Shown here: piece after piece, positions 1 through 64,000 of the stretch
Numbering within the stretch: position 1 is the stretch's first letter
Layout: every line of letters starts with the position of its first letter
Assembly (NCBI GenBank): GCA_964609695.1
Contig: CAZSSP010000005.1
Coordinates: 69,345-133,344 of the forward strand
Source of the DNA: an uncultured Bacteriovoracaceae bacterium
GTDB lineage: Bacteria; Bdellovibrionota; UBA2428
DNA length: 64,000 bases
Direction of reading: 5' to 3'
The notes under the pieces: generated by a model
The model's database searches: none
What the model was told of the DNA's origin: nothing
Seen by the model: the letters and a program-made list of their open reading frames with translations, nothing else
Translations under genes and position numbers: made by a program

Positions 1-608
1 TTTAAATCTAGCAAAAGCACATCGCTCAAGCGAAGTTCTATACTGAGTTTATTTAATTTTGGATTATACAAAAAAGGCGATTCCGCGTCTTTAACTTCGG
101 CCAACTTTGGCATGAGCTTGGGTTCAACAATTTCATAAACTTCAGACGAGGATCTTTTATGACTATAATAGCTTAAAGCAAAAAAACCTGCGTTTCGGTG
201 ACTCAAACCCACCCACAATGTTGAACGTATAGCTTCGGGCATTTGTGCAGCAGCGGCATGAGCAACCCTATCGACTTCAGTCCTGGCTTCTTCTGCGTTT
301 TCGCCCCAGGGAAATTCCACCTCATAAAAAACCTGACGATCGCCGTATTCACCACTCACTCTTTCAACACTAAGCGAGCCTTTTTGAATGGACTTAATTT
401 GTCGCTCTAAACTCTCGCCATAAGATTTATAAAATTCGCCAGGTGACATATTGCCCACCTGAATTTGAATAAATATTTTTGGTTTGCTGGTGTTCGGGAA
501 CAGATAAACAGGAAGTTTGAAAAAACTAAAAACACCTAAAAAAGACAAAATTATAAAAACTAAAAAAACTTTTTTAGGTGAAGAATATAAAGATTCTAAA
601 GAAAACAT
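1..608 (-). CDS. Efflux RND transporter permease subunit (AcrB/HAE-like), N-terminal ~202 aa; gene runs off the window start
   Basis: Not in the ORF track. ATG at 608..606; I checked the frame codon by codon and it is open to base 3. Translation MFSLESLYSSPKKVFLVFIILSFLGVFSFFKLPVYLFPNTSKPKIFIQIQVGNMSPGEF has the TM1 plus LPxxxxPxxxxPxI start typical of RND pumps. It begins 2 nt after the stop of the adaptor gene. Confidence 0.65.
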   Translation of the reverse strand, partial: MFSLESLYSSPKKVFLVFIILSFLGVFSFFKLPVYLFPNTSKPKIFIQIQVGNMSPGEFYKSYGESLERQIKSIQKGSLSVERVSGEYGDRQVFYEVEFPWGENAEEARTEVDRVAHAAAAQMPEAIRSTLWVGLSHRNAGFFALSYYSHKRSSSEVYEIVEPKLMPKLAEVKDAESPFLYNPKLNKLSIELRLSDVLLLDL

Positions 609-609
609 T

Positions 610-1521
610 TTAGCGAGCTAATCCATCTTCAGATTGTGCTTTTTCTTCAAATATTTTCACAATCTCGCCATCTGGGACATAGCGACTCGCCCGCATTACG
701 ATAGCTTCTTGATCTTGAACACCCTCAAGAATTTCAATTTGTTCAGCTTGTTGCTCTCCAACTTTAACTTCTTTCCAACGAAGTTTGCCGTCGATAATTT
801 TGCGCACAAAAGGTTTATCCTGACGATAGACAACAGAATCCGCATCCACCCAGATACTGGATTCAGCCTTAAAAGTTAAACGCAAAGAAGATACAGCTCC
901 AATACTTAATCCCCCTGGAATTTTTTTATTTTGAAATTGAAAAACGGCCTGAGCTGTTCCCGTTTCAATATTTAAGGAGGGTGATAATTGAGTGAGTTTT
1001 AATTCTATTTTGGGATCGTCTACCCACACCACCTTGTCCAGCTTTTGCAAACGTATTAAATCACGACCCGGAACTTGCACCAACAATTCCACAGAAGTTT
1101 CATCAATCAATCGAACGAGCACATCTCCAGTCTGAACCAATGAACCTTGAGCAGCCATCATTTCAGAAATTCGCCCATTCATTGTAGCTCTTAAAAAAAA
1201 CGGTCTATACTCGAAGGCAGGATCGTTATGACGTATTTCTAAAAGAGCCTCTCCCTTAGAAACTTTATCCCCTACATTTTTCAAAACTTTATAAACTGTT
1301 CCAGAAAGACTTGTCTTGAGTGAAGCATTAACTTTAGACAAAACGATTGCAGGGAGCTCAAGAGCTTCAGAGTTTTGCTTTTTGGTGGCCTTCTCCAAAA
1401 AGACTAAGGCCGTTTTATCTTCAACGTTAACGGTAGAATCGGAAGTTTTACTACAACTCCAAATTGCAAAAAGAAAAAGGATTACAAAGGAATAGCCACC
1501 CATCACCCCAAGACTTAACAC
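610..1521 (-). CDS. Efflux RND transporter periplasmic adaptor (membrane fusion protein, HlyD family)
   Basis: 303 aa. N-terminal signal/lipobox-like FAIWSCS. Lipoyl-like hairpins GTVYKVLKNVGDKVSKGEALLEI and GRISEMMAAQGSLVQTGDVLVRLID. Immediately upstream of the RND permease ORF. Confidence 0.7.
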   Translation of the reverse strand: MLSLGVMGGYSFVILFLFAIWSCSKTSDSTVNVEDKTALVFLEKATKKQNSEALELPAIVLSKVNASLKTSLSGTVYKVLKNVGDKVSKGEALLEIRHNDPAFEYRPFFLRATMNGRISEMMAAQGSLVQTGDVLVRLIDETSVELLVQVPGRDLIRLQKLDKVVWVDDPKIELKLTQLSPSLNIETGTAQAVFQFQNKKIPGGLSIGAVSSLRLTFKAESSIWVDADSVVYRQDKPFVRKIIDGKLRWKEVKVGEQQAEQIEILEGVQDQEAIVMRASRYVPDGEIVKIFEEKAQSEDGLAR

Positions 1522-1613
1522 GGCACATCATTAGGGTCAAAAGTATCCTATTTTGTCTAATCTTTGACTCTAAAAACATTCCCAAGTGACTGAAAAGACG
1601 AGATAGTTATCCT

Positions 1614-2873
1614 ATGGCAAAGCGTAATCTTTTTTACATCTTAGCTCTACTTTTAAGCTTGAACTGGTCGGCATCAGCGACGACGGACAATCCCGAAGAA
1701 GAGGGCCTATGGTTTTTTGGAGGTCTCGGTGGAGGTTACGCCACTGTTTCAAGCTCTGCCTCTGTAAAAAGCACAAGTGGTTCTAACGGCACCTTCAAGG
1801 AACTTTCCAGCAAAAGTGGTTGGGATGCTTTTGGAAAAGGATCTCTTTCATTTTACACACAAAAATGGGCCACCGATTTTGGATTTGGATACAGCATGCA
1901 ACAATTCAAATATAAAAATCTTGATCCCGATCCCATTGCCAAAGGAAACGCAGCCACCACATCCAAAGTGAATCTCACGATGACTTTGCGAAATCTCTAT
2001 TTTGAACTGAGCCCCCGATATCGTCTCAACGAATCCTTTCAAGCGGGCCCCTATCTGCAATTACACTATGGCTCTGATGTTGGTCACAGCGAATCTCCAG
2101 CAGCGTCTACGAAATCTTTAATTTATTATGGTGCGCATTTGAATTACGATAGGCCCATCAATCTCAATTGGATTATGCGATTAGGGCTCCAAGCCTATAT
2201 GGATTTCAACGAATCCAGCCGAAGAGCCATGCAATTAAATGGACTCATCGAATTTGGTGTCGCTCTTGGCGGTGAACGAAAAGAAGCTCGAAGGGAAGCT
2301 GTTGAAGAAGTTCCCCCTCCTCCACAAGAAGAATTTAAAGACGATTCTTTGATTGCTGAAGAAGTGGCCCCTCCGCCTCTTCCCATCGTAGAAGAAGCTC
2401 CTCCTATGCCTCAAGTTAAAGAGACAGGATTTCAACAAATTCTAGTCACTCTTCCTTCTGATAAATTTCTATTTGATACAGGAATGTCTCACATTCGCAA
2501 CAAACAAACTCGCGCCTACTTAGGAGAATATGGCGATATTTTAAGTCAAAATAAAAGTCAGTGGAAAAAACTGGAAATCACTGGCCACACCGATAAAAGA
2601 GGAACAAGAAAAGTGAATCGAGTGCTCTCAAAAGCTAGAGCCAAAACTGTTTACGATATTTTAGCCAAAGCTGGAGTTCCCAAAAACAAAATGACTTATA
2701 AAGGTTTTGCCTTTGACAAACCCGTCGACAGAAGAGGAACTCCCGCAGCACTGGCCAAAAATCGTAGAGTGGAAATGCAGTTCACAGGAGTCAAGGCCAC
2801 TCAAGATATGGTTAAAGATATTGAAGAATTAAATGCTCGTTACGGTTTCAAAGCGGGAAGCGGAAAATATTAA
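1614..2873 (+). CDS. OmpA family outer-membrane protein (beta-barrel, Pro-rich linker, OmpA_C peptidoglycan-binding domain)
   Basis: 419 aa with a signal peptide. Linker VPPPPQEE..APPPLPIVEEAPPMPQ. C-terminal LEITGHTDKRGT..NRVLSKARAKTVYDIL..AKNRRVEMQF matches the OmpA-like domain. Confidence 0.85.
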   Translation: MAKRNLFYILALLLSLNWSASATTDNPEEEGLWFFGGLGGGYATVSSSASVKSTSGSNGTFKELSSKSGWDAFGKGSLSFYTQKWATDFGFGYSMQQFKYKNLDPDPIAKGNAATTSKVNLTMTLRNLYFELSPRYRLNESFQAGPYLQLHYGSDVGHSESPAASTKSLIYYGAHLNYDRPINLNWIMRLGLQAYMDFNESSRRAMQLNGLIEFGVALGGERKEARREAVEEVPPPPQEEFKDDSLIAEEVAPPPLPIVEEAPPMPQVKETGFQQILVTLPSDKFLFDTGMSHIRNKQTRAYLGEYGDILSQNKSQWKKLEITGHTDKRGTRKVNRVLSKARAKTVYDILAKAGVPKNKMTYKGFAFDKPVDRRGTPAALAKNRRVEMQFTGVKATQDMVKDIEELNARYGFKAGSGKY

Positions 2874-2916
2874 AAAAACCGCACGAGAAGGAAGCTAAGA
2901 GTGATTAGATCATGAG

Positions 2917-5814
2917 CTAAGCTCTGAGAAATTCTTCAACAGGCAAAGCGGAAGAGTTTTTTAAGGCTTCTAATAAAAACTCACCTGTGGGACCTTTTTT
3001 TCTTCTACCGACATCTTCGGGGGTTCCCTCATCGAGGACACTACCGCCGTATTTACCACCACCAGGACCAAAATCGATAACCCAATCCGCACATTTTACA
3101 AGCTCCATATTGTGCTCAATAACAACAACACTATTTCCTTGTTCTACAAGTTCATTAAGCACTCGTCCCAAAACCTTAACGTCGCTCACATGCAGACCTG
3201 TGGTCGGTTCATCAAGAATATAGAAAACGCCTTTGTTATCACTTCGCGACAATTCACGAGCAATTTTTAATCTTTGAGATTCACCGCCCGACAATGTGGT
3301 TGAAGATTGACCTAATCTTAAATAACCCAATCCCACTCGTTCCAATGTTTTTAGCGTGACGTTAAGCTTTGCTTGTGAAGCAAAAAAATTTCTAGCTTCA
3401 CTCACTGTTAGATTGAGAATGTCGTGTATGTTTTTTCCTTGAAAACGAATTTCAAGAACTTCTTTCGTGAATCTTTTACCTTCACAATGCTCGCATAGAA
3501 GATACATATCTTCCATAAAAAGCATTTCCACCCTAGTGTAACCTTCACCTTCGCAATGCTCGCAACGCCCACCAGGAACGTTGAAAGAAAAAAATCCCGC
3601 ATGATAATTTCGTTTTTTGGCTTCTGATAAATTTGCAAATAAACTTCTAATTTCGTCAAAGGCTTTCATGAAAGTTACAGGATTTGAACGAGAACTTCTC
3701 CCGATGGGTTGCTGATCAATTAACACCACCGATTTGATAGACTCAAAAGAAGAAATTTGATCAAAAATTCCGATCTCTTCAAAATCTTGCATAAATATTT
3801 TGGCTAAAGCAGGATAAAGGGTTTTTCTGACCGCTGTAGATTTTCCAGAGCCAGAGACACCCGTCACACAAGTCATAACCCCTAAAGGAATTTTCAATTC
3901 AACATCTTTTAAATTATGAGAGCGACAACCCTTAATTGAAAGCCAATTGGTGCGACGACCTTGGTCTTTAACCCGATCCAGTCTTCTTCTTTGAGGAATA
4001 GGGATATGGTCCTTGCCCGAAAGGAATCTCCACGTTGAACTTCCAGGAATTTCTTTCGACATAAAAGATTTCATGTCGCCCTGATACATCAACTCTCCAC
4101 CGCGCTCTCCAGCAAAAGGGCCAATATCTACCAAATGATCAGCCACTGAAATGATAGTTGAATCGTGCTCGACAACAACAACAGCGTTTTTAAGTGCACT
4201 CAAATCTCTTAAGATACTTATCAACTTCTCAGTGTCTTGAGGATGAAGTCCAATGCTGGGTTCATCTAAGACATAACATGTTTGAGTCAGACGAGAACCT
4301 AATTGGTTGGCGAGTGCAATTCTTTGCGCCTCTCCTCCTGACAAAGTTTTTGCCAACCGATTTAAAGTTAAATAACCCAAGCCAACTCTTAATAAGAAAT
4401 CTAACCTCTGAGTGATTTGAGGCAAAACATCTTTGGCTACTGCCGTTTCCGTTGAGCTCAATTTCAACTTTTGAAACCATAGAGCAAGATCTTCAACACT
4501 CATAGCACAGAGTTCAGAAATATTTTTCGAATGAAATTTTACAAATCGTGCTTCTTTACAAAGTCGTTCCCCACCACAATCCACGCAAAGCTGAGGACTT
4601 CTGTATCTTGAAATAAAAACACGAGTTTGAATTTTATATTTTTCATCTTCTAATTCAGCAAACATTCCCTTTATGCCTGCAAAATCTTTTTCACCATTCC
4701 AGACTCTGTCCTGATCTTTTTTTTCTAGATCCTTCCATCGCATGTTGAGGGAAATCTTTTTGGCCTGACAAAATTTCAACAAATCTCTCAACCAATCTCG
4801 AGCAGAAGGTTTTGTAAAAGGCTCAACGGCACCCTGAGAAATAGACAAATTTGGATTAGGAATCACCAAAGCAGGATCGAGAGTTAAAACATTTCCAAAT
4901 CCATGGCATCGCGCACAGGCACCCACGGGTGAATTGAAAGAAAAAAGTTGAGGACTGAGCTCAGGAAATCTTTTTTCTTCACCATCCACAGAGGGAAATT
5001 CCGTAAATGTTTTATGATCCAACAAATGATTGTCGTCATCTAAACTTAGAAAAATAGCGCGCCCTAAACCTTCTCGGTAAGCACCGACAATGGCTTCTTC
5101 TATTCGACCCCGAAACTCTTCGGAGGCTTCCATACGATCCACTAAAATCCAAGGCTTATTAATTCCAGAAATCTTATTGAGGATTCCGCCTTTTTTAAGC
5201 TTGATTTGATCTTCAATTTCTAAAAACTCTATAGGGCCTTTGGACTTTAACGCCTGAGGCATAAGTATTTTTGTAAAGCCACGCTCAAGATAGGAAGCCA
5301 ATAAACGAGCTCTCTCGTCGGGGGTTGATTGGGCTCTAACATCTAATGGAAAAAGCCAATAAATTTTCTGACCTTTATGGTCCTTTAAAATTTTTTCCAA
5401 AACATCAACGACAATATCTCTCTTAACTATTTTTCCAGTTTCTGGATCAAACATTTGCCCTAACTTAGAAAAGAGTAGTCGAAAATAATCGTAAATTTCG
5501 GTGGCAGTGCCCACAGTTGAACGTGAATTTTTTGTGTGATTTTTTTGCTCTAATGCAATAGTCGGACAAATTCCGCGAATATCATCGACATCAGGTTTTT
5601 CATGCTTAGCCATGAATTGTCGCGCATACGTGCTGAGGGACTCCAAATATCGGCGCTGACCTTCTGCAAAGAGAGTGTTGAAAGCTAAAGAAGATTTCCC
5701 ACTTCCCGATGGACCCGTAACGACACTCAAACGACCCTTAGGAAAACGAACATTGAAATTCTTAAGATTGTGTTGCCTGGCTCCAAGAACTTCAATATCT
5801 GAGGTGCTACTCAT
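2917..5814 (-). CDS. uvrA: Excinuclease ABC subunit A
   Basis: 965 aa. N-terminus GARQHNLKN..VVTGPSGSGKSSLAFNTLFAEGQRRYLESLSTYARQF. Second Walker A GVSGSGKST. Zinc-finger cysteines (CxxC pairs). Two ABC signatures LSGGE. Confidence 0.97.
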   Translation of the reverse strand: MSSTSDIEVLGARQHNLKNFNVRFPKGRLSVVTGPSGSGKSSLAFNTLFAEGQRRYLESLSTYARQFMAKHEKPDVDDIRGICPTIALEQKNHTKNSRSTVGTATEIYDYFRLLFSKLGQMFDPETGKIVKRDIVVDVLEKILKDHKGQKIYWLFPLDVRAQSTPDERARLLASYLERGFTKILMPQALKSKGPIEFLEIEDQIKLKKGGILNKISGINKPWILVDRMEASEEFRGRIEEAIVGAYREGLGRAIFLSLDDDNHLLDHKTFTEFPSVDGEEKRFPELSPQLFSFNSPVGACARCHGFGNVLTLDPALVIPNPNLSISQGAVEPFTKPSARDWLRDLLKFCQAKKISLNMRWKDLEKKDQDRVWNGEKDFAGIKGMFAELEDEKYKIQTRVFISRYRSPQLCVDCGGERLCKEARFVKFHSKNISELCAMSVEDLALWFQKLKLSSTETAVAKDVLPQITQRLDFLLRVGLGYLTLNRLAKTLSGGEAQRIALANQLGSRLTQTCYVLDEPSIGLHPQDTEKLISILRDLSALKNAVVVVEHDSTIISVADHLVDIGPFAGERGGELMYQGDMKSFMSKEIPGSSTWRFLSGKDHIPIPQRRRLDRVKDQGRRTNWLSIKGCRSHNLKDVELKIPLGVMTCVTGVSGSGKSTAVRKTLYPALAKIFMQDFEEIGIFDQISSFESIKSVVLIDQQPIGRSSRSNPVTFMKAFDEIRSLFANLSEAKKRNYHAGFFSFNVPGGRCEHCEGEGYTRVEMLFMEDMYLLCEHCEGKRFTKEVLEIRFQGKNIHDILNLTVSEARNFFASQAKLNVTLKTLERVGLGYLRLGQSSTTLSGGESQRLKIARELSRSDNKGVFYILDEPTTGLHVSDVKVLGRVLNELVEQGNSVVVIEHNMELVKCADWVIDFGPGGGKYGGSVLDEGTPEDVGRRKKGPTGEFLLEALKNSSALPVEEFLRA

Positions 5815-5868
5815 AACCTGTTGAGGTTAATTCGTGACTTTCACTCAGTAAAGACTAGATCCAAATGA

Positions 5869-6909
5869 TTATCGTGAACCTTTATGCGCAGGTAGAGTTT
5901 TTGGCGGAACTCGGTAAATGCCTTTTTTAATATCGTCTTCATCCATTAAAAGATCGCCCTTTTGAGGCATGGGCCCAAACAAGGTCTCCTGATTGAGATC
6001 TCCTGTTAAAAAGCGACCTTGAGCCTTGTAAAGATCCACTTTCATGGCCGATCCAACAGGCTCAACATAACCCTGGCCCGACTTGGTTTGAACAAATCGC
6101 ACGCCAGAACCCTCATCCTTAACACTCAATTTACCAGTATCATTCTTAACCTTGATATAAAGCTCGTCTTTCTCGTAATCATAAGACCAAAAATCAGCTC
6201 GCCCACCGAGATCCTTTTCCATTTTTTTTCCGAGTTCGGTATCATAAAACTCAGCATCCACAGGAGTTAAATTTATTTTCTCGGACTCCGCCTGTTTCAT
6301 TCGATCTTCTCTTGAACCACCATAAACACCAGGCATTTTTGGAGGAGTCACTGGTCCGGCCGTTAATGCATTGGCATCGCCAGGAGATCCCTCACCCGAA
6401 GATGCGCTCGCAGCAGCCTCATCCTTTGGACTGAAGGTCTTTAGTGCAGACAACACAGAGCGATTGGCATTGACGGAGGAATAAAAAAGATATCGACCAA
6501 TAGTGGCTAGACGGCCTTTCTGGGCCTCTACCGTGGTCTCAATATAAGTTCTATCTTTTGCCGTCACTGGAGTGCGATCGAGGACAGCTTCTCGAGTTTT
6601 TAGCTCTCTTGCCAATTGATTCTGAAGATTGACATAGGTTTTGTAATCAACGTTAAACTGCTTATAACGCGACTCCATAGATTTTTCAGGCAGTCGTTTT
6701 AAGCGTTCTAGGGTTATTTTTTGAAATTCCTTTTTTTCATCTTCATTAATTTCTGGAAGTAATTGAGGAACTTTTGAATATTCTTGAAGTAATTGAAAGA
6801 ACACTTTTATTGGAGCTTCGTTTTCATTTTCAGCCCATGAAACAGAGCACAAAAAACCAAAAAAAAGTGCAAAAAGAGGCGCTGAAAAACCCCTCAAACT
6901 CCGTCCCAT
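5869..6909 (-). CDS. Hypothetical secreted protein
   Basis: 346 aa. Signal peptide FSAPLFALFFGFLCSVSWA. No recognisable motifs. Confidence 0.6.
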   Translation of the reverse strand: MGRSLRGFSAPLFALFFGFLCSVSWAENENEAPIKVFFQLLQEYSKVPQLLPEINEDEKKEFQKITLERLKRLPEKSMESRYKQFNVDYKTYVNLQNQLARELKTREAVLDRTPVTAKDRTYIETTVEAQKGRLATIGRYLFYSSVNANRSVLSALKTFSPKDEAAASASSGEGSPGDANALTAGPVTPPKMPGVYGGSREDRMKQAESEKINLTPVDAEFYDTELGKKMEKDLGGRADFWSYDYEKDELYIKVKNDTGKLSVKDEGSGVRFVQTKSGQGYVEPVGSAMKVDLYKAQGRFLTGDLNQETLFGPMPQKGDLLMDEDDIKKGIYRVPPKTLPAHKGSR

Positions 6910-7036
6910 TGCACCAGTATAACAAACTTAACAATTCTAAAGATCTAAAAAAATCGTCAATAAATCCACTAAGACACTGTTAAGACATTGACTATCTTAC
7001 AAACATCGCCTTCAGTGGTTTAATAGGATCAAAAAA

Positions 7037-8158
7037 ATGAGCGAAGAAACCCCTCCGTCTGACGGCCTTCAAACCCCTGAAACCCTTGTCACAACACCTA
7101 TTGCTGTCGACTTCGGAACATGGCTAAAAGACCTTCGCCAAAAAAGAGGCGTTTCCCTTGAAGAAATTGCCGCTGTCACAAAAATTCACATCAGCCAACT
7201 ACAACATTTAGAAGAAAATCGATTTGAAAAACTTCCCTCTCCCGCCTTTGTTCGCGGTTTTATCGTTTGCTATGCAAAGCATATCAGCTTTGATGAAAAT
7301 GAAATTTTGCGACGCTACAAGGAAGTCACTCAACCCGAAGTTAAAGAAAGTGGTTTTCCAGGATTTGGCAATCGTGCGGCCGTCAGCACATCCAATCCAA
7401 AAGTAAAAATTGTAGAAACACCACAAATCAAACACTCTCCAGGATCAGATCCTCGCCCTGAAGCAAAAATTCCACTCTCAGGAAAACATATCGCCATAGG
7501 TGTCGTGATTGTTATTTTGTTTAGCACCTTGGCTTTTTTAGTATCTTTAGGAAAGAAAACTTCCAACACAGCCAACACGACAGCTCCAACGACTCAAAAC
7601 ACACCTGAAAATGCAGCTCCGACAACAAATCCGCCCACAACAACACCTGAAGCAAGTGCTCCCCAAAACGTTGGACCCCAACCTGTGAGTACGCCAAACA
7701 CAGTGACCCCTGTAACTACAAACACCGCTACTCCTACTCCTGCGCCAACGACTCCACCCGCACCTCAAGGAGTGGCGCACACTTTAGAGTTAAGAGGAAT
7801 TGAATCTAGCTGGATCAATGTTCGCGTTGATGGAAAAGAGTCACAAGGTTTCCAATTAGCCAATGGCGCCACTCAAAGTTTTCAAACTAGAAAAAAAATT
7901 GAAATTTCTTTAAGCAATGCTGGCGTTGTTGAACTCAGATGGGATGGCACTTGGTATGCACCTCCCGGATATCGCGGAGATGTAAAATCTTTTGTTCTTC
8001 CTGATCAACTTAAAATCCTAGCAGTAAAAGGAAAAGCTCCTGCCAAAGCTGCTGCCGTAGCACCTGCAGCGCCTAAACCTGCTGCACCTGCAGCTGCAAA
8101 TCCGCCACCTGCACAAGCAAATCCACCGGCCCCCGCAGCTCCAGCCCCTCAGCAATAA
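7037..8158 (+). CDS. rodZ: RodZ-like cytoskeleton protein (N-terminal HTH, one TM segment, Pro/Thr-rich linker, C-terminal DUF4115-like domain, Ala/Pro tail)
   Basis: 373 aa. HTH FGTWLKDLRQKRGVSLEEIAAVTKIHISQLQHLEENRF..LPSPAFVRGFI is typical of RodZ. TM segment IAIGVVIVILFSTLAFLV. Low-complexity T/P stretch. Confidence 0.75.
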   Translation: MSEETPPSDGLQTPETLVTTPIAVDFGTWLKDLRQKRGVSLEEIAAVTKIHISQLQHLEENRFEKLPSPAFVRGFIVCYAKHISFDENEILRRYKEVTQPEVKESGFPGFGNRAAVSTSNPKVKIVETPQIKHSPGSDPRPEAKIPLSGKHIAIGVVIVILFSTLAFLVSLGKKTSNTANTTAPTTQNTPENAAPTTNPPTTTPEASAPQNVGPQPVSTPNTVTPVTTNTATPTPAPTTPPAPQGVAHTLELRGIESSWINVRVDGKESQGFQLANGATQSFQTRKKIEISLSNAGVVELRWDGTWYAPPGYRGDVKSFVLPDQLKILAVKGKAPAKAAAVAPAAPKPAAPAAANPPPAQANPPAPAAPAPQQ

Positions 8159-8162
8159 TAAA

Positions 8163-9293
8163 TTAACCTACTTTTTTAGTGGGCTGAGTGACTTGCGAAC
8201 GCATACTTTGAGTTAATGTTTGAAGTTCTTTAGGCGCAAATTTTAAAAATAAATTTTTATCATTAGCGTTTTCCCAAGCATTTTTACCACTGATAACACC
8301 AGAGTTTGCTGCTTCTAATAAAACAGCGTCCAACAATTGCATTCCATCCTTCTTAGAAGTCTGCATAATAGAAGACAGCTGATAAGTTTTACCCTCGCGA
8401 ATCAGATTCGAAACCGCTGGAGTGTTTACTAAAATATCATGAAAACTAGCCATTCCACCTTGTTGAGTGGGTACTAATTTTTGCGATAAAACTACACGTA
8501 AACTCTCCGAAAGCATGGAGCGGATTTGGGGTTGCTGATCTCCCGGGAAAGAATCAATAATTCTATCCACGGCTTTAGCTGCAGAATTTGTATGGAGTGT
8601 TGCGAATACTAAATGTCCAGTTTCAGCTGCGGTTATGGCTAAAGCCATTGTTTCTGGATCTCTCATTTCTCCAACAAGCACAACATCTGGATCTTCACGA
8701 AGAGCGGCCTTAAGCGCACTCGAAAAACTTGTAAAATGAACTCCCAATTGGCGCTGATTCACCATCGCACGTTTAGTTTCGTGATGATACTCAATGGGAT
8801 CTTCTAAAGTAAGAATATGAGCTTTTTCATTTTCATTTATATAATTAATCATAGCTGCAAGAGTTGTTGTTTTTCCTGAACCCGTAGGTCCTGTAACAAG
8901 AACAAGCCCGTTAGAAAAACCACAAGCCACTTTGCAAATCATAGGCAATGATAATTCTTCCATACTGGGTGCGGTTTCTTTCAATGCACGAAACACAGCT
9001 GCTAGACCGTGTTTTTGGAAAAAAACGTTGACGCGAAAAATCCCCAAACCATTCACCTTAACGCTAAAATCTATGGATCGATCTTGGAGCAAAGAGTTTT
9101 TTTGAGTTTTATTTGTGATTTCATTTATGGCAGTTTCCATTTCTTGTGCCGTCAGGATGGGATGCTCTACTTTACAAAGCTCGCCTTTAATACGAATCAT
9201 TGGAGCACTTCCTGTCGACAAATGTAAATCGCTTCCCCTTTGCTTAATTAGCATTTGAAGAAAAGCCACCAATGGAGTGCTCATATCAAACAC
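8163..9293 (-). CDS. pilT: Type IV pilus twitching-motility ATPase PilT
   Basis: 376 aa. GSDLHL motif, Walker A GPTGSGKTTT, EDPIEY, REDPDVVLVGEMRD, TGHLVFATLHT and NLIREGK motifs. Confidence 0.9.
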   Translation of the reverse strand: MFDMSTPLVAFLQMLIKQRGSDLHLSTGSAPMIRIKGELCKVEHPILTAQEMETAINEITNKTQKNSLLQDRSIDFSVKVNGLGIFRVNVFFQKHGLAAVFRALKETAPSMEELSLPMICKVACGFSNGLVLVTGPTGSGKTTTLAAMINYINENEKAHILTLEDPIEYHHETKRAMVNQRQLGVHFTSFSSALKAALREDPDVVLVGEMRDPETMALAITAAETGHLVFATLHTNSAAKAVDRIIDSFPGDQQPQIRSMLSESLRVVLSQKLVPTQQGGMASFHDILVNTPAVSNLIREGKTYQLSSIMQTSKKDGMQLLDAVLLEAANSGVISGKNAWENANDKNLFLKFAPKELQTLTQSMRSQVTQPTKKVG

Positions 9294-9402
9294 TTATCGG
9301 CCTAAATCTGACATAGCTTAAATCACATAAATTAATAATCTTAACTCAATCTTAACCATCGTCTTGGGTCAGCCCTCCACTCATGTTATGTTTTTTGAAT
9401 CC

Positions 9403-10941
9403 ATGGGAACAGAAATTCTCATCAATAAAGGTCTTCGAGATGTTAGAGTGGCTAGACTAGAAAATGGCCACTTAGCAGAGCTTCATCTTGAACATGGCAA
9501 AGAGCGCGGCTTGGTGGGGAATATTTACAAAGGACGAGTCACTCGCGTCCTCCCAGGCATGCAAGCCGCATTCGTAGATATAGGCCTCGCTCGAACTGGC
9601 TTTTTATATGTTAATAAAATACTCGACCCCAATAGAAATCTAAGTGATGAAACTTCAAACTTTGAAGAAGACGACGATCCTTTAAGCGCCGATAAAGATT
9701 TTGATGAAGATTCAAGCCCAGAAACTCCTGCGGCCAACATTTCAGAGCTCATAAAAGAAGGAGAAGACATTCTCGTTCAAATCACAAAAGAGCCCATGGG
9801 CAACAAAGGAGCTCGCCTCACTGGATATGTCAGCATTCCCGGTCGCTATTTAGTTTATATTCCTGAAACTAATATGATTGGAATTTCGAGAAGGATTGAA
9901 GATCCCGATGAAAGAAATCGCCTTAGAGAACTTGTAGAAAAAAATAAACCCAAAAACGGCGGAATCATAGTGAGAACCGTGGCCGAAGGTGCCAGCGATA
10001 AAAACCTTAAAGATGATCTCGATTATTTGTTAAAGGTTTGGGGCTCGATAAAAAAGAATTTTGAAAAGCAAAATAAACCTGGTCTAGTCTATGCTGATTT
10101 TGATTTAGCTCTAAAAATCATACGAGACAGAGTGTCCGATGATGTTGATAGAATTATCGTAGACGACGGTGAACTTTTAAAAAAATTAAATAAATTTATT
10201 CAGTCTTTTCTACCCCGCTTCAAAAAAAGAGTAGAACTATTCCAGCAGCCCGGCGGCCTCTTCGATCACTTCGGGATTGAGAGCGACATTAATAGAGCGA
10301 TTTCTAAAAAGGTTTGGTTGAAATCAGGTGGCTATATCATTATCGATGAAACCGAAGCCATGACGACCATCGATGTCAACACGGGTCGTTTTGTTGGAAA
10401 GCGAAATCTTGAAGAAACAATTTTCCAAACAAACATGGAAGCCGTAAAAGAAATTGCTTACCAAATACGCCTCAGAAATATTGGCGGACTTATTGTTCTT
10501 GATTTTATCGATATGGAAAAAGAGAACAATCGAGAAAGAATTTACACTGTACTTTGCGAAGAATTAAGTAAAGATCCCGTTAGAACAAACGTTTTACCCG
10601 TCAGCTCTTTTGGCCTCATAGAAATGACGCGCAAGCGCAGCCAAGAATCCCTTAGAAAGAAGCTCACCTCTTCGTGCAAATACTGCGAAGGCAAAGGCTA
10701 CGTTAAATCCCTGCGAACAATCGCCTACGAAATACTTAGAGAATGCGAACGAGAAGCGTTACAAGACTCAAGCGCTCAGGGTTTAGCTGTCTACTGCCAT
10801 CCTAGTGTCTCTGAGTTTCTAACCGACGAAGAAAAACCTGCAATTGACGAACTTGAACAGAAAATAAAACGTCGCGTCACAATAAAAATAGACAACAACC
10901 TTCACTTGGAAGAGTACGAAATTTTCTCAAAAGACTCCTAA
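9403..10941 (+). CDS. rng: Ribonuclease G (Rne/Rng family)
   Basis: The track ORF starts at TTG 9364. I prefer ATG 9403 (MGTEILINK..). S1 domain GNIYKGRVTRVLPGMQAAFVDIG, catalytic core TIDVNTG, GGLIVLDFIDM, and Zn-link CKYCEGKGY. There is an acidic insertion (EEDDDPLSADKDFDED). Confidence 0.9.
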   Translation: MGTEILINKGLRDVRVARLENGHLAELHLEHGKERGLVGNIYKGRVTRVLPGMQAAFVDIGLARTGFLYVNKILDPNRNLSDETSNFEEDDDPLSADKDFDEDSSPETPAANISELIKEGEDILVQITKEPMGNKGARLTGYVSIPGRYLVYIPETNMIGISRRIEDPDERNRLRELVEKNKPKNGGIIVRTVAEGASDKNLKDDLDYLLKVWGSIKKNFEKQNKPGLVYADFDLALKIIRDRVSDDVDRIIVDDGELLKKLNKFIQSFLPRFKKRVELFQQPGGLFDHFGIESDINRAISKKVWLKSGGYIIIDETEAMTTIDVNTGRFVGKRNLEETIFQTNMEAVKEIAYQIRLRNIGGLIVLDFIDMEKENNRERIYTVLCEELSKDPVRTNVLPVSSFGLIEMTRKRSQESLRKKLTSSCKYCEGKGYVKSLRTIAYEILRECEREALQDSSAQGLAVYCHPSVSEFLTDEEKPAIDELEQKIKRRVTIKIDNNLHLEEYEIFSKDS

Positions 10942-11030
10942 ATGCTCATGCCTTTTATGAGTCCTTAATCAAATAAAGTTAATCTTTGTTAACTGTGCAC
11001 ATCTCACTACGTCATAAAAGCGACATCATT

Positions 11031-11080
11031 TGAAAATAGCCAAAAATAGCTGAAATAAGGCAAAAATAAGAAAAAACAAA
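11031..11080. repeat. Five tandem 10-bp A-tract units (candidate DNA-unwinding or bent element)
   Basis: tgaaaatagc / caaaaatagc / tgaaataagg / caaaaataag / aaaaaacaaa. Exact 10-bp register, ending 8 bp before the first DnaA box. Confidence 0.6.
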
Positions 11081-11088
11081 GATTATAT

Positions 11089-11209
11089 TTATCCACAGTC
11101 AATTGTGGATAAGGCTGTTGATAAGTTTCAGTTGGCTTGATTTTAGTTATGACAAAATAAAATGTGGATAACTTGTTTATAACTATAGTTTTTAACCCTA
11201 TGTGGACAA
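11089..11209. promoter_or_regulatory. DnaA-box cluster
   Basis: TTATCCACA at 11089-11097 (+). TGTGGATAA at 11104-11112 and 11163-11171 (perfect, opposite orientation). TGTTGATAA at 11116-11124 and TGTGGACAA at 11201-11209 (one mismatch each). Confidence 0.8.
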
Positions 11210-11316
11210 CTTTTGTTAAGAAATCCTAATTAAAGAAATTTTAGGAATTTCGGACTAAAAACATCAGCTTACAGTAAGTTCTTTTGAACTTACTCGTGGG
11301 TTGGGATACTTAAATT

Positions 11317-12741
11317 TTGAGAACTGTTCTGAAATCTAGTGCATTGCCGTTGTCGCGTCTCGAAGACGTGTTTCCTGCACATCTTTTTGCCAATAATTCA
11401 GAACTACAATCCATCTATGATCGTTTTTTAATTTTTTCAAAGCCAATCATCGAAAGCGATGGAGTCTTACTATCCGTTCCTACAAATTTCCACAAACAAG
11501 CTCTCTTAAAGTGGAAAGATCAACTCGAAAAGGTGAGTGGCGTTTCGATTAAAAGCGTCGATGTCTCTGTTCAAGAAAGAGTTAAAAAAGATCATCTCCC
11601 CAGCCCCAATCAACACCATCAAGTTGCACTTCCTTTGGCGCCTGTTAATCCCGTTCAAGAAATTGAAAAAAGAGAACTTGAGAGGCGATCAACAGCACCT
11701 TTTTATATTAATAGTCCTGCGTATCAATTAGCTTTTGAACTTACAAAACGATGGGCCAATAATCTTTTTCACCCAAGCGCGCCTTCTCAAAGTCTCTTGT
11801 GGGTTTTTGGTGCTGCGGGAAGCGGAAAAACTTACTTACTCAAGCAGTTGAACTCTTGGGTTCCTCAAAACAAACGACTTCATTTTGTTAATGTCATTTC
11901 CTTTTTCCAAGAGTGGAGACAGGCTCTAGACAACAACGATACTTTTCAATTCATAAAAAAATATCGAAAAGACATTGATGTTCTTGTTTTAGAAAACCTC
12001 GATGATTTAGTTGGAAAAAAGAAAACCCAAGAAGAAGTTCTGTTTACCATAAGTGCCCTTATTGAAAGAGGCGCTCATATAGTTGTTTCAAGCACACACA
12101 ATCCAACTAGTTTAAAAGATCAACTAGAAGCACAACTCTATAGCAGACTCTTATCAGGCATGACCATCGAAATGCCAAAACCAGATCGTCGATTCAAAGA
12201 AGCTTTACTCAGAAGACTTCTAGATGAAAACGGATTGAAAGATTATGAACTCGATCTTGTTGTTCAGGAAAAATTATTAAGCATTCCTGTTTCATCGGCA
12301 AGAAAAGCCAACTCTCTATTTATTAATGTGATTAGCCGTCTCTCATTGACTAGAAGCTTTAGTTTGCAAGATGTCATTATTTTAGAGCACACCATTGGCG
12401 AAAAAGCCCAAAGCACTTCTATTTCTAACCATCAACCTAAAGAACTTATTGAAAGTGTTTGTCGACTTTGCGGCGTGGGACCTAGCGCACTCCTAGGCCA
12501 CAGCCGTCGCGCAGAAATCACTTTAGCTAGACGTTTTGTTTGCTTATCACTTTCAAAGTTTTTAGGACTAACCAACAGCACCATTGCTCACTACCTTGAA
12601 AAAGACCCTTCAACCATCAGCCATGCTCTTAAAACGGCTGAAGTTGAAATTGAAAGCAATCGAATTATTGGAAAGCAATGGAACTGGATTTGCTCTCAAC
12701 TTGGCCTCGAAATTCCAACTCAAACAGCCTCTCAACAATAA
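11317..12741 (+). CDS. dnaA: Chromosomal replication initiator protein DnaA (divergent)
   Basis: 474 aa. TTG start; the first in-frame ATG is far inside the ORF. Walker A GAAGSGKTYLL, Walker B DVLVLENLDD, SRLLSGMTIEMPKPD. Domain IV RRAEITLARRFVCLSLSKFLGLTNSTIAHYL..STISHALK. DnaA boxes lie upstream. Confidence 0.85.
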   Translation: MRTVLKSSALPLSRLEDVFPAHLFANNSELQSIYDRFLIFSKPIIESDGVLLSVPTNFHKQALLKWKDQLEKVSGVSIKSVDVSVQERVKKDHLPSPNQHHQVALPLAPVNPVQEIEKRELERRSTAPFYINSPAYQLAFELTKRWANNLFHPSAPSQSLLWVFGAAGSGKTYLLKQLNSWVPQNKRLHFVNVISFFQEWRQALDNNDTFQFIKKYRKDIDVLVLENLDDLVGKKKTQEEVLFTISALIERGAHIVVSSTHNPTSLKDQLEAQLYSRLLSGMTIEMPKPDRRFKEALLRRLLDENGLKDYELDLVVQEKLLSIPVSSARKANSLFINVISRLSLTRSFSLQDVIILEHTIGEKAQSTSISNHQPKELIESVCRLCGVGPSALLGHSRRAEITLARRFVCLSLSKFLGLTNSTIAHYLEKDPSTISHALKTAEVEIESNRIIGKQWNWICSQLGLEIPTQTASQQ

Positions 12742-12825
12742 TTTAATTCACATTATTGAATACATAGCTTAACGCCTCACTGTTTTCCTTTGACAGTGGG
12801 CCAAGCGATTCATAATTGATTAATT

Positions 12826-13620
12826 ATGACACCGGACAAAGATATTATTGTTAGATATCTAAAAACTTTAAGAGACAAAATTTGCTCTGAATTTGAAAGT
12901 TTTGAAAATGAAGCTCGATTTCAACGAAAAGAATGGAATTACAACAAAGGAAATGGTGGCGGAGAAATCTCAGTTTTAAGAGGAAAAGTTTTCGAGAAAG
13001 CCGCTGTCAACTGGTCAGGTGTTCAGGGTGATAAATTCCCAATGGACGATGCACAGGGACCTTTTTTCGCAACTGGCGTTAGTCTCATCACTCACATGAA
13101 CAATCCCAAAGCTCCCACAGTGCATTTTAATATTCGATTTTTACAAACAGAAAAAAAGTTTTGGTTTGGAGGCGGATTTGATCTCACTCCCATGGGATTT
13201 CCCTATGCTGAAGACACTGAACATTTTCATAAAACTGCAGAAAAGGCTCTTAAACCCTTTGGAGACAACCTCTATCCAGATTTTTCCAAGTGGGCTAAAG
13301 AATATTATTACATTCCTCATTACCAAAAAGAACGAGGCGTCGGGGGAATCTTTTTTGATCATTACAATACAGGTCATTTTGAAAACGATTTTGCTATGTG
13401 GAAAAGCGTAGGGGATCATTTTTTAGAAGGCATTATCCCCATTTATAAAAAGCGACACTCCGAAGCCTTTTCAGCTGAAGATAAAAATTTACAGCTCCAC
13501 AAAAGAGCACACTATGTAGAATTCAATTTATTGTATGATCGAGGCACTAAATTTGGCTTTCAATCAGGCGGCAATCCCGAAGCCATACTCTGCTCAATGC
13601 CTCCTCTCGCAGCCTGGTAA
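12826..13620 (+). CDS. hemF: Oxygen-dependent coproporphyrinogen III oxidase
   Basis: 264 aa. GGGEISVLRG..FEKAAVNWS, PTVHFNIRF, WFGGGFDLTP, GVGGIFFD, YVEFNLLYDRGTKFG. Confidence 0.93.
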   Translation: MTPDKDIIVRYLKTLRDKICSEFESFENEARFQRKEWNYNKGNGGGEISVLRGKVFEKAAVNWSGVQGDKFPMDDAQGPFFATGVSLITHMNNPKAPTVHFNIRFLQTEKKFWFGGGFDLTPMGFPYAEDTEHFHKTAEKALKPFGDNLYPDFSKWAKEYYYIPHYQKERGVGGIFFDHYNTGHFENDFAMWKSVGDHFLEGIIPIYKKRHSEAFSAEDKNLQLHKRAHYVEFNLLYDRGTKFGFQSGGNPEAILCSMPPLAAW

Positions 13621-13646
13621 TTTTTTTCCTGCGAAATTCTTAAAAT

Positions 13647-16526
13647 TTAGAAGCTACCGATGCTCAGATTGATTCTGTATTCGTTTTCACCGGGCTCCTG
13701 ATCAATATTAAATGCAAAATCAACCGCTAGTGGACCCACTGGGGTCGAATAACGTAGCCCAACTCCTGTGGCCTTTCTAAAGCCAGTGCTGAGCTTTTCC
13801 AAGGGATCTCCCCTAGTTCGCAATACATTGACCTCTCCACCCTCAAAAAAGACCGCCATACCCCAAGCTAAAAACAAAGGTTGTCTTAATTCACTTCTGA
13901 ATTCATAACTTTGTTGATCGAGAACACCTTTTTGGTCAAAACGTAAATATTTTTCACTTAAAGATCGTATCGACGAACGACCCCCTAAAACTAATCTTTT
14001 ATTTTCAGGAACGTTATTACTTTTCTCCAAGCCCCACAATCGACTATATCCGGCCGACAATGCGAGTACGGCTCTATTAGGTATGGGAACATAAAAGCTA
14101 TACTTCTGACGCCAAATTACAAAATTAGCTTCGTCATCACCCCCCAATTCCGGAATGGCCCATTGAATTGTGTTTTGGAAAAGAAATCCCTTTCGGGGTT
14201 CAAAAACATTATCTCTTAGATCATAAGAAGCCACAGATCCCACCGAAGCAATTCGATAATAGTTTTGTCGATTCAATGGAGCTTTAATAATGTCGAATAT
14301 TTTTGAAATATTATACTCATACAAAGTTTGTGAGAGAGTAAAATTTTTAAAAATTTCCTTTTCTACTGAAAAGTTTAAAGAAAGCTCTTCAGAATTAAAC
14401 CCTGAAACTTTTTGATCCTTTAAATACTTAATATCATCAGACTTGCTATACTCAAATTGAGTTCTAAACCTTAAAGGCCAATCAAAAAGATAAGGTTCAA
14501 CATAAACTGCGGTGTGCTTTTGTTCTATAAATTGATATTGAGATTGATTGAGTTTGCGAGACGCTTGAGACCGTAAAAACAATCCTCGATTCCAGCCACC
14601 TAAATTTCTATAGTTCAACTCCGCAAAACCAATCAATCCAAGATCAGTTCTATATCCGGGACCAAACTCAATTGAACCAGGCGCTCGTTCTTTTACAGCA
14701 ACTTTTAAATCTTTCTCCTGAATTTCAAAAAGTCCTTTATCGAGATCTTCTCTCTGCAATATTCGGCCACCAACGGGTCGCATTTCAACTAATTGAAAGA
14801 GTCCTAATCCATAAAGATTTTGTTCAAATAGTTTGCTTCTGTCAGGCCCCATAGACTGTCCGACCACAAGAGTATCTTTTTTAAGTTCTCGCAAAATGAC
14901 GGGATCTTTAGTTTTATTGTTTCCATCAATAATGGTTTTACCCATTACGACTTTTGGTCCTAAATTGACTGAAACACTGACAGTGGCACGCGCAGATGAA
15001 GGATCAAGCTTTAACAATTCTTCCTCTGTAGAACTGACACTAGCTTGAATAAAGCCTTCATTTTGACAATAACTTTTTAATTTTGAAGCTAAAGAAAAAA
15101 CTTTTGAAGGTGATACATAGTCATCCTTTTTTAAATCAATCATAGAATTGATTTTTGATTCTTCAAAATTTGAAAGACCCGCTAACTGTATATCACCGTA
15201 TTGATATCTTTGACCCAGCTGAACCGTAAGTTCTAAATCAAAAAAACGTGTGTTGCCTCTTTGCACAAATCTGTAAGAAAATATTTTGAAATCTAAATAT
15301 CCCATATCGCGAACTTGAGAAACAAGTCCGCCTAAAAGCGAAACAATTTGATCAGGCAAATAATAAATATAATGATAGGGAGTTTGATAAGGCTCCAACC
15401 ATTTAAAAGTAGCTCTTCTCATTAAAGCTTCGGACTCAAGAGGAATTCCCTTAAACAGTGTTTGGCCCAAAAAATACTGAGTGCCTTCTTTGATATTAAA
15501 AGTGATTAATCGTTTGTCAGCTTCATCAATAACGTCTCTTTGAATTTTAATATCTTTGAATCCACGCTCTTTATATTGAGTGTTGATTCTAAGCTCAGCC
15601 TCAAACATTGAAAATGGAAGACCTAATTGAACACTTCTTTCTAAAATACTTTCTCGAAGATCATTCTCCCAAAAAAAGACATTACCCTTAAACTGAATAT
15701 TATACTTTGGGCCTTTAGCTAAATGAATGTCGAGCTGATTTTGCTTTTGATTCATCAACTCCCATTCTATTTTAGAATCATAATAACCCTTATCTCTCAT
15801 TCTCTTTAAAAATCGTCTTCGAACTTCCTCAAGAGCAATAAAATCTAAGATCAATGGACTCTTTAATTTAGCATTTTTAAATTCAGAGACGTTTATTCTC
15901 TTAAGAGATGAGTTAAAAGTTTCTTCAGCCTTCATTTCCTCTAATAGAACTCTTAAATCGCTTGTAGACATTCCACTGAAACCCAGTGTTGAAGTCTCGC
16001 GGTAACCTGAAAACTGAACAAAGACTCTCAATTTTCTAGCCGAACCTACCTCATATTGTTGAAGAGCCGGAATAATTTCTACTTCCAATAAGCCTCTTTT
16101 TTCTAAAAGATCCTTAATTTTAATCCTAATATCAGTAAGCATGTCGGCTGTAACAATGTCGCCAGGATTAAGTCCAATATCCGCTAGAATATTTTCTTTT
16201 AATGGATTGGAAATTTTTTGATTACTCACAATTTCAACGGATTCGAGTCGCGTATGTAAATCAAGTCCTAAAATGAGTTCTCTACTTTGTGTATCATACT
16301 CTGCATCGACTCTTTGAAAATTGTTAGTCAATGCCAGACGAGACAAACCACGGTCCAAAGAGTCTTGATTAAATGAATCTCCTTGCTTGAGTCCGAGAAG
16401 ATCTAAAATAGCTGGAACATCCACATCTTCAGAATGAAGTATTCTGATTTCCTTAATAGCGTCGTTGTCTGCAAAACAAAGAGCTGTAAAACCAAGAAGA
16501 AAAGCGCGCATTAAATAATATTTCAT
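13647..16526 (-). CDS. Omp85 (BamA/TamA) family outer-membrane protein with a long POTRA-type N-terminal region
   Basis: 959 aa with a signal peptide. Repetitive POTRA-like N-terminal ~600 aa. C-terminal beta-barrel ending ..RINLSIGSF (terminal aromatic residue). Its ATG overlaps the tamB stop (ATGA). Confidence 0.8.
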   Translation of the reverse strand: MKYYLMRAFLLGFTALCFADNDAIKEIRILHSEDVDVPAILDLLGLKQGDSFNQDSLDRGLSRLALTNNFQRVDAEYDTQSRELILGLDLHTRLESVEIVSNQKISNPLKENILADIGLNPGDIVTADMLTDIRIKIKDLLEKRGLLEVEIIPALQQYEVGSARKLRVFVQFSGYRETSTLGFSGMSTSDLRVLLEEMKAEETFNSSLKRINVSEFKNAKLKSPLILDFIALEEVRRRFLKRMRDKGYYDSKIEWELMNQKQNQLDIHLAKGPKYNIQFKGNVFFWENDLRESILERSVQLGLPFSMFEAELRINTQYKERGFKDIKIQRDVIDEADKRLITFNIKEGTQYFLGQTLFKGIPLESEALMRRATFKWLEPYQTPYHYIYYLPDQIVSLLGGLVSQVRDMGYLDFKIFSYRFVQRGNTRFFDLELTVQLGQRYQYGDIQLAGLSNFEESKINSMIDLKKDDYVSPSKVFSLASKLKSYCQNEGFIQASVSSTEEELLKLDPSSARATVSVSVNLGPKVVMGKTIIDGNNKTKDPVILRELKKDTLVVGQSMGPDRSKLFEQNLYGLGLFQLVEMRPVGGRILQREDLDKGLFEIQEKDLKVAVKERAPGSIEFGPGYRTDLGLIGFAELNYRNLGGWNRGLFLRSQASRKLNQSQYQFIEQKHTAVYVEPYLFDWPLRFRTQFEYSKSDDIKYLKDQKVSGFNSEELSLNFSVEKEIFKNFTLSQTLYEYNISKIFDIIKAPLNRQNYYRIASVGSVASYDLRDNVFEPRKGFLFQNTIQWAIPELGGDDEANFVIWRQKYSFYVPIPNRAVLALSAGYSRLWGLEKSNNVPENKRLVLGGRSSIRSLSEKYLRFDQKGVLDQQSYEFRSELRQPLFLAWGMAVFFEGGEVNVLRTRGDPLEKLSTGFRKATGVGLRYSTPVGPLAVDFAFNIDQEPGENEYRINLSIGSF

Positions 16527-19500
16527 TTTAAATCAAATTTAAATCGAATATCTGCCCCCATAGATTGCGCCTCAGGTTCGGGACTTTCCCAAACCCCAGT
16601 TAAATTCATATTTTTATAAAGCTTATAATCTACCTGAAAATTATTTTCAGGTTTACTTAAATTTAAACTTCGACCAAAAGTGGCCGTAGTTTTTTTACCT
16701 AGTTTTCTTGTCACTTCCACTTTAGTGACAGGATCTTGAGCTGTATTATTTATCTTTGTACCCAAACTGACTTGAAAACCTGTTGTTTTACTCACGTTAG
16801 AACCTATCTTTTGTCCAAAAACGGCTTGAAAAGCTTCAAAACCTGCTGATTGAATTAATCCTCCACCTTCGCTCGAAGTACCAGACGACAAGTCATTTCT
16901 TTCAAGATCCGATCGAATAAAACCAAAAGCTAGTAATGAAATAATATCTTGAGTAGGCAAAGGAGGTTCACTCTTAAAATCAAGTTTGAGGTCAGAAGCT
17001 GATCCACTCGCCAACAAATCAATTCTATAATCACCATTGTTATATCTAATGTTAGTACTCGCTTGGAGTGCCATATTAGGTACTAAACTTCTTTGAAAAT
17101 TTGCGGTTCCTCTCGAAATTGAAAATGTTTGATCTCGAGCATAAAGAAAGCCTTTATCGATGTTCAAATTTCCAACAAATAAGGGATTCACATCACTTCC
17201 TGAAATCAGTAGTGATCCAAAAACTTGAGTTGAAGCTAATGAGTTTTTAACTAAAAATGTATTATTCACTTCAGCTTTAATATCAAAAATTAATGATGGA
17301 CTTTGAACTTGACCAATTCCATATGTCATTCCACCACCTGAAAATTCTTTTGCATACAATCCATTAGAAACAGCTAGATTTCCTTTTAAAGTATAAGGAA
17401 GCTTAGGACCCGCTAAAAGCAAGTTTCCATCTAGGGTCATTGGGAATTCGTTTAAGAGAGCTACTTGTGCTTTCTGAAGTTGAAAATTTAAGTAAATTCC
17501 TCGATCTTTCGATAACCATCGATAAGTTCCTTGAAATTCTGCTCGACCACTTCCCATAGAGCCCTCGGCTTGGGATATTTCTAATTTTTCACCATTCATT
17601 TTTATAAGTCCGCGAGCATTTTCTACAGGCTGTCCTACGTTTTTTATCGAAAAGCCAACTTTCTCCATTTCGGCATTTAGATTTAATGATCGATCATTTA
17701 AGGGAAGTGATAAATTTCCATTGATTTTAAAGCTCCCGGAATGAAAACGAAGCAAGTCTGGGACAAAAGTATCTACTAAATTTGAATTCAAATCTCCATG
17801 GACACGAATACAATGTGAACAGTTTTTAGAATCCAATACAAATAATGATCCATTTTGGCTGCGTAGTTCTCCAGTCGCCTCGTGATTATTCCAACTTAAA
17901 TTTTGCTTTCCAGCCAACCAAACTAATGGACGCTCGAGTCGATCCGATTTGAGAGTTAAGCCCAAATTATCAGTAGATATCTGTCCACCGGATTCAGACC
18001 AATCGTATGTGATGAGACCTCTAGATATTAATTCATCGTTTCTCTGAGAATCATTTATCATCGCAAAGAGAATGGATAATCCTTCTTCTTCAGCTTTTAA
18101 GTGAACTTTCTTAAGTTGCCATTCTTCGCCTTTTTTTTCGGACTGAAACAAGCCTTCATGCTTTGATGATTTCATTTGGAATTGAAGATCTTTTCCATTT
18201 CCTTTAGCAGAAACCTGAATGGGCGCTAAAGAAAGCTTATCAATTTTTAACTGACTCAAAGAAGCATTAAAATCCCATCCTCCAAATGTACTCCAATTTC
18301 CCGAACCCGATGCAAAACCATAATCAAATATCTTCTCTACGTTGGGTATGAGATTGAGTGATTTTATTTTAATAGGATGCAATTCGAAGTGGAGTTGAGA
18401 TTTGTCAGGATTCAAATCTCCGCTCATGGAAAAGCTTCCTTCTTCCTTAAAAACTAGCATTTCTTTAATTAAGAGCTTGTTCACGTAAGTTTCGGCAATC
18501 AACCGAGCACTATTAAAAGCCAATCCAAAAGATTTTAAATTACGACCTGTGAGCATCATAGGACCTTTTAATCTTTGAGGACTGCTCATATCCAAAGCTC
18601 CGTTCATTTCAAGGCTTCCGCTCCAAAAACCATGAACTGGAATAGTTTCAGGATCTAATTTAAATTGCCATTCATATTGATCAAAAAGAGTGTCGAGCTT
18701 CATCCATCCACCCACACCGGGCCTCGAATACAATTGTCCAAGAATATGGGCTTTTCCTCCGCCTTGATCGAGCCTGAGAGGACCTATATGTAATATTTTA
18801 TTTTCGTACTTTAATAAACCCGTTAATTTTCCTAAATCTTGCTCCAAGACAGACATCCCATTAATAGCAAGATCAGCATTAACCAAAGTTCTTTTTTTAG
18901 GTTCTTGGGAATAATCGTAATGAATATCTGCACGCGCATTCAAACGCCCAGCAATCTTAATTCCTACAAAATCCTCTAAAACCTCACTAAGATCCGTATC
19001 TTTGGGAGTGGCTTGGATATCTAAAATTGTAGGATTATAAATCACCTTTCCTGTTAATGGAATTTCCACATTTTCATTCCACACTAATTTCATGTTTTCT
19101 AAAAATAAATCCTTAGCGTGAATTCTAACTTGCCCCTCAAGTTTTGCAGAATTTCCTCTTAAAACTTTTGAAGCCGCTTCTAACTTATACATTTTAGGAT
19201 CGGAAAAAACATCAAAAGCAGACAGGTTAAGATGAGATTGTCCGATAATTTCAAAATTTTCTAAAGGGCCCTGAAAATCTAAAACTCCATTGACTTGAAG
19301 TTTGACGTAACACTCTTCAACACTAGAAGCCCTTAGGATTCCACAAAGCCCAGCATCTTCAGCCTTTAATTGTCCTGATACTTTTCCGCCCGCTATTTTC
19401 GTTCCATCTAAAAGTATTGTGTTTTTTATCGAAGCGGGCTCCCAATTAGTTCTAGGTAATTCAATTTTAAAATGCTTAAGGAGAACTGAATCATTCTCCC

Positions 19501-20464
19501 AAACGATATCTCCGTCCACATTATTGGGATGATACCCATCAATTTTAAAATCTTTTAATTTTAAATTAGCATATAGATTTTTTTTATCAGATCCTTGAGA
19601 GTGATATGTGGCCTCAAGCTTTAAATGACCGCTGGGTTTAAGTTGAGTGTTCCAACCTTTAATCTGAGGAGTGCGCAGTAACCAGCTATCAAAATTTTCA
19701 ACTGGCCCCTCAACCTGAACTTTAATATCACCTGGCCAACGTCCACTCGTTCTCACAAAACTTTCTTCATCAAGATCAACATTGATTTTTCGTATCGCTA
19801 AATAATATTTATCGATACCTTCACTAAGAATTAAAGTGGAGGCTTCTACTCGCTTAATTGTTCCAATTCTTTTTGGAAAATCAATATCATTAACAATCCC
19901 TTGGATTCTTAGCTGACCTCTTTCGAGATTCTGGATATAAAATGATTCGATATTGGCTTTAAGATCAGAAGCAAGAATTCTAGCGTTCTTAAGTTCCAAC
20001 TCTTCGTAACTTATATTTCTCTTTTTTAGTATCTCATTTGCCTTGATTACAAAATTTGCAATTTTTCCAGGAATGAGTTCAGGATCATTTTTAGTGTCAT
20101 CCTTATCGTCCCAGTTTATTCCAATACGACCTAATAGATCCACATCTTCAACATAAAGTCCTTTCAAGTGAAGATCGCCTAGCATGAGATAAAGAGGCGA
20201 AAATTGAAATTGAACTTCTTCAGCGGCAATATTTTGAGACTCTAAACTTAATTTAACTTTTTTAAATGAAACCGCAAAACGAAACGGAGACACGCTCCAA
20301 TCATTGGTTTCGACTCTTAAACCAGTACGAATACGTAAAACTTTTAAAGAAAAATTTAAAAGCATGCGAGAGACCACGGGATCTTGCAAAAATGCGAGAC
20401 TTAAAACCAGAGGTAGGCTTAAGCTCAAAGCTATGATGAAAAATCTATGCCTATAATAGAACAT
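16523..20464 (-). CDS. tamB: Translocation and assembly module protein TamB-like (AsmA-like family, DUF490 C-terminus)
   Basis: 1313 aa. Single N-terminal TM segment (FFIIALSLSLPLVLSLAFL). Long beta-rich body. C-terminus ..GVWESPEPEAQSMGADIRFKFDLK resembles the TamB/DUF490 end. Adjacent to an Omp85 gene. Confidence 0.72.
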   Translation of the reverse strand: MFYYRHRFFIIALSLSLPLVLSLAFLQDPVVSRMLLNFSLKVLRIRTGLRVETNDWSVSPFRFAVSFKKVKLSLESQNIAAEEVQFQFSPLYLMLGDLHLKGLYVEDVDLLGRIGINWDDKDDTKNDPELIPGKIANFVIKANEILKKRNISYEELELKNARILASDLKANIESFYIQNLERGQLRIQGIVNDIDFPKRIGTIKRVEASTLILSEGIDKYYLAIRKINVDLDEESFVRTSGRWPGDIKVQVEGPVENFDSWLLRTPQIKGWNTQLKPSGHLKLEATYHSQGSDKKNLYANLKLKDFKIDGYHPNNVDGDIVWENDSVLLKHFKIELPRTNWEPASIKNTILLDGTKIAGGKVSGQLKAEDAGLCGILRASSVEECYVKLQVNGVLDFQGPLENFEIIGQSHLNLSAFDVFSDPKMYKLEAASKVLRGNSAKLEGQVRIHAKDLFLENMKLVWNENVEIPLTGKVIYNPTILDIQATPKDTDLSEVLEDFVGIKIAGRLNARADIHYDYSQEPKKRTLVNADLAINGMSVLEQDLGKLTGLLKYENKILHIGPLRLDQGGGKAHILGQLYSRPGVGGWMKLDTLFDQYEWQFKLDPETIPVHGFWSGSLEMNGALDMSSPQRLKGPMMLTGRNLKSFGLAFNSARLIAETYVNKLLIKEMLVFKEEGSFSMSGDLNPDKSQLHFELHPIKIKSLNLIPNVEKIFDYGFASGSGNWSTFGGWDFNASLSQLKIDKLSLAPIQVSAKGNGKDLQFQMKSSKHEGLFQSEKKGEEWQLKKVHLKAEEEGLSILFAMINDSQRNDELISRGLITYDWSESGGQISTDNLGLTLKSDRLERPLVWLAGKQNLSWNNHEATGELRSQNGSLFVLDSKNCSHCIRVHGDLNSNLVDTFVPDLLRFHSGSFKINGNLSLPLNDRSLNLNAEMEKVGFSIKNVGQPVENARGLIKMNGEKLEISQAEGSMGSGRAEFQGTYRWLSKDRGIYLNFQLQKAQVALLNEFPMTLDGNLLLAGPKLPYTLKGNLAVSNGLYAKEFSGGGMTYGIGQVQSPSLIFDIKAEVNNTFLVKNSLASTQVFGSLLISGSDVNPLFVGNLNIDKGFLYARDQTFSISRGTANFQRSLVPNMALQASTNIRYNNGDYRIDLLASGSASDLKLDFKSEPPLPTQDIISLLAFGFIRSDLERNDLSSGTSSEGGGLIQSAGFEAFQAVFGQKIGSNVSKTTGFQVSLGTKINNTAQDPVTKVEVTRKLGKKTTATFGRSLNLSKPENNFQVDYKLYKNMNLTGVWESPEPEAQSMGADIRFKFDLK

Positions 20465-20479
20465 GGTCTAAGCTTTATT

Positions 20480-20956
20480 CTATTCTCTGACGAGCCTAAG
20501 TGCGACGTCAGAATAGTGTGGATTTTTTCTGTAAACAGCGTCAAATCTTTGAGCCGCTTCAAGACGCAATCCTAAAGCTTCATAAGCCAAACCAGACAAA
20601 TAGTTGACGTGAATTTGTTCTTCTAAACTCCAGTGATGCGCTCTCGCCATAGCGAGTGCTTCTGAAGATCTATTCAACTCAACCAAACAACGCAACTCCC
20701 ACAACTTCATAGGACCAGATACTGGTGATACTGTTTGTAATTTTTGTAATATTTCGAATGCCAATACCCAATCGCCAAAACTACCTGCAAATAAAGAAAG
20801 ATCTAAAGCCAACTGCTTAAATTGATCTGAAGGAATTTTTTTCCATTCAGAAAACAATGCACCTAATACAGAATTTTTACCAAAACGATCATCTATGGCC
20901 AGTTCAAGATCTTTTACGAGTTTATCGAGAAGCTCTTGAAGATTTCCGTCGTCCAT
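20480..20956 (-). CDS. Hypothetical protein, TPR-like helical repeats
   Basis: 158 aa. Its start overlaps the accC stop by 1 nt. C-terminal YLSGLAYEALGLRLEAAQRFDAVYRKNPHY is TPR-like. Confidence 0.55.
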   Translation of the reverse strand: MDDGNLQELLDKLVKDLELAIDDRFGKNSVLGALFSEWKKIPSDQFKQLALDLSLFAGSFGDWVLAFEILQKLQTVSPVSGPMKLWELRCLVELNRSSEALAMARAHHWSLEEQIHVNYLSGLAYEALGLRLEAAQRFDAVYRKNPHYSDVALRLVRE

Positions 20957-22290
20957 TAAGCCAACAACTCATCTTCAATCCACTTAGTCCAAAAATTTGC
21001 TTCGGGAAAATTTTTTGTTCCTAAGATTTTCTTATGTAGGGGAATATTTGTTTTAATTCCTTCGATTGTAAATTCACCCAAAGCACGTAGCATAGTCTTT
21101 TGTGCTTCTTGACGATTGGCCCCAAAGGTTACCAATTTACCAATCATAGAATCATAAAACGGTGGAACCATCCCTCCCGCATAAGCCGCAGTATCCACTC
21201 TCACATTACGACCGCCAGGAAGAATCAATTCTTTAATAGTTCCTGGACAAGGCACAAATGTGAATGGATCTTCTGCATTGATTCTACATTCAATAGAATG
21301 CCCTTTTATAACAATATCCTCTTGTTTAAAGGGGAGCTTTTCTCCACGAGCCACATTGATTTGTTCTTTGACTAAATCAAGCCCAGTCACATACTCAGTT
21401 ACGGGATGCTCTACTTGTATTCTCGTATTCATTTCCATGAAATAAAAATTCATTTTTTCATCGACAATAAATTCGATAGTTCCGAGTCCTTCGTACTCTA
21501 CAGCCTTTGCCACTTCGCAAGCGGCTTGGCCCATTCTCTTTCTCAAGTCTTCAGTCATTACAGGTGATGGAGCTTCTTCAATAACTTTTTGATGTCGTCG
21601 TTGCAAAGTGCATTCTCTTTCACCGAGATAAACAACGTTTCCATGTGAATCTGCAATGATTTGAATTTCAATATGTCTCGGACGAGCTACATATTTTTCT
21701 AGAAAAACTTCTGAAGAGGCAAAAGCTGTTTGAGACTCACTTCGTGCAGAGTGATATGTTTTTTCCAATTCTTTAGGATCCCAAACAACACGCATTCCTC
21801 GTCCGCCACCACCGTGGCTGGCTTTGATGAGAACTGGAAAACCAATTCGATCCGCTTCAGAAAACAATGTTTTTACATCTTGAATTGCAGGAGTTCCGGG
21901 CAATACGGGCACTCCAGCCTTTTCAACAATCTCACGAGCCCCTACTTTAGAACCCATTTTTTTTATACTAGTTGATTTTGGACCAATAAATTTAATTCCA
22001 CATCGCTCTACCACTGCTGCAAATTCACTATTTTCACTGAGAAATCCATAACCCGGATGAATGGCATCAGCACCCGTGAGTTCACATGCCGACATTATTG
22101 AAACAATATTTAAATAGGAATCTTTAGGCCTATTTCCACCAATACACACACTTTCATCGGCACTTCGAACATGCATAGAATGAGCGTCGCACTCACTATG
22201 AACAGCCACAGTGTGCAAACCCATTTCACGTGCAGTACGTATAATTCTAAGAGCGATTTCCCCTCTATTGGCTATTAGTATTTTTTTCAT
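20956..22290 (-). CDS. accC: Acetyl-CoA carboxylase biotin carboxylase subunit
   Basis: 444 aa. MKKILIANRGEIALRIIR, ATP-grasp motif GGGGRGMR, EMNTRIQVEHPVTE. Confidence 0.97.
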   Translation of the reverse strand: MKKILIANRGEIALRIIRTAREMGLHTVAVHSECDAHSMHVRSADESVCIGGNRPKDSYLNIVSIMSACELTGADAIHPGYGFLSENSEFAAVVERCGIKFIGPKSTSIKKMGSKVGAREIVEKAGVPVLPGTPAIQDVKTLFSEADRIGFPVLIKASHGGGGRGMRVVWDPKELEKTYHSARSESQTAFASSEVFLEKYVARPRHIEIQIIADSHGNVVYLGERECTLQRRHQKVIEEAPSPVMTEDLRKRMGQAACEVAKAVEYEGLGTIEFIVDEKMNFYFMEMNTRIQVEHPVTEYVTGLDLVKEQINVARGEKLPFKQEDIVIKGHSIECRINAEDPFTFVPCPGTIKELILPGGRNVRVDTAAYAGGMVPPFYDSMIGKLVTFGANRQEAQKTMLRALGEFTIEGIKTNIPLHKKILGTKNFPEANFWTKWIEDELLA

Positions 22291-22829
22291 AGTGGTTCTA
22301 TTTCAAACAATGATTCGCCATATTCTACAGGAGTCGCGTTATCGATAAGTACTTTAACCACGCGTCCTTTGAGATCACTTTCAATTTCATTCATCAATTT
22401 CATGGCTTCAATAATGCATAAAGCATCACCAGATTTTACAATTTGCCCCACCTCAACAAAGGGTTTTTGGTTGGGACTTGAGGAACGATAAAAAGTTCCA
22501 ACGAAAGGAGATTTTATCGTTACTGTTTTCACTTGATTGACGGGAGCTGCAGGCGCCTGAGTTGGAAGCTTAGCACTTGGAGTCGCCTTAGCCGTAGTTG
22601 TCAGTGCCGCGACAACTGAAGCGTCGATTACGGGCGCTTTGTCTCCTTCAAATTTTCTCATATGAAGAATTGTAGAAGACACCTCAACCTTGAGTTCCGC
22701 TAATTTTTGTTCATTCATGAATGAGACAAGGTTTTCAAGAAGTGCAAAATCTACAGGAGATTTTGCGGTTGAAAGTTTTTTTTCTACTTTTTTGGTCTTA
22801 GTTGTTTTCTTATTTATTGACTTTTTCAA
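22287..22829 (-). CDS. accB: Acetyl-CoA carboxylase biotin carboxyl carrier protein
   Basis: Biotinylation motif CIIEAMKLMNEIE. The track start is TTG 22853. I prefer TTG 22829, which is preceded by GGGGGA. Either start overlaps the efp 3' end. The stop overlaps the accC ATG (ATGA). Confidence 0.9.
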   Translation of the reverse strand: MKKSINKKTTKTKKVEKKLSTAKSPVDFALLENLVSFMNEQKLAELKVEVSSTILHMRKFEGDKAPVIDASVVAALTTTAKATPSAKLPTQAPAAPVNQVKTVTIKSPFVGTFYRSSSPNQKPFVEVGQIVKSGDALCIIEAMKLMNEIESDLKGRVVKVLIDNATPVEYGESLFEIEPL

Positions 22830-23373
22830 CGTAGTCCCCCGTACGCGTATCAATTTTGAGAATGTCCCCTTCTTTGAGGTGCAAAGGAACAGTCACAACG
22901 TGGCCGCCCTCTAGTGTTGCAGGCTTAGAAGCTCCAGTAGCCGTATCGCCTTTAAAACCTGGCTCACAATAAACAATAGGAAGTTCCACAAAAGTAGGCA
23001 ATTCAATATTTATGGGTTTTTCATTAAAGAAAAGAACTCCCGCAGTGATATTTTCTTTTAAGAAGGGCAATTGTTCACCCACTAATTTTACTTCAAGCGC
23101 AATCTGCTCATAATTTGTAGTGTCCATAAAATGGAGCATGCTTCCATCAGAAAAAAGGAATTGCATTTCTTTATACTCCATATTGGGTTCATCAAATTTT
23201 TCATTGGATTTAAAAGTTCTTTCGAGTTGCTGACCTGTTTGCAAATTTTTTAATCGGCATCTAGTGAAAGCATTACCCTTACCTGGCTTTACGTGTTGAA
23301 AATCGACTACGGTGTAGGGGGCGCTATCGATCAAGATTTTGGAATTCTTACGGATATCATTAATTTCAATCAT
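22810..23373 (-). CDS. efp: Elongation factor P
   Basis: 187 aa. FQHVKPGKGNAFTRCRLKNLQTGQ loop; OB-fold domains. Confidence 0.95.
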   Translation of the reverse strand: MIEINDIRKNSKILIDSAPYTVVDFQHVKPGKGNAFTRCRLKNLQTGQQLERTFKSNEKFDEPNMEYKEMQFLFSDGSMLHFMDTTNYEQIALEVKLVGEQLPFLKENITAGVLFFNEKPINIELPTFVELPIVYCEPGFKGDTATGASKPATLEGGHVVTVPLHLKEGDILKIDTRTGDYVEKVNK

Positions 23374-23427
23374 AACGGGCCAAAATCTAGCAGCCCCAGG
23401 GCCATTTTGAAACCCTCAAATAGACTT

Positions 23428-23946
23428 TCAGGGCTCTAAAGACTGAATCAAGGCTTCTAAGAGTTGCTTCTCTTTTAGGAGCTTAGAGAGCTCCTTATTA
23501 TCCTTTAGCGAAAGGCTAGAAGGACCCTTTAAAACGGCAATAAGCTGTGGATCGCCAGCAATATCGGGTGCCATAGCCTTAAGAGCATCCAATTCTTTTT
23601 GCGCCCTTTGAAGCTGGCCTAAAGCGGCCAAGACTCTTATAAAAATTTTCCTTGCTAATAGGTTGTCGGGATAGAAATTAACTACGGCCTCAATCTCAGT
23701 TAAAGCCTCATCCCATTCCCCTTTATCGAGCAATATATTGGCATAAGCCACTCGGCCGCCGGCATAATAGGGATGACGCCCGATACCTTCACGGCAAACA
23801 TTTTCAGCCTCATCAAGCTTACCCATTCTTCTATAGAGATCAGCCAAAGGAGCAAAAACTCTAGAGTCAGGGTTTTCCTGATAAATTCTCAAATAACGAT
23901 CAAGCTCAGCCGTATCAACTTCTTCGACCACGCCTCTTCCTCTCAC
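23428..23946 (-). CDS. Tetratricopeptide repeat protein
   Basis: 172 aa. TPR units such as LADLYRRMGKLDEAENVCREGIGRHPYY and AYANILLDKGEWDEALTEIEAVVNFYPDN. The exact start is uncertain because it overlaps the upstream ORF. Confidence 0.7.
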   Translation of the reverse strand: MRGRGVVEEVDTAELDRYLRIYQENPDSRVFAPLADLYRRMGKLDEAENVCREGIGRHPYYAGGRVAYANILLDKGEWDEALTEIEAVVNFYPDNLLARKIFIRVLAALGQLQRAQKELDALKAMAPDIAGDPQLIAVLKGPSSLSLKDNKELSKLLKEKQLLEALIQSLEP

Positions 23947-24232
23947 CCTCTAGGGTTTCTTGAAGATTTTTTTTCACTTGAAGAATCGTTGCTTCAGCAC
24001 ATTCACGAAGCTTTTTAGCTTCGACAATCCACTTTTCTTTTTGAGCTTGAAATTGGGGATTAGACACTATTTTCTCATGAACCTCTTGTCTAAACTTAAT
24101 AACTTCCTGAACACCAACTTGAGTCGCCTGTTCCACGACATCAAAAATCTTCTGCTTATCAAAGGATTCTAGATCTTTAACCTTTTGAGTGACTTTCTTT
24201 TTAATAGAATCAAGCGTCTTCATAATTTTCAT
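23915..24232 (-). CDS. Hypothetical coiled-coil protein
   Basis: 105 aa, Lys/Glu/Gln-rich helical sequence. No motif recognised. Confidence 0.45.
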   Translation of the reverse strand: MKIMKTLDSIKKKVTQKVKDLESFDKQKIFDVVEQATQVGVQEVIKFRQEVHEKIVSNPQFQAQKEKWIVEAKKLRECAEATILQVKKNLQETLEGERKRRGRRS

Positions 24233-24276
24233 TCTAATTCCCTATAAAATTTAAGAAAAGACTCACTGACGTTTTA

Positions 24277-24765
24277 TTATTGAATCTGACAATCGCCCGT
24301 AGCCGAGCCCAAGGAGTAAAGTTGATAAACTTCACTCTTTCCATCGTCATAGGTTAAAGTCATTTTTGTGTTTTCGCACTGACCCGAAAAAGTATATCGA
24401 ACGCCATCATCACCACCAGAATGATTTGTTGTTGGATTGACTCCTTGTATGTAAGACAAGTTCACTTCCCTCTGAGCCACATCGTGTTCGTATAGGCCTT
24501 TGTATAAGGCGGCTCCACCAACCTTATTAGTGACTTGCGTGAGACAAACTCCCGATCCAGGCTCAAAAATCATGACTTTAAAAGTGTACTCCAACTGATC
24601 TGCAGATTTACCGGGCTCTAAATACTTCCACTTATTGAGAATGCTATAAGTGCTCGACCCATTACAATTACCTTGCTGACTCAAAGTCTGGTTTTTATTG
24701 CTACAAGATTGATTAAAGAAAACTAAACTTGCCAAAACTAAGTAATAGCCTAAGTGCCGACTCAT
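24277..24765 (-). CDS. Hypothetical lipoprotein
   Basis: 162 aa. Signal peptide with lipobox-like FFNQSCS. Confidence 0.55.
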   Translation of the reverse strand: MSRHLGYYLVLASLVFFNQSCSNKNQTLSQQGNCNGSSTYSILNKWKYLEPGKSADQLEYTFKVMIFEPGSGVCLTQVTNKVGGAALYKGLYEHDVAQREVNLSYIQGVNPTTNHSGGDDGVRYTFSGQCENTKMTLTYDDGKSEVYQLYSLGSATGDCQIQ

Positions 24766-25004
24766 ACTAGGGATTATCGCCCATTAAGAGTCGATTAAAA
24801 AATCAAGTTACTGTTAAGGCAAAAACCAAATATATTCATGCACTTATGTTGTATTTTACGTTAACATTTCTACCCCGTTTTTTAGCTATCTAAAGAAACG
24901 AATCCCTCTATTTATTAATCAACAATTCCAAATCTAGAAAATTATTTTGAAAAGCGCCTTGAAGTTAATGCAATGGATCATTTTTCAGACTATGTTGCAC
25001 GTCC

Positions 25005-25823
25005 ATGTTTAGCTTCAGACATTTAATTTTTACTTTAATAATATTTTCATTTTCCACAGTGGCACAAATTCTCCCTATACAAAGTGGTCGAGTCGACATT
25101 TTTAAAAGTTCAGCAGCTATTCACAAAAATACACTCGAATATTTAATCATCTCCATCGATCAAAGAATCAAAGCCATAGGTCGAGTGTCCACAGCGGATT
25201 ATGCTCACAGTACAAGTGCTCAACGTTGGGAAATCGTAGGTATTCACAAAAAAAACAAATCCAAAAAGCATGGCAACTCCCCAATGCCCTATTCCTTCAT
25301 GCTCTCTGACTGGGGTGCTCACGACTATAATGGAACTTGTTTTCATGGCACTTACGATTATGGTTATGGCAGCTTTGGTTATAGAGCCTCTCATGGATGC
25401 ATTCGCTTGTGCACAGAAGAAGTCTCTAGCTCAAAAAAAATGTACGACGCCGCTGGATTGCATCGCCTAGTTTGGAAGTACCTCAATCCACTTGATTTAG
25501 ATCAAATCGCACACCCCAGCTCTGGTTGGTTTAAAGAAGATACCGATGGATGCGAAGCCTATGCGCTAGATGAGCTCAATGAAAGAGTTCGCATTTACAC
25601 TCACGACAAAAACTCTCTGGCCAAAAAAGAAGGTTGGAAAGAACTTTTTGAAGAGCTCTATTCTAAAGAACTCATTCTTGAAGCCGTGGGAGACAAGCGT
25701 GGAAATCCCAAAACAAGTTATAAAGAATATATTTGGGAAAATCTCGACGTCGAAACTCAACAAAGAGTGCAACTCAATCCTAACGTACTCAACGCGCTCG
25801 ATGCTTTAGAATTAAAAAAATAA
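25005..25823 (+). CDS. L,D-transpeptidase (YkuD) family protein
   Basis: 272 aa with a signal peptide. Catalytic motif FHGTYDYGYGSFGYRASHGCIRLCTEE (HG..SHGCIRL). Confidence 0.7.
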   Translation: MFSFRHLIFTLIIFSFSTVAQILPIQSGRVDIFKSSAAIHKNTLEYLIISIDQRIKAIGRVSTADYAHSTSAQRWEIVGIHKKNKSKKHGNSPMPYSFMLSDWGAHDYNGTCFHGTYDYGYGSFGYRASHGCIRLCTEEVSSSKKMYDAAGLHRLVWKYLNPLDLDQIAHPSSGWFKEDTDGCEAYALDELNERVRIYTHDKNSLAKKEGWKELFEELYSKELILEAVGDKRGNPKTSYKEYIWENLDVETQQRVQLNPNVLNALDALELKK

Positions 25824-25846
25824 ATTCAAAATTTTTAATTTAAAAC

Positions 25847-25880
25847 ATTGTAGCCTTGAGTAAAAACTCAAGGCTACAAT
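25847..25880. terminator. Bidirectional hairpin terminator between convergent genes
   Basis: attgtagccttgag-taaaaa-ctcaaggctacaat. 14-bp perfect stem, T-rich flanks on both strands. Confidence 0.65.
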
Positions 25881-25909
25881 TTCAATCTCACAGAGTGAAA
25901 CCCAATCGA

Positions 25910-27268
25910 TTAACGACTCGAACCACCTTCATTGCGAAGCATGTGATAAACGTTTAATCGTCCACTTGAAGCAATCTTGTCTTTATAAACTTGCATCTTA
26001 TCCGAAGATTTCATCAATCTTTCACGAACAGCCTTAGGACTCAATGATGGCTCTTGTGAAAGCAATAAGGCCACGGCTCCACTCACGTGTGGCGTTGCCA
26101 TAGATGTTCCACTCAAACTTTGATAGCCACCGCCCGGCTTAGTAGAATAAATATTCTCTCCGGGCGCCATGATGTGCACCATTTTCTTCCCGTAATTTGA
26201 GAATGAAGACATTTGATCTTTATTGTTAGAAGACGCCACAGAAATCATATTATCAACATCATAATTTGCAGGGAAACTAGCTTTAGTGTCGTTGTTAGAT
26301 GATTCATTACCAGCAGCCGCAACAAATACGATTCCCGCCTGACTCGCCTTAACAATGGCTTCTTTTAAAATGTCGGAGGATCCGCCACCGCCCCATGAAT
26401 TGCTCATAATGTTAGCGCCATGCTCTCGCGCCCAATCAATACCTTTAACGGCATCACTCAGTGCGCCTGAACCTCGAGAATCCAAAAATTTAATAGCCAT
26501 AATGCTCGCACGCCAAGCCACACCAACAACGCCCACACCATTATTTCCAACAGCACCGATAGTTCCCGAAACGTGAGTTCCGTGACCATTGTCGTCCTTT
26601 GGATCAAAAGTATTTTTTATGGCGTTGTAACCAATGATGTCTTGGTTGTTAGGGCCTCTTCCATGCCAAAGATTATCTTTAAGATCAGGATGTGTGTAAT
26701 CCACACCTGTGTCTATTACAGCAACAACCACTCGATCACCTGATGTGCGAATTTTCCAGGCCTTTGAAGCCGCAGAATCTACGCCCTTAAAACCCGCTGT
26801 GCCAGCAGAATCTTTTTGTGCAATATTTCGCATACCCCACAACTGTCCAAAACTTGGATCGTTGGGAACTATAGAGGGAAGTCCGTCATCAGCAGGCGCA
26901 TTTGGAACTGGATTTCCACCTCCTGGATTAGAACCTCCTGCCAATGTGTAATACAAATAATTGGGCTCAACTTTTTTTGCGCCAGGAATTAAATTCACGA
27001 GTCTTGAAAGAGTTTCGCGAACGCTCAAAGCAGAATCTGTATATTGAAAACGAATGAGATCTCGGGATTTTCCAAGAAATTCTTTTACAACAACACCGTT
27101 TTCTCTAGCTTTTGCAGTCAGATCTCCCAAAGCATTTATTCGTTGAGTGTCGAGAACCGCCACGTACTCTCCAGGTATTCTATCGGGTCGAGACTGTCGG
27201 CTCCCGATTTCTGCCATAATTGGCAAGGTTGCCGCTACGGCAACAAAAATTATTATTTTATTTTTCAT
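25910..27268 (-). CDS. S8 family (subtilisin-like) secreted serine peptidase
   Basis: 452 aa with a signal peptide. Catalytic triad contexts VAVIDTGVDYTHPDL, HGTHVSGTIGA and GTSMATPHVSGAVALL. Confidence 0.95.
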   Translation of the reverse strand: MKNKIIIFVAVAATLPIMAEIGSRQSRPDRIPGEYVAVLDTQRINALGDLTAKARENGVVVKEFLGKSRDLIRFQYTDSALSVRETLSRLVNLIPGAKKVEPNYLYYTLAGGSNPGGGNPVPNAPADDGLPSIVPNDPSFGQLWGMRNIAQKDSAGTAGFKGVDSAASKAWKIRTSGDRVVVAVIDTGVDYTHPDLKDNLWHGRGPNNQDIIGYNAIKNTFDPKDDNGHGTHVSGTIGAVGNNGVGVVGVAWRASIMAIKFLDSRGSGALSDAVKGIDWAREHGANIMSNSWGGGGSSDILKEAIVKASQAGIVFVAAAGNESSNNDTKASFPANYDVDNMISVASSNNKDQMSSFSNYGKKMVHIMAPGENIYSTKPGGGYQSLSGTSMATPHVSGAVALLLSQEPSLSPKAVRERLMKSSDKMQVYKDKIASSGRLNVYHMLRNEGGSSR

Positions 27269-27457
27269 GGACTCCCCCTCGTGATGCTTCAGTTTATTAA
27301 AATCACAAATGCGGAGTTTAAAATTGTTAATGGCAAAAATGGATTTTAAGAAAAATTAATGTCAATTCTTTGGATAATTCTTTATTTAGAATTTTAATTC
27401 TGACTGCCAAATTTCTATGGCTATGACTCTCATGAGTTTAGATTAAAATTATAGGCA

Positions 27458-28051
27458 ATGAATTGGCTTCAGAGCTTTTCTCAAGTGTTTTTGCCTCTTT
27501 TTGTAGCCATAGATGTGATCGCACTCGTTCCAATTTTTTTAACTCTCACAGAAAATCTTAACAAACGTGAACGCTCAAAGCTCATTCACGAAGCTTGTTT
27601 AACGGTACTGCTCACATCAATAGTCTTTTTATGGACTGGGCGCGGACTTTTTAGTTTATTAGGTATCACCTCTGGAGATTTTAAAGTGGGCGGCGGTTTA
27701 CTGCTTCTTTTAATTTCTATTAACAATCTTATGAAGGGAGAAGAGGCCAGTCGCAGAAACTCCAACGATCAAATTGGCGTCGTCCCCATAGGAATACCAC
27801 TGATTTTAGGACCCGCGGCGCTCACCACACTTCTCATCAGTTCAGAATCCGTTGGTTTTAGCGTCAGCCTCGCTGCACTTCTCGTAAACGTTTTAATCGT
27901 ATGGATCACACTGCAATACTCTTCAATCTTTTTGAGAATTTTTGGAACTGGTGGGACCAAAGCTGTGGCCAAAATTGCTGCATTATTTTTGACAGCTATC
28001 GCTGTTCACATGATTCGCATGGGCCTCAATGAGCTAGGCATTATTCACTGA
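27458..28051 (+). CDS. MarC family (UPF0056) integral membrane protein
   Basis: 197 aa, about 6 TM segments. N-terminus FLPLFVAIDVIALVPIFLTLTENL resembles the MarC family start. Confidence 0.7.
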   Translation: MNWLQSFSQVFLPLFVAIDVIALVPIFLTLTENLNKRERSKLIHEACLTVLLTSIVFLWTGRGLFSLLGITSGDFKVGGGLLLLLISINNLMKGEEASRRNSNDQIGVVPIGIPLILGPAALTTLLISSESVGFSVSLAALLVNVLIVWITLQYSSIFLRIFGTGGTKAVAKIAALFLTAIAVHMIRMGLNELGIIH

Positions 28052-28076
28052 AGTATTATTTTAAATATTAAATAAT

Positions 28077-29456
28077 TTAGATCATCGCGCGCCAAGCATC
28101 GAAATTACGCTGGCCACGAGTGACGAGCTTAGATCTCTTTTGTTTATCGCGCTCATCTATTCCATTAAGCGGAACTAAACCCCAGTTGATATTCATAGGC
28201 TGAAAATTTTTCACATTTCCATTCACAATGGCATTCACCAAGGCACCCAATGCCGTTGTCGCAGGAGGCGCGGGAATTTCAGTGTTCATTTTAAATCTAT
28301 AAGCTAAGAGTGCTCCCACATAAGCGCCAATGGCGGTGCTTTCCAAATATCCCTCTACACCAGTGATTTGCCCGGCAAAATGAATCAAAGGAAATTTTTT
28401 CAAACGAAATTGCGGATCCAAAAGTGTTGGAGAATGGATATAAGTATTACGGTGAAGACTTCCCATTCGATAAAAATTGGCGTTTTCCAAACCAGGAATC
28501 ATCGAAAAAACTTTTTTCTGCTCGGGATACTTCATCTTCGTTTGAAAACCCACGATATTCCAAGCGCGCCCTTCTCGATCTTCACTTCTCAATTGCACGG
28601 CCGCAAAGGGTTCAGAATTTGTGCGTGGATCAACAAGCCCCTTGGGTTTCATCGGTCCATGCGCCAGTGTTAACGGGCCCGTTTCAAGCATGGCTTCTAT
28701 AGGTTGACAGCCCTGAAAATAAATTAATTTTTCAAAATCTTTGGCTTCAACTTTTTCAGCCGCACCCAGTGCTTCTATAAATTTAAAATATTCTTCTTTA
28801 TTAAAAGGGCAATTGAGATAATCGCCTTCTTGATCTTGTTGTCCGCGCTCTAATTGATATCGATTTTGAGCAAAAGCAATGTCTCGATTGATGCTCGCGC
28901 CTTCAACGATGGGAGCTATGGCATCGTAAAAATATAATTTTTTTCCTGTGAGATCACCAAAGCTATCAGCCAAAGTCTGGCCTGTGAGGGGTCCTGTTGC
29001 AAATACGACAGGCCGCAATCCTTGAGGACCCGAAACTAAAACTTCCTCATAATGCTCCACCGAATCTCGAATAATTTCTACGCGTGAATGCTTTTCTAAT
29101 TTTTGCGTGATTTCTTGACTAAAAGCCTCACGATCAACAGCGAGCGCATTACCGGCGGGCACTTGATGCTTCATCGCTGATTTTAAAATTAATGAATTTA
29201 ATTTTTCTAGATCACTTTTTAGAAGTGCAGGAGCAGACTCAGAATCTGTGGATTTTAAACTATTGCTACAAACCAATTCCGCAAAACGATCTGTTTTGTG
29301 AGCCTCTGTACTTTTCACGGGGCGCTGTTCAATGATGCAAACTTGAATTCCACGTTCGGCCAATTGCCAAGCGCATTCCGAACCAGCCAGTCCCCCGCCT
29401 ACGATGACGACTCTAGCTGAACTGTTACGAAGGCTGTTGGAAATCCCTTTGCTCAT
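28077..29456 (-). CDS. trmFO: Methylenetetrahydrofolate--tRNA-(uracil-5-)-methyltransferase TrmFO
   Basis: FAD motif VVIVGGGLAGSECAWQLAERG. CSNSLKS, FAGQITGVEGYLESTA. I trimmed the start to ATG 29456 because the track's 46-aa extension overlaps the divergent gene. Confidence 0.9.
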   Translation of the reverse strand: MSKGISNSLRNSSARVVIVGGGLAGSECAWQLAERGIQVCIIEQRPVKSTEAHKTDRFAELVCSNSLKSTDSESAPALLKSDLEKLNSLILKSAMKHQVPAGNALAVDREAFSQEITQKLEKHSRVEIIRDSVEHYEEVLVSGPQGLRPVVFATGPLTGQTLADSFGDLTGKKLYFYDAIAPIVEGASINRDIAFAQNRYQLERGQQDQEGDYLNCPFNKEEYFKFIEALGAAEKVEAKDFEKLIYFQGCQPIEAMLETGPLTLAHGPMKPKGLVDPRTNSEPFAAVQLRSEDREGRAWNIVGFQTKMKYPEQKKVFSMIPGLENANFYRMGSLHRNTYIHSPTLLDPQFRLKKFPLIHFAGQITGVEGYLESTAIGAYVGALLAYRFKMNTEIPAPPATTALGALVNAIVNGNVKNFQPMNINWGLVPLNGIDERDKQKRSKLVTRGQRNFDAWRAMI

Positions 29457-29511
29457 TTTTTTACTTAGAAGGCTTGAACTTTTATTATGCTCCGTGTAAA
29501 AGGTCAAGACT

Positions 29512-30414
29512 ATGTTTAAGCTAGGGGCATCAGCGAGATATCTACTTGTATTTGTTGGTATCTTTATAATGACTAAGATCCTAGTAACCTTCACTGTTCA
29601 ACAAATTCTCATGTTATTTTTCCCAATTGAGCAAATTCCAGCGTTGCTGGGACAACAAGAAGCCGTGTTTCAGTCTCTGGCATTGGCGGCGGGACTTTTT
29701 TGCTCCTCGGTTTATGAATCAAATTTAAAAAGCGTCAAAGCCGCCATCATAAAATTTTTTAAAAGTCCCTGGGGCAACGAAGAACTCATGGGCAAGATTA
29801 TGAGTTCCTCATTTTATGGATTTTTATTTGCATGCTGTATTATTGCCGTTTCCATTTTCTTTGGATTTGTAAAAATTGAAGCTCCCTCAATGGCTAGCAC
29901 TCAATTTCTGAGAATAATTCCAACCCTAATCCTGCAAAGTCTTTTTTTTCTCATCTGGATAGTCATTTTAGAAAGAACAAGACAGTTGCTCATACCCTTA
30001 CTTTTTCAAAGCATCGCGACGGGTTGGAGCCTAATTATTTATTGCGGATTTGAATCTCAACTTCTCTATTCGTTTTACGAAAGCATCACTCCTCCAGCGG
30101 CCTTTTCCCCTATTAAAATTATTTTCTGTATCTTTTTATCATTGGCATTGAATTTGAGTTATTTACACAACTTAAAATTTTATCCTCATCGAAGATACAA
30201 AAGTGCAGTTAGAACTTCTTTTCTATGCGGATTATGGTTTAGCTTCATTCACGTATTTGGCCAAAACATCGCCGAGTGGAGAGCCGCTTCACTTATGCAA
30301 ATTCTTCAAGGTCCGCTTCAAATGAACCAAGCCTACCTCTATTTAACTCTCTTGATACTTCTCACTAACACCATGCTTCAGGGTCTACTCAAAGAAAAAG
30401 TCATTCAAACATAA
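29512..30414 (+). CDS. Hypothetical polytopic membrane protein
   Basis: 300 aa, about 8 hydrophobic segments. No convincing family motif; the CPBP motifs are not satisfied. Confidence 0.55.
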   Translation: MFKLGASARYLLVFVGIFIMTKILVTFTVQQILMLFFPIEQIPALLGQQEAVFQSLALAAGLFCSSVYESNLKSVKAAIIKFFKSPWGNEELMGKIMSSSFYGFLFACCIIAVSIFFGFVKIEAPSMASTQFLRIIPTLILQSLFFLIWIVILERTRQLLIPLLFQSIATGWSLIIYCGFESQLLYSFYESITPPAAFSPIKIIFCIFLSLALNLSYLHNLKFYPHRRYKSAVRTSFLCGLWFSFIHVFGQNIAEWRAASLMQILQGPLQMNQAYLYLTLLILLTNTMLQGLLKEKVIQT

Positions 30415-30466
30415 GTCGCAAAGAGTCTTGGTCATCTTATGGACGTTTGAGATTTGCCTCGATAGA

Positions 30467-31159
30467 ATGCATTCTATGGAATTATCAGCACTTTCTATTG
30501 CCGCAGGCACAGGCCCCGTTGTTAAACTTGTTCTATTAATTTTAATAGGCAGTTCAGTTTTATCCTGGACAATTATTTTTGCAAAATGGAGCACCTTCCG
30601 GCAAGCCACTCAACAAACCAATAATTTTATGGATTTGTTTTGGACTGGGAAATCACTCGATAATATTTTTTCAGAAACTAAAAACCTTACGGCTAGTCAC
30701 GTATCTAATGCTTTCCGTTCGGCTTACCAAGAATTTCAAAAGCTTTCGGCTAAAAGTAAAGAAAATCCTGAGACCAGCAACCAAGTTATCAATCAAGGAA
30801 TAGAAAACGTTCAGCGAGCACTAAAGAGGGCTTCCGCAAAAGAAATTCTTCGACTCGAAAAACTTCTTCCTTATTTAGCCACTATCGCTTCTGTAGCGCC
30901 TTTTATTGGTCTTTTTGGAACCGTATGGGGAATCATGGACAGTTTCCGCGCTCTAGGCGCGGGAGGCCCCGCCACTCTTCAACGTGTTGCCCCTGGTATT
31001 TCCGAAGCCCTTATTGCGACCGCGGTTGGACTTGCCGCCGCGATTCCCGCTGTTATTTTTTACAATCAATTCATCAGTCGCTTGAGAATTTATAGAAATG
31101 ATCTCGATGGATTTAATGCTGATTTCACAAACATTTTAAAAAGAAGTTACATAGGTTAA
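30467..31159 (+). CDS. tolQ: Tol-Pal system protein TolQ (MotA/TolQ/ExbB proton channel)
   Basis: LATIASVAPFIGLFGTVWGIM..F and PGISEALIATAVGLAAAIPAVIFYN. Start taken at ATG 30467 (the track uses TTG 30428). Confidence 0.9.
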   Translation: MHSMELSALSIAAGTGPVVKLVLLILIGSSVLSWTIIFAKWSTFRQATQQTNNFMDLFWTGKSLDNIFSETKNLTASHVSNAFRSAYQEFQKLSAKSKENPETSNQVINQGIENVQRALKRASAKEILRLEKLLPYLATIASVAPFIGLFGTVWGIMDSFRALGAGGPATLQRVAPGISEALIATAVGLAAAIPAVIFYNQFISRLRIYRNDLDGFNADFTNILKRSYIG

Positions 31160-31162
31160 TCG

Positions 31163-31597
31163 ATGGCATTTAATGTTTCAGGTGGAGATGACGACTTAGA
31201 CCAAGGGCCCATGCCAATGGCCGAAATCAACATCATACCGCTAGTAGACGTCATGCTTGTGATGCTCATCATCACCATGATCACTAGCCCATTTCTGGAG
31301 GTTGGTGTCGACGTCAACCTCCCCGTGGCCGAAGGTAAAAATTTAAGAAGCGAACAGTTTCAAGAAGAAACCATTACTATTTTTGTTTCTAAAGATCGCA
31401 ATATCAAAATAGGGTCTACACCTGTTAGAAAAGTTGACCTCGACACTAAACTAAAAAGTGTTTTTAAAAACCGACAAAGCAAAGAAGTTTTCGTCAAAGC
31501 CGATCGCGAAGTTCCTTACGGTTTTGTAGCTGAAATCATGACTCAAGTTCAAGCTGCCGGAATTCAACGCGTGGGATTGGTCACGCAACCAGAGTAG
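31163..31597 (+). CDS. tolR: Tol-Pal system protein TolR (ExbD/TolR family)
   Basis: 144 aa. MAEINIIPLVDVMLVMLIITM with the conserved Asp. Periplasmic domain ..VFVKADREVPYGFVAEIM. Confidence 0.9.
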   Translation: MAFNVSGGDDDLDQGPMPMAEINIIPLVDVMLVMLIITMITSPFLEVGVDVNLPVAEGKNLRSEQFQEETITIFVSKDRNIKIGSTPVRKVDLDTKLKSVFKNRQSKEVFVKADREVPYGFVAEIMTQVQAAGIQRVGLVTQPE

Positions 31598-31599
31598 AG

Positions 31600-32475
31600 A
31601 TGGATGATCCTCGCTTCATTACGCACTTAGAAGAGTCCTCTAGGGAAAAAACAGCGCCGGTTGTTGATGCTGCAAAAATCTTACAAGTCAGAGTACTCCC
31701 CAATTATTTCAAAGAAGGTTTTCGCCTTTCCATCATTATTCATCTAAGTCTTTTAATGTTTGCTATATTAGGAAGCGCTATTCGTTCACTAGTATTTAGC
31801 CCTGAAGATTTAAAAAAATTAACTGAACAAGAAATGAAAACAGCCATTCGAGTGGATGTTCTTGATTTACCCAATCAAAAACTCAGTGAATTGCAAGACG
31901 TTGACCTCAGCAAAGAGGCAGCCCCAACTCAAGACATACCAGAAGCTGAAGACGATAAAGATAAAATGGTTCTAGAAAAGAAAGAGGAAGAAAAAAAATC
32001 AGAAGTTGCCAATAAAGTCTCTGCTAAAAAAAGACTGGAACAACTTAGAGACGAGCTGCGTGCTGATGCCAAAAGAAAAGCCCTCATGGATAAACTTAAA
32101 AAAGAACAAGCAGGCGCCCTCAAAAACAAGCGCCAAGCTTTGGCTGGAAATAAACTTTCCGAAGGATATTCCTTAACAGGAGACGTGGCCCGGGATGGTG
32201 ATGTCCATGCAGGTAAAGTTAAAAACCATCTCTATCGTTATTGGAAAGTTCCTGGATGGATGATGTCATCAAAACAATTTCACACTGAAATAGTTGTTAA
32301 ACTCGGTCCCAATGGTGAGGTTTTGTCGCAGAGTCTTCGTAAAAGTAGTGGCAATTCTGAATATGATCAATACGCAATGGAAGCAATCCAGGCAGCCGAT
32401 CCTTTTCCAGCTCCGCCTGAATCGCTTAGAAGAATTTATCTTGAGGAGGGTATGTTATGTGCGTTTCCAGAATAA
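31600..32475 (+). CDS. tolA: TolA-like protein (TM anchor, Lys/Glu-rich helix, TonB_C/TolA C-terminal domain)
   Basis: 291 aa. TM segment LSIIIHLSLLMFAILGSAI. Charged region EKKEEEKKSEVANK..RADAKRKALMDKLKKEQ. C-terminus YWKVP..TEIVVKLGPNGEVLSQSLRKSSGNSEYDQYAMEAI. Position between tolR and tolB. Confidence 0.8.
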   Translation: MDDPRFITHLEESSREKTAPVVDAAKILQVRVLPNYFKEGFRLSIIIHLSLLMFAILGSAIRSLVFSPEDLKKLTEQEMKTAIRVDVLDLPNQKLSELQDVDLSKEAAPTQDIPEAEDDKDKMVLEKKEEEKKSEVANKVSAKKRLEQLRDELRADAKRKALMDKLKKEQAGALKNKRQALAGNKLSEGYSLTGDVARDGDVHAGKVKNHLYRYWKVPGWMMSSKQFHTEIVVKLGPNGEVLSQSLRKSSGNSEYDQYAMEAIQAADPFPAPPESLRRIYLEEGMLCAFPE

Positions 32476-33929
32476 TAAATAAAAATCTTGTCTGTTTTCT
32501 TTTTTTTGCTTTTAGCGTTTCAATTTTAAGAGCCCAAGAAGTCTCAAGCGACAGCTCACCTGCTCCTGCATCTACAACGGCGCCCACACCTAACTCAAAC
32601 GCTGCACCAGTCACCAATAACGCTGGAGTAGGTTCCGACACTAGCGCAGCAACTGCAGCTTCAAACTCTTCAGCCCCTCGAATATACATTCCAGTGGGTC
32701 AACCCAATCTTAAGAAAATACTTTTAGCTATTGAACCCACAGTGGGCCCCGCAAAAGAAGCTACAGCTTTTTATCAAACTCTTTTTAACGACATGGAATT
32801 TACAGATCTCTTTGCCATGGTTCCCGAAAAAGAACTCCAAAAAAGTGGTGGATTAACTTTAGGCTCCTTTAACTTCAATGCTTACAGAGCCCAAGGTGTC
32901 GAATTCCTCATAAAAAGTGCTCTTAGAATTAATGGGAAAAAAAATCTCGAAGCAGAACTTCGTCTTTACGATGTGTCCAGAGGTATTCAGATTTTAGGTA
33001 GAATTTACCCCTTTGTTTCCGTCTCTTCGGAACCTGCACGAGAATTGGCCCATTTCACAGGAAACGACATCATGAAAACGCTCACAGGAGAAGATGGAAT
33101 TTTCAGAACTCGAATCATAATGAGCTGCGGTAGCAAACGAAAAGAAATTTTCATCATGGATTTTGATGGCAACAACATCAAACAATTAACGAATGATGGT
33201 AACTTTGCACTATCACCTTCGTGGGGCCCCGATGGTCGAAAAATTGTTTTCACATCTTACCGCCCCCCCGTCAAAGGTGCCATGCTCAATCCAAACCTGT
33301 ATTTGTATGACTTAGTCAAAAGTACCCGAAGCGTACTCACTGCAGCTCGAGGTATTAACTCGGGTGCTGATTTTCACCCTAACGGAGATAAAATTGCATA
33401 CACCTTTTCACAAAATGGAAAACCTGAAATTTATATCCTCGATTTAAATACAAACGTAAGAAAACCTTTCACAAAAACACAATTTTTCAGCGTTGAACCC
33501 GATTGGTCTCCCGATGGAACAAAATTAGCTTATTCGAGTAGCCTCACAGGTCGCCCACATATTTACGTGGCCAATGCCGATGCTTCGGGAATCCCGGTCC
33601 AACTCACTAAAGTTGGGGTTTACAACAGTTCTCCACGATGGAATCCCAAAGGCACACGCATCGCCTTTTCTGGCCAAGAAAACATGGCCAATAATTTCAA
33701 TATTTTTCTAATCGATCCCAATGGCTCAAATCTAGTGAGACTTACGGATGGTTTAAAATCGAGTGAGAACCCTAGCTTTAGTCCTGATGGACGCCATATT
33801 GTTTTTTCGAGCAATAGAGATGGAAACTATCGATTATACGTGATGACTGAGCAGGGAACGAATATCCGCCCCCTATCGCCTCAAAAATTAGGGGATTGTA
33901 AACAGCCCGCATGGTCGCCGCGATTGTAA
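32457..33929 (+). CDS. tolB: Tol-Pal system beta-propeller protein TolB
   Basis: 490 aa with a signal peptide. Repeated PSWGPDGRKIVFTS, PDWSPDGTKLAYSS, PRWNPKGTRIAFSG and PSFSPDGRHIVFSSNRDGNYRLYVM blades. Unusual S/T/A/P-rich linker after the signal peptide. Confidence 0.92.
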   Translation: MCVSRIINKNLVCFLFFAFSVSILRAQEVSSDSSPAPASTTAPTPNSNAAPVTNNAGVGSDTSAATAASNSSAPRIYIPVGQPNLKKILLAIEPTVGPAKEATAFYQTLFNDMEFTDLFAMVPEKELQKSGGLTLGSFNFNAYRAQGVEFLIKSALRINGKKNLEAELRLYDVSRGIQILGRIYPFVSVSSEPARELAHFTGNDIMKTLTGEDGIFRTRIIMSCGSKRKEIFIMDFDGNNIKQLTNDGNFALSPSWGPDGRKIVFTSYRPPVKGAMLNPNLYLYDLVKSTRSVLTAARGINSGADFHPNGDKIAYTFSQNGKPEIYILDLNTNVRKPFTKTQFFSVEPDWSPDGTKLAYSSSLTGRPHIYVANADASGIPVQLTKVGVYNSSPRWNPKGTRIAFSGQENMANNFNIFLIDPNGSNLVRLTDGLKSSENPSFSPDGRHIVFSSNRDGNYRLYVMTEQGTNIRPLSPQKLGDCKQPAWSPRL

Positions 33930-33968
33930 GACTAGCCCAGTTCTTACAAATAAGATAAGGTCAGCCCC

Positions 33969-34184
33969 ATGATCGATGCGGATCTAAAAAAACTTGAACA
34001 ATTGGCCAAAGAACTTGAAGGCACTGATTTACCACTCGAAGAAAGTTTGAAAAAATTTAACGAAGGGGTGGAATTAGTTCGAAAGTGTTCAAAATCTATG
34101 AACGAAGCTGAACTAAAAATTAAAGAAATTCTCGAAAAAGACAATGGAGCTTTTAGCGAAAAGGCGCTTGATGACTCCAAGTGA
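33969..34184 (+). CDS. xseB: Exodeoxyribonuclease VII small subunit
   Basis: 71 aa. LEESLKKFNEGVELVRKCSKSMNEAELKIKEI. Classical position upstream of ispA. Confidence 0.85.
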   Translation: MIDADLKKLEQLAKELEGTDLPLEESLKKFNEGVELVRKCSKSMNEAELKIKEILEKDNGAFSEKALDDSK

Positions 34185-34998
34185 TTTCTTTTTTGCACAG
34201 CAGACCATAGAAAGTCGCGCGCAAGATATTCTAAAAAAACTTAATTGGCACAAGGAACTCTACGATCACGCCCTTTATGCTTTGAGAGGCGGCAAAGCCG
34301 TGCGCCCCACGCTTATGTTTTGGATTGCAAAACAATGGGGACACAAATCTCCCTCTGAAAATTTAATTTTAGCGGCTCTCGGTCTTGAAATGATTCATGC
34401 CTATTCGCTGATTCACGACGACCTTCCCTGTATGGATAATGACGATTTTAGAAGAAATCGTCCCACTCTCCATCGGCTCATGGGAGAAGCACCTGCGCTT
34501 TTATTAGGAGACTCGTTATTAACAGGAGCCTTTGAAATTCTCTCCCAATGCACACTTGAAGCCCCCGACACCCTTTCCCTAATAAAGGAATTAAGCTTTG
34601 CTTCAGGAGCCGCCCAATTAGTGGCCGGTCAACTAGACGATCTCAAATTTGAAAAAAATCTAAACACAAGTTTAGAAACATTCCACGATATCCATCGCCG
34701 AAAAACTGGAGCTCTTTTTGGTGCTGTTTGCACAATGAGCTATTTCGCTATTAAACCCTCGCACGTCGACAAATCACAATTAGACGAACTCAAAAATTGG
34801 GGCGTCGATTTAGGAATTATCTTTCAATACATTGATGACTTGCTCGACAACGGAACGCTCCTCCAAAAATTAGGACGTGATGAACTCCTAAACAAATGCC
34901 ATCAACTCTCAGAAAGCCTCATCCAAAGATCCTCCCAATTTTGGAATTCCAAAGAATGCCAAAATCTCCTTGAATATTTTCTCAAAAGACAGTTGTGA
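34144..34998 (+). CDS. ispA: Polyprenyl (farnesyl/geranyl) diphosphate synthase
   Basis: FARM LIHDDLPCMDNDDFRRNRPT and SARM FQYIDDLLD. The alternative start ATG 34171 would reduce the overlap with xseB. Confidence 0.9.
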   Translation: MELLAKRRLMTPSDFFFAQQTIESRAQDILKKLNWHKELYDHALYALRGGKAVRPTLMFWIAKQWGHKSPSENLILAALGLEMIHAYSLIHDDLPCMDNDDFRRNRPTLHRLMGEAPALLLGDSLLTGAFEILSQCTLEAPDTLSLIKELSFASGAAQLVAGQLDDLKFEKNLNTSLETFHDIHRRKTGALFGAVCTMSYFAIKPSHVDKSQLDELKNWGVDLGIIFQYIDDLLDNGTLLQKLGRDELLNKCHQLSESLIQRSSQFWNSKECQNLLEYFLKRQL

Positions 34999-35783
34999 AG
35001 AAAAATAAAATTCGAGCCGACGAGGCCCTTGTATTACAAAAACTTGTTGAAAATCGTAGCAAAGCCCAAGCCCTCATCATGCAAGGTAAAGTTTTTAAAT
35101 GGGACGAAAGACAAAATAAAAATGTTAAAGTTGAAAAGGCGGGTCAAGCCGTCCAAATTGAGGACAAATTTGAAATAGAAAATCCCTTTCCCCTAGATGT
35201 AGGTCGAGGGGCTTTAAAATTAAGAGCCGCTTTTAATTTTTGGCCTGAACTTAAAACTCATACGGAAAAGGCTCTGGCTCTCGATATTGGAGCGAGCACT
35301 GGAGGATTCACTCAAGTTCTACTAGAAAACGGTGCTCAAAAAGTTGTCGCTCTCGACGTTGGACGCAACCAATTGCACGAACGCCTCAAGAGCGATCCTC
35401 GGGTCCTCAATCTTGAAAAAACTCATATCCTTGAAGTTCAAGAAAGCCTCTGGACTGATCATCAAATACAAATTCCATTCGATATTATCGTGAGCGATCT
35501 TTCATTTATCTCACTGAAAAATATCATACCCAAAGCTTTTCCATGGCTCAAAAAGGGTGGACGCTGGCTTTTACTGGTCAAACCGCAATTCGAACTCGAT
35601 GCTAAAAAAGTTCCCAAGGGTGTTGTTAAGAAAGATGAAGATCGCATTTTAGCCCTCAATAAAATTCTTAATGTAGTTCAGGAACAAAGCGAGATTCTTG
35701 ATTATGAGCATCAAGAATGCCCAATTGCTGGGGGCGAAGGCAATCGTGAATTTTTACTGATCTTAAGAAAAAAGTCATTTTAA
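34995..35783 (+). CDS. tlyA: TlyA family rRNA (cytidine-2'-O)-methyltransferase
   Basis: 262 aa, GTG start. S4 domain RADEALVLQKLVENRSKAQALIMQGKV. SAM site ALDIGASTGGFTQVLLENGAQKVVALDVG. Confidence 0.9.
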   Translation: MKKNKIRADEALVLQKLVENRSKAQALIMQGKVFKWDERQNKNVKVEKAGQAVQIEDKFEIENPFPLDVGRGALKLRAAFNFWPELKTHTEKALALDIGASTGGFTQVLLENGAQKVVALDVGRNQLHERLKSDPRVLNLEKTHILEVQESLWTDHQIQIPFDIIVSDLSFISLKNIIPKAFPWLKKGGRWLLLVKPQFELDAKKVPKGVVKKDEDRILALNKILNVVQEQSEILDYEHQECPIAGGEGNREFLLILRKKSF

Positions 35784-35816
35784 CTTAAGATCAAGCCCGG
35801 CTATAATCTAGGCTTC

Positions 35817-36782
35817 ATGTCGTTTAAAAAAATTGTATTCATCTTCTTTAGCGGGCTTCTTATAAGTTCTTGTGCGAGTAAAAAAACTATTCACTCTGAA
35901 AATGAAACTCCCACACCACAAAATTCAAGCGAGACAGAACTCATAGCACCCCACATTGAGAGCGAAGATATTCCTACAACTAACTTACCCAAAGCTATTC
36001 ATTATGGAGTCTTAATACGTGCCGTTGGTCTCGATGCCTTTGCTGCTCTTGGTTTTTTACAAGAAATGGAAAAACGAGGCCACAAAATTGATTTTATAGC
36101 TGGAACAGGATTTGGATGCTGGATAGCCAAAAACTGGGGAGCTCAGAATCGGGGAAATTTTACCGAATGGCAATCTTTTAAATTTTCTGATTGGAAATCT
36201 CTAGAATCCTCACTTTTAGATAAAGTAACCCCTCATCATGCTGTCAAAAGATTTGAAGCTTACTTATCTAAAATTTCTTCTACTCAACGAAAAAACCAAG
36301 ACAGTATCGGATGGGCTTGCCCCCTATTTCTTCTACAAAACAATCAATATTCATTCGTGAGCGGCCGAGAAATGCCTTTCACCGAAAACCTCATGAAAGA
36401 GTTAGAATTGGACATTCTAGGCTTTGGCCCCTTCGCTCAAAACCCTGACTTCAAATCGGGATCAAAATACGATTATCCCATCAATCAATGGGTAGAAAAA
36501 TTAGATAAACTTTGGACCAACGAAAGGGGCGATGAGCGCGCCTGGATTATTTTGGACACTTCTTTTTTAGTATTAGAATGGAGTCGAGTCAGTAATTCAC
36601 ATGACATTGGATTAAGCAGCAACAATCTGCGCTGGGCTCGAACAGCCGTCACTAAACTTAACAATCCCGAAGCTTCTCAAATAAAAAACTTTGACTTAAG
36701 AAGAAATTATTTATTACAAGGTAGAAATTCAGCTAAAATATTCTTTGACCATCCTCGTTACCAACAATTTTTTGCCTGGTAA
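35817..36782 (+). CDS. Patatin-like phospholipase-related lipoprotein with a degenerate active site
   Basis: 321 aa, lipobox LLISSC. YGVLIRAVGLDAFAALGFLQEMEKRGHKIDFIAGTGFGCWIA aligns by eye to the patatin G-G-x-R-G / G-x-S-x-G block. It has RAVGLD in place of the glycine loop and GTGFG in place of GTSxG. Confidence 0.45.
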   Translation: MSFKKIVFIFFSGLLISSCASKKTIHSENETPTPQNSSETELIAPHIESEDIPTTNLPKAIHYGVLIRAVGLDAFAALGFLQEMEKRGHKIDFIAGTGFGCWIAKNWGAQNRGNFTEWQSFKFSDWKSLESSLLDKVTPHHAVKRFEAYLSKISSTQRKNQDSIGWACPLFLLQNNQYSFVSGREMPFTENLMKELELDILGFGPFAQNPDFKSGSKYDYPINQWVEKLDKLWTNERGDERAWIILDTSFLVLEWSRVSNSHDIGLSSNNLRWARTAVTKLNNPEASQIKNFDLRRNYLLQGRNSAKIFFDHPRYQQFFAW

Positions 36783-36825
36783 GTAGCTTCTCCAAATGCA
36801 ATAGCCGATCTACAATAAGGGTTAT

Positions 36826-37296
36826 ATGAAAGATCATCTTAAAAAATGCTTTTTGTTTAGAAATTGGAACGATAATGAACTCACTCAGTTAGCCAAGACA
36901 TGCTTTGAACTCGAGCTCAGTATTGGTCAAACTTTATTTTTAGAAGATGACATTTCTGATTCATTGTTTGTAGTTAAAAGTGGAAGTATTAATATTGAAA
37001 AAACCACTGGAGAGAAAGACCAAATGATTGCTTGCATTGATGCGGGTTCTTACTTTGGAGAGCTAGGAATTCTTGCCGACCAACCAGGACACGACAAGCG
37101 TTCTGCTTCTGCCACTGCTAAAGAAAACACATCCGTGATTAAAATTCCTTATGCAGGTCTCTTAACTTTTATAAAATCCAACCCAATTTATGGAGCGGCT
37201 TTTTACAAAAATATTGCCGTCGCTCTATCTTTGAGAATTCAAAAAACTTCTCAAGACTTAGCCAGCCTTAAAGCCTTAAGACTCAGAAGTTTATAG
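36826..37296 (+). CDS. Stand-alone cyclic nucleotide-binding domain protein
   Basis: 156 aa. FGELGILAD..KRSASATA matches the cNMP-binding FGE...RSA signature. No attached output domain. Confidence 0.85.
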   Translation: MKDHLKKCFLFRNWNDNELTQLAKTCFELELSIGQTLFLEDDISDSLFVVKSGSINIEKTTGEKDQMIACIDAGSYFGELGILADQPGHDKRSASATAKENTSVIKIPYAGLLTFIKSNPIYGAAFYKNIAVALSLRIQKTSQDLASLKALRLRSL

Positions 37297-37298
37297 AC

Positions 37299-38306
37299 GT
37301 GACTCTACTACTCGATCTCGAACATCCTGAGCAGATCGATAGAGTCATAAAATGCTTTAAGATGGATGAACCCGTGGCTCTTCCTACTGAAACTGTTTAT
37401 GGATTAGCCGCGCCATTGAACAATGAAAAAGCCATCGCTAAAGTTTATAAACTCAAGGCTCGCCCCTACTTCAATCCTTTAATTGTGCATGTCTTAGACT
37501 GGGAACAGGCCATGAGGTATCTCGACAATCCGCCTCTCATAGCTCAAAAACTTGCTGAAAAATTTTGGCCTGGACCTCTAACTCTTTTGCTCAAAAAAAA
37601 CTCTCGAGTTCCAGATTTATGCACCAATGCTTCACCTTGGGTGGCTGTTCGCGCACCTAAGCACCCTCATTTCAGAACTATTTTGCACAGATTAAACTCG
37701 CCACTTGTGGCTCCAAGCGCAAATCGTTACACGCAAGTTTCAACTGTCACCGCTCAAGACGTCATAGAAGAATTAGGACCCTTTGGACTTGAGGCCGTAG
37801 TTGAAGGAGGTCGCTCAGAGCTTGGAATGGAAAGCACCATCGTGCAGGTTCTTAACGATAATGAATTACAACTCTTAAGACCTGGAGCCCTCAGTCTTGA
37901 ATCGATAAAAAGATTTTTAGGTGAAGGAATTAAAATTTATTCAGCTAAGAAATCTGAAGAAAACCTAAGCCCAGGCCAAGCTGCCAAACACTATTCTCCA
38001 AAAATTCCCACTTTCTTCATTGAGACTCAAAATGATCTTATGGATATAGCTCATCTCGATTTTTCAAAAAGCACTCTACTGAGAGTTTTCAAAAAAGACG
38101 CGCCTTGGATTGATGCTAAAAATTTTGGCAAAGAATTTATTTTAAGCCCAGAAAACTCTGATCTTATGGCGGCCACCCGACTTTATCGATGCTTGAGAGA
38201 CCTTGAATCATCAAACACCAGCAACATCATTGCCATTAAAAGCTCCGATGATGGTCTAGGATTGGCCATCAACGACAGATTAAGAAGAGCGGCGGGACGA
38301 GGATAA
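37299..38306 (+). CDS. tsaC: L-threonylcarbamoyladenylate synthase (Sua5/YrdC/TsaC, long form)
   Basis: 335 aa, GTG start. PTETVYGLAA, KARPYFNPLIVHV, VAPSANRY, plus a Sua5-type C-terminal domain. Confidence 0.88.
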   Translation: MTLLLDLEHPEQIDRVIKCFKMDEPVALPTETVYGLAAPLNNEKAIAKVYKLKARPYFNPLIVHVLDWEQAMRYLDNPPLIAQKLAEKFWPGPLTLLLKKNSRVPDLCTNASPWVAVRAPKHPHFRTILHRLNSPLVAPSANRYTQVSTVTAQDVIEELGPFGLEAVVEGGRSELGMESTIVQVLNDNELQLLRPGALSLESIKRFLGEGIKIYSAKKSEENLSPGQAAKHYSPKIPTFFIETQNDLMDIAHLDFSKSTLLRVFKKDAPWIDAKNFGKEFILSPENSDLMAATRLYRCLRDLESSNTSNIIAIKSSDDGLGLAINDRLRRAAGRG

Positions 38307-39200
38307 TACCCCGTGACGGAGTCCTAGCCCTGTTACATAAAATTCTTTCATTCCAAAAAGTTTCAAACATTCTTCAACGACAAGGATTCCTGCTGGCAAA
38401 ATATCAGCTCGTCCTTTTTCAACTTTATAACGACGAATGCGCTGATTTAAACTTAATGCTCTGAGGGATTTACAAAAAATTTCCATATCTCTAAGCGAAG
38501 TATGATAGGTGGATTCTCCAGACTCTTTGGCCCCCGAAGATCTCGCCGCTTGCATGAGCGTTCCGCCTATGACAACCGCAACTTTTCTCTTTCCAATTTT
38601 CTTCACTAACTTTTCTACACCTAATTTAGTGAGTTGCCTCTTCAGTTGATTTCTCTTTTTTTCCCAAATCAAATCACTAATCACACCTGAGGGAAGATTT
38701 AATCCTTCAAAAGCACGAACAGCCCCTAATGGAAATGAGTGAAAAATTTCTTTTGGAGATAAAACGCCGATTTCAGTTGAAGCTCCGCCCAAATCTAAAA
38801 ACACTGCATCCTTTAAATTTAATTTATCAAACTTTAGAACTTGAGCGGCTCCCATAAAACTCAAAAGAGCTTCTTCATGACCTTTTAAAACACGAAGTTT
38901 GACTCCAAAAATATCTTTGACCATTTGAAGCACTCGATCTTGATTAGTGGCTACACGAACAGCTTCGGTTGCAACAACCACCACCTTTTTAACTTTCAAG
39001 GAGCTCATTTTGGCTTGAAAAGCCCTGAAAGCCTTTTGGGTTTTTTCCAGACTTTCCTCACTCAAATAGCCATTTCGGTCTAGTCCTCGCCCCAATCGAG
39101 TCACGAAGGAAAGGTTTAGGGCCGGGACTACGACGCCGCGTTGTATTTTTGCAACAAGAACTTTTACTGAGTTACTTCCGATATCGACGACAGCAAACAT
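38280..39200 (-). CDS. Ppx/GppA family phosphatase (short form)
   Basis: 306 aa. MFAVVDIGSNSVKVLVA and LDLGGASTEI actin-like ATPase motifs. Confidence 0.82.
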   Translation of the reverse strand: MFAVVDIGSNSVKVLVAKIQRGVVVPALNLSFVTRLGRGLDRNGYLSEESLEKTQKAFRAFQAKMSSLKVKKVVVVATEAVRVATNQDRVLQMVKDIFGVKLRVLKGHEEALLSFMGAAQVLKFDKLNLKDAVFLDLGGASTEIGVLSPKEIFHSFPLGAVRAFEGLNLPSGVISDLIWEKKRNQLKRQLTKLGVEKLVKKIGKRKVAVVIGGTLMQAARSSGAKESGESTYHTSLRDMEIFCKSLRALSLNQRIRRYKVEKGRADILPAGILVVEECLKLFGMKEFYVTGLGLRHGVLSSSRRSS

Positions 39201-39218
39201 AGGGCCTAACTTATCCCT

Positions 39219-40643
39219 ATGATTGGAATACTTCTAGCGGCGGGTCGCGGAACCCGAATGAAATCTGAAAAACCTAAGGTCCTCTTTAAAATAAACGACG
39301 AACCCATGGCTTTCGCTCCTCTACGTTGCCTGATTGATCTTTGCGATAAAGTCCTCATAGTTATTGGTCATGGCGGCGAAGATGTAAAATCGGAGCTTAC
39401 AAATCGAATTAAAGAAGTTTATGGAGATAGTCCTTTGTCTTCAAAAGTTCACTTTGTCACTCAAGATCCACCCAAAGGCACGGGCGACGCTGTTAAAACA
39501 GCTTTTGCGGCTTATCCCGGAAAATGGAAAAATGAGGATCAACTTTTGGTTCTCAACGGAGACCTCCCTTTAATTAAGGAAGACACCCTTAAATTTTTAA
39601 TTGATGAATTCAACAAGAAAAAACTTAGCTCTGCTTGCTTAAGCTTCTTCACTCGCAATCCCAAGGGATTTGGACGAATTTACCGAGACAAAAGAGGTGT
39701 CTTTAGCAAGATCATAGAAGAAAACGATGCCACTGAAGAAGAAAAACGCATCGCTGAGGTGAACTCAGGTGTTTATCTTTTTCAAGTTTCAGAACTCATA
39801 AGCGCCTTAGAAAAACTTAAGATCAATACAAAAAAACAAGAATTCTATTTAACAGACGTTCTAGGTAACAAAGAAAACTTAGCCTCTGAAGCTTTGGCGT
39901 GGAAAAGTCCTAGAGATTTGATGGGAGTCAATACAACTTTTGAACTCGCCAAGGCTCGAAGCCTTGCTCAAATGAGGCTTCTAAAAAATTTAGCCGAAAA
40001 CATTGGCGTTGATTTTCTCGATCCTAGAAGAACTTACATTTCAGCTCGAGCCAAATTTCATGGTCCTTGCCAAGTGGGCCCCGGTACAATGATCCTAGGT
40101 CGCAGTGAAATCGGTGCTGGAGTACAAATCATAGGCAATGCATACATTACTGATTCAAAGATAGCTTCCAACACAATTGTAGATTGGTCCTCAGTTATAA
40201 AAGAAAGTGAAATCGGACAAAGTGCTCACATCGGCCCCATGGCCCATCTTCGTCCTAAAACACATTTAGGCGACGAAGTTCGAGTCGGTAACTTTGTAGA
40301 AACTAAAAACACTCATATGGCCAATGGAGCCAAAGCGGCCCATTTAAGTTATTTGGGGGATTCTGAAATTGGAGAGCAAACAAATATTGGATGCGGAACC
40401 ATCACTTGCAATTACGATGGATTTAATAAGCTCAAAACTACAATTGGAAAAAGAGCCTTTATCGGAAGCGATTCTCAATTAGTGGCTCCTGTGAATATCG
40501 GCGACGATGCCTACATAGGATCCGGAACCACTGTCACTCAAGATGTTCCCAATGGAGCTCTTGCGCTATCTCGATCGAATTTAGTTATTAAAGAAGGTTA
40601 TGCAAAAAAACTTGCCGCTCTAAAAAGAAAATCTAAGGAATAA
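39219..40643 (+). CDS. glmU: Bifunctional UDP-N-acetylglucosamine diphosphorylase / glucosamine-1-phosphate N-acetyltransferase
   Basis: 474 aa. LAAGRGTRMKSEKPKVL. Left-handed beta-helix hexapeptide repeats in the C-terminal half. Confidence 0.93.
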   Translation: MIGILLAAGRGTRMKSEKPKVLFKINDEPMAFAPLRCLIDLCDKVLIVIGHGGEDVKSELTNRIKEVYGDSPLSSKVHFVTQDPPKGTGDAVKTAFAAYPGKWKNEDQLLVLNGDLPLIKEDTLKFLIDEFNKKKLSSACLSFFTRNPKGFGRIYRDKRGVFSKIIEENDATEEEKRIAEVNSGVYLFQVSELISALEKLKINTKKQEFYLTDVLGNKENLASEALAWKSPRDLMGVNTTFELAKARSLAQMRLLKNLAENIGVDFLDPRRTYISARAKFHGPCQVGPGTMILGRSEIGAGVQIIGNAYITDSKIASNTIVDWSSVIKESEIGQSAHIGPMAHLRPKTHLGDEVRVGNFVETKNTHMANGAKAAHLSYLGDSEIGEQTNIGCGTITCNYDGFNKLKTTIGKRAFIGSDSQLVAPVNIGDDAYIGSGTTVTQDVPNGALALSRSNLVIKEGYAKKLAALKRKSKE

Positions 40644-40649
40644 TTTTGT

Positions 40650-42533
40650 ATGTGTGGAATTGTTGGTTACGCGGGATCACAAAGCGCTAAAAATATTTTA
40701 ATTCAAGGACTCAAATCTCTTGAATATCGAGGTTACGACTCCGCTGGCGTTGCTTTATACGATCAATCTCAAAAAGATTTCTGGATACGTCGCTCGGTGG
40801 GAAGAGTGGCTCAACTCGAAGAGAGCACCCAAAAGGAAGGTGAACTCCCTCAACAAGGCATTGCCCATACTCGATGGGCGACTCACGGAGTTCCCAGCGA
40901 AATTAACGCTCACCCTCACCGCGTCGGACGAGTGGTTCTTGTTCACAATGGAATCATTGAAAATCACGCCCAACTAAAAAAAGATCTCTTAGCTCAAAAT
41001 CTAAAATTTGTTTCGCAAACAGACACTGAAGTTTTTGCTCAATTACTAAATTTAGAAATTCAAAACTATTCTAAATCTCAAAATTTTGATTTGCTCAACA
41101 CTATTGAAAAAACTAAAATAGTTCTTGAGGCCATTCGCGAAGCCAGTCGCAAAACTGAAGGTCACTACTCCGTTCTTTTTATGGTTAATGGAATCGAAAA
41201 CATTGAATTTGCTCTTCACCGTGGAGCCCCTCTCGTCACTGGTCTCAGCTCAAAAGGTTTCCATATCGCCAGCGATCTTCAAGCTCTTTTACCTTACACT
41301 CAGCAATTGCATTTTATGAGTCCACACCAATTATTAGTGGCCAGCCCAGAACAATTAAAATTTTATAATATTGAAAGTCTTGCTGAAATTTCTGTTCCGC
41401 TTGAAAACATTCAATGGACCGCAGATAAAGTTGAAAAAGAGGGCTTCGAGCATTTTATGCTCAAAGAGATTCACCAGCAACCTATGACCGTTGCCGACAC
41501 ATTAAGCGGAAGACTTCCACTGGCAAACCATGAAACTTTTATTTGGGACCATCCCAAAGCTCATGAGGCATTATGGAAAAACGTTAAACGTTTATATCTT
41601 GTAGCCTGTGGAACGGCTTATCACGCAGCACTTGTAGGAAAATATTATTTTGAAAACTATGCGCGTATCCCCGTTGAAGTAGACCTCGCCAGTGAATTCA
41701 GATACCGCTCTCCTATTTTAGAAGCTGGGACTGTTGTTGGAGTGATTTCTCAATCGGGAGAAACGGCCGACACCTTAGCGGCTCTAAGACTCGCCAACGA
41801 AATGGGTGTCTCAACTTTTTCAATTTGCAACGTGCCTGGTTCCACCATTATGCGTGAATCGCAATTTCAATATTCGACTAAGGCGGGTCCAGAAATTGGA
41901 GTCGCATCCACTAAAGCCTTTACAGGCCAGCTCACCTTACTCTGTGCACTCGCTCTTGATGTAGCCAAACTTCGCGGAAACAAAGACCCTCTTGTTGAAG
42001 AAGCTGTTGATTCACTTTCAAGACTTCCCCACGATTTAGAAATCACGCTCCAGCAAGATGAAACATTTAGAAAAATTGGAGCTTCTTTAGCTAACAAAAG
42101 AACCATACTCTTTATTGGACGTGGCACCATGTATCCTATTGCACTAGAGGGTGCGCTTAAACTTAAAGAAATCACTTATCGCCACGCTGAAGGTTACGCC
42201 GCCGGCGAACTCAAACACGGTCCCATTGCCATGGTCGATGAAAACTTAGTTGCCATAGTTTTAGGCCCCACAGAGAAACTCCTTCAAAAAACTCTTTCAA
42301 ATTTAGAAGAAATTCGCTCAAGAAGAGGAATCATCATTGGAGTGGGCGAATCCGATAACGAAGATTTTATAGAACTTTGCGATGAATACATAAAAGTTCC
42401 CCGATGCTCTTGGGCCACGGCTCCAATTATCTACAACATCCCGCTACAACTCATTTCCTATGGATTGGCACAGCACTTAGGTCTCGATATCGACAAACCT
42501 CGCAATCTCGCAAAATCTGTAACCGTAGAATAG
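40650..42533 (+). CDS. glmS: Glutamine--fructose-6-phosphate aminotransferase
   Basis: 627 aa. MCGIVGY Ntn-cysteine start. Two SIS domains (SQSGETADT). C-terminal KSVTVE. Confidence 0.97.
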   Translation: MCGIVGYAGSQSAKNILIQGLKSLEYRGYDSAGVALYDQSQKDFWIRRSVGRVAQLEESTQKEGELPQQGIAHTRWATHGVPSEINAHPHRVGRVVLVHNGIIENHAQLKKDLLAQNLKFVSQTDTEVFAQLLNLEIQNYSKSQNFDLLNTIEKTKIVLEAIREASRKTEGHYSVLFMVNGIENIEFALHRGAPLVTGLSSKGFHIASDLQALLPYTQQLHFMSPHQLLVASPEQLKFYNIESLAEISVPLENIQWTADKVEKEGFEHFMLKEIHQQPMTVADTLSGRLPLANHETFIWDHPKAHEALWKNVKRLYLVACGTAYHAALVGKYYFENYARIPVEVDLASEFRYRSPILEAGTVVGVISQSGETADTLAALRLANEMGVSTFSICNVPGSTIMRESQFQYSTKAGPEIGVASTKAFTGQLTLLCALALDVAKLRGNKDPLVEEAVDSLSRLPHDLEITLQQDETFRKIGASLANKRTILFIGRGTMYPIALEGALKLKEITYRHAEGYAAGELKHGPIAMVDENLVAIVLGPTEKLLQKTLSNLEEIRSRRGIIIGVGESDNEDFIELCDEYIKVPRCSWATAPIIYNIPLQLISYGLAQHLGLDIDKPRNLAKSVTVE

Positions 42534-42673
42534 TTCGTTAACACATTCTTAATGAATTCTTTTCGCATTTTTTTTATAGATTTTTGATTAAGTAAACTAT
42601 TCTAATAGAGTCATTTCAAATCTGAGTTTATTCTCACGTTTTACGATAGAAACTCCGAAATACATTGAGGTTT

Positions 42674-44230
42674 ATGGTCAAAATACATTTCATATTATTT
42701 TGTATTCTAGTGTGTTTTAGTTCAGACTCTTTTGCTGTTGATCCCAACGATTTTTTCAATATTCTATATCCTAAAACACCCCAAGCTCAACGCGCCACGA
42801 CTCCAAAAATTCCTCCTTCCTTAATTAATGAACTCTCCCCTTCTAATTTTTTAATTAGAGTCTCCAATGAAACCGTTTCAGAAATAAAAAAAAGAATAGC
42901 TGCACTTACTGAAAATGATCCCGCCCGAAAGTTACTAGAACAAGATTTAAAAAAATATCTTGGAACCTATGAACATCTTAGCCGACATTTAAAAGCCCTA
43001 AGACAAAGTGCCACAACCATGGGGCTCAATGATATGGAACTTAGAAACATGAGTTATGGAATTATTTATTCTGATTACGGAAAAGGGAAATTAGGTGTTG
43101 AACTTTTACTACCCGGCCCCAACACCTCAGCCTCAGAATTAAACCGATCCAATAGATTGCTTAAAGTTTTATCCGGACAGACTGAAGGAATGAGCGCAAA
43201 AGACATCGAAGCTGCTGAAATCATCAAAGAACTTGCGGGAGGTCATTTACTTCCTCAAAAATCACTTGAGGAGATCAGAAAAGGATTCAAGGATTTCCCC
43301 GCCAGAATAGGTTACCTTCACGAATTACCTGGAATGATTCATGCCCTTGAAGCACTCGATAAAGGTTTGAGTTTAGAAGAATTTAAAATTCGAATTCAAA
43401 CAAATCTATATCACAATGGCCCCAATGAAGGTTTTTGGAAACATGTTTTGGAAAACTTTGCTAAAGGCAATGATGATTTTTTCAAAGGAACTGTATTTGA
43501 AAAAGGCTACCCCTCCCCTAACAATCGCTATAGTTTGTGGCACACTTTACTCGACAGGCTCGACCAAGGCACCGGCGGAGGTCATCTAAAAATTGAAGCC
43601 GAAACAAAAGGTATAGTTCCCATTCAAAAGTTCATACACGAAATGATGAACGACAATCCCGATGGCACTTTAGAACAATTTAAAATCCTCAATCAAAAAG
43701 CCGAAGAGCTCTTAGCCGATAGTCCAAATGAAAAAAGATATTTTAAAAAAATCACAGACGACGCTACTCTTAGAATTAGAAACTTTAAGAGAGATGCAAA
43801 ACATAAAATTCAAATTACTTATAGACCCGCTATAAATTCATTAGGTGTTTCTCTAGGAAAAAATCCTGATGGCCATTTCAAAGACAACATTACCCAAATT
43901 AAAATAGGGAAAAACATCTATTCCTCGATAGATATTCCAGAAGACAAACGCCAAGCGGGCTTTAATTATTTCAGATGGGAAAGTCCTGAAGAATTAAAAC
44001 AAGGTCAACGAGCTATCACTGATAAATTAGTGCTGGATTGGAAAGCACAAACACGTGAGCTCAACAAAAACTTAGAACCTATGAACTTAGCAAAATATGG
44101 CCATCGTTTTGCAGATGTGGCGATAGGCCCTATTCATAGAGTTAATACAGAAGATCCTTGTAATAGCCGACTCGGTGAGCTTTCGCTTTTGAAAAACTTT
44201 AGTTCACCGGCACGTATGACTTCACCTTAA
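42674..44230 (+). CDS. Hypothetical secreted protein
   Basis: 518 aa from ATG 42674, preceded by GAGG (the track starts at TTG 42665). Signal peptide FILFCILVCFSSDSFA. No family recognised. Confidence 0.6.
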   Translation: MVKIHFILFCILVCFSSDSFAVDPNDFFNILYPKTPQAQRATTPKIPPSLINELSPSNFLIRVSNETVSEIKKRIAALTENDPARKLLEQDLKKYLGTYEHLSRHLKALRQSATTMGLNDMELRNMSYGIIYSDYGKGKLGVELLLPGPNTSASELNRSNRLLKVLSGQTEGMSAKDIEAAEIIKELAGGHLLPQKSLEEIRKGFKDFPARIGYLHELPGMIHALEALDKGLSLEEFKIRIQTNLYHNGPNEGFWKHVLENFAKGNDDFFKGTVFEKGYPSPNNRYSLWHTLLDRLDQGTGGGHLKIEAETKGIVPIQKFIHEMMNDNPDGTLEQFKILNQKAEELLADSPNEKRYFKKITDDATLRIRNFKRDAKHKIQITYRPAINSLGVSLGKNPDGHFKDNITQIKIGKNIYSSIDIPEDKRQAGFNYFRWESPEELKQGQRAITDKLVLDWKAQTRELNKNLEPMNLAKYGHRFADVAIGPIHRVNTEDPCNSRLGELSLLKNFSSPARMTSP

Positions 44231-44948
44231 AAAGTTCCACAAAGGCTTGTAGCACTAAATAGTTTTCTTCAGAAATAGTTAGGAACTCAATCCCCACACC
44301 AGGCCCCGGACTTCCCTTAATCCAACGAACAATCCCTTTACCTTGAATCAAATAATGAGGAAATGCATCAACCTTGATATTGAAATCTAAAATCTGCCCG
44401 ATTTCGGGAATCTTCTGACCAAAATCTAGTCTTAAGAAAAATCCGCCACGCCCAATATTCCCTACAGACGCTTTCAATTCTTCATTTGTCTTAGAATTCA
44501 CAACATGACCATGAATGTCTTTCACATCAATTCTTGGGAAATGTCGGCGTTCACTTATACGAGTCGCCAGCTCTTTAATTTCAGAAATATTAAAAGGCTT
44601 TTCAATCAACCCAAAGGCACCAGCCTGGTGGCAATCAAATAGTGTTATTCGTGGATTAGAACTGGCAAAAACAATTTCCGGCTTTTGAACTTTACGGCGT
44701 CTAATTTCCTTAGCCACCTCAAAGCCTTCTTTTTCATGTTCATCCAAATCAATAATCACAAGGTCTAAATCAGGAAGCACAGGAGCCCCCCAAAGCGTGG
44801 AAAATGCCTCCATGGATATACAGGATTCAACGCTGATGCCTGAACCAACGGCATTTAAATGCGGCACAACTCCAGCCGTACTTCGTCCACTAGGATCAAA
44901 GAGGAGCACATGCATTGGGTTTTGTGATTCTTGTTTTTCTAAGCTCAT
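44199..44948 (-). CDS. Response-regulator receiver domain + PilZ domain protein
   Basis: 249 aa. REC features DLVIIDL, VFASS, IEKPF. PilZ motifs RRHFPR (RxxxR) and NIGRGGFFL (variant of D/NxSxxG). Confidence 0.68.
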   Translation of the reverse strand: MSLEKQESQNPMHVLLFDPSGRSTAGVVPHLNAVGSGISVESCISMEAFSTLWGAPVLPDLDLVIIDLDEHEKEGFEVAKEIRRRKVQKPEIVFASSNPRITLFDCHQAGAFGLIEKPFNISEIKELATRISERRHFPRIDVKDIHGHVVNSKTNEELKASVGNIGRGGFFLRLDFGQKIPEIGQILDFNIKVDAFPHYLIQGKGIVRWIKGSPGPGVGIEFLTISEENYLVLQAFVELFKVKSYVPVN

Positions 44949-45054
44949 ACAAAATCTAATTATGCCTTAGTCTTATATTGCACAGTGTTATATTTTATAG
45001 TAATTTACATGAGTTCTTGGTAAAGCCAAAAGGTAAATAATTACAAAAATTTAT

Positions 45055-46401
45055 ATGATTAATATACTTATCTCAGAAGACGACAGCCTCATACAAGAAG
45101 TCCTAAAAGCTCTCCTTGCTCCAAATAAAGTCACTATATTCAATAACTTATCTGAACTTTTAGAAAAATCTGGAACTGCTTCCGCCGACCTTCTTTTAAT
45201 TGATCTCTGCCATGCTGCCGACCCCAAAGGAACCCAGAGCTTAGCCTCCATTCCTGAGCTTAAACGTAAGTATCCGTGCGCCGAAATCGTCGTTCAATCT
45301 GGAGTCCAAGACATCTCCATCATGAGAAGTTGTCTAGAATATGGTGCCCGTAAATTTATTTTAAAGGACCACCTAGCTGATGAAATTCCGCTTTTGGTTG
45401 AAAGACTCAAACAAGAAAAAGTTTGGAAAGAGGCTATCGATAAAATCATGATAGGCGAATCTCAAGCCATGAAAGATCTCAAACGCGATATTCTTTTACT
45501 TAAAAGTCGCGGAACTGGATTTGACGTTTTGGTTGAGGGCGAAACTGGTAGCGGTAAGGAGCTTTGCGCTCGCGCACTTCACCAGCCCACAAATAGTCAC
45601 TTTGTTGAAGTTAATGCTGGTGCCATTCCAGAAGATCTCTTTGAAATGAGTTTTTTTGGTGCGGACAAAGGGGCCTATACTGGAGCTCAACAGGTTCGCG
45701 ATGGTTTCTTCGCCGAGGCCAATGGTGGAACGCTCTTTATTGATGAAATTCAGAATCTTTCCTATTCCAATCAAGCTAAGCTTTTAAGAGTTTTAGAAAC
45801 TCGCCAATTTCAAAGAGTGGGTTCAGCCCAAAACCAAAAATTTACTGGACGTATTATTTTTGCAAGCAATATTCACCTTCGTGAAAAGGTAGCTAAAAAT
45901 CAATTTCGAGAAGACCTCTACTACAGAATTTCTCAAGTTAGAGTTTATTCCCCTCCCCTCAGATTACGCCGAAGCGATATCCCGAGCATTGCTAATTCGT
46001 TCTTAAAGAACGAAGCCCAAAGCCCCATGAAATTTACAGAAAAAGCATTGGATTATCTTCAACAGTCCTATGACTGGCCAGGTAACGTCAGAGAGCTTAA
46101 AGGATTGGTGAAGCAATTTGCCCTAAAACACCCCCTACCTCTAATAGATGTTTTAGATATTGAAAAAGCTCTTCACGAACAATGGAGTGATTGGACTAAA
46201 AAGGCTCAAAGCGAAGTAGCCCCCGATCAATTCCAAATTTCTTGGGAACAGAATTTTGATGAAAACATCAAAACCCTCGAAAAGTTTCTTCTTAAAAAAA
46301 GCCTCGAAAAATGGGGATCAAAAGATGCGCGAGAAAAGCTCAACGTTAGCCGTTCTCGCTTTTACGATAAGCTAAAAGAATACCAACTTATTTCAGATTA
46401 A
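45055..46401 (+). CDS. Sigma-54-dependent Fis-family response regulator (NtrC-like)
   Basis: 448 aa. REC (ISEDD, LLLIDL). AAA+ GETGSGKELCARALH. GAFTGA-type loop read as GADKGAYTGA. LFIDEIQNL. C-terminal HTH SRSRFYDKLKEY. Confidence 0.9.
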   Translation: MINILISEDDSLIQEVLKALLAPNKVTIFNNLSELLEKSGTASADLLLIDLCHAADPKGTQSLASIPELKRKYPCAEIVVQSGVQDISIMRSCLEYGARKFILKDHLADEIPLLVERLKQEKVWKEAIDKIMIGESQAMKDLKRDILLLKSRGTGFDVLVEGETGSGKELCARALHQPTNSHFVEVNAGAIPEDLFEMSFFGADKGAYTGAQQVRDGFFAEANGGTLFIDEIQNLSYSNQAKLLRVLETRQFQRVGSAQNQKFTGRIIFASNIHLREKVAKNQFREDLYYRISQVRVYSPPLRLRRSDIPSIANSFLKNEAQSPMKFTEKALDYLQQSYDWPGNVRELKGLVKQFALKHPLPLIDVLDIEKALHEQWSDWTKKAQSEVAPDQFQISWEQNFDENIKTLEKFLLKKSLEKWGSKDAREKLNVSRSRFYDKLKEYQLISD

Positions 46402-46672
46402 TAGCTTCTTTGAGAACCTGGCTCACCTTGAAAGACATAACTCTTCGAGCCGAAATCTCCATAGCGCTACCCGATTGAGGGTTACGTCCTGTTCTAGAAC
46501 GCTTATCGCGCAAAACGAAATTTCCAAAACCAGAAATTTTCACGTTATGCCCGATCTCGAGTGAATCTTTAATAGAGTCGAATACCTGTTCTACCAAGTC
46601 AGCAGCTTCGAGCTTGGAAAATCCACACTTTTCAGCCACTTTCTCAACGATGTCGACCTTGGTCAGTGTCAT
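46388..46672 (-). CDS. ihfA: Integration host factor subunit alpha (HU/IHF family)
   Basis: 94 aa. GFGNFVLRDKRSRTGRNPQSGSAMEISARRVMSFK arm. Confidence 0.9.
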   Translation of the reverse strand: MTLTKVDIVEKVAEKCGFSKLEAADLVEQVFDSIKDSLEIGHNVKISGFGNFVLRDKRSRTGRNPQSGSAMEISARRVMSFKVSQVLKEAINLK

Positions 46673-46725
46673 AACTCTACCCCCTACTTAAAATTTAAAG
46701 GAAGTTACTGAAATTTCAAGGATTA

Positions 46726-47109
46726 TTATAGAGTGTTTTTACGCCTTAACACGACGCGAGACGATTTCTTACGCTCTTCATCCAATCTTCGAGCTTCTTC
46801 GAGCTGTTTTTCATGAAAAGCTTTAATTTGAGCCTTTAATTTTTGATACCACTCATCGACTCCCTCAACATCAATGAGGTTAGCCAATATATCCAATGAA
46901 GCCCTTGAGACTTTAATGGTCTCTCCGGCACGATTAGAAAGCACGTAAATCTCTTCCTGCTCTTTGGCCCCGGTTAAATCGCAAACTCCAGAACGATCAG
47001 GAAAAAAATGTGAGCGAATGCACTTAAGCGAAGGCGCGCCTTTCGAGAAAAGACGAACTTTCTGCTGATAAGACTCCATCAATTGAGGAGATACATAACG
47101 CAAGCTCAT
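46726..47109 (-). CDS. Hypothetical protein
   Basis: 127 aa with a basic C-terminal tail. No motif recognised. Confidence 0.5.
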   Translation of the reverse strand: MSLRYVSPQLMESYQQKVRLFSKGAPSLKCIRSHFFPDRSGVCDLTGAKEQEEIYVLSNRAGETIKVSRASLDILANLIDVEGVDEWYQKLKAQIKAFHEKQLEEARRLDEERKKSSRVVLRRKNTL

Positions 47110-47250
47110 GCATCCTCATTACGAAAATCAGCCATAGAAAGCAAGAATATTTCTCTTAAGCTCTCTTAAATGAAGGCCTATTTCTTATAGCTTTAATGAA
47201 GCTTCTTTGAATCTTGCCTAAAAGTGCGCTCAGACCTAGATTTCAATGCC

Positions 47251-48231
47251 ATGCCTTCTTATAGCCTCTTTATAAGCGTTCCTAGAGGAGAATTAGATTC
47301 GCTCACTAATACAATAAGCCCATTAGAAGGATTTTTAGGCCTCCAAGAAACCGAAAGTTCCGATAGTGATCTATTTGCCGTACCCGAAGGAATGGAGTTT
47401 CAAGAATTTGGCACAAAAGCTGCCGAGAGATTCGACGAACATTTAAAGAAAAACACTAGAAGCACTCACTTTATAAAAATATATTTCGAAATTGAAGAAT
47501 CAGAAAAAATCAAAATTGAAAAGCAGCTTAAAAATTATGCTCCATTCAAATGGGACCTCATCGAAAGCAAAGATTATGTTGATGAGTATAAAAAACACGT
47601 CAAAGGAAATTATATTGGGAAAAAACTCTGGGTTGGCCCTCCGTGGGATCTCCCTTCTAATAAGGATCTTATAAAATACATCATTGAGCCAGGACTTGGT
47701 TTTGGAACTGGAGAACACCCCACCACACAAATGTGTTTGGCCACTCTCGAAGAACTCAAAGATGAAATTAATCCTAAAAATATTCTTGATCTTGGATGTG
47801 GCTCAGGAATTTTAAGCATGGCTTGCTTAGATTTTTTTCCAAAAGCTTCAATCTGGGCCACCGACCTTGATCCACTTTGCGAAAATGAAGTGAGTAAAAA
47901 TTTTGCCTTAAACTCAAAAGATCAATCCAAAATAAAAACTCACTTTGGCAAAGCGGCCTCTCTTAGTTCACTCAGACGAGAAGGAGCCCCTCTCTTTGAT
48001 TTACTTGTTTCAAATATCTACGTGAATGTTCTCATCGATTTATTAGCTGAAATTAATAGCTCTTTAAGCTCGGGGGCCTTTTGGTTATTAAGCGGAATTT
48101 TAGAAGATGGGAGCCAAAATCAACTCGTCGAGTTAACTCAAAAAGAAATGCGTCTCGTAAAACAACGGCGCTGCGCTCACCCTCAAAACAGTTCTGAAAT
48201 ATGGCTCTCAATGCTTTGGCAGAAGTCTTGA
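47251..48231 (+). CDS. prmA: Ribosomal protein L11 methyltransferase
   Basis: IIEPGLGFGTGEHPTTQMCL and ILDLGCGSGILSMA. Start taken at ATG 47251 (MPSYSLFISV); the track uses GTG 47224. Confidence 0.88.
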   Translation: MPSYSLFISVPRGELDSLTNTISPLEGFLGLQETESSDSDLFAVPEGMEFQEFGTKAAERFDEHLKKNTRSTHFIKIYFEIEESEKIKIEKQLKNYAPFKWDLIESKDYVDEYKKHVKGNYIGKKLWVGPPWDLPSNKDLIKYIIEPGLGFGTGEHPTTQMCLATLEELKDEINPKNILDLGCGSGILSMACLDFFPKASIWATDLDPLCENEVSKNFALNSKDQSKIKTHFGKAASLSSLRREGAPLFDLLVSNIYVNVLIDLLAEINSSLSSGAFWLLSGILEDGSQNQLVELTQKEMRLVKQRRCAHPQNSSEIWLSMLWQKS

Positions 48232-48264
48232 TAGGAAGCACTGGCGAGGTTAAGAAATACTGAA

Positions 48265-48810
48265 ATGATATTGAGCGGACCAGAAATTAAAAAACGTTTA
48301 GGTAAAGACATTGCCATTGATCCTTTTGTTGAAAGTCGCCTAAATCCTAATTCTTATAATTTAACTCTTGCCCCTGAAATCATGGTCTATACGGAAATGC
48401 CTTTAGACATGAAAAAAGCCAACCCCGTAGAAAAATTCAAAATTGGAAGCGAAGGATTGCTCTTAGAACCGGGAAAGCTTTATTTGGCTCGCACCGCTGA
48501 ATACACCAAAACTTATAATTTAGTTCCAATGCTTGAAGGCCGCTCAAGTATTGGTCGTTTAGGTCTCTACATTCACGTCACCGCTGGCTTTGGTGATGTC
48601 GGTTTTGAAGGATATTGGACCTTAGAAATGCATTGCGTTCACCCTATTCGCATTTATGCCGGAGTTGAAATCTGCCAAATTTTTTACCATCAAGTGGCCG
48701 GTGAAACGATTAGTTATGAATCTAAAAAATACCAAAGAAACGCTGGTGTTCAAGCTTCTCGTTTGTGGATGGATTTTCACGATGAAGAGAAAAATTCTGG
48801 CAACGCCTAA
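48265..48810 (+). CDS. dcd: dCTP deaminase
   Basis: 181 aa. EGRSSIGRLGLYIHVTAGFGDVGFEGYWTLEM. Confidence 0.92.
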   Translation: MILSGPEIKKRLGKDIAIDPFVESRLNPNSYNLTLAPEIMVYTEMPLDMKKANPVEKFKIGSEGLLLEPGKLYLARTAEYTKTYNLVPMLEGRSSIGRLGLYIHVTAGFGDVGFEGYWTLEMHCVHPIRIYAGVEICQIFYHQVAGETISYESKKYQRNAGVQASRLWMDFHDEEKNSGNA

Positions 48811-48895
48811 ACTTTTTCTTAATTAGACTTACATCTTCAACATTTAAGGCTTTGTGTGTTGACCAATCTTTGCATTCATCCCTATTCACTTATCT

Positions 48896-49648
48896 ATGAA
48901 AAAAATCACCTACCTATTAAGCCACCTCCTTTTTATTATTGCTCTCGTAGTGAATGGATTAAATTCTACTCGCAGCTTTGCTGAAGAAGCACAAAAAGAA
49001 GCTTCACCTTATCTTACGGAAAACCTTCTTGAGACTTGGTTAAACGCTGTGAAAAAGGAAAATAAGGGTGTTGAGGCCGAAGAAGAAGTTATGGAAGCAG
49101 CAACAGAAGTTTCAAAATTTGCAATTTCTGTATCTCAAACAGCACTTAAACTTCTATTAACTAATAAAAAAGAAGAATACTTAAAATTGCTTGGACCAGA
49201 ACTTGCCGAGCAATCTGCCGACGACGCCGTATTAGAAGCCACTAAAGAAAGCATTAAAAAAGATATGGGCGACCAAGATAAAGGCGCTGTCGCTGTTATT
49301 AAAGTGCTCAAAGCCAATGAAGAAACTTTAGAAGCCGCAGCACTTGAGATTGTCTACAGCCATCTCATGCTTAAACAAGGTGAAAACAATAAGTCATCCA
49401 TCTACACTTATGTGACAACACTTCGAATTCCTCTTAAAGCCGTGCCTTCTATAGAAAACTCTAAAGAAATTTCTAAAATTCTTGAGCTTGATTCCGTAGT
49501 TCCCCAAGACACAAAAATCATATCTTGGAAAAAAGTAAATGGAATTCCCAAAGAATTAATCAAGCCTACCCAGGAAAAAAAGAATGACAACGAGAAAAAA
49601 CCTGCCGAAGGAAAGACTCGCAAAGCAAAACCCGAGCTGACCGCTTAA
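48896..49648 (+). CDS. Hypothetical secreted protein (Glu/Lys/Ala-rich helical)
   Basis: 250 aa. Signal peptide LLFIIALVVNGLNSTRSFA. Confidence 0.55.
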   Translation: MKKITYLLSHLLFIIALVVNGLNSTRSFAEEAQKEASPYLTENLLETWLNAVKKENKGVEAEEEVMEAATEVSKFAISVSQTALKLLLTNKKEEYLKLLGPELAEQSADDAVLEATKESIKKDMGDQDKGAVAVIKVLKANEETLEAAALEIVYSHLMLKQGENNKSSIYTYVTTLRIPLKAVPSIENSKEISKILELDSVVPQDTKIISWKKVNGIPKELIKPTQEKKNDNEKKPAEGKTRKAKPELTA

Positions 49649-49713
49649 TAGACGCCAGCAAATAGCTTCGAATTCTTTACAAGAACTCAGTGCGCAGATA
49701 GAATTTTCCTCAG

Positions 49714-50577
49714 ATGAAAAATCTTTGGATTCTACTAGCACTGAGTTTTTCTTTTATGTCGACCGCTAAAACAACCTTGAGAGTTGAGGCTCCTCAACTC
49801 AATGACGTCGAAGCCTCTAAGGGAATACTGCTGAAGGCTCTCATTGAAGATGCCGTGAGATCTCATTCTAGCTACATTTTATCTCAAGACTCCAAATCTG
49901 AAGCCAATCTTACAAGTTCGCTTCATAAACTAGACAACAATTATTTATTTATAATGGCCTTAAACACAAAAGATAATAGCAGAAGTGAGAGAGTGAAATT
50001 ATCAAGCCTTGATGAACTCGATACTGCTGTCTCAAGACTCTCTGATTCAGTACTCGAAGGAAAAACATTAGCCGAAACTGCTACCCAAGGTGAAATACTC
50101 AATAGAGATTCTCGATCTCGCGAAAGAGTAAAGTCGATTCGTGGTTTTGAACTAGGATTAGGAACAGGATTTCCTCTCACCCAACCCCTTGGTGACAAAG
50201 AAGCCATGTGGGCTTTAGGTTTTGGATTTGCTTGGGATGTTGATGAAGCTTTCCTAGAAACGCGATGGGATGCACTCTCTCACTTTGGAGACAACAATCC
50301 AGGCTCCTATAACACTTTTACACTTGGGGGAAATTACTTTTGGCACGATACAAGTCGCTATGGAATTTTTAGTGGAGCTAACTTTGGATTTGCCAATAGC
50401 AGCAATTCAAAAATTCAATCTAAAAGCGGATTCCACATAGGTCTCGACACAGGCGTGCTACTTTTTCGCCATGCCGATGTTAATCTCGAATTACGGGCCC
50501 GATACATGATTATGGTCAGCCAGATTAAGGGCGCCTACCCTCAATTATTCAGCATGATTTTAGGCCTGCATTTATAA
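49714..50577 (+). CDS. Hypothetical outer-membrane protein (soluble N-domain plus small C-terminal beta-barrel)
   Basis: 287 aa with a signal peptide. The C-terminal half has alternating aromatic/Gly strands (GFELGLGTGF, WALGFGFAWDV, TFTLGGNYFW, GFHIGLDTGVLLF). Confidence 0.55.
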   Translation: MKNLWILLALSFSFMSTAKTTLRVEAPQLNDVEASKGILLKALIEDAVRSHSSYILSQDSKSEANLTSSLHKLDNNYLFIMALNTKDNSRSERVKLSSLDELDTAVSRLSDSVLEGKTLAETATQGEILNRDSRSRERVKSIRGFELGLGTGFPLTQPLGDKEAMWALGFGFAWDVDEAFLETRWDALSHFGDNNPGSYNTFTLGGNYFWHDTSRYGIFSGANFGFANSSNSKIQSKSGFHIGLDTGVLLFRHADVNLELRARYMIMVSQIKGAYPQLFSMILGLHL

Positions 50578-50594
50578 ATTATTTTTTGGCTACG

Positions 50595-52298
50595 TTATTT
50601 ATTGGCTGCCCTAAGCGCATTAATTTCATACTGCTGATCGATAAAGGGCTTCATTGTGTCTTTATAGATTTGCTTTTTATGAGTCAGGGCCGCATCTCCA
50701 GTATTGATGGCTTCAGATACGCTTTCAGGGTCTCCAATTTTTTCAATTTTTTGAATGTAATAATGAATTTTAAGAGATTTCTTCAATAAAAACGCCTCAA
50801 CTAATTCTGCTTGGCGTGCAGACATTGAAGGAAGGGCAAAAATGGCATCATCTCCACTCGCATAATAATTTAACCGAGTTTCCAAAATAATATCTAATCC
50901 GGTCGTAAGTTGCTCAAATTCATTAAGCAACTCAGCAGTGGTTTCATTATAAATTGATCTGAGATTTTTAAAACCTGCACCATCTTCTATCCAATCATTT
51001 CGAGCATGAGCAGCTTTAAGCCCAAAGTTTTTAAGATCTACGAAAAGCAAATTTCCTGCGCGCATTGATTTAAAATAAAATAAAGCTCTCTGCACTGTCC
51101 AAGCTTTAGGTAATAGTGTTGAAATTCTATCAATATCAGAAAATGTCAGAGTTCTATTTTCCCCAACTTCATTTAAAAGTTGATGGATTTCTGCGACTTC
51201 ATTTTTTGTTGGCACATTATCAAGTGGTAAAAAATCACCCACACTACCCGCTCGTCGATAATCACGTAACCAAACCTCTATTTCAGGTTTTCTGCTTAAA
51301 GGTATTCTCACATTACCCATCCAGTGAGCTAACTCTGTTTGACCCTCTACACTATCCACATCAAATCTCGTAGCCTTAGTGATTTCATCTTTTGAAATTC
51401 CTCCTAAATTTCCATGACCAAAAAGTTTTCGATAAGCCCACTCAAGACGGTTACGCCATTTTTTCACAGTTTCGTAATTTGAATTTTCATAACCCAACGT
51501 TTTTAACTTAAGATCAACGTGTGCATATTCCAATGTTGGACCCCTTCCGTAATGAAGAACTTCCGCAGCCCAATCCTCCCAACTCATTCCATCTACCGGC
51601 TCAGGTCGTATGTCGCGAACCCTATCTGCAAATTTTTTCCTCAATGGTTTTAAAATTTCAGATTCAAATTTTTCAGGACTTAATTTTGAAAGCAGAACTC
51701 TGTCTTTATAATTTTGATGAACGAGTAACCCCAAAGAAAAAGCATCTGTAGTATCCAAAATTTTTGCCAATTCTTCATTGAGCATAGTTAAGGCAAACTC
51801 TGTTGTTTTAACATCCCAAGATTTATTGAGTTCTTTTAAATGCCCTATTTGAATCCAATAAGCTTGCTGGTCTTTAAATTTTTCAGGATGATTATTATAT
51901 TCAGCCCAATTAAGACGCATCTTAAGCGTATTTTTAAGATCTTCTTTTAAAACTCTACCCAACCACTCAAAATCATCTTCACCCTTATATCCATAGAATA
52001 AGTCGCTAAAGAGACGCCTGATATTTGATGGTTTTATAGCTCGAGCTATTTTCACCAATGAATTCGCACATGGCGTCTGCCTAGACGTAGGCAGTTCCTC
52101 TGGAGTGTCCATGAGCAATGGAACTTGAGAATTAACTGAAACAAGAGGCGCTATCGGGCGATGAGCCGCTTTACGTGAAGGCCTCATTTTGGAGGATTTA
52201 GCTGCTAAAGAATTTTCACTTGTTAGGAAAATTACGAAAAAGCCTAATAGCAAAATACTAGAAAGCTTTAAAAGATTTCGAATCGGAGCAGGCAGCAT
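50595..52298 (-). CDS. Hypothetical signal-anchored protein with a C-terminal GGDEF/Cas10-like palm signature
   Basis: 567 aa. N-terminal hydrophobic segment. aa 415-500: GNLLFVDLKNFG ... NYYASGDDAIFALPSMSARQAELVEAF. Confidence 0.6.
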   Translation of the reverse strand: MLPAPIRNLLKLSSILLLGFFVIFLTSENSLAAKSSKMRPSRKAAHRPIAPLVSVNSQVPLLMDTPEELPTSRQTPCANSLVKIARAIKPSNIRRLFSDLFYGYKGEDDFEWLGRVLKEDLKNTLKMRLNWAEYNNHPEKFKDQQAYWIQIGHLKELNKSWDVKTTEFALTMLNEELAKILDTTDAFSLGLLVHQNYKDRVLLSKLSPEKFESEILKPLRKKFADRVRDIRPEPVDGMSWEDWAAEVLHYGRGPTLEYAHVDLKLKTLGYENSNYETVKKWRNRLEWAYRKLFGHGNLGGISKDEITKATRFDVDSVEGQTELAHWMGNVRIPLSRKPEIEVWLRDYRRAGSVGDFLPLDNVPTKNEVAEIHQLLNEVGENRTLTFSDIDRISTLLPKAWTVQRALFYFKSMRAGNLLFVDLKNFGLKAAHARNDWIEDGAGFKNLRSIYNETTAELLNEFEQLTTGLDIILETRLNYYASGDDAIFALPSMSARQAELVEAFLLKKSLKIHYYIQKIEKIGDPESVSEAINTGDAALTHKKQIYKDTMKPFIDQQYEINALRAANK

Positions 52299-52438
52299 TT
52301 CGCAACAACCTCAACATCTGCCACAGCTCCAAATTCCACACCTTTGAGCATTTTATCTTAATTGAGTGAATAATTGGACTAAAAGCCTATGATAATTAAC
52401 ACTTAAAGCGTATATATTTTAGAGGCACTGTCTAAAAC

Positions 52439-52816
52439 TTAGTCAAAACTAACTTCTTCGGTAGCGCCACAGGTACTGCAACCACCACCCGTTGCACATT
52501 CTTGGCACTTACCACTTCGCCCTTGTCCGCACTCTTCATTTTTACAGGGACGATTCAAATCACCATTCCAAAAAAAGAGTTCCCAGTCCTTAGCAAATTC
52601 GCTAGCCGCAAAACTTCTAGCCTTTTCAAAACTATCAAATTCCCAACTTCCGACCTCAGAATATGGAAAACTATTGTGGATAAATACCTGATATACATAG
52701 CTCTGTGTAACGGGGTCAAATACAAGGTTAATTCCCCCTTCTTTTCGATCACTTACAAAAACGCTACGTTCAGCATTTTCTTCTTTCATTGCCATGATAC
52801 GAATAAAGTTATTCAC
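52439..52816 (-). CDS. Hypothetical protein with a six-cysteine C-terminal tail
   Basis: 125 aa. GTG start preceded by GAGGA. Tail CKNEECGQGRSGKCQECATGGGCSTCG (C-x4-C-x7-C-x2-C-x5-C-x2-C). Confidence 0.55.
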   Translation of the reverse strand: MNNFIRIMAMKEENAERSVFVSDRKEGGINLVFDPVTQSYVYQVFIHNSFPYSEVGSWEFDSFEKARSFAASEFAKDWELFFWNGDLNRPCKNEECGQGRSGKCQECATGGGCSTCGATEEVSFD

Positions 52817-52879
52817 ATTTTATCCTCAAGCCTAAAAAGCCTAAAATTCTTTAACAAAATAGCTTATAAAGGCTCTTTT

Positions 52880-53515
52880 ATGACTAAAAGCCAGAAAGCA
52901 CAATACATAAGCCAAAGACTTGCTGAACTTTACCCCAACCCCAAACCCCCACTCACTCATACGGACCATTATACGTTGCTCATAGCCGTTTTATTGTCTG
53001 CTCAATGTACTGATAAAAGAGTTAACCAAATCACTCCTCTATTGTTTGCAAAGGCTAAAAATCCAGAGGAAATGATAAAGCTTGGTCAAAAAGAAATTCT
53101 TAAAATTGTGAGACCCTGCGGTCTTCCCCAACAAAAATCCTCAGCTATTTATAATTTATCTAAAATACTGGTCGATAAATACAATTCAAATGTTCCCAAC
53201 ACTTTTGAAGATCTCGAAAGCCTTCCTGGAGTAGGACACAAAACAGCGTCAGTAGTGATGAGCCAGGCTTTCGGGATAGCCGCCTTTCCTGTGGACACTC
53301 ATATTCATCGATTGGCGAAAAGATGGAAACTCAGTTCAGGCAAATCCGTTACCCAAACGGAACGAGATTTAAAAAAGATTTTTCCTGAAAAGCTTTGGAA
53401 CAAACTTCATCTTCAAATTATTTTTTACGCTAGAGAATATTGTACGGCTTATAATTGCGATGGAAAAACATGTGAAATTTGCAGCACTGTGAATAATTGC
53501 ACCAAGCCCCAATAA
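52880..53515 (+). CDS. nth: Endonuclease III
   Basis: 211 aa from ATG 52880. LLIAVLLSAQCTDKRVN, HhH LPGVGHKTASVVM, DTHIHRLAKRW. Cys cluster at the C-terminus. Confidence 0.93.
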   Translation: MTKSQKAQYISQRLAELYPNPKPPLTHTDHYTLLIAVLLSAQCTDKRVNQITPLLFAKAKNPEEMIKLGQKEILKIVRPCGLPQQKSSAIYNLSKILVDKYNSNVPNTFEDLESLPGVGHKTASVVMSQAFGIAAFPVDTHIHRLAKRWKLSSGKSVTQTERDLKKIFPEKLWNKLHLQIIFYAREYCTAYNCDGKTCEICSTVNNCTKPQ

Positions 53516-53555
53516 ACTAAATTCTGGCTTTATGAGTTAGAAATTTATAAATCAT

Positions 53556-53891
53556 CTATTTTTTTGAAAAGCAGCTATATCGAAAGTCAGAATCATTTTT
53601 GGAATAAAGATAGCGAAATTTGATGCAAGCTAAATTTCTAGCTTGAAAAATTTCCCCAGCAAAGGAACGCTCATAACCGCGCCCCCCTGTTTCATGTTCG
53701 CAAGCTTGAGACACCACTGACTGACTCAACAAAGTGCAAAGTTCCTTACAAGCGAATGGCTCATTATCTAATATTCGTATTTTAAGAGTAGTCTTTTCCC
53801 ATAATGAATTTTCACGACATTCAGGAACTTCAGCAAAAGACTGCAAAGCAATTAACAAAGATATAGAAATAATGGATTTATATTGAAACAT
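53556..53891 (-). CDS. Small secreted or periplasmic Cys-rich protein of unknown family, downstream of a TPP riboswitch
   Basis: 111 aa. Signal peptide ISISLLIALQSFA. Six Cys in the mature part. AAGGA lies 8 nt upstream of the ATG. Confidence 0.6.
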   Translation of the reverse strand: MFQYKSIISISLLIALQSFAEVPECRENSLWEKTTLKIRILDNEPFACKELCTLLSQSVVSQACEHETGGRGYERSFAGEIFQARNLACIKFRYLYSKNDSDFRYSCFSKK

Positions 53892-53896
53892 TTTAG

Positions 53897-53988
53897 TATC
53901 CTTCCGCCAGCATTACCTGGATCAAGTTTATTGGGTCGCTCAATTAACATGAGCCTCTCAGCCATCTACTTAGACAGCTCCCCAGTTG
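53897..53988 (-). promoter_or_regulatory. TPP (THI-box) riboswitch
   Basis: The minus strand reads CUGGGGAGCUGUCUAAGUAGAUGGCUGAGAGGCUCAUGUUAAUUGAGCGACCCAAUAAACUUGAUCCAGGUAAUGCUGGCGGAAGGAUAC. It contains GGGGxGC, a P3 hairpin AGCUGUCU/AGAUGGCU, CUGAGA, a variable hairpin GCUCA/UGAGC, ACCC, and a CCAG-GUAAUG-CUGG helix followed by GCGgAAGGA. Confidence 0.85.
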
Positions 53989-54133
53989 ATTTAATTAACT
54001 TCTATCAATATTTTTTATTAGAAACAAATCCCTAAAAAATGTATTTTTGACACATTAATTAAATTCATACACCCAGGATTTATTATGAGATAATAGCTGT
54101 CTATACCACGAAAAGTTTAGGAGGCTGCATTTA

Positions 54134-55177
54134 ATGGAAAACCATTTAAAGAATTTAAAATTTCCAATCGAAGCTACTGCGCGCACGGCCTTTTATCTTA
54201 TTCCGGCAATTTCAGCCCAAGTTTTTTTAGGCCACTTAAACAATCCCAAGATTAAAGAATTTAGAAATCGAATGAGTCTTTGGGATAATCTTAAAGAAAT
54301 CAAAAATCTATACGCTCAAGACCAAGCCAACATTTCAAAGGGCTACTATTTAGCTCCTGAAAAGATTATTCCAGATATTAAAAATTACCTCTTAATGAAC
54401 GTTAAAAATGCTTTTGATTTGCTAAAAGTAAAAAGACGAATAAAAAATAAAGATGTCCGAGTTTTTGATGAAAAAATTTGTCCTTCGGATTTTCCTCCTT
54501 ATTTTAGACAAAGCTTTCATTATCAAAGCGATGGATACTTTAGCTCTGATTCTGCAGAACTCTACGATCACCAAGTCGAGCTTGTCTTCACAGGCACCGC
54601 ACAAGCTATGCGAAGGCATGGAATTAAAGCCATATCTCTAATAAGCGGAAATACAAATTATCCACGATTAGATAAGCTAAAAATACTAGACATTGCTTGT
54701 GGCACTGGCCCTTTTACTTCTGAGCTGGAACGACATTTTCCAAAAAGTGAAATTCATGGAGTAGACCTCAGCCCCTGGTATCTTTCCGAGGCTCAAAATA
54801 AATTCCCGCAATCAAATATAAAATGGCAATTTGCTAAAGCAGAAAAACTTCCCTTTGATGACGAAAGTTTTGATATCGTAAGTTCAGTCTATCTCTATCA
54901 TGAATTACCCGAAAAAATTCGAAAGCAAGCCGCTAAAGAAATGCTTCGAGTCCTAAAGCCCGGAGGCACTCTTGTACATATTGATAGTATTCAAAAGGGT
55001 GACGTAGCCGAGCTCGACGTTGGTCTTGAGGTCTTTCCGCAAGCTTATCATGAACCTTATTTCAAAAATTATATAAGCCAAAACACAGAAGCGCTTTTTG
55101 AAAAACTTGGTCTCCAAAACGTCAATTCAGACTATGCCTTTTACTCTAAAATAATCCGTGGCCATAAAAAGAATTAA
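54134..55177 (+). CDS. Class I SAM-dependent methyltransferase
   Basis: 347 aa. ILDIACGTGPFTSEL, HGVDLSP, LKPGGTLVHIDS. GGAGG SD upstream. Confidence 0.85.
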   Translation: MENHLKNLKFPIEATARTAFYLIPAISAQVFLGHLNNPKIKEFRNRMSLWDNLKEIKNLYAQDQANISKGYYLAPEKIIPDIKNYLLMNVKNAFDLLKVKRRIKNKDVRVFDEKICPSDFPPYFRQSFHYQSDGYFSSDSAELYDHQVELVFTGTAQAMRRHGIKAISLISGNTNYPRLDKLKILDIACGTGPFTSELERHFPKSEIHGVDLSPWYLSEAQNKFPQSNIKWQFAKAEKLPFDDESFDIVSSVYLYHELPEKIRKQAAKEMLRVLKPGGTLVHIDSIQKGDVAELDVGLEVFPQAYHEPYFKNYISQNTEALFEKLGLQNVNSDYAFYSKIIRGHKKN

Positions 55178-55185
55178 CTCTTTAT

Positions 55186-55318
55186 CGCTAAAGAAGTTGA
55201 GTGAGTGCTTTTTAACTAAGACGTCCTCGTTTCAAGAATACACAATTAACAAATGGCTAAAACGGTATGAAACTGCGGATTGTCTTAGCTAAAAAGCACT
55301 CACTCAACTTCTTTAGCG
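55186..55318. repeat. 133-bp unit made of 37-bp near-perfect inverted repeats around a 59-nt spacer
   Basis: Arms 55186-55222 and 55282-55318 pair at 36/37 positions (a single A.C mismatch at 55215/55289). The unit lies between two convergent stop codons. Confidence 0.8.
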
Positions 55319-57568
55319 GTAGCGAGATTTCACCAATTCAACCAACGCTTCTTGGGCACTATGAGGGCCGTATTTAAATTGCGACTGCAAACCCAGATAA
55401 GCTTTTCGAGCTAGCATTTCTGACTCGTTGACTGCATTTTCAGACTTAGAAGTAAGGCCCTCAAAGTTTTGAGTGTCTAAAAATATTTTTCCCATCGCAG
55501 TGAGCTTTTGCACTTCTTGTTTGTGGAAATAGCGTCTTAATTTCTCAATGACCTGTGGGAAAACTTCTAGGTAAGGAATTTTTTCTTTATTAAAATCCTT
55601 ATGCTCAATCGACCAAGCCCCCAAACGGGATATTAAATTCTTCCTATATTCCGAGCGATCGCCACTGACTTCAGTCATGTCTTCAAACTGATTCATGTAA
55701 GATTCATCGGCATTTTCGTTTTGGCCGGTCATTCTATTTTTAACTTTCTCTCCTTTTACAAAGGAAATGACTTGTTTCAAATAATTCGCCAAATACTCTT
55801 CTAATTGCTCAGGCTGATGTAATCGCAATACGGTGCGAACTTCTTGATCGACCCAATTGAGCCATTCATCATGAACAACTTGAATAAAATTTTCGAAATC
55901 ATGATAGCCGCCACTGACGGGCTCTTGTCTAAGATAATCAAAGTCTGAAACTCGTTTGACAAGTTTTCGTAATTCAGCAAATACGGCATTGGGTCCTAGA
56001 GTTTTAAATTGATCGCCTTGTGCCGCCATTTGAAGAGCCACCTTGAGTTCTCGAGCAGAAGCTCCTAAAAGTCCCTCATAATAAATATGATTTTGATGTT
56101 CAGCAAACAATTCCTCAATGTGACTTTTGAGTTCTTTTCTTTCTTCATCAGTTAATCGCTCAGGCATTTCCGCATTGTTATAAATTTTGGCCTTCTCAAT
56201 AGGTGTGATGGAATCTAAAACTCTCACCAAAACTGCACTTTTGTTTTTAGTGAGTGGTTTCTTAATACGAGTCAGCACGGCCCATAAAGCTAAAGCCCTA
56301 CAGGTATGTGGCATAAGCTCTTTTTCGCCACACACATCTCTCGCGGTTCTTTCGTAAATATTTTCTTCATCAGAGTACCTCAACAAATAAGGCACTCGAA
56401 TAAATTCTAAGCGACTTTTAAAACTATAAAACTCGGGATGCTCCCTAAAGGCTTCAAGTTGCCTGTCATTTGTTGAAGCCATAAACACAGTGTCTAAAAA
56501 CACCACAACATGCCCCAGATTTACAGTTGAGGTTTCACAAGTGTTTAAAAGATATTTAAAACTTTCAACAGGACGCTTTAATATATCGGTGAATTCCACT
56601 AAACCACGATTGGCATCAACAAGATCGCCTTCGAGTTGAAATAAATTTAAACTTTGAAGCGCAGGGGGAAGATTGGCCATCGATCTATCGAGGGTCACCT
56701 GACGGATGGTGGCATCTACATTAAACTTGGGCTCAATTGTAACCAATCCATTGCGCAAACTTCTAGATAAGAAAATTCGCTCCACGCGAATGTGTTGCAT
56801 CACTTTGCTAAAATCACCCTGATATTCATTTAAAAGCGCTTCAAAAATTAGTGCATTTTTATGACTTAGCTCTGCATCCAAAAATATTTTTCGCATTTTA
56901 GCAAAGCGATCTTCGTCTTTAATTTTGTTTTGCTTGGTAATTTTTTCAAAAAACGCAGCGCGATCATCTTTAGGAACTAAAAACAAAGGATTTTCATGCA
57001 ATTCACTTCGAACAATGGCGCCAATTTTTTCTTGCTCAAGTTTGGCATAGGAATCGGTAACATTAAACTCATCTTTACGAGTCCCGATTCCCATTCTGTT
57101 TTTTTGAAAAGCCTCTTCGGGGAATATCCATGAAAAGCTGAAGAGCATTCCCTCTTCTTGATGAGAATAATGCTCCAAGCCTTCAAAGAGGGTTCTAAAA
57201 AATGAAGTTTTGGCCGAGCCATTAGGGCCAAAGAGAGCCACAAGCTTATCGGCTTTCCCGGATCGATTGAATCCCGTTAGAATTCTATAAAATGAATTTT
57301 GAAGTTCTTCGTGTCCCTCTAGGGAAGGAGAATGGTCTACGAAGTCTTGATCGAAAAGTTTAAAACGCCGCTCCTTATGATTTCTTATTTCCTTTTCGTA
57401 GCTTCCAAAATGGTCAATAGCATCAAGGATATAGTGAAAACTTGAGCGAAAAAACAACTCTGGCTTCGACTCTAGTAGTTCCATAAACTCATCAAAGGTC
57501 AAAACCCTTTTGCTGGTACTAAATCGTTTTTTTACGCTGTTTTGTATGGAATCTAACCATTGATGCAT
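55313..57568 (-). CDS. prkA: PrkA/YeaG family AAA+ serine protein kinase-like protein
   Basis: 751 aa. Walker A-like LFGPNGSAKTSF. The central block GLVEFTDILKRPVESFKYLLNTCE...FMASTNDRQLEAF...EFIRVPYLLRYSDEENIY parallels E. coli YeaG (GIMEFVEMFKAPIKVLHPLLTATQ...VYIVKVPYCLRISEEIKIY). Confidence 0.8.
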   Translation of the reverse strand: MHQWLDSIQNSVKKRFSTSKRVLTFDEFMELLESKPELFFRSSFHYILDAIDHFGSYEKEIRNHKERRFKLFDQDFVDHSPSLEGHEELQNSFYRILTGFNRSGKADKLVALFGPNGSAKTSFFRTLFEGLEHYSHQEEGMLFSFSWIFPEEAFQKNRMGIGTRKDEFNVTDSYAKLEQEKIGAIVRSELHENPLFLVPKDDRAAFFEKITKQNKIKDEDRFAKMRKIFLDAELSHKNALIFEALLNEYQGDFSKVMQHIRVERIFLSRSLRNGLVTIEPKFNVDATIRQVTLDRSMANLPPALQSLNLFQLEGDLVDANRGLVEFTDILKRPVESFKYLLNTCETSTVNLGHVVVFLDTVFMASTNDRQLEAFREHPEFYSFKSRLEFIRVPYLLRYSDEENIYERTARDVCGEKELMPHTCRALALWAVLTRIKKPLTKNKSAVLVRVLDSITPIEKAKIYNNAEMPERLTDEERKELKSHIEELFAEHQNHIYYEGLLGASARELKVALQMAAQGDQFKTLGPNAVFAELRKLVKRVSDFDYLRQEPVSGGYHDFENFIQVVHDEWLNWVDQEVRTVLRLHQPEQLEEYLANYLKQVISFVKGEKVKNRMTGQNENADESYMNQFEDMTEVSGDRSEYRKNLISRLGAWSIEHKDFNKEKIPYLEVFPQVIEKLRRYFHKQEVQKLTAMGKIFLDTQNFEGLTSKSENAVNESEMLARKAYLGLQSQFKYGPHSAQEALVELVKSRYR

Positions 57569-57764
57569 ATGTTTAAATTATATCAGAAAGCTCATACCCT
57601 TTGTGCCAGTCAAAGCCTGACACTGCGCTAAAAAATTGATCACAATCCTAAATTTCCTTACTTAGCACTCAAGCCCTTGCTGAGTGGCGTCGAAATCCGA
57701 TATTTTGGCGACAGTTTAAAGCTCTCTCGGCTTATCGATAGAACTTTTATGAAAGGGATTTCAA

Positions 57765-58526
57765 ATGAAACGCTTCGCTTTTTTAACTTCTACACTTTTT
57801 TTAACATTGTCGAGTTTTGCAAGCATCAATCCAAAACTCACGTGTAGTTTTACCGAACCCTTTTATGATCTCGAATTAGATTTAGATTCTGGAAAACTTA
57901 TCAAAGTTGAATACGACTGGAATGATAGCGATCCCAATTCTGATTACATTCGTACAGTGCTTAATAAAAATTCTGTCGTTACAATCAACTCATCTGGAAA
58001 AACTTTATCGATTTCCGTTAAAGACATTAAAACATCTAAAAATATTTTAGATTCGAAACTCGATTACAATGGATCCGACGGAATGAGCAATGCGCTCTTT
58101 CCACTCAGCGTAAAACACTACGACAAACTAAGAGGCACTCAATACGGCGGTTGTGAATTAGATAAAGTTTTAGCTTATGATCCAAGCGAGCTCGATAAAA
58201 ACATGAAAAAGTTTGCAAATTATGCTTCACAAGGAATTCAACTTTGTATGGCGCGAGCTACTGCTGAATGGACTCAAGAGCCTTCTGATTATGATCCTAA
58301 TTCTACAAAATTCTTTGTTCTCTACTCTCAGCAACCTGTGCCTGGTGAAGCAGGAGAAATCAGTCAAACTTTTGCATCAGCGGAAATGGAAGCCCTCTAT
58401 AAATCCGTATTAAAAACTAAAACACCTCCAGAAGATGGAGCCTCTTTAAATTATTTAAAATCCGCGATGTGGGATCATTGTCAAAAATACGCTGAATTAA
58501 TTCAAAGTAGATATATCAGCAAATAA
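57765..58526 (+). CDS. Hypothetical secreted protein
   Basis: 253 aa. Signal peptide LTSTLFLTLSSFA. AAGGGA SD. Confidence 0.6.
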   Translation: MKRFAFLTSTLFLTLSSFASINPKLTCSFTEPFYDLELDLDSGKLIKVEYDWNDSDPNSDYIRTVLNKNSVVTINSSGKTLSISVKDIKTSKNILDSKLDYNGSDGMSNALFPLSVKHYDKLRGTQYGGCELDKVLAYDPSELDKNMKKFANYASQGIQLCMARATAEWTQEPSDYDPNSTKFFVLYSQQPVPGEAGEISQTFASAEMEALYKSVLKTKTPPEDGASLNYLKSAMWDHCQKYAELIQSRYISK

Positions 58527-58551
58527 AGCCAAGAGACTGTTTAGAAACTAA

Positions 58552-58587
58552 AAAGGCCTCTTACAACTTTCGTTGTAAGAGGCCTTT
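58552..58587. terminator. Bidirectional rho-independent terminator
   Basis: aaaggcctcttacaac-tttc-gttgtaagaggccttt. 16-bp perfect stem with T runs on both strands. Confidence 0.85.
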
Positions 58588-58612
58588 AATATTTTCAATT
58601 TTTTAAATGAAA

Positions 58613-58903
58613 CTATTCGATAGCTGCAGAAGTAAAACCAATATTACGAGCACGCTTAATGTGCTTAGTAAGTTTTCTTTGGCTTTTTGCAGAAACACCA
58701 GAAATATGTCGAGGAACGATTTTTCCAGTCTCGCTAATAAAACGCTGAACAATACGTTGATTTTTGTAATCAAGAACTAAAGTTTTATCGAGAATGAACG
58801 GACAAACCTTTCGGCGTCCAAAACTTTTACGAGGTCCTTTTTCTGAAGCACCGTCTTTTTTATCATCTCCGCTTTGCTGGTAATCTTTGTTATCGTTTTC
58901 CAT
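58613..58903 (-). CDS. rpsR: 30S ribosomal protein S18
   Basis: 96 aa. RRKVCPF..LDYKN..RFISETGKIVPRHISGVSAKSQRKLTKHIKRARNIG. About 25-aa charged N-terminal extension. Confidence 0.93.
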   Translation of the reverse strand: MENDNKDYQQSGDDKKDGASEKGPRKSFGRRKVCPFILDKTLVLDYKNQRIVQRFISETGKIVPRHISGVSAKSQRKLTKHIKRARNIGFTSAAIE

Positions 58904-58998
58904 TACGCTTTCTTTCTCTTTTGCAAACGAACTTTCTTTTTTCGTTGAGCTTTACGTTTACGTTTTTTAGCAGTTTTTCTATTATCACCACGTCCCAT
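58903..58998 (-). CDS. 31-aa hyper-basic small protein, possibly Thx-like (bTHX) ribosomal protein
   Basis: Not in the ORF track (<60 aa). MGRGDNRKTAKKRKRKAQRKKKVRLQKRKKA. The N-terminus resembles Thermus Thx MGKGDRRT. Its TAA overlaps the rpsR ATG (TAATG). Confidence 0.45.
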   Translation of the reverse strand: MGRGDNRKTAKKRKRKAQRKKKVRLQKRKKA

Positions 58999-59025
58999 AG
59001 GGGCTTATGATTAAAACCAGAGCTA

Positions 59026-59640
59026 CTATCTTTCAAGCTCTTTTAAAGGAAAAACCTGAAAAAGATCAATAAGCTGATATCGCTTCTGTTCGGGTTGATA
59101 AGAATAAAAAGATAAACTTAATTTTTCAGCCACTTCTTCTGGAGACTTTAGAGAAGGCTGATACTTTAAAAAACCAAGTATTTCAGCACTTTGCAAAGAA
59201 TCCACCAGAAGAGTTCCACTGATTCTCAGGGGAGAGAACTCCACATCTTTAACCGAAAGATCGTTCTTATTAGAAGTCTGCGTAGGCAACTTAAAGCTAG
59301 CTACAACGAAGTACAGGTCGGGGCGACAAGTGTTTCTTAAGATAATTTCGAGTTCTGAAGCTTTCTTATCGCGTTTAACATTGATTTGGAGAGCTAATTC
59401 TCTCTCTCGATTCACCCAAATTTTCTTATCAACGGCTTCCCAAGGCAAATAACCGTCTGAAAAATTTCTTATTGAGGGATTGGCAAGAGAAGGAAAAAAA
59501 TCTCTAAGCTTGCGCTCATCAAGCTCACCACAATTCATTTTTTTAAACAAATCGGGCAGAAGCTTGGACTGCTCATCGGCAGAAACATTAAAAAACGATG
59601 CACTCATCAAAGTCGCTATAAACAATAGTTTTCTAATCAT
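59026..59640 (-). CDS. Hypothetical secreted protein
   Basis: 204 aa from ATG 59640 (MIRKLLFIATLMSASFFNVSA signal). The track's 21-aa extension overlaps the upstream gene. Confidence 0.55.
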   Translation of the reverse strand: MIRKLLFIATLMSASFFNVSADEQSKLLPDLFKKMNCGELDERKLRDFFPSLANPSIRNFSDGYLPWEAVDKKIWVNRERELALQINVKRDKKASELEIILRNTCRPDLYFVVASFKLPTQTSNKNDLSVKDVEFSPLRISGTLLVDSLQSAEILGFLKYQPSLKSPEEVAEKLSLSFYSYQPEQKRYQLIDLFQVFPLKELER

Positions 59641-59644
59641 GAGA

Positions 59645-61507
59645 CTAACGAATCTCCGGCTGTATTTTGTTCTGAGACGCCAAACGAGGAGCAGTCTCAG
59701 CAATCTTAGTGGATATATTCACCTTCATGTTTGGATTGAAATAATAGCCCTGAGAACCGTTCATAATATAGCGACTCTCGCGGGGATTTGGCTCAACCAA
59801 TTTACGAAGACGATTGATGTTAATATAAATATTATTATCGTGGCGAAGAGGGTTGTACTCTTGCTGCCAAATCTTCATAGCCAATTCTTCCTTGGAATAT
59901 TCTTTTCCAGGCTTTTCGGCCAAAAGCATAAGAATTTTCATCAAAGTGAACTTGTTATGAAATGGAATTTCACCCAAATGCTTCTCGCGAACGTAGTGAG
60001 AAATCGGGTCGATTTCCATATCAATTGATTGCTCAGGAACGAAGTGGAAGTCTTCGAAAAACTCATTCACACATCTTTGAGAGAAAGGATTGAGCTTAGC
60101 GAGTTCAGCAGTCCAACTATCGTAACTATTAATCAAGAAACGAGAGAGAATGACTCGTTCAACTTCAGCATTAAGTCTATTGATGAGAGGGAGAAGATCG
60201 GCACCTTCTTTGGCAGAAAAACTACGTCCCACCTTACGATTAAGAACAAATTCAATAAGCTTCGCCTTAATGAAATGTCGCTCAAAATCGGAACCATTAC
60301 AGACCTTCAACATTTCATCGGCTTTTTTAAGAGCTTCAGCGGGATATCCGCATCGTGAATCCAAACGCGCCAACAATTCTAAGCACACGGCCAAGTGTCG
60401 TCGCATTCCTTTTTCTTTGTAGAAAATATAAGCTTCTTCGAGCATTTCAGTGGCTTGCTCATGCTGAGCCGCTTCACCGGTACGCAATAAAACTTCAGCT
60501 TTTAAGGGGCGAAGGCGCATGATTTGACGGTGATTATTTTCTTTAACGGCCATCACAACCAACTGATCAATTTTTTCATTGGCTAATTCGAATTTACCTT
60601 CGCGAATAGCGAGCAAAGCTTGTCCTCTAAGCATACGACGACCGTAGTAAGAAGACTCATCGCCATTAATACTGGCCGCAATGTCACTGTAATGAGCTTC
60701 GGCTTGAGCGTAATTTCCACTGGTCGTGCAAAGCTCAGCTAAAGTGAGGCGAGATAGAATATTAATTCTCCAAAACTCGACACCACCTGCAGAATTATTA
60801 GTCGCTAAATCTAAGTAAATTGTAGCGCGCTCATGGTCTTCAAGAGCAGCATAACAAGTACCAATCGCCCATAGAACGTAATGGTAACCACTGCTATTTT
60901 TATTATTATTAAAAAGAACTTTTGCCTCTTCAAAAAGTGGGATGGCTTTTTCAGTTAAGCCTTGTTTTCGGTAAACGTTACCAATTAAAATTTTCAAGGA
61001 TCCAATGTTTAAAGGGTCGCCACTCTCTTGAGCCGCTTTCAACAAATCGGCTTCTTGCTCGAAAACATCATTATAAAAGCCTTCAGATCTTAAAATATCG
61101 GCCAAACCTAATTTGCATTTAAAAACGAGAGCCTTGTCGCCAAGTTCATTGGCCACATCGAGTCCCATAAGAAAATATTGGCGAGCTTTAGAAGCATTTC
61201 CAGAAAAATGCCAGACTGTTCCAGTATGGTAGAGACAATTTGCAAAGGGTCTTTTTTCAGAGTCTTTAGTGATTGGAATTTTTTTAACTTCATCGACGTA
61301 TTCAGAAATTTTTTCGAACTCACGAGTTTCAGCAGATATACGAATCAGAAGCGCATAAGCTTCGATGGCGTCGCTTCCCTTAGGCTTTTCTTTAACAAAT
61401 TCCTTCAATAATTTTGCCGCCTCAGAAAGCTTCCCATCTTCGCGGATCAATTGATTGGCTTTTTCTAGTACGTTCTCGTTATCTGTTTTCTTCATATTGA
61501 AAATCAC
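59645..61507 (-). CDS. TPR-repeat protein with a C-terminal OmpR/PhoB-type winged-helix DNA-binding domain
   Basis: 620 aa with multiple TPR-like units. C-terminus FTLMKILMLLAEKPGKEYSKEELAMKIWQQEYNPLRHDNNIYININRLRKLVEPNPRESRYIMNGSQGYYF matches the trans_reg_C pattern. Confidence 0.72.
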   Translation of the reverse strand: MIFNMKKTDNENVLEKANQLIREDGKLSEAAKLLKEFVKEKPKGSDAIEAYALLIRISAETREFEKISEYVDEVKKIPITKDSEKRPFANCLYHTGTVWHFSGNASKARQYFLMGLDVANELGDKALVFKCKLGLADILRSEGFYNDVFEQEADLLKAAQESGDPLNIGSLKILIGNVYRKQGLTEKAIPLFEEAKVLFNNNKNSSGYHYVLWAIGTCYAALEDHERATIYLDLATNNSAGGVEFWRINILSRLTLAELCTTSGNYAQAEAHYSDIAASINGDESSYYGRRMLRGQALLAIREGKFELANEKIDQLVVMAVKENNHRQIMRLRPLKAEVLLRTGEAAQHEQATEMLEEAYIFYKEKGMRRHLAVCLELLARLDSRCGYPAEALKKADEMLKVCNGSDFERHFIKAKLIEFVLNRKVGRSFSAKEGADLLPLINRLNAEVERVILSRFLINSYDSWTAELAKLNPFSQRCVNEFFEDFHFVPEQSIDMEIDPISHYVREKHLGEIPFHNKFTLMKILMLLAEKPGKEYSKEELAMKIWQQEYNPLRHDNNIYININRLRKLVEPNPRESRYIMNGSQGYYFNPNMKVNISTKIAETAPRLASQNKIQPEIR

Positions 61508-61594
61508 CTTATTGCAAAGCGTTAAACAGCCTCACACACTAGCCGGGCACTTTACACGATGCAGCGCTCCAGATCAATGACTAAAGCCTAGGAA

Positions 61595-62995
61595 TTACGC
61601 CTCATCCGGGCCAAGCATTTTACTGGCATCGACCCATTTATCGAAATTTTCAGCACTTAGATGCCCTAACTTTAAAGCAGCATCTTTTAAAGTAAGGCCT
61701 TCTTTATGGGCCTTCTTCGCAATCTGAGCCGCCTTATCGTAACCGATATGAGGATTAAGAGCTGTTACTAGCATAAGGGTGTTCTCCAAATGCTTGGCAA
61801 TTTGCTCTTTATTTGGGGTCATATCCTTAAGGCATCTGTCCACAAAATTCTTGGCGGAGTCTGCCAATAATCTCAAAGAATGTAAATAGTTATGAATAAT
61901 TAATGGTTTAAAAACATTGAGCTCAAAATTGCCCGAAGCGCCGCCAATATTAATAGCCACATCGTTACCCAAGACTTGGCAACAAAGCATAGTCATAGAC
62001 TCGGACTGAGTTGGATTTACTTTACCAGGCATAATAGAGGAACCTGGTTCATTTTCTGGAAGAGAAAGTTCTCCCAAACCACAACGAGGACCACTTCCTA
62101 GCCATCGAACGTCGTTGGCAATCTTCATAAAAGAACAAGCTAAGGTTTTTAGAGCCCCGTGAGCAAAAACTAAAGCATCATGAGCGGCTAAAGCTTCAAA
62201 TTTATTTTCAGCAGAATGAAATTTTGATCCGCTAATTTCACTAATTTTTTTAGCCACAAGATCGGCAAATTTTGGATGTGTGTTTAATCCAGTTCCAACT
62301 GCAGTTCCCCCTTGAGCCAGCGCTCTCACTCTTTCGAGACTTTGAGAAACTCTCTCAATTCCGTAATCTAATTGAGCACGATAACCCGAAATTTCTTGGC
62401 CCAAACTAAGAGGAGTGGCATCCATCAAATGAGTGCGACCCACTTTTATTATTTCAGAAAAAGCTTTTTCTTTAGCCGCGAGTTCGTCTCGAAAATATTT
62501 CAAGCTGGGAAGCAAAGCTCTTTCAGTTTGCTCAACAGCAGCAATGTGCATAGCTGTGGGAAAAACATCATTTGAAGATTGACTTTTATTCACATCATCA
62601 TTGGGATGAATGGGTTTTTTAGAACCCACAACGCCACCCATGATTTCAATGGCTCGATTGGAGATCACTTCATTGACGTTCATATTGGTCTGAGTTCCAG
62701 ACCCAGTTTGCCAAATGACAAGAGGAAAATGCGCATCCAGTTTTCCCTCGATAACTTCATCCGCAGCCTTCACAATGGCATCACATTTGTCTTTAGGAAG
62801 TAATCCGAGCTCACAATTCGCTAAGGCCGCGCCTTTTTTTAAAACACCCAGAGCTCTGATAAGGGGACGAGGCATTTTATCTTCACCAACTGGAAAATTT
62901 ATAAGAGAACGTTGGGTTTGAGCTCCCCAATATTTGTCTGAGGCTACTTGAAGCTCTCCCATAGTGTCTGTTTCGATGCGAAAAGTTGGCGCCAT
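61595..62995 (-). CDS. fumC: Class II fumarate hydratase
   Basis: 466 aa. [13 protein letters not shown] signature, [18 protein letters not shown]. Confidence 0.97.
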
Positions 62996-63114
62996 TATTA
63001 AAACCTCCGAAAGCTTTTTTTACTTCCGGGATTGCATCCAGGCAACGCCACAAAAATAATGTCTAAAAAAGAATGAGCTAATTTTTATTTGTCTTGAGAG
63101 GGAGGACGCTCAAC

Positions 63115-63351
63115 TCAAGCGGAAGGATGCCCTTGATCTCGATTTTTATGGTGACCCTTTTTACAAGCCTTTAGAGTCTTATGATCCTTTGCGTTGCTAA
63201 CGCATGTTTTAGAAGCTTGAAGTTCGGCAATCCTCTCATCAATTTTTTTAATAACTCGCTCTCTAAGAGCTTCCAGTTGAGGTTTAGGCTCTTCAGCAAA
63301 AATTGAAAGAGAAAGGGTCATTACTATTAGGGATAAAAATTTATTTCGCAT
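63115..63351 (-). CDS. Small hypothetical secreted protein
   Basis: 78 aa. Signal peptide LSLIVMTLSLSIFA. His/Lys-rich tail. Confidence 0.45.
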   Translation of the reverse strand: MRNKFLSLIVMTLSLSIFAEEPKPQLEALRERVIKKIDERIAELQASKTCVSNAKDHKTLKACKKGHHKNRDQGHPSA

Positions 63352-63422
63352 AGCTTATAATACCTAGTCTAAGAGTTTATTGGGCTGTCCAAAAAAAATA
63401 AAGCGTCCTAGAATAAAAGCCC

Positions 63423-64000
63423 ATGTATGCAATCGCAATTCACGGTGGGGCGGGTCAATTAAACCCTGAAAATTATACAAAAGAACAAATCAGAGAACAC
63501 CGACAAGCTCTTAGGGAAGCTCTCAACACAGGTTTAGACAAATTAAAAAACGGACTCAGTGCTAGGGAAGCCGCCATCGCCAGCGTTTGCGTCTTAGAAG
63601 ACAATCCTCTTTTTAACTCTGGAAGAGGCAGCGTACTCAACGCCGAAGGTGAAGTTGAAATGGATGCCGCCGTTATGTGTGGAGCCACCCTCCAAGCCGG
63701 AGGAGTGAGTGGTCTTAAAAGCATTCGCCACCCCATTTTGGGCGCTAGTGAAATTGCAATGAGAACACCTCACCGACTTTTAGCCGGCGCCAAAGCAGAA
63801 GAATTTTTAATAGCTCAAGGACTTGAAACAGCCTCAAAAGAATTTTTCATTACGGAACGTCGCCGAGAACAATATCAAGCTTTTTTAAAAGATAGAAAAA
63901 TGCGCCTCGAACACGACAGTCGCTATTCGACTGTAGGAGCCGTGGCCCTTGATTCCAGCGGTAATTTAGCTGCAGCAACCTCAACTGGAGGAATCATCGG
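63423..64000 (+). CDS. Isoaspartyl peptidase / L-asparaginase (Ntn hydrolase), N-terminal part; runs off the window end
   Basis: Not in the track (no stop in the window). MYAIAIHGGAG.., LEDNPLFNSGRGSVLNAEGEVEMDAAVM, and the nucleophile context STVGAVALD. Confidence 0.88.
   Translation, partial: MYAIAIHGGAGQLNPENYTKEQIREHRQALREALNTGLDKLKNGLSAREAAIASVCVLEDNPLFNSGRGSVLNAEGEVEMDAAVMCGATLQAGGVSGLKSIRHPILGASEIAMRTPHRLLAGAKAEEFLIAQGLETASKEFFITERRREQYQAFLKDRKMRLEHDSRYSTVGAVALDSSGNLAAATSTGGII

Follow-up and report, generated by a model that had tools for sequence, protein, structure and literature searches.

Association with a riboswitch is among the most reliable routes to the function of unknown genes, and it first revealed several thiamine transporters and salvage enzymes. 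The exported soluble proteins of the thiamine regulon that act in acquisition include TbpA/ThiB, of the ThiBPQ system, and ThiY, of ThiXYZ. These periplasmic proteins bind thiamine/HMP for ABC importers, have about 300 or more residues and a periplasmic-binding-protein fold, and are encoded beside a permease and an ATPase. A small non-membrane member is YkoF, which binds HMP/thiamine and belongs to the TPP-riboswitch-controlled ykoCDEF operon. This protein is cytoplasmic, has neither signal peptide nor disulfides and adopts a tandem ferredoxin/ACT-like fold, and its gene is part of a transporter operon.

Furthermore, one extracellular enzyme is known to have its expression linked to a TPP riboswitch; its operon also holds biosynthesis and salvage genes. 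The thiamine regulon can therefore include secreted factors. This enzyme is far larger than the protein described here, with a binding-protein-like fold. As for other nutrients, the HasA hemophore and the B12-capturing BtuG of Bacteroides are small to medium-sized exported proteins, made under shortage, that bind their nutrient outside the cytoplasm and then deliver it to a transporter. Their genes adjoin those of their receptors. The literature searched yielded no thiamine equivalent of HasA or BtuG, and no description of the family reported below or of any such secreted thiamine-binding protein.

Here we describe a locus in a 64 kb window (the whole stretch of DNA that was analysed) where a textbook TPP riboswitch is coupled strictly and exclusively, across deep divergence, to a protein family without name, domain or structural relative. 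We propose, with a probability of about 50%, that the riboswitch-controlled exported protein is an accessory of thiamine acquisition, putatively a small binding protein. The features of the locus are collected in Table 1.

Table 1. Positions of the riboswitch, the gene that it precedes and the neighbouring genes in the window.
Feature	Position	Strand	Basis or remark
TPP riboswitch aptamer, RF00059	53881..53994	-	full-length cmscan match
Pyrimidine-sensor arm	53932..53984	-	contains P2, P3, CUGAGA junction and optional P3a
P2, UGGG with CCCA	53984-53981 with 53935-53932	-	
P3	53979-53973 with 53966-53960	-	
CUGAGA junction	53961-53956	-	
Optional P3a hairpin	53954-53950 with 53942-53938	-	
Pyrophosphate-sensor arm	53901..53926	-	contains P4 and P5
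P4, CUU with AAG	53926-53924 with 53903-53901	-	
P5, CCAG with CUGG	53920-53917 with 53910-53907	-	
Shine-Dalgarno AAGGA	53899..53903	-	read from sequence and pair list
ATG start codon	53889..53891	-	7 nt after AAGGA
ORF, 111 aa	53556..53891	-	only gene within reach of the switch in cis
Putative signal peptide, residues 1-20 (MFQYKSIISISLLIALQSFA)	53832..53891	-	by eye, -3/-1 rule
Mature domain, 91 aa, six conserved Cys	53559..53831	-	sequence and AlphaFold2 model
Family signature CEHETGGRGYERSF, residues 64-77	53661..53702	-	six-sequence alignment
Spacer, ORF stop to nth stop, 40 nt	53516..53555	.	no consensus terminator found
nth, endonuclease III (HhH-GPD), convergent	~52880..53515	+	PF00730, 1.5e-22; 211-aa gene call in L014; bounds the riboswitch-controlled unit from outside
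Class I SAM methyltransferase (UbiE-like), divergent	54134..55177	+	neighbour only; not adjoining distant homologs

Identity and structure of the aptamer

The RF00059 match found by cmscan reaches 60.7 bits against a gathering score of 54.3 (E 2e-9), covers model positions 1-105 of 105, and is the sole Rfam match in the window. This bears out the original prediction, made by reading the sequence, that a TPP riboswitch lies here. Every THI-box block which that prediction listed was located: GGGGAGC, the P3 hairpin, CUGAGA, the GCUCA/UGAGC pair of P3a, ACCC and UUGAUCCAGGUAAUGCUGGCGGAAGGA. The last 11 nt of the aptamer run into the start of the ORF. By its RF00059 match the RNA is an ordinary, canonical TPP riboswitch, which shares with that family the full-length match, all conserved junctions and the optional P3a. 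It differs in P1, where 2-3 of the 5 pairs given by cmscan are non-canonical in every leader and only 2-3 weak A-U pairs are possible.

CUGAGA, ACCC and the P4/P5 internal loop with its GCG are all in the window, and invariant in 6 aligned leaders. We take CUGAGA to be the pyrimidine pocket and the GCG of the P4/P5 loop to be the pyrophosphate/Mg pocket, from the TPP contacts in thiM structures.

Helices P2 to P5, with the optional P3a, were recovered by RNAalifold on five diverged leaders; P1 was not predicted in the same run. Considering the homologous leaders, the predicted pairs are kept in 99.1% of cells, against 34-50% for slid controls, with compensatory changes in 6 of the 23 pairs, found in P2, P3 and P3a. 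The covariation score is 0.322, compared with 0.128 for shuffles, and not one of 500 shuffles reaches it. The P4/P5 arm is invariant in five distinct leaders and thus uninformative on covariation.

The weak P1 would suit a reading in which the protein is under no functional regulation. The aptamer would then be a decaying relic, or the ORF would be incidental and the transcript would act as RNA, for example by antisense read-through into the convergent nth. Against a relic stand the invariant core of the aptamer and the helices that covary across lineages; further evidence on this reading comes from the genomic context, below.

Expression platform

The original prediction placed the only Shine-Dalgarno-like element of the leader at AAGGA, 8 nt before the ATG. 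AAGGA is indeed the only such element, but 7 nt separate it from the ATG. Its first three letters, AAG, serve as the 3' strand of P4; the remaining GA makes up the junction that borders the aptamer on its 3' side. This arrangement, with 5-7 nt between AAGGA and AUG, is common to all lineages.

Direct translation attenuation has been defined by a start codon no more than 15 nt from the aptamer core, and is said to be common among TPP riboswitches, with the 3' purine-rich conserved region standing in for the ribosome-binding site, RBS (Barrick & Breaker 2007, PMC2258182). The window leader is alike on each point: its RBS is the 3' purine block of the aptamer, its AUG lies less than 15 nt away, and no terminator-like site was found between aptamer and ORF. 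Since no terminator fits between the aptamer and the AUG, we infer from the layout of aptamer, RBS and AUG that control is by direct translation attenuation, in line with the translational control through the Shine-Dalgarno element that had been suggested.

With plentiful TPP, the two sensor arms would be clamped together, the RBS and start codon would be buried and translation would be off. With scarce TPP, the 3' edge of the aptamer would open and the mRNA would be translated. Thermodynamic folding of five leaders did not clearly separate open from closed RBS states, and gave no conserved anti-sequestor.

Distribution of the family and genomic context

A representative library was searched with a three-sequence profile. 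The family amounts to 5 clusters at 90% identity among the 5.8 to 15 billion proteins searched, all from uncultured bacteria, and metagenome and viral scans yielded no new members. It falls into four lineages, with 32-50% protein identity between them and a GC content of 37-54%. None of the six members matches Pfam at E<=10, the window protein has no NCBIfam match, no sequence match was found in the PDB, and all sources annotate the protein as hypothetical. Judged by these searches, the family is new and very rare. The original prediction had described an orphan Cys-rich secreted protein that falls outside the THI-regulon classes known so far, which agrees with this outcome.

Three candidate relatives or variants were rejected. 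P0005, a protein of 1067 aa with 11 matched stretches in an exhaustive HMMER search, is a low-complexity repeat protein and not a relative. In L012, from a Bacteroidia MAG, a CEHETGGRG pattern lies antisense to a long ORF read as arabinose isomerase, and there is no riboswitch. The apparent decayed switch of L002 (30.8 bits) is an assembly artefact, on a chimeric contig with 1.7x coverage that turns to unrelated GC-rich DNA inside the riboswitch.

RF00059 is found directly upstream at every homolog locus of all 5 clusters, with 53.4-63.2 bits, so the co-occurrence of a THI-box with the homologs, proposed earlier as a check, holds at each locus found. The L006-8 aptamer, at 53.4 bits, is just below the gathering score of 54.3. 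The riboswitch and ORF module is kept in all family members while the surroundings differ: no flanking genes are common to different lineages.

At the window locus, the next gene, nth, is convergent and marks where the unit ends, and the ORF is therefore the only gene that the switch can control in cis, as had been claimed. Riboswitch and ORF form a single-gene unit, with the aptamer as the whole 5' leader. The convergent nth is confined to the window clade. L004, L009 and L006 have a downstream gene that is co-directional and different from nth, and L004 and L009 carry a conserved GC-rich hairpin after the stop codon. Neighbours were discarded as functional hints; the methyltransferase beside the window gene is unrelated to the 389-aa gene that follows P0006. 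No transporter or thiamine gene is linked to the ORF in any locus. The window has 52 ORFs of 120 aa or more. All but one of them, a 182-aa ORF at 59480-60028 that lies over two larger minus-strand ORFs, were compared with Pfam and/or NCBIfam, and none of those compared is thiamine-related. The window also holds TamA/TamB, Tol-Pal and OmpA genes, which indicate a host with two membranes.

In terms of selection, dN/dS against orthologs is 0.17-0.23, and third positions dominate the substitutions (3/4/11, 7/9/23 and 6/9/27 by codon position in the ortholog comparisons). A dN/dS of about 0.2 indicates that the 111-aa ORF is a real gene. The protein evolves faster than its neighbours: its amino acid identity is 83-91%, where adjacent genes of the same genome pairs have 94-99.5%.

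The slightly low score of the L006-8 aptamer and the lack of a consensus terminator between ORF and nth in the window would also fit a relic or a transcript acting as RNA. This reading nevertheless appears highly improbable. The ORF is under purifying selection; the signature, the six Cys and the signal peptide persist where identity falls to 32%; and the convergent nth is replaced outside the window clade by the co-directional genes already mentioned.

The encoded protein

The 111-aa ORF, its signal peptide and the six Cys of the mature part, all given in the original prediction, were each read in the sequence, the signal being judged by eye. The predicted signal peptidase I site follows SFA (MFQYKSIISISLLIALQSFA/EVPEC, the slash marking the cut). 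By eye, an n-h-c leader is present in all six family members and ends 2-7 residues before the first conserved Cys, with cleavage sites predicted by inspection at SFA/E in the window, ASA/A in P0006, LSA/H in P0004 and ARG/V in P0003. The mature protein has 10.6 kDa and a pI of 7.8, and contains no hydrophobic stretch that could be a further membrane segment. Its conserved cysteines are C25, C48, C52, C64, C89 and C107. We read the protein, of about 10.5 kDa, as Sec-exported because of the n-h-c signal, the small -3/-1 residues and the absence of a hydrophobic stretch; the six conserved cysteines fit an oxidising compartment, and probably form three disulfides.

Across the family, mature lengths are 88-96 aa and net charges -1.5 to +0.9. 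C64, E65, G69-F77 and G79 are invariant in six sequences that are otherwise 32-50% identical, and so is Trp31. The signature CEHETGGRGYERSF extends from the end of beta2 through the beta2-beta3 loop into the first part of beta3.

Structure prediction and a Foldseek search had been proposed with the original prediction. AlphaFold2 with six sequences gave a confident, compact domain (pLDDT 81.4, pTM 0.70) with beta1, alpha1 and then four antiparallel strands (beta-alpha-beta4). The signature loop has a lower pLDDT than the rest of the domain, and the CxxxC (C48, C52) is on the predicted helix. With this model, Foldseek found nothing significant in the PDB or BFVD, the best E values being 0.27 and 0.11. 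A first AlphaFold model, from three near-identical sequences, had a pLDDT of 56 and meaningless Foldseek matches, and was rejected.

A protein of this kind could also be a secreted effector, induced by starvation and without affinity for thiamine, in which case the riboswitch would only sense B1 or metabolic status. It would target other cells or the cell's own envelope, as a toxin or lysis factor freeing the vitamins of neighbours, an inhibitor, or a signal. Small size, export, richness in disulfides, a fold without known match and the CxxxC on a predicted helix are all compatible with this, as are the lack of a linked transporter and the fast evolution, which is typical of secreted interaction proteins. 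The CxxxC is shared with the Cys-stabilised alpha-beta defensins, but their CxC strand motif is absent, the other cysteines being at 25, 64, 89 and 107. These defensins have about 40-50 aa and are usually cationic, whereas the mature proteins here have 88-96 aa and a net charge close to zero, unlike the cationic majority of antimicrobial peptides. Furthermore, no immunity gene or secretion partner is conserved alongside, and conservation is focused in one loop and not spread over a variable surface. To our knowledge, TPP riboswitches almost always govern thiamine-related genes, which also counts against an effector. On balance we find it rather unlikely.

A further alternative is a small enzyme or redox factor of the periplasm that would act on thiamine compounds ahead of their uptake instead of passively binding them, for example by making phosphorylated, disulfide or degraded forms transportable. 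E65, R71, Y73, E74, R75 and S76, all invariant in one loop, could be catalytic, and there could be a redox-active pair among the six Cys, for instance C48xxxC52. Thiamine uptake of the Pnu type accepts the vitamin in its unphosphorylated form, in keeping with such a step. However, a domain of 91 residues is involved, with no likeness to any phosphatase, thioredoxin-like or thiaminase fold, and a CxxxC on one helix face more typically makes two structural disulfides to the sheet than a redox pair. We consider an enzyme improbable.

Proposed role

The reading as an accessory of thiamine acquisition is preferred because the protein would be produced only under thiamine shortage and would act in the periplasm or outside the cell. 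In its simplest version, the small protein would capture thiamine, a phosphorylated form or a precursor, and the captured compound would be retained or passed to an unlinked transporter. A candidate ligand site is formed by the invariant Trp31 and the loop TGGRGYERSF, which offer aromatic, acidic and Arg/Gly residues. The protein has no sequence or fold likeness to any known thiamine-binding protein in Pfam, the PDB or Foldseek. By the logic of the regulon, a role in binding or scavenging thiamine or a precursor is plausible. Riboswitch association was reportedly described by Rodionov et al. in 2002 as a reliable pointer to thiamine transporters and salvage proteins.

A more specific proposal, which we regard as doubtful though possible, would make this family the first of small exported proteins dedicated to thiamine capture, acting as a "thiaminophore" or as a thiamine chaperone of the periplasm. 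The domain, of about 10 kDa with three disulfides and an unseen fold, would bind thiamine, one of its phosphates or a precursor through W31 and TGGRGYERSF. It would be produced only on opening of the TPP riboswitch and would feed an unlinked transporter.

In its putative role, the protein probably adds a new element to the ways in which some uncultured bacteria deal with a lack of B1. If it acts outside the cytoplasm by binding or processing thiamine, it would be a new type of component, probably with a new fold, for the acquisition of vitamin B1, a process that shapes cross-feeding in aquatic and engineered-water microbial communities. If thiamine binding is true, it would also offer a compact natural binding module usable in sensors. 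Otherwise, the locus would be a rare and likewise informative case of a TPP riboswitch controlling a non-thiamine secreted effector. The importance is limited by rarity, with five clusters among about 15 billion predicted proteins, and uncultured bacteria only. Since the family is very rare, it is not a general solution to thiamine uptake.

Comparison with known systems

Compared with TbpA/ThiB and ThiY, the protein here is much smaller, at 91 aa in its mature form, is predicted to fold as beta-alpha-beta4 and has no linked transporter. In our searches it matched no substrate-binding protein (SBP) family in Pfam at E<=10, and no periplasmic-binding-protein (PBP) structure was among the Foldseek matches. 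No homology to the extracellular enzyme under a TPP riboswitch was found in Pfam or the PDB.

In the case of YkoF, both proteins are small, non-membrane and part of a TPP-riboswitch regulon. The protein here differs by its signal peptide and its predicted beta-alpha-beta4 fold, and none of the six members matches the YkoF Pfam domain at E<=10. As for HasA and BtuG, the likeness is one of functional analogy only, with no relation in sequence or fold.

Lastly, the classical TPP riboswitch regulon consists of described thiamine families, whereas the gene controlled here belongs, by Pfam, NCBIfam and PDB, to no described family of thiamine biosynthesis, salvage or transport. As judged from its sequence, it is a new class in the thiamine regulon.

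The riboswitch and its only target

The minus-strand aptamer is matched by RF00059, the TPP riboswitch family, over the whole model at 60.7 bits (E 2e-9), above the gathering score of 54.3. This is the sole Rfam family above threshold in the 64-kb window. The THI-box of the original prediction was therefore recovered, with every conserved block quoted for it. When the leader is folded without constraints, the minimum-free-energy structure already contains P2, P3, P3a, P4 and P5. As an RNA, the switch is a typical RF00059 member, and its kind of expression platform has been described before.

Features of the riboswitch locus in the window
Feature	Position	Strand	Remarks
TPP riboswitch aptamer	53994..53881	-	RF00059, model positions 1-105/105
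Shine-Dalgarno AAGGA	53903..53899	-	3' purine block of aptamer
Riboswitch-controlled ORF, 111 aa	53891..53556	-	
nth, endonuclease III with HhH-GPD domain, next downstream	~52880..53515	+	PF00730, 1.5e-22; convergent

With nth convergent downstream and a divergent SAM methyltransferase upstream, the ORF is the only gene controllable in cis, as had been claimed. It was compared with its orthologs in two related loci, L001 (92% protein identity) and L003 (83%). Substitutions by codon position were 3/4/11, 7/9/23 and 6/9/27, and dN/dS was 0.17-0.23 (Nei-Gojobori). Judged from these comparisons, the ORF is a genuine gene.

Between the window and loci L011 and L003, the riboswitch-controlled protein is 83-91% identical, PrkA 99.5% and the methyltransferase 94-95%. 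The protein outpaces its neighbours in divergence, though its dN/dS is near 0.2. In L003, a further gene, encoding 230 aa and unmatched in Pfam (4650-5342, minus strand), is inserted between methyltransferase and riboswitch, so the intergenic stretch upstream of the switch is an indel site.

Other ORFs lie nearby. A 125-aa ORF at 52439-52816 (minus strand), with a Cys-rich C-terminus (CKNEECGQGRSGKCQECATGGGCSTCG) and no Pfam or NCBIfam match, is 100% identical in L011, where neighbouring proteins reach 93-99%; its gene call is present in JGI records. Two ORFs of 567 and 287 aa, at 50595-52298 (minus) and 49714-50577 (plus), have N-terminal signal or anchor sequences and 93-98% identity in L011; neither is significantly matched in Pfam or NCBIfam. 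A DnaA-family protein (Bac_DnaA and C-terminal HTH, modest scores) is encoded at 11317-12741 (plus). The window bears no sign of a replication origin, the cumulative GC skew dropping steadily throughout with no turning point.

Expression platform

The conserved 3' purine block of the aptamer, (G/U)AAGGA, is the only Shine-Dalgarno-like element in every lineage, which extends the same observation made for the window. The AUG follows after 5-7 nt; the window spacer is 7 nt, correcting the 8 nt first given. The AAG of AAGGA forms the 3' strand of P4 (CUU/AAG), and P1 is cut down to 2-3 weak pairs. No terminator was detected between window aptamer and ORF, and since the aptamer adjoins the coding region there is no space for one. 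Barrick and Breaker termed such an architecture direct translation attenuation, with the start codon at most 15 nt from the aptamer core (PMC2258182). This architecture is present here. Bound TPP would bridge the two sensor arms and occlude the ribosome binding site and AUG; when TPP is absent, the weak P4/P1 edge would open and translation begin. Simple thermodynamic folding of five leaders gave no consistent two-state picture.

Coupling across lineages

RF00059 lies directly upstream, on the same strand, at every locus encoding a family member, the reverse of the outcome that would have told against the original prediction, namely homologs never following a THI-box. Scores range from 53.4 to 63.2 bits: 63.2 in L003, 60.7 in L001 and L011, 59.5 in L009 and L010, 57.9 in L004 and L005, and 53.4 (E 7e-8, just below the gathering score) in L006, L007 and L008. 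The apparent exception, L002, was rejected as a chimeric contig with 1.7x coverage and its junction within the aptamer. In positions 1-300 of this ENA contig, unrelated GC-rich sequence is joined in the riboswitch, giving a misleadingly weak 30.8-bit TPP match.

GC content varies by lineage from 37-39% up to 50-54%, and different lineages have no flanking genes in common. In BLAST comparisons of distant loci with the window, the ORF itself is the only match. The window clade has the methyltransferase upstream and nth downstream. L009 has an RNase T-like gene and a 389-aa lipoprotein, L004 a 287-aa protein of no assigned function and the same lipoprotein, and L006 a LigT-like protein and a RiPP-like cluster. 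As the flanks differ while aptamer and ORF persist, the inherited unit is aptamer plus ORF.

Predicted aptamer pairs are kept at 99.1% across five distinct leaders, compared with 34-50% when 3' partners are slid. Both-sided changes occur in 6 of 23 pairs (P3, P3a and the base of P2), none of 500 shuffles reached the observed covariation score, and junctions and P4/P5 are invariant. With purifying selection on both aptamer and ORF, a non-functional pairing, or a role purely at the RNA level, is very improbable.

L004 (1750-1933) and L009 (6629-7882) share a GC-rich hairpin immediately after the ORF stop, its differences between the two being compensatory, and a promoter-like TTGAC box stands after it, ahead of the next gene. 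This order fits riboswitch and ORF as a putative single-gene unit. The shared 389-aa predicted lipoprotein downstream has no Pfam match and a possible SAM-binding-like motif (ILEFGYGG...VGVDLD).

An apparent RiPP-type biosynthetic cluster lies just 3' of the riboswitch gene in L006 (3445-9480), and likewise in L007 and L008. In L006, a 52-aa peptide with a strong Shine-Dalgarno (MMNENNDQAVSTTKQNEF...SVVSRRC) and a perfect 12-bp hairpin precede a Cupin_8/JmjC protein, a 413-aa protein of no assigned function, an MFS permease, a ThiF-like E1 enzyme and a 466-aa ATPase with an ABC_tran P-loop. The cluster is probably a separate transcription unit, because ~195 nt and its own Shine-Dalgarno set it apart from the riboswitch gene.

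The protein family

The family is very small. Three word-indexed searches across 5.8 billion cluster representatives, one queried with the sequence by itself and two with alignments that grew as members were added, converged on five clusters (P0001, P0002, P0003, P0004 and P0006). When 1.84 billion representatives (50% identity) were scanned by HMMER without an index, three genuine clusters emerged, along with a repeat protein that proved spurious. Among 185,579 species-representative genomes, the family occurs in one, the MAG "Proteobacteria bacterium Gw_Eff_bin_446" (L011), syntenic with the window. Metagenome and viral scans added no members. Sources annotate the protein as "hypothetical protein". 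With the cutoff relaxed to E<=10, Pfam still matched none of the members; NCBIfam did not match the window protein, and a profile search of PDB sequences gave nothing below E 0.2. Identity between lineages is 32-50%.

Every member has an N-terminus resembling a signal peptide, which stops 2-7 residues short of the first conserved Cys, and a mature part of 10-11 kDa with six Cys and net charge near zero. The window also encodes an Omp85/POTRA protein and TamB (putatively TamA/TamB), TolQ/TolR/TolB and a TonB_C-domain protein (a probable Tol-Pal system), and a protein of the OmpA family. The host cell is bounded by two membranes, so the exported product is expected in the periplasm or outside the cell.

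Invariant positions are P23, C25, W31, I40, C48, L51, C52, C64, E65, G69-F77 (GGRGYERSF), G79, L87, C89 and C107. AlphaFold2, from a six-sequence alignment, confidently predicts a compact alpha/beta fold (mean pLDDT 81.4, pTM 0.70; pLDDT ~90 across most of the mature domain), ordered beta1 37-40, alpha1 45-58, beta2 61-67, loop, beta3 76-83, beta4 87-94 and beta5 104-110. The signature CEHxTGGRGYERSF extends over the hairpin loop joining beta2 to beta3, the lowest-confidence part of the modelled domain. Foldseek found nothing significant in PDB (best E 0.27, TM at most 0.33) or BFVD (best E 0.11).

Possible function and known systems

The ORF follows a TPP OFF-type architecture, and its product is predicted to be exported, disulfide-rich and near-neutral. 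A single loop of Gly, Arg, aromatic and acidic residues is strongly conserved in it, and one Trp is invariant. No linked partner genes were found at its loci. Because TPP-riboswitch-controlled genes generally serve thiamine supply, we give roughly even odds (about 0.5) that the protein is induced by starvation and assists, outside the cytoplasm, in acquiring thiamine or a precursor, in the simplest case as a small binding protein. It evolves faster than its neighbours (83-91% against 94-99.5% identity), which speaks for a secreted effector with no thiamine binding of its own, TPP being merely a status signal; we hold this more doubtful. That the protein is a small enzyme of the periplasm, with a processing or redox role, seems unlikely.

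The importance of the finding is limited by the conjectural reading of function and by the extreme rarity of a family known only from uncultured bacteria. The riboswitch-ORF coupling is unusually clean and the functional hypothesis cheap to test. A full-text literature search of incomplete coverage returned no description of the family or of any secreted thiamine-capture protein. Thiaminase I is an existing secreted member of a TPP-riboswitch operon (PMC5627462). Membership tests placed the window protein outside TbpA/ThiY, YkoF and thiaminase I, in line with its predicted position beyond the known THI-regulon classes, and outside defensin-like Cys-stabilised peptides. As read from sequence, this is a classical riboswitch regulon controlling a new class of effector gene.
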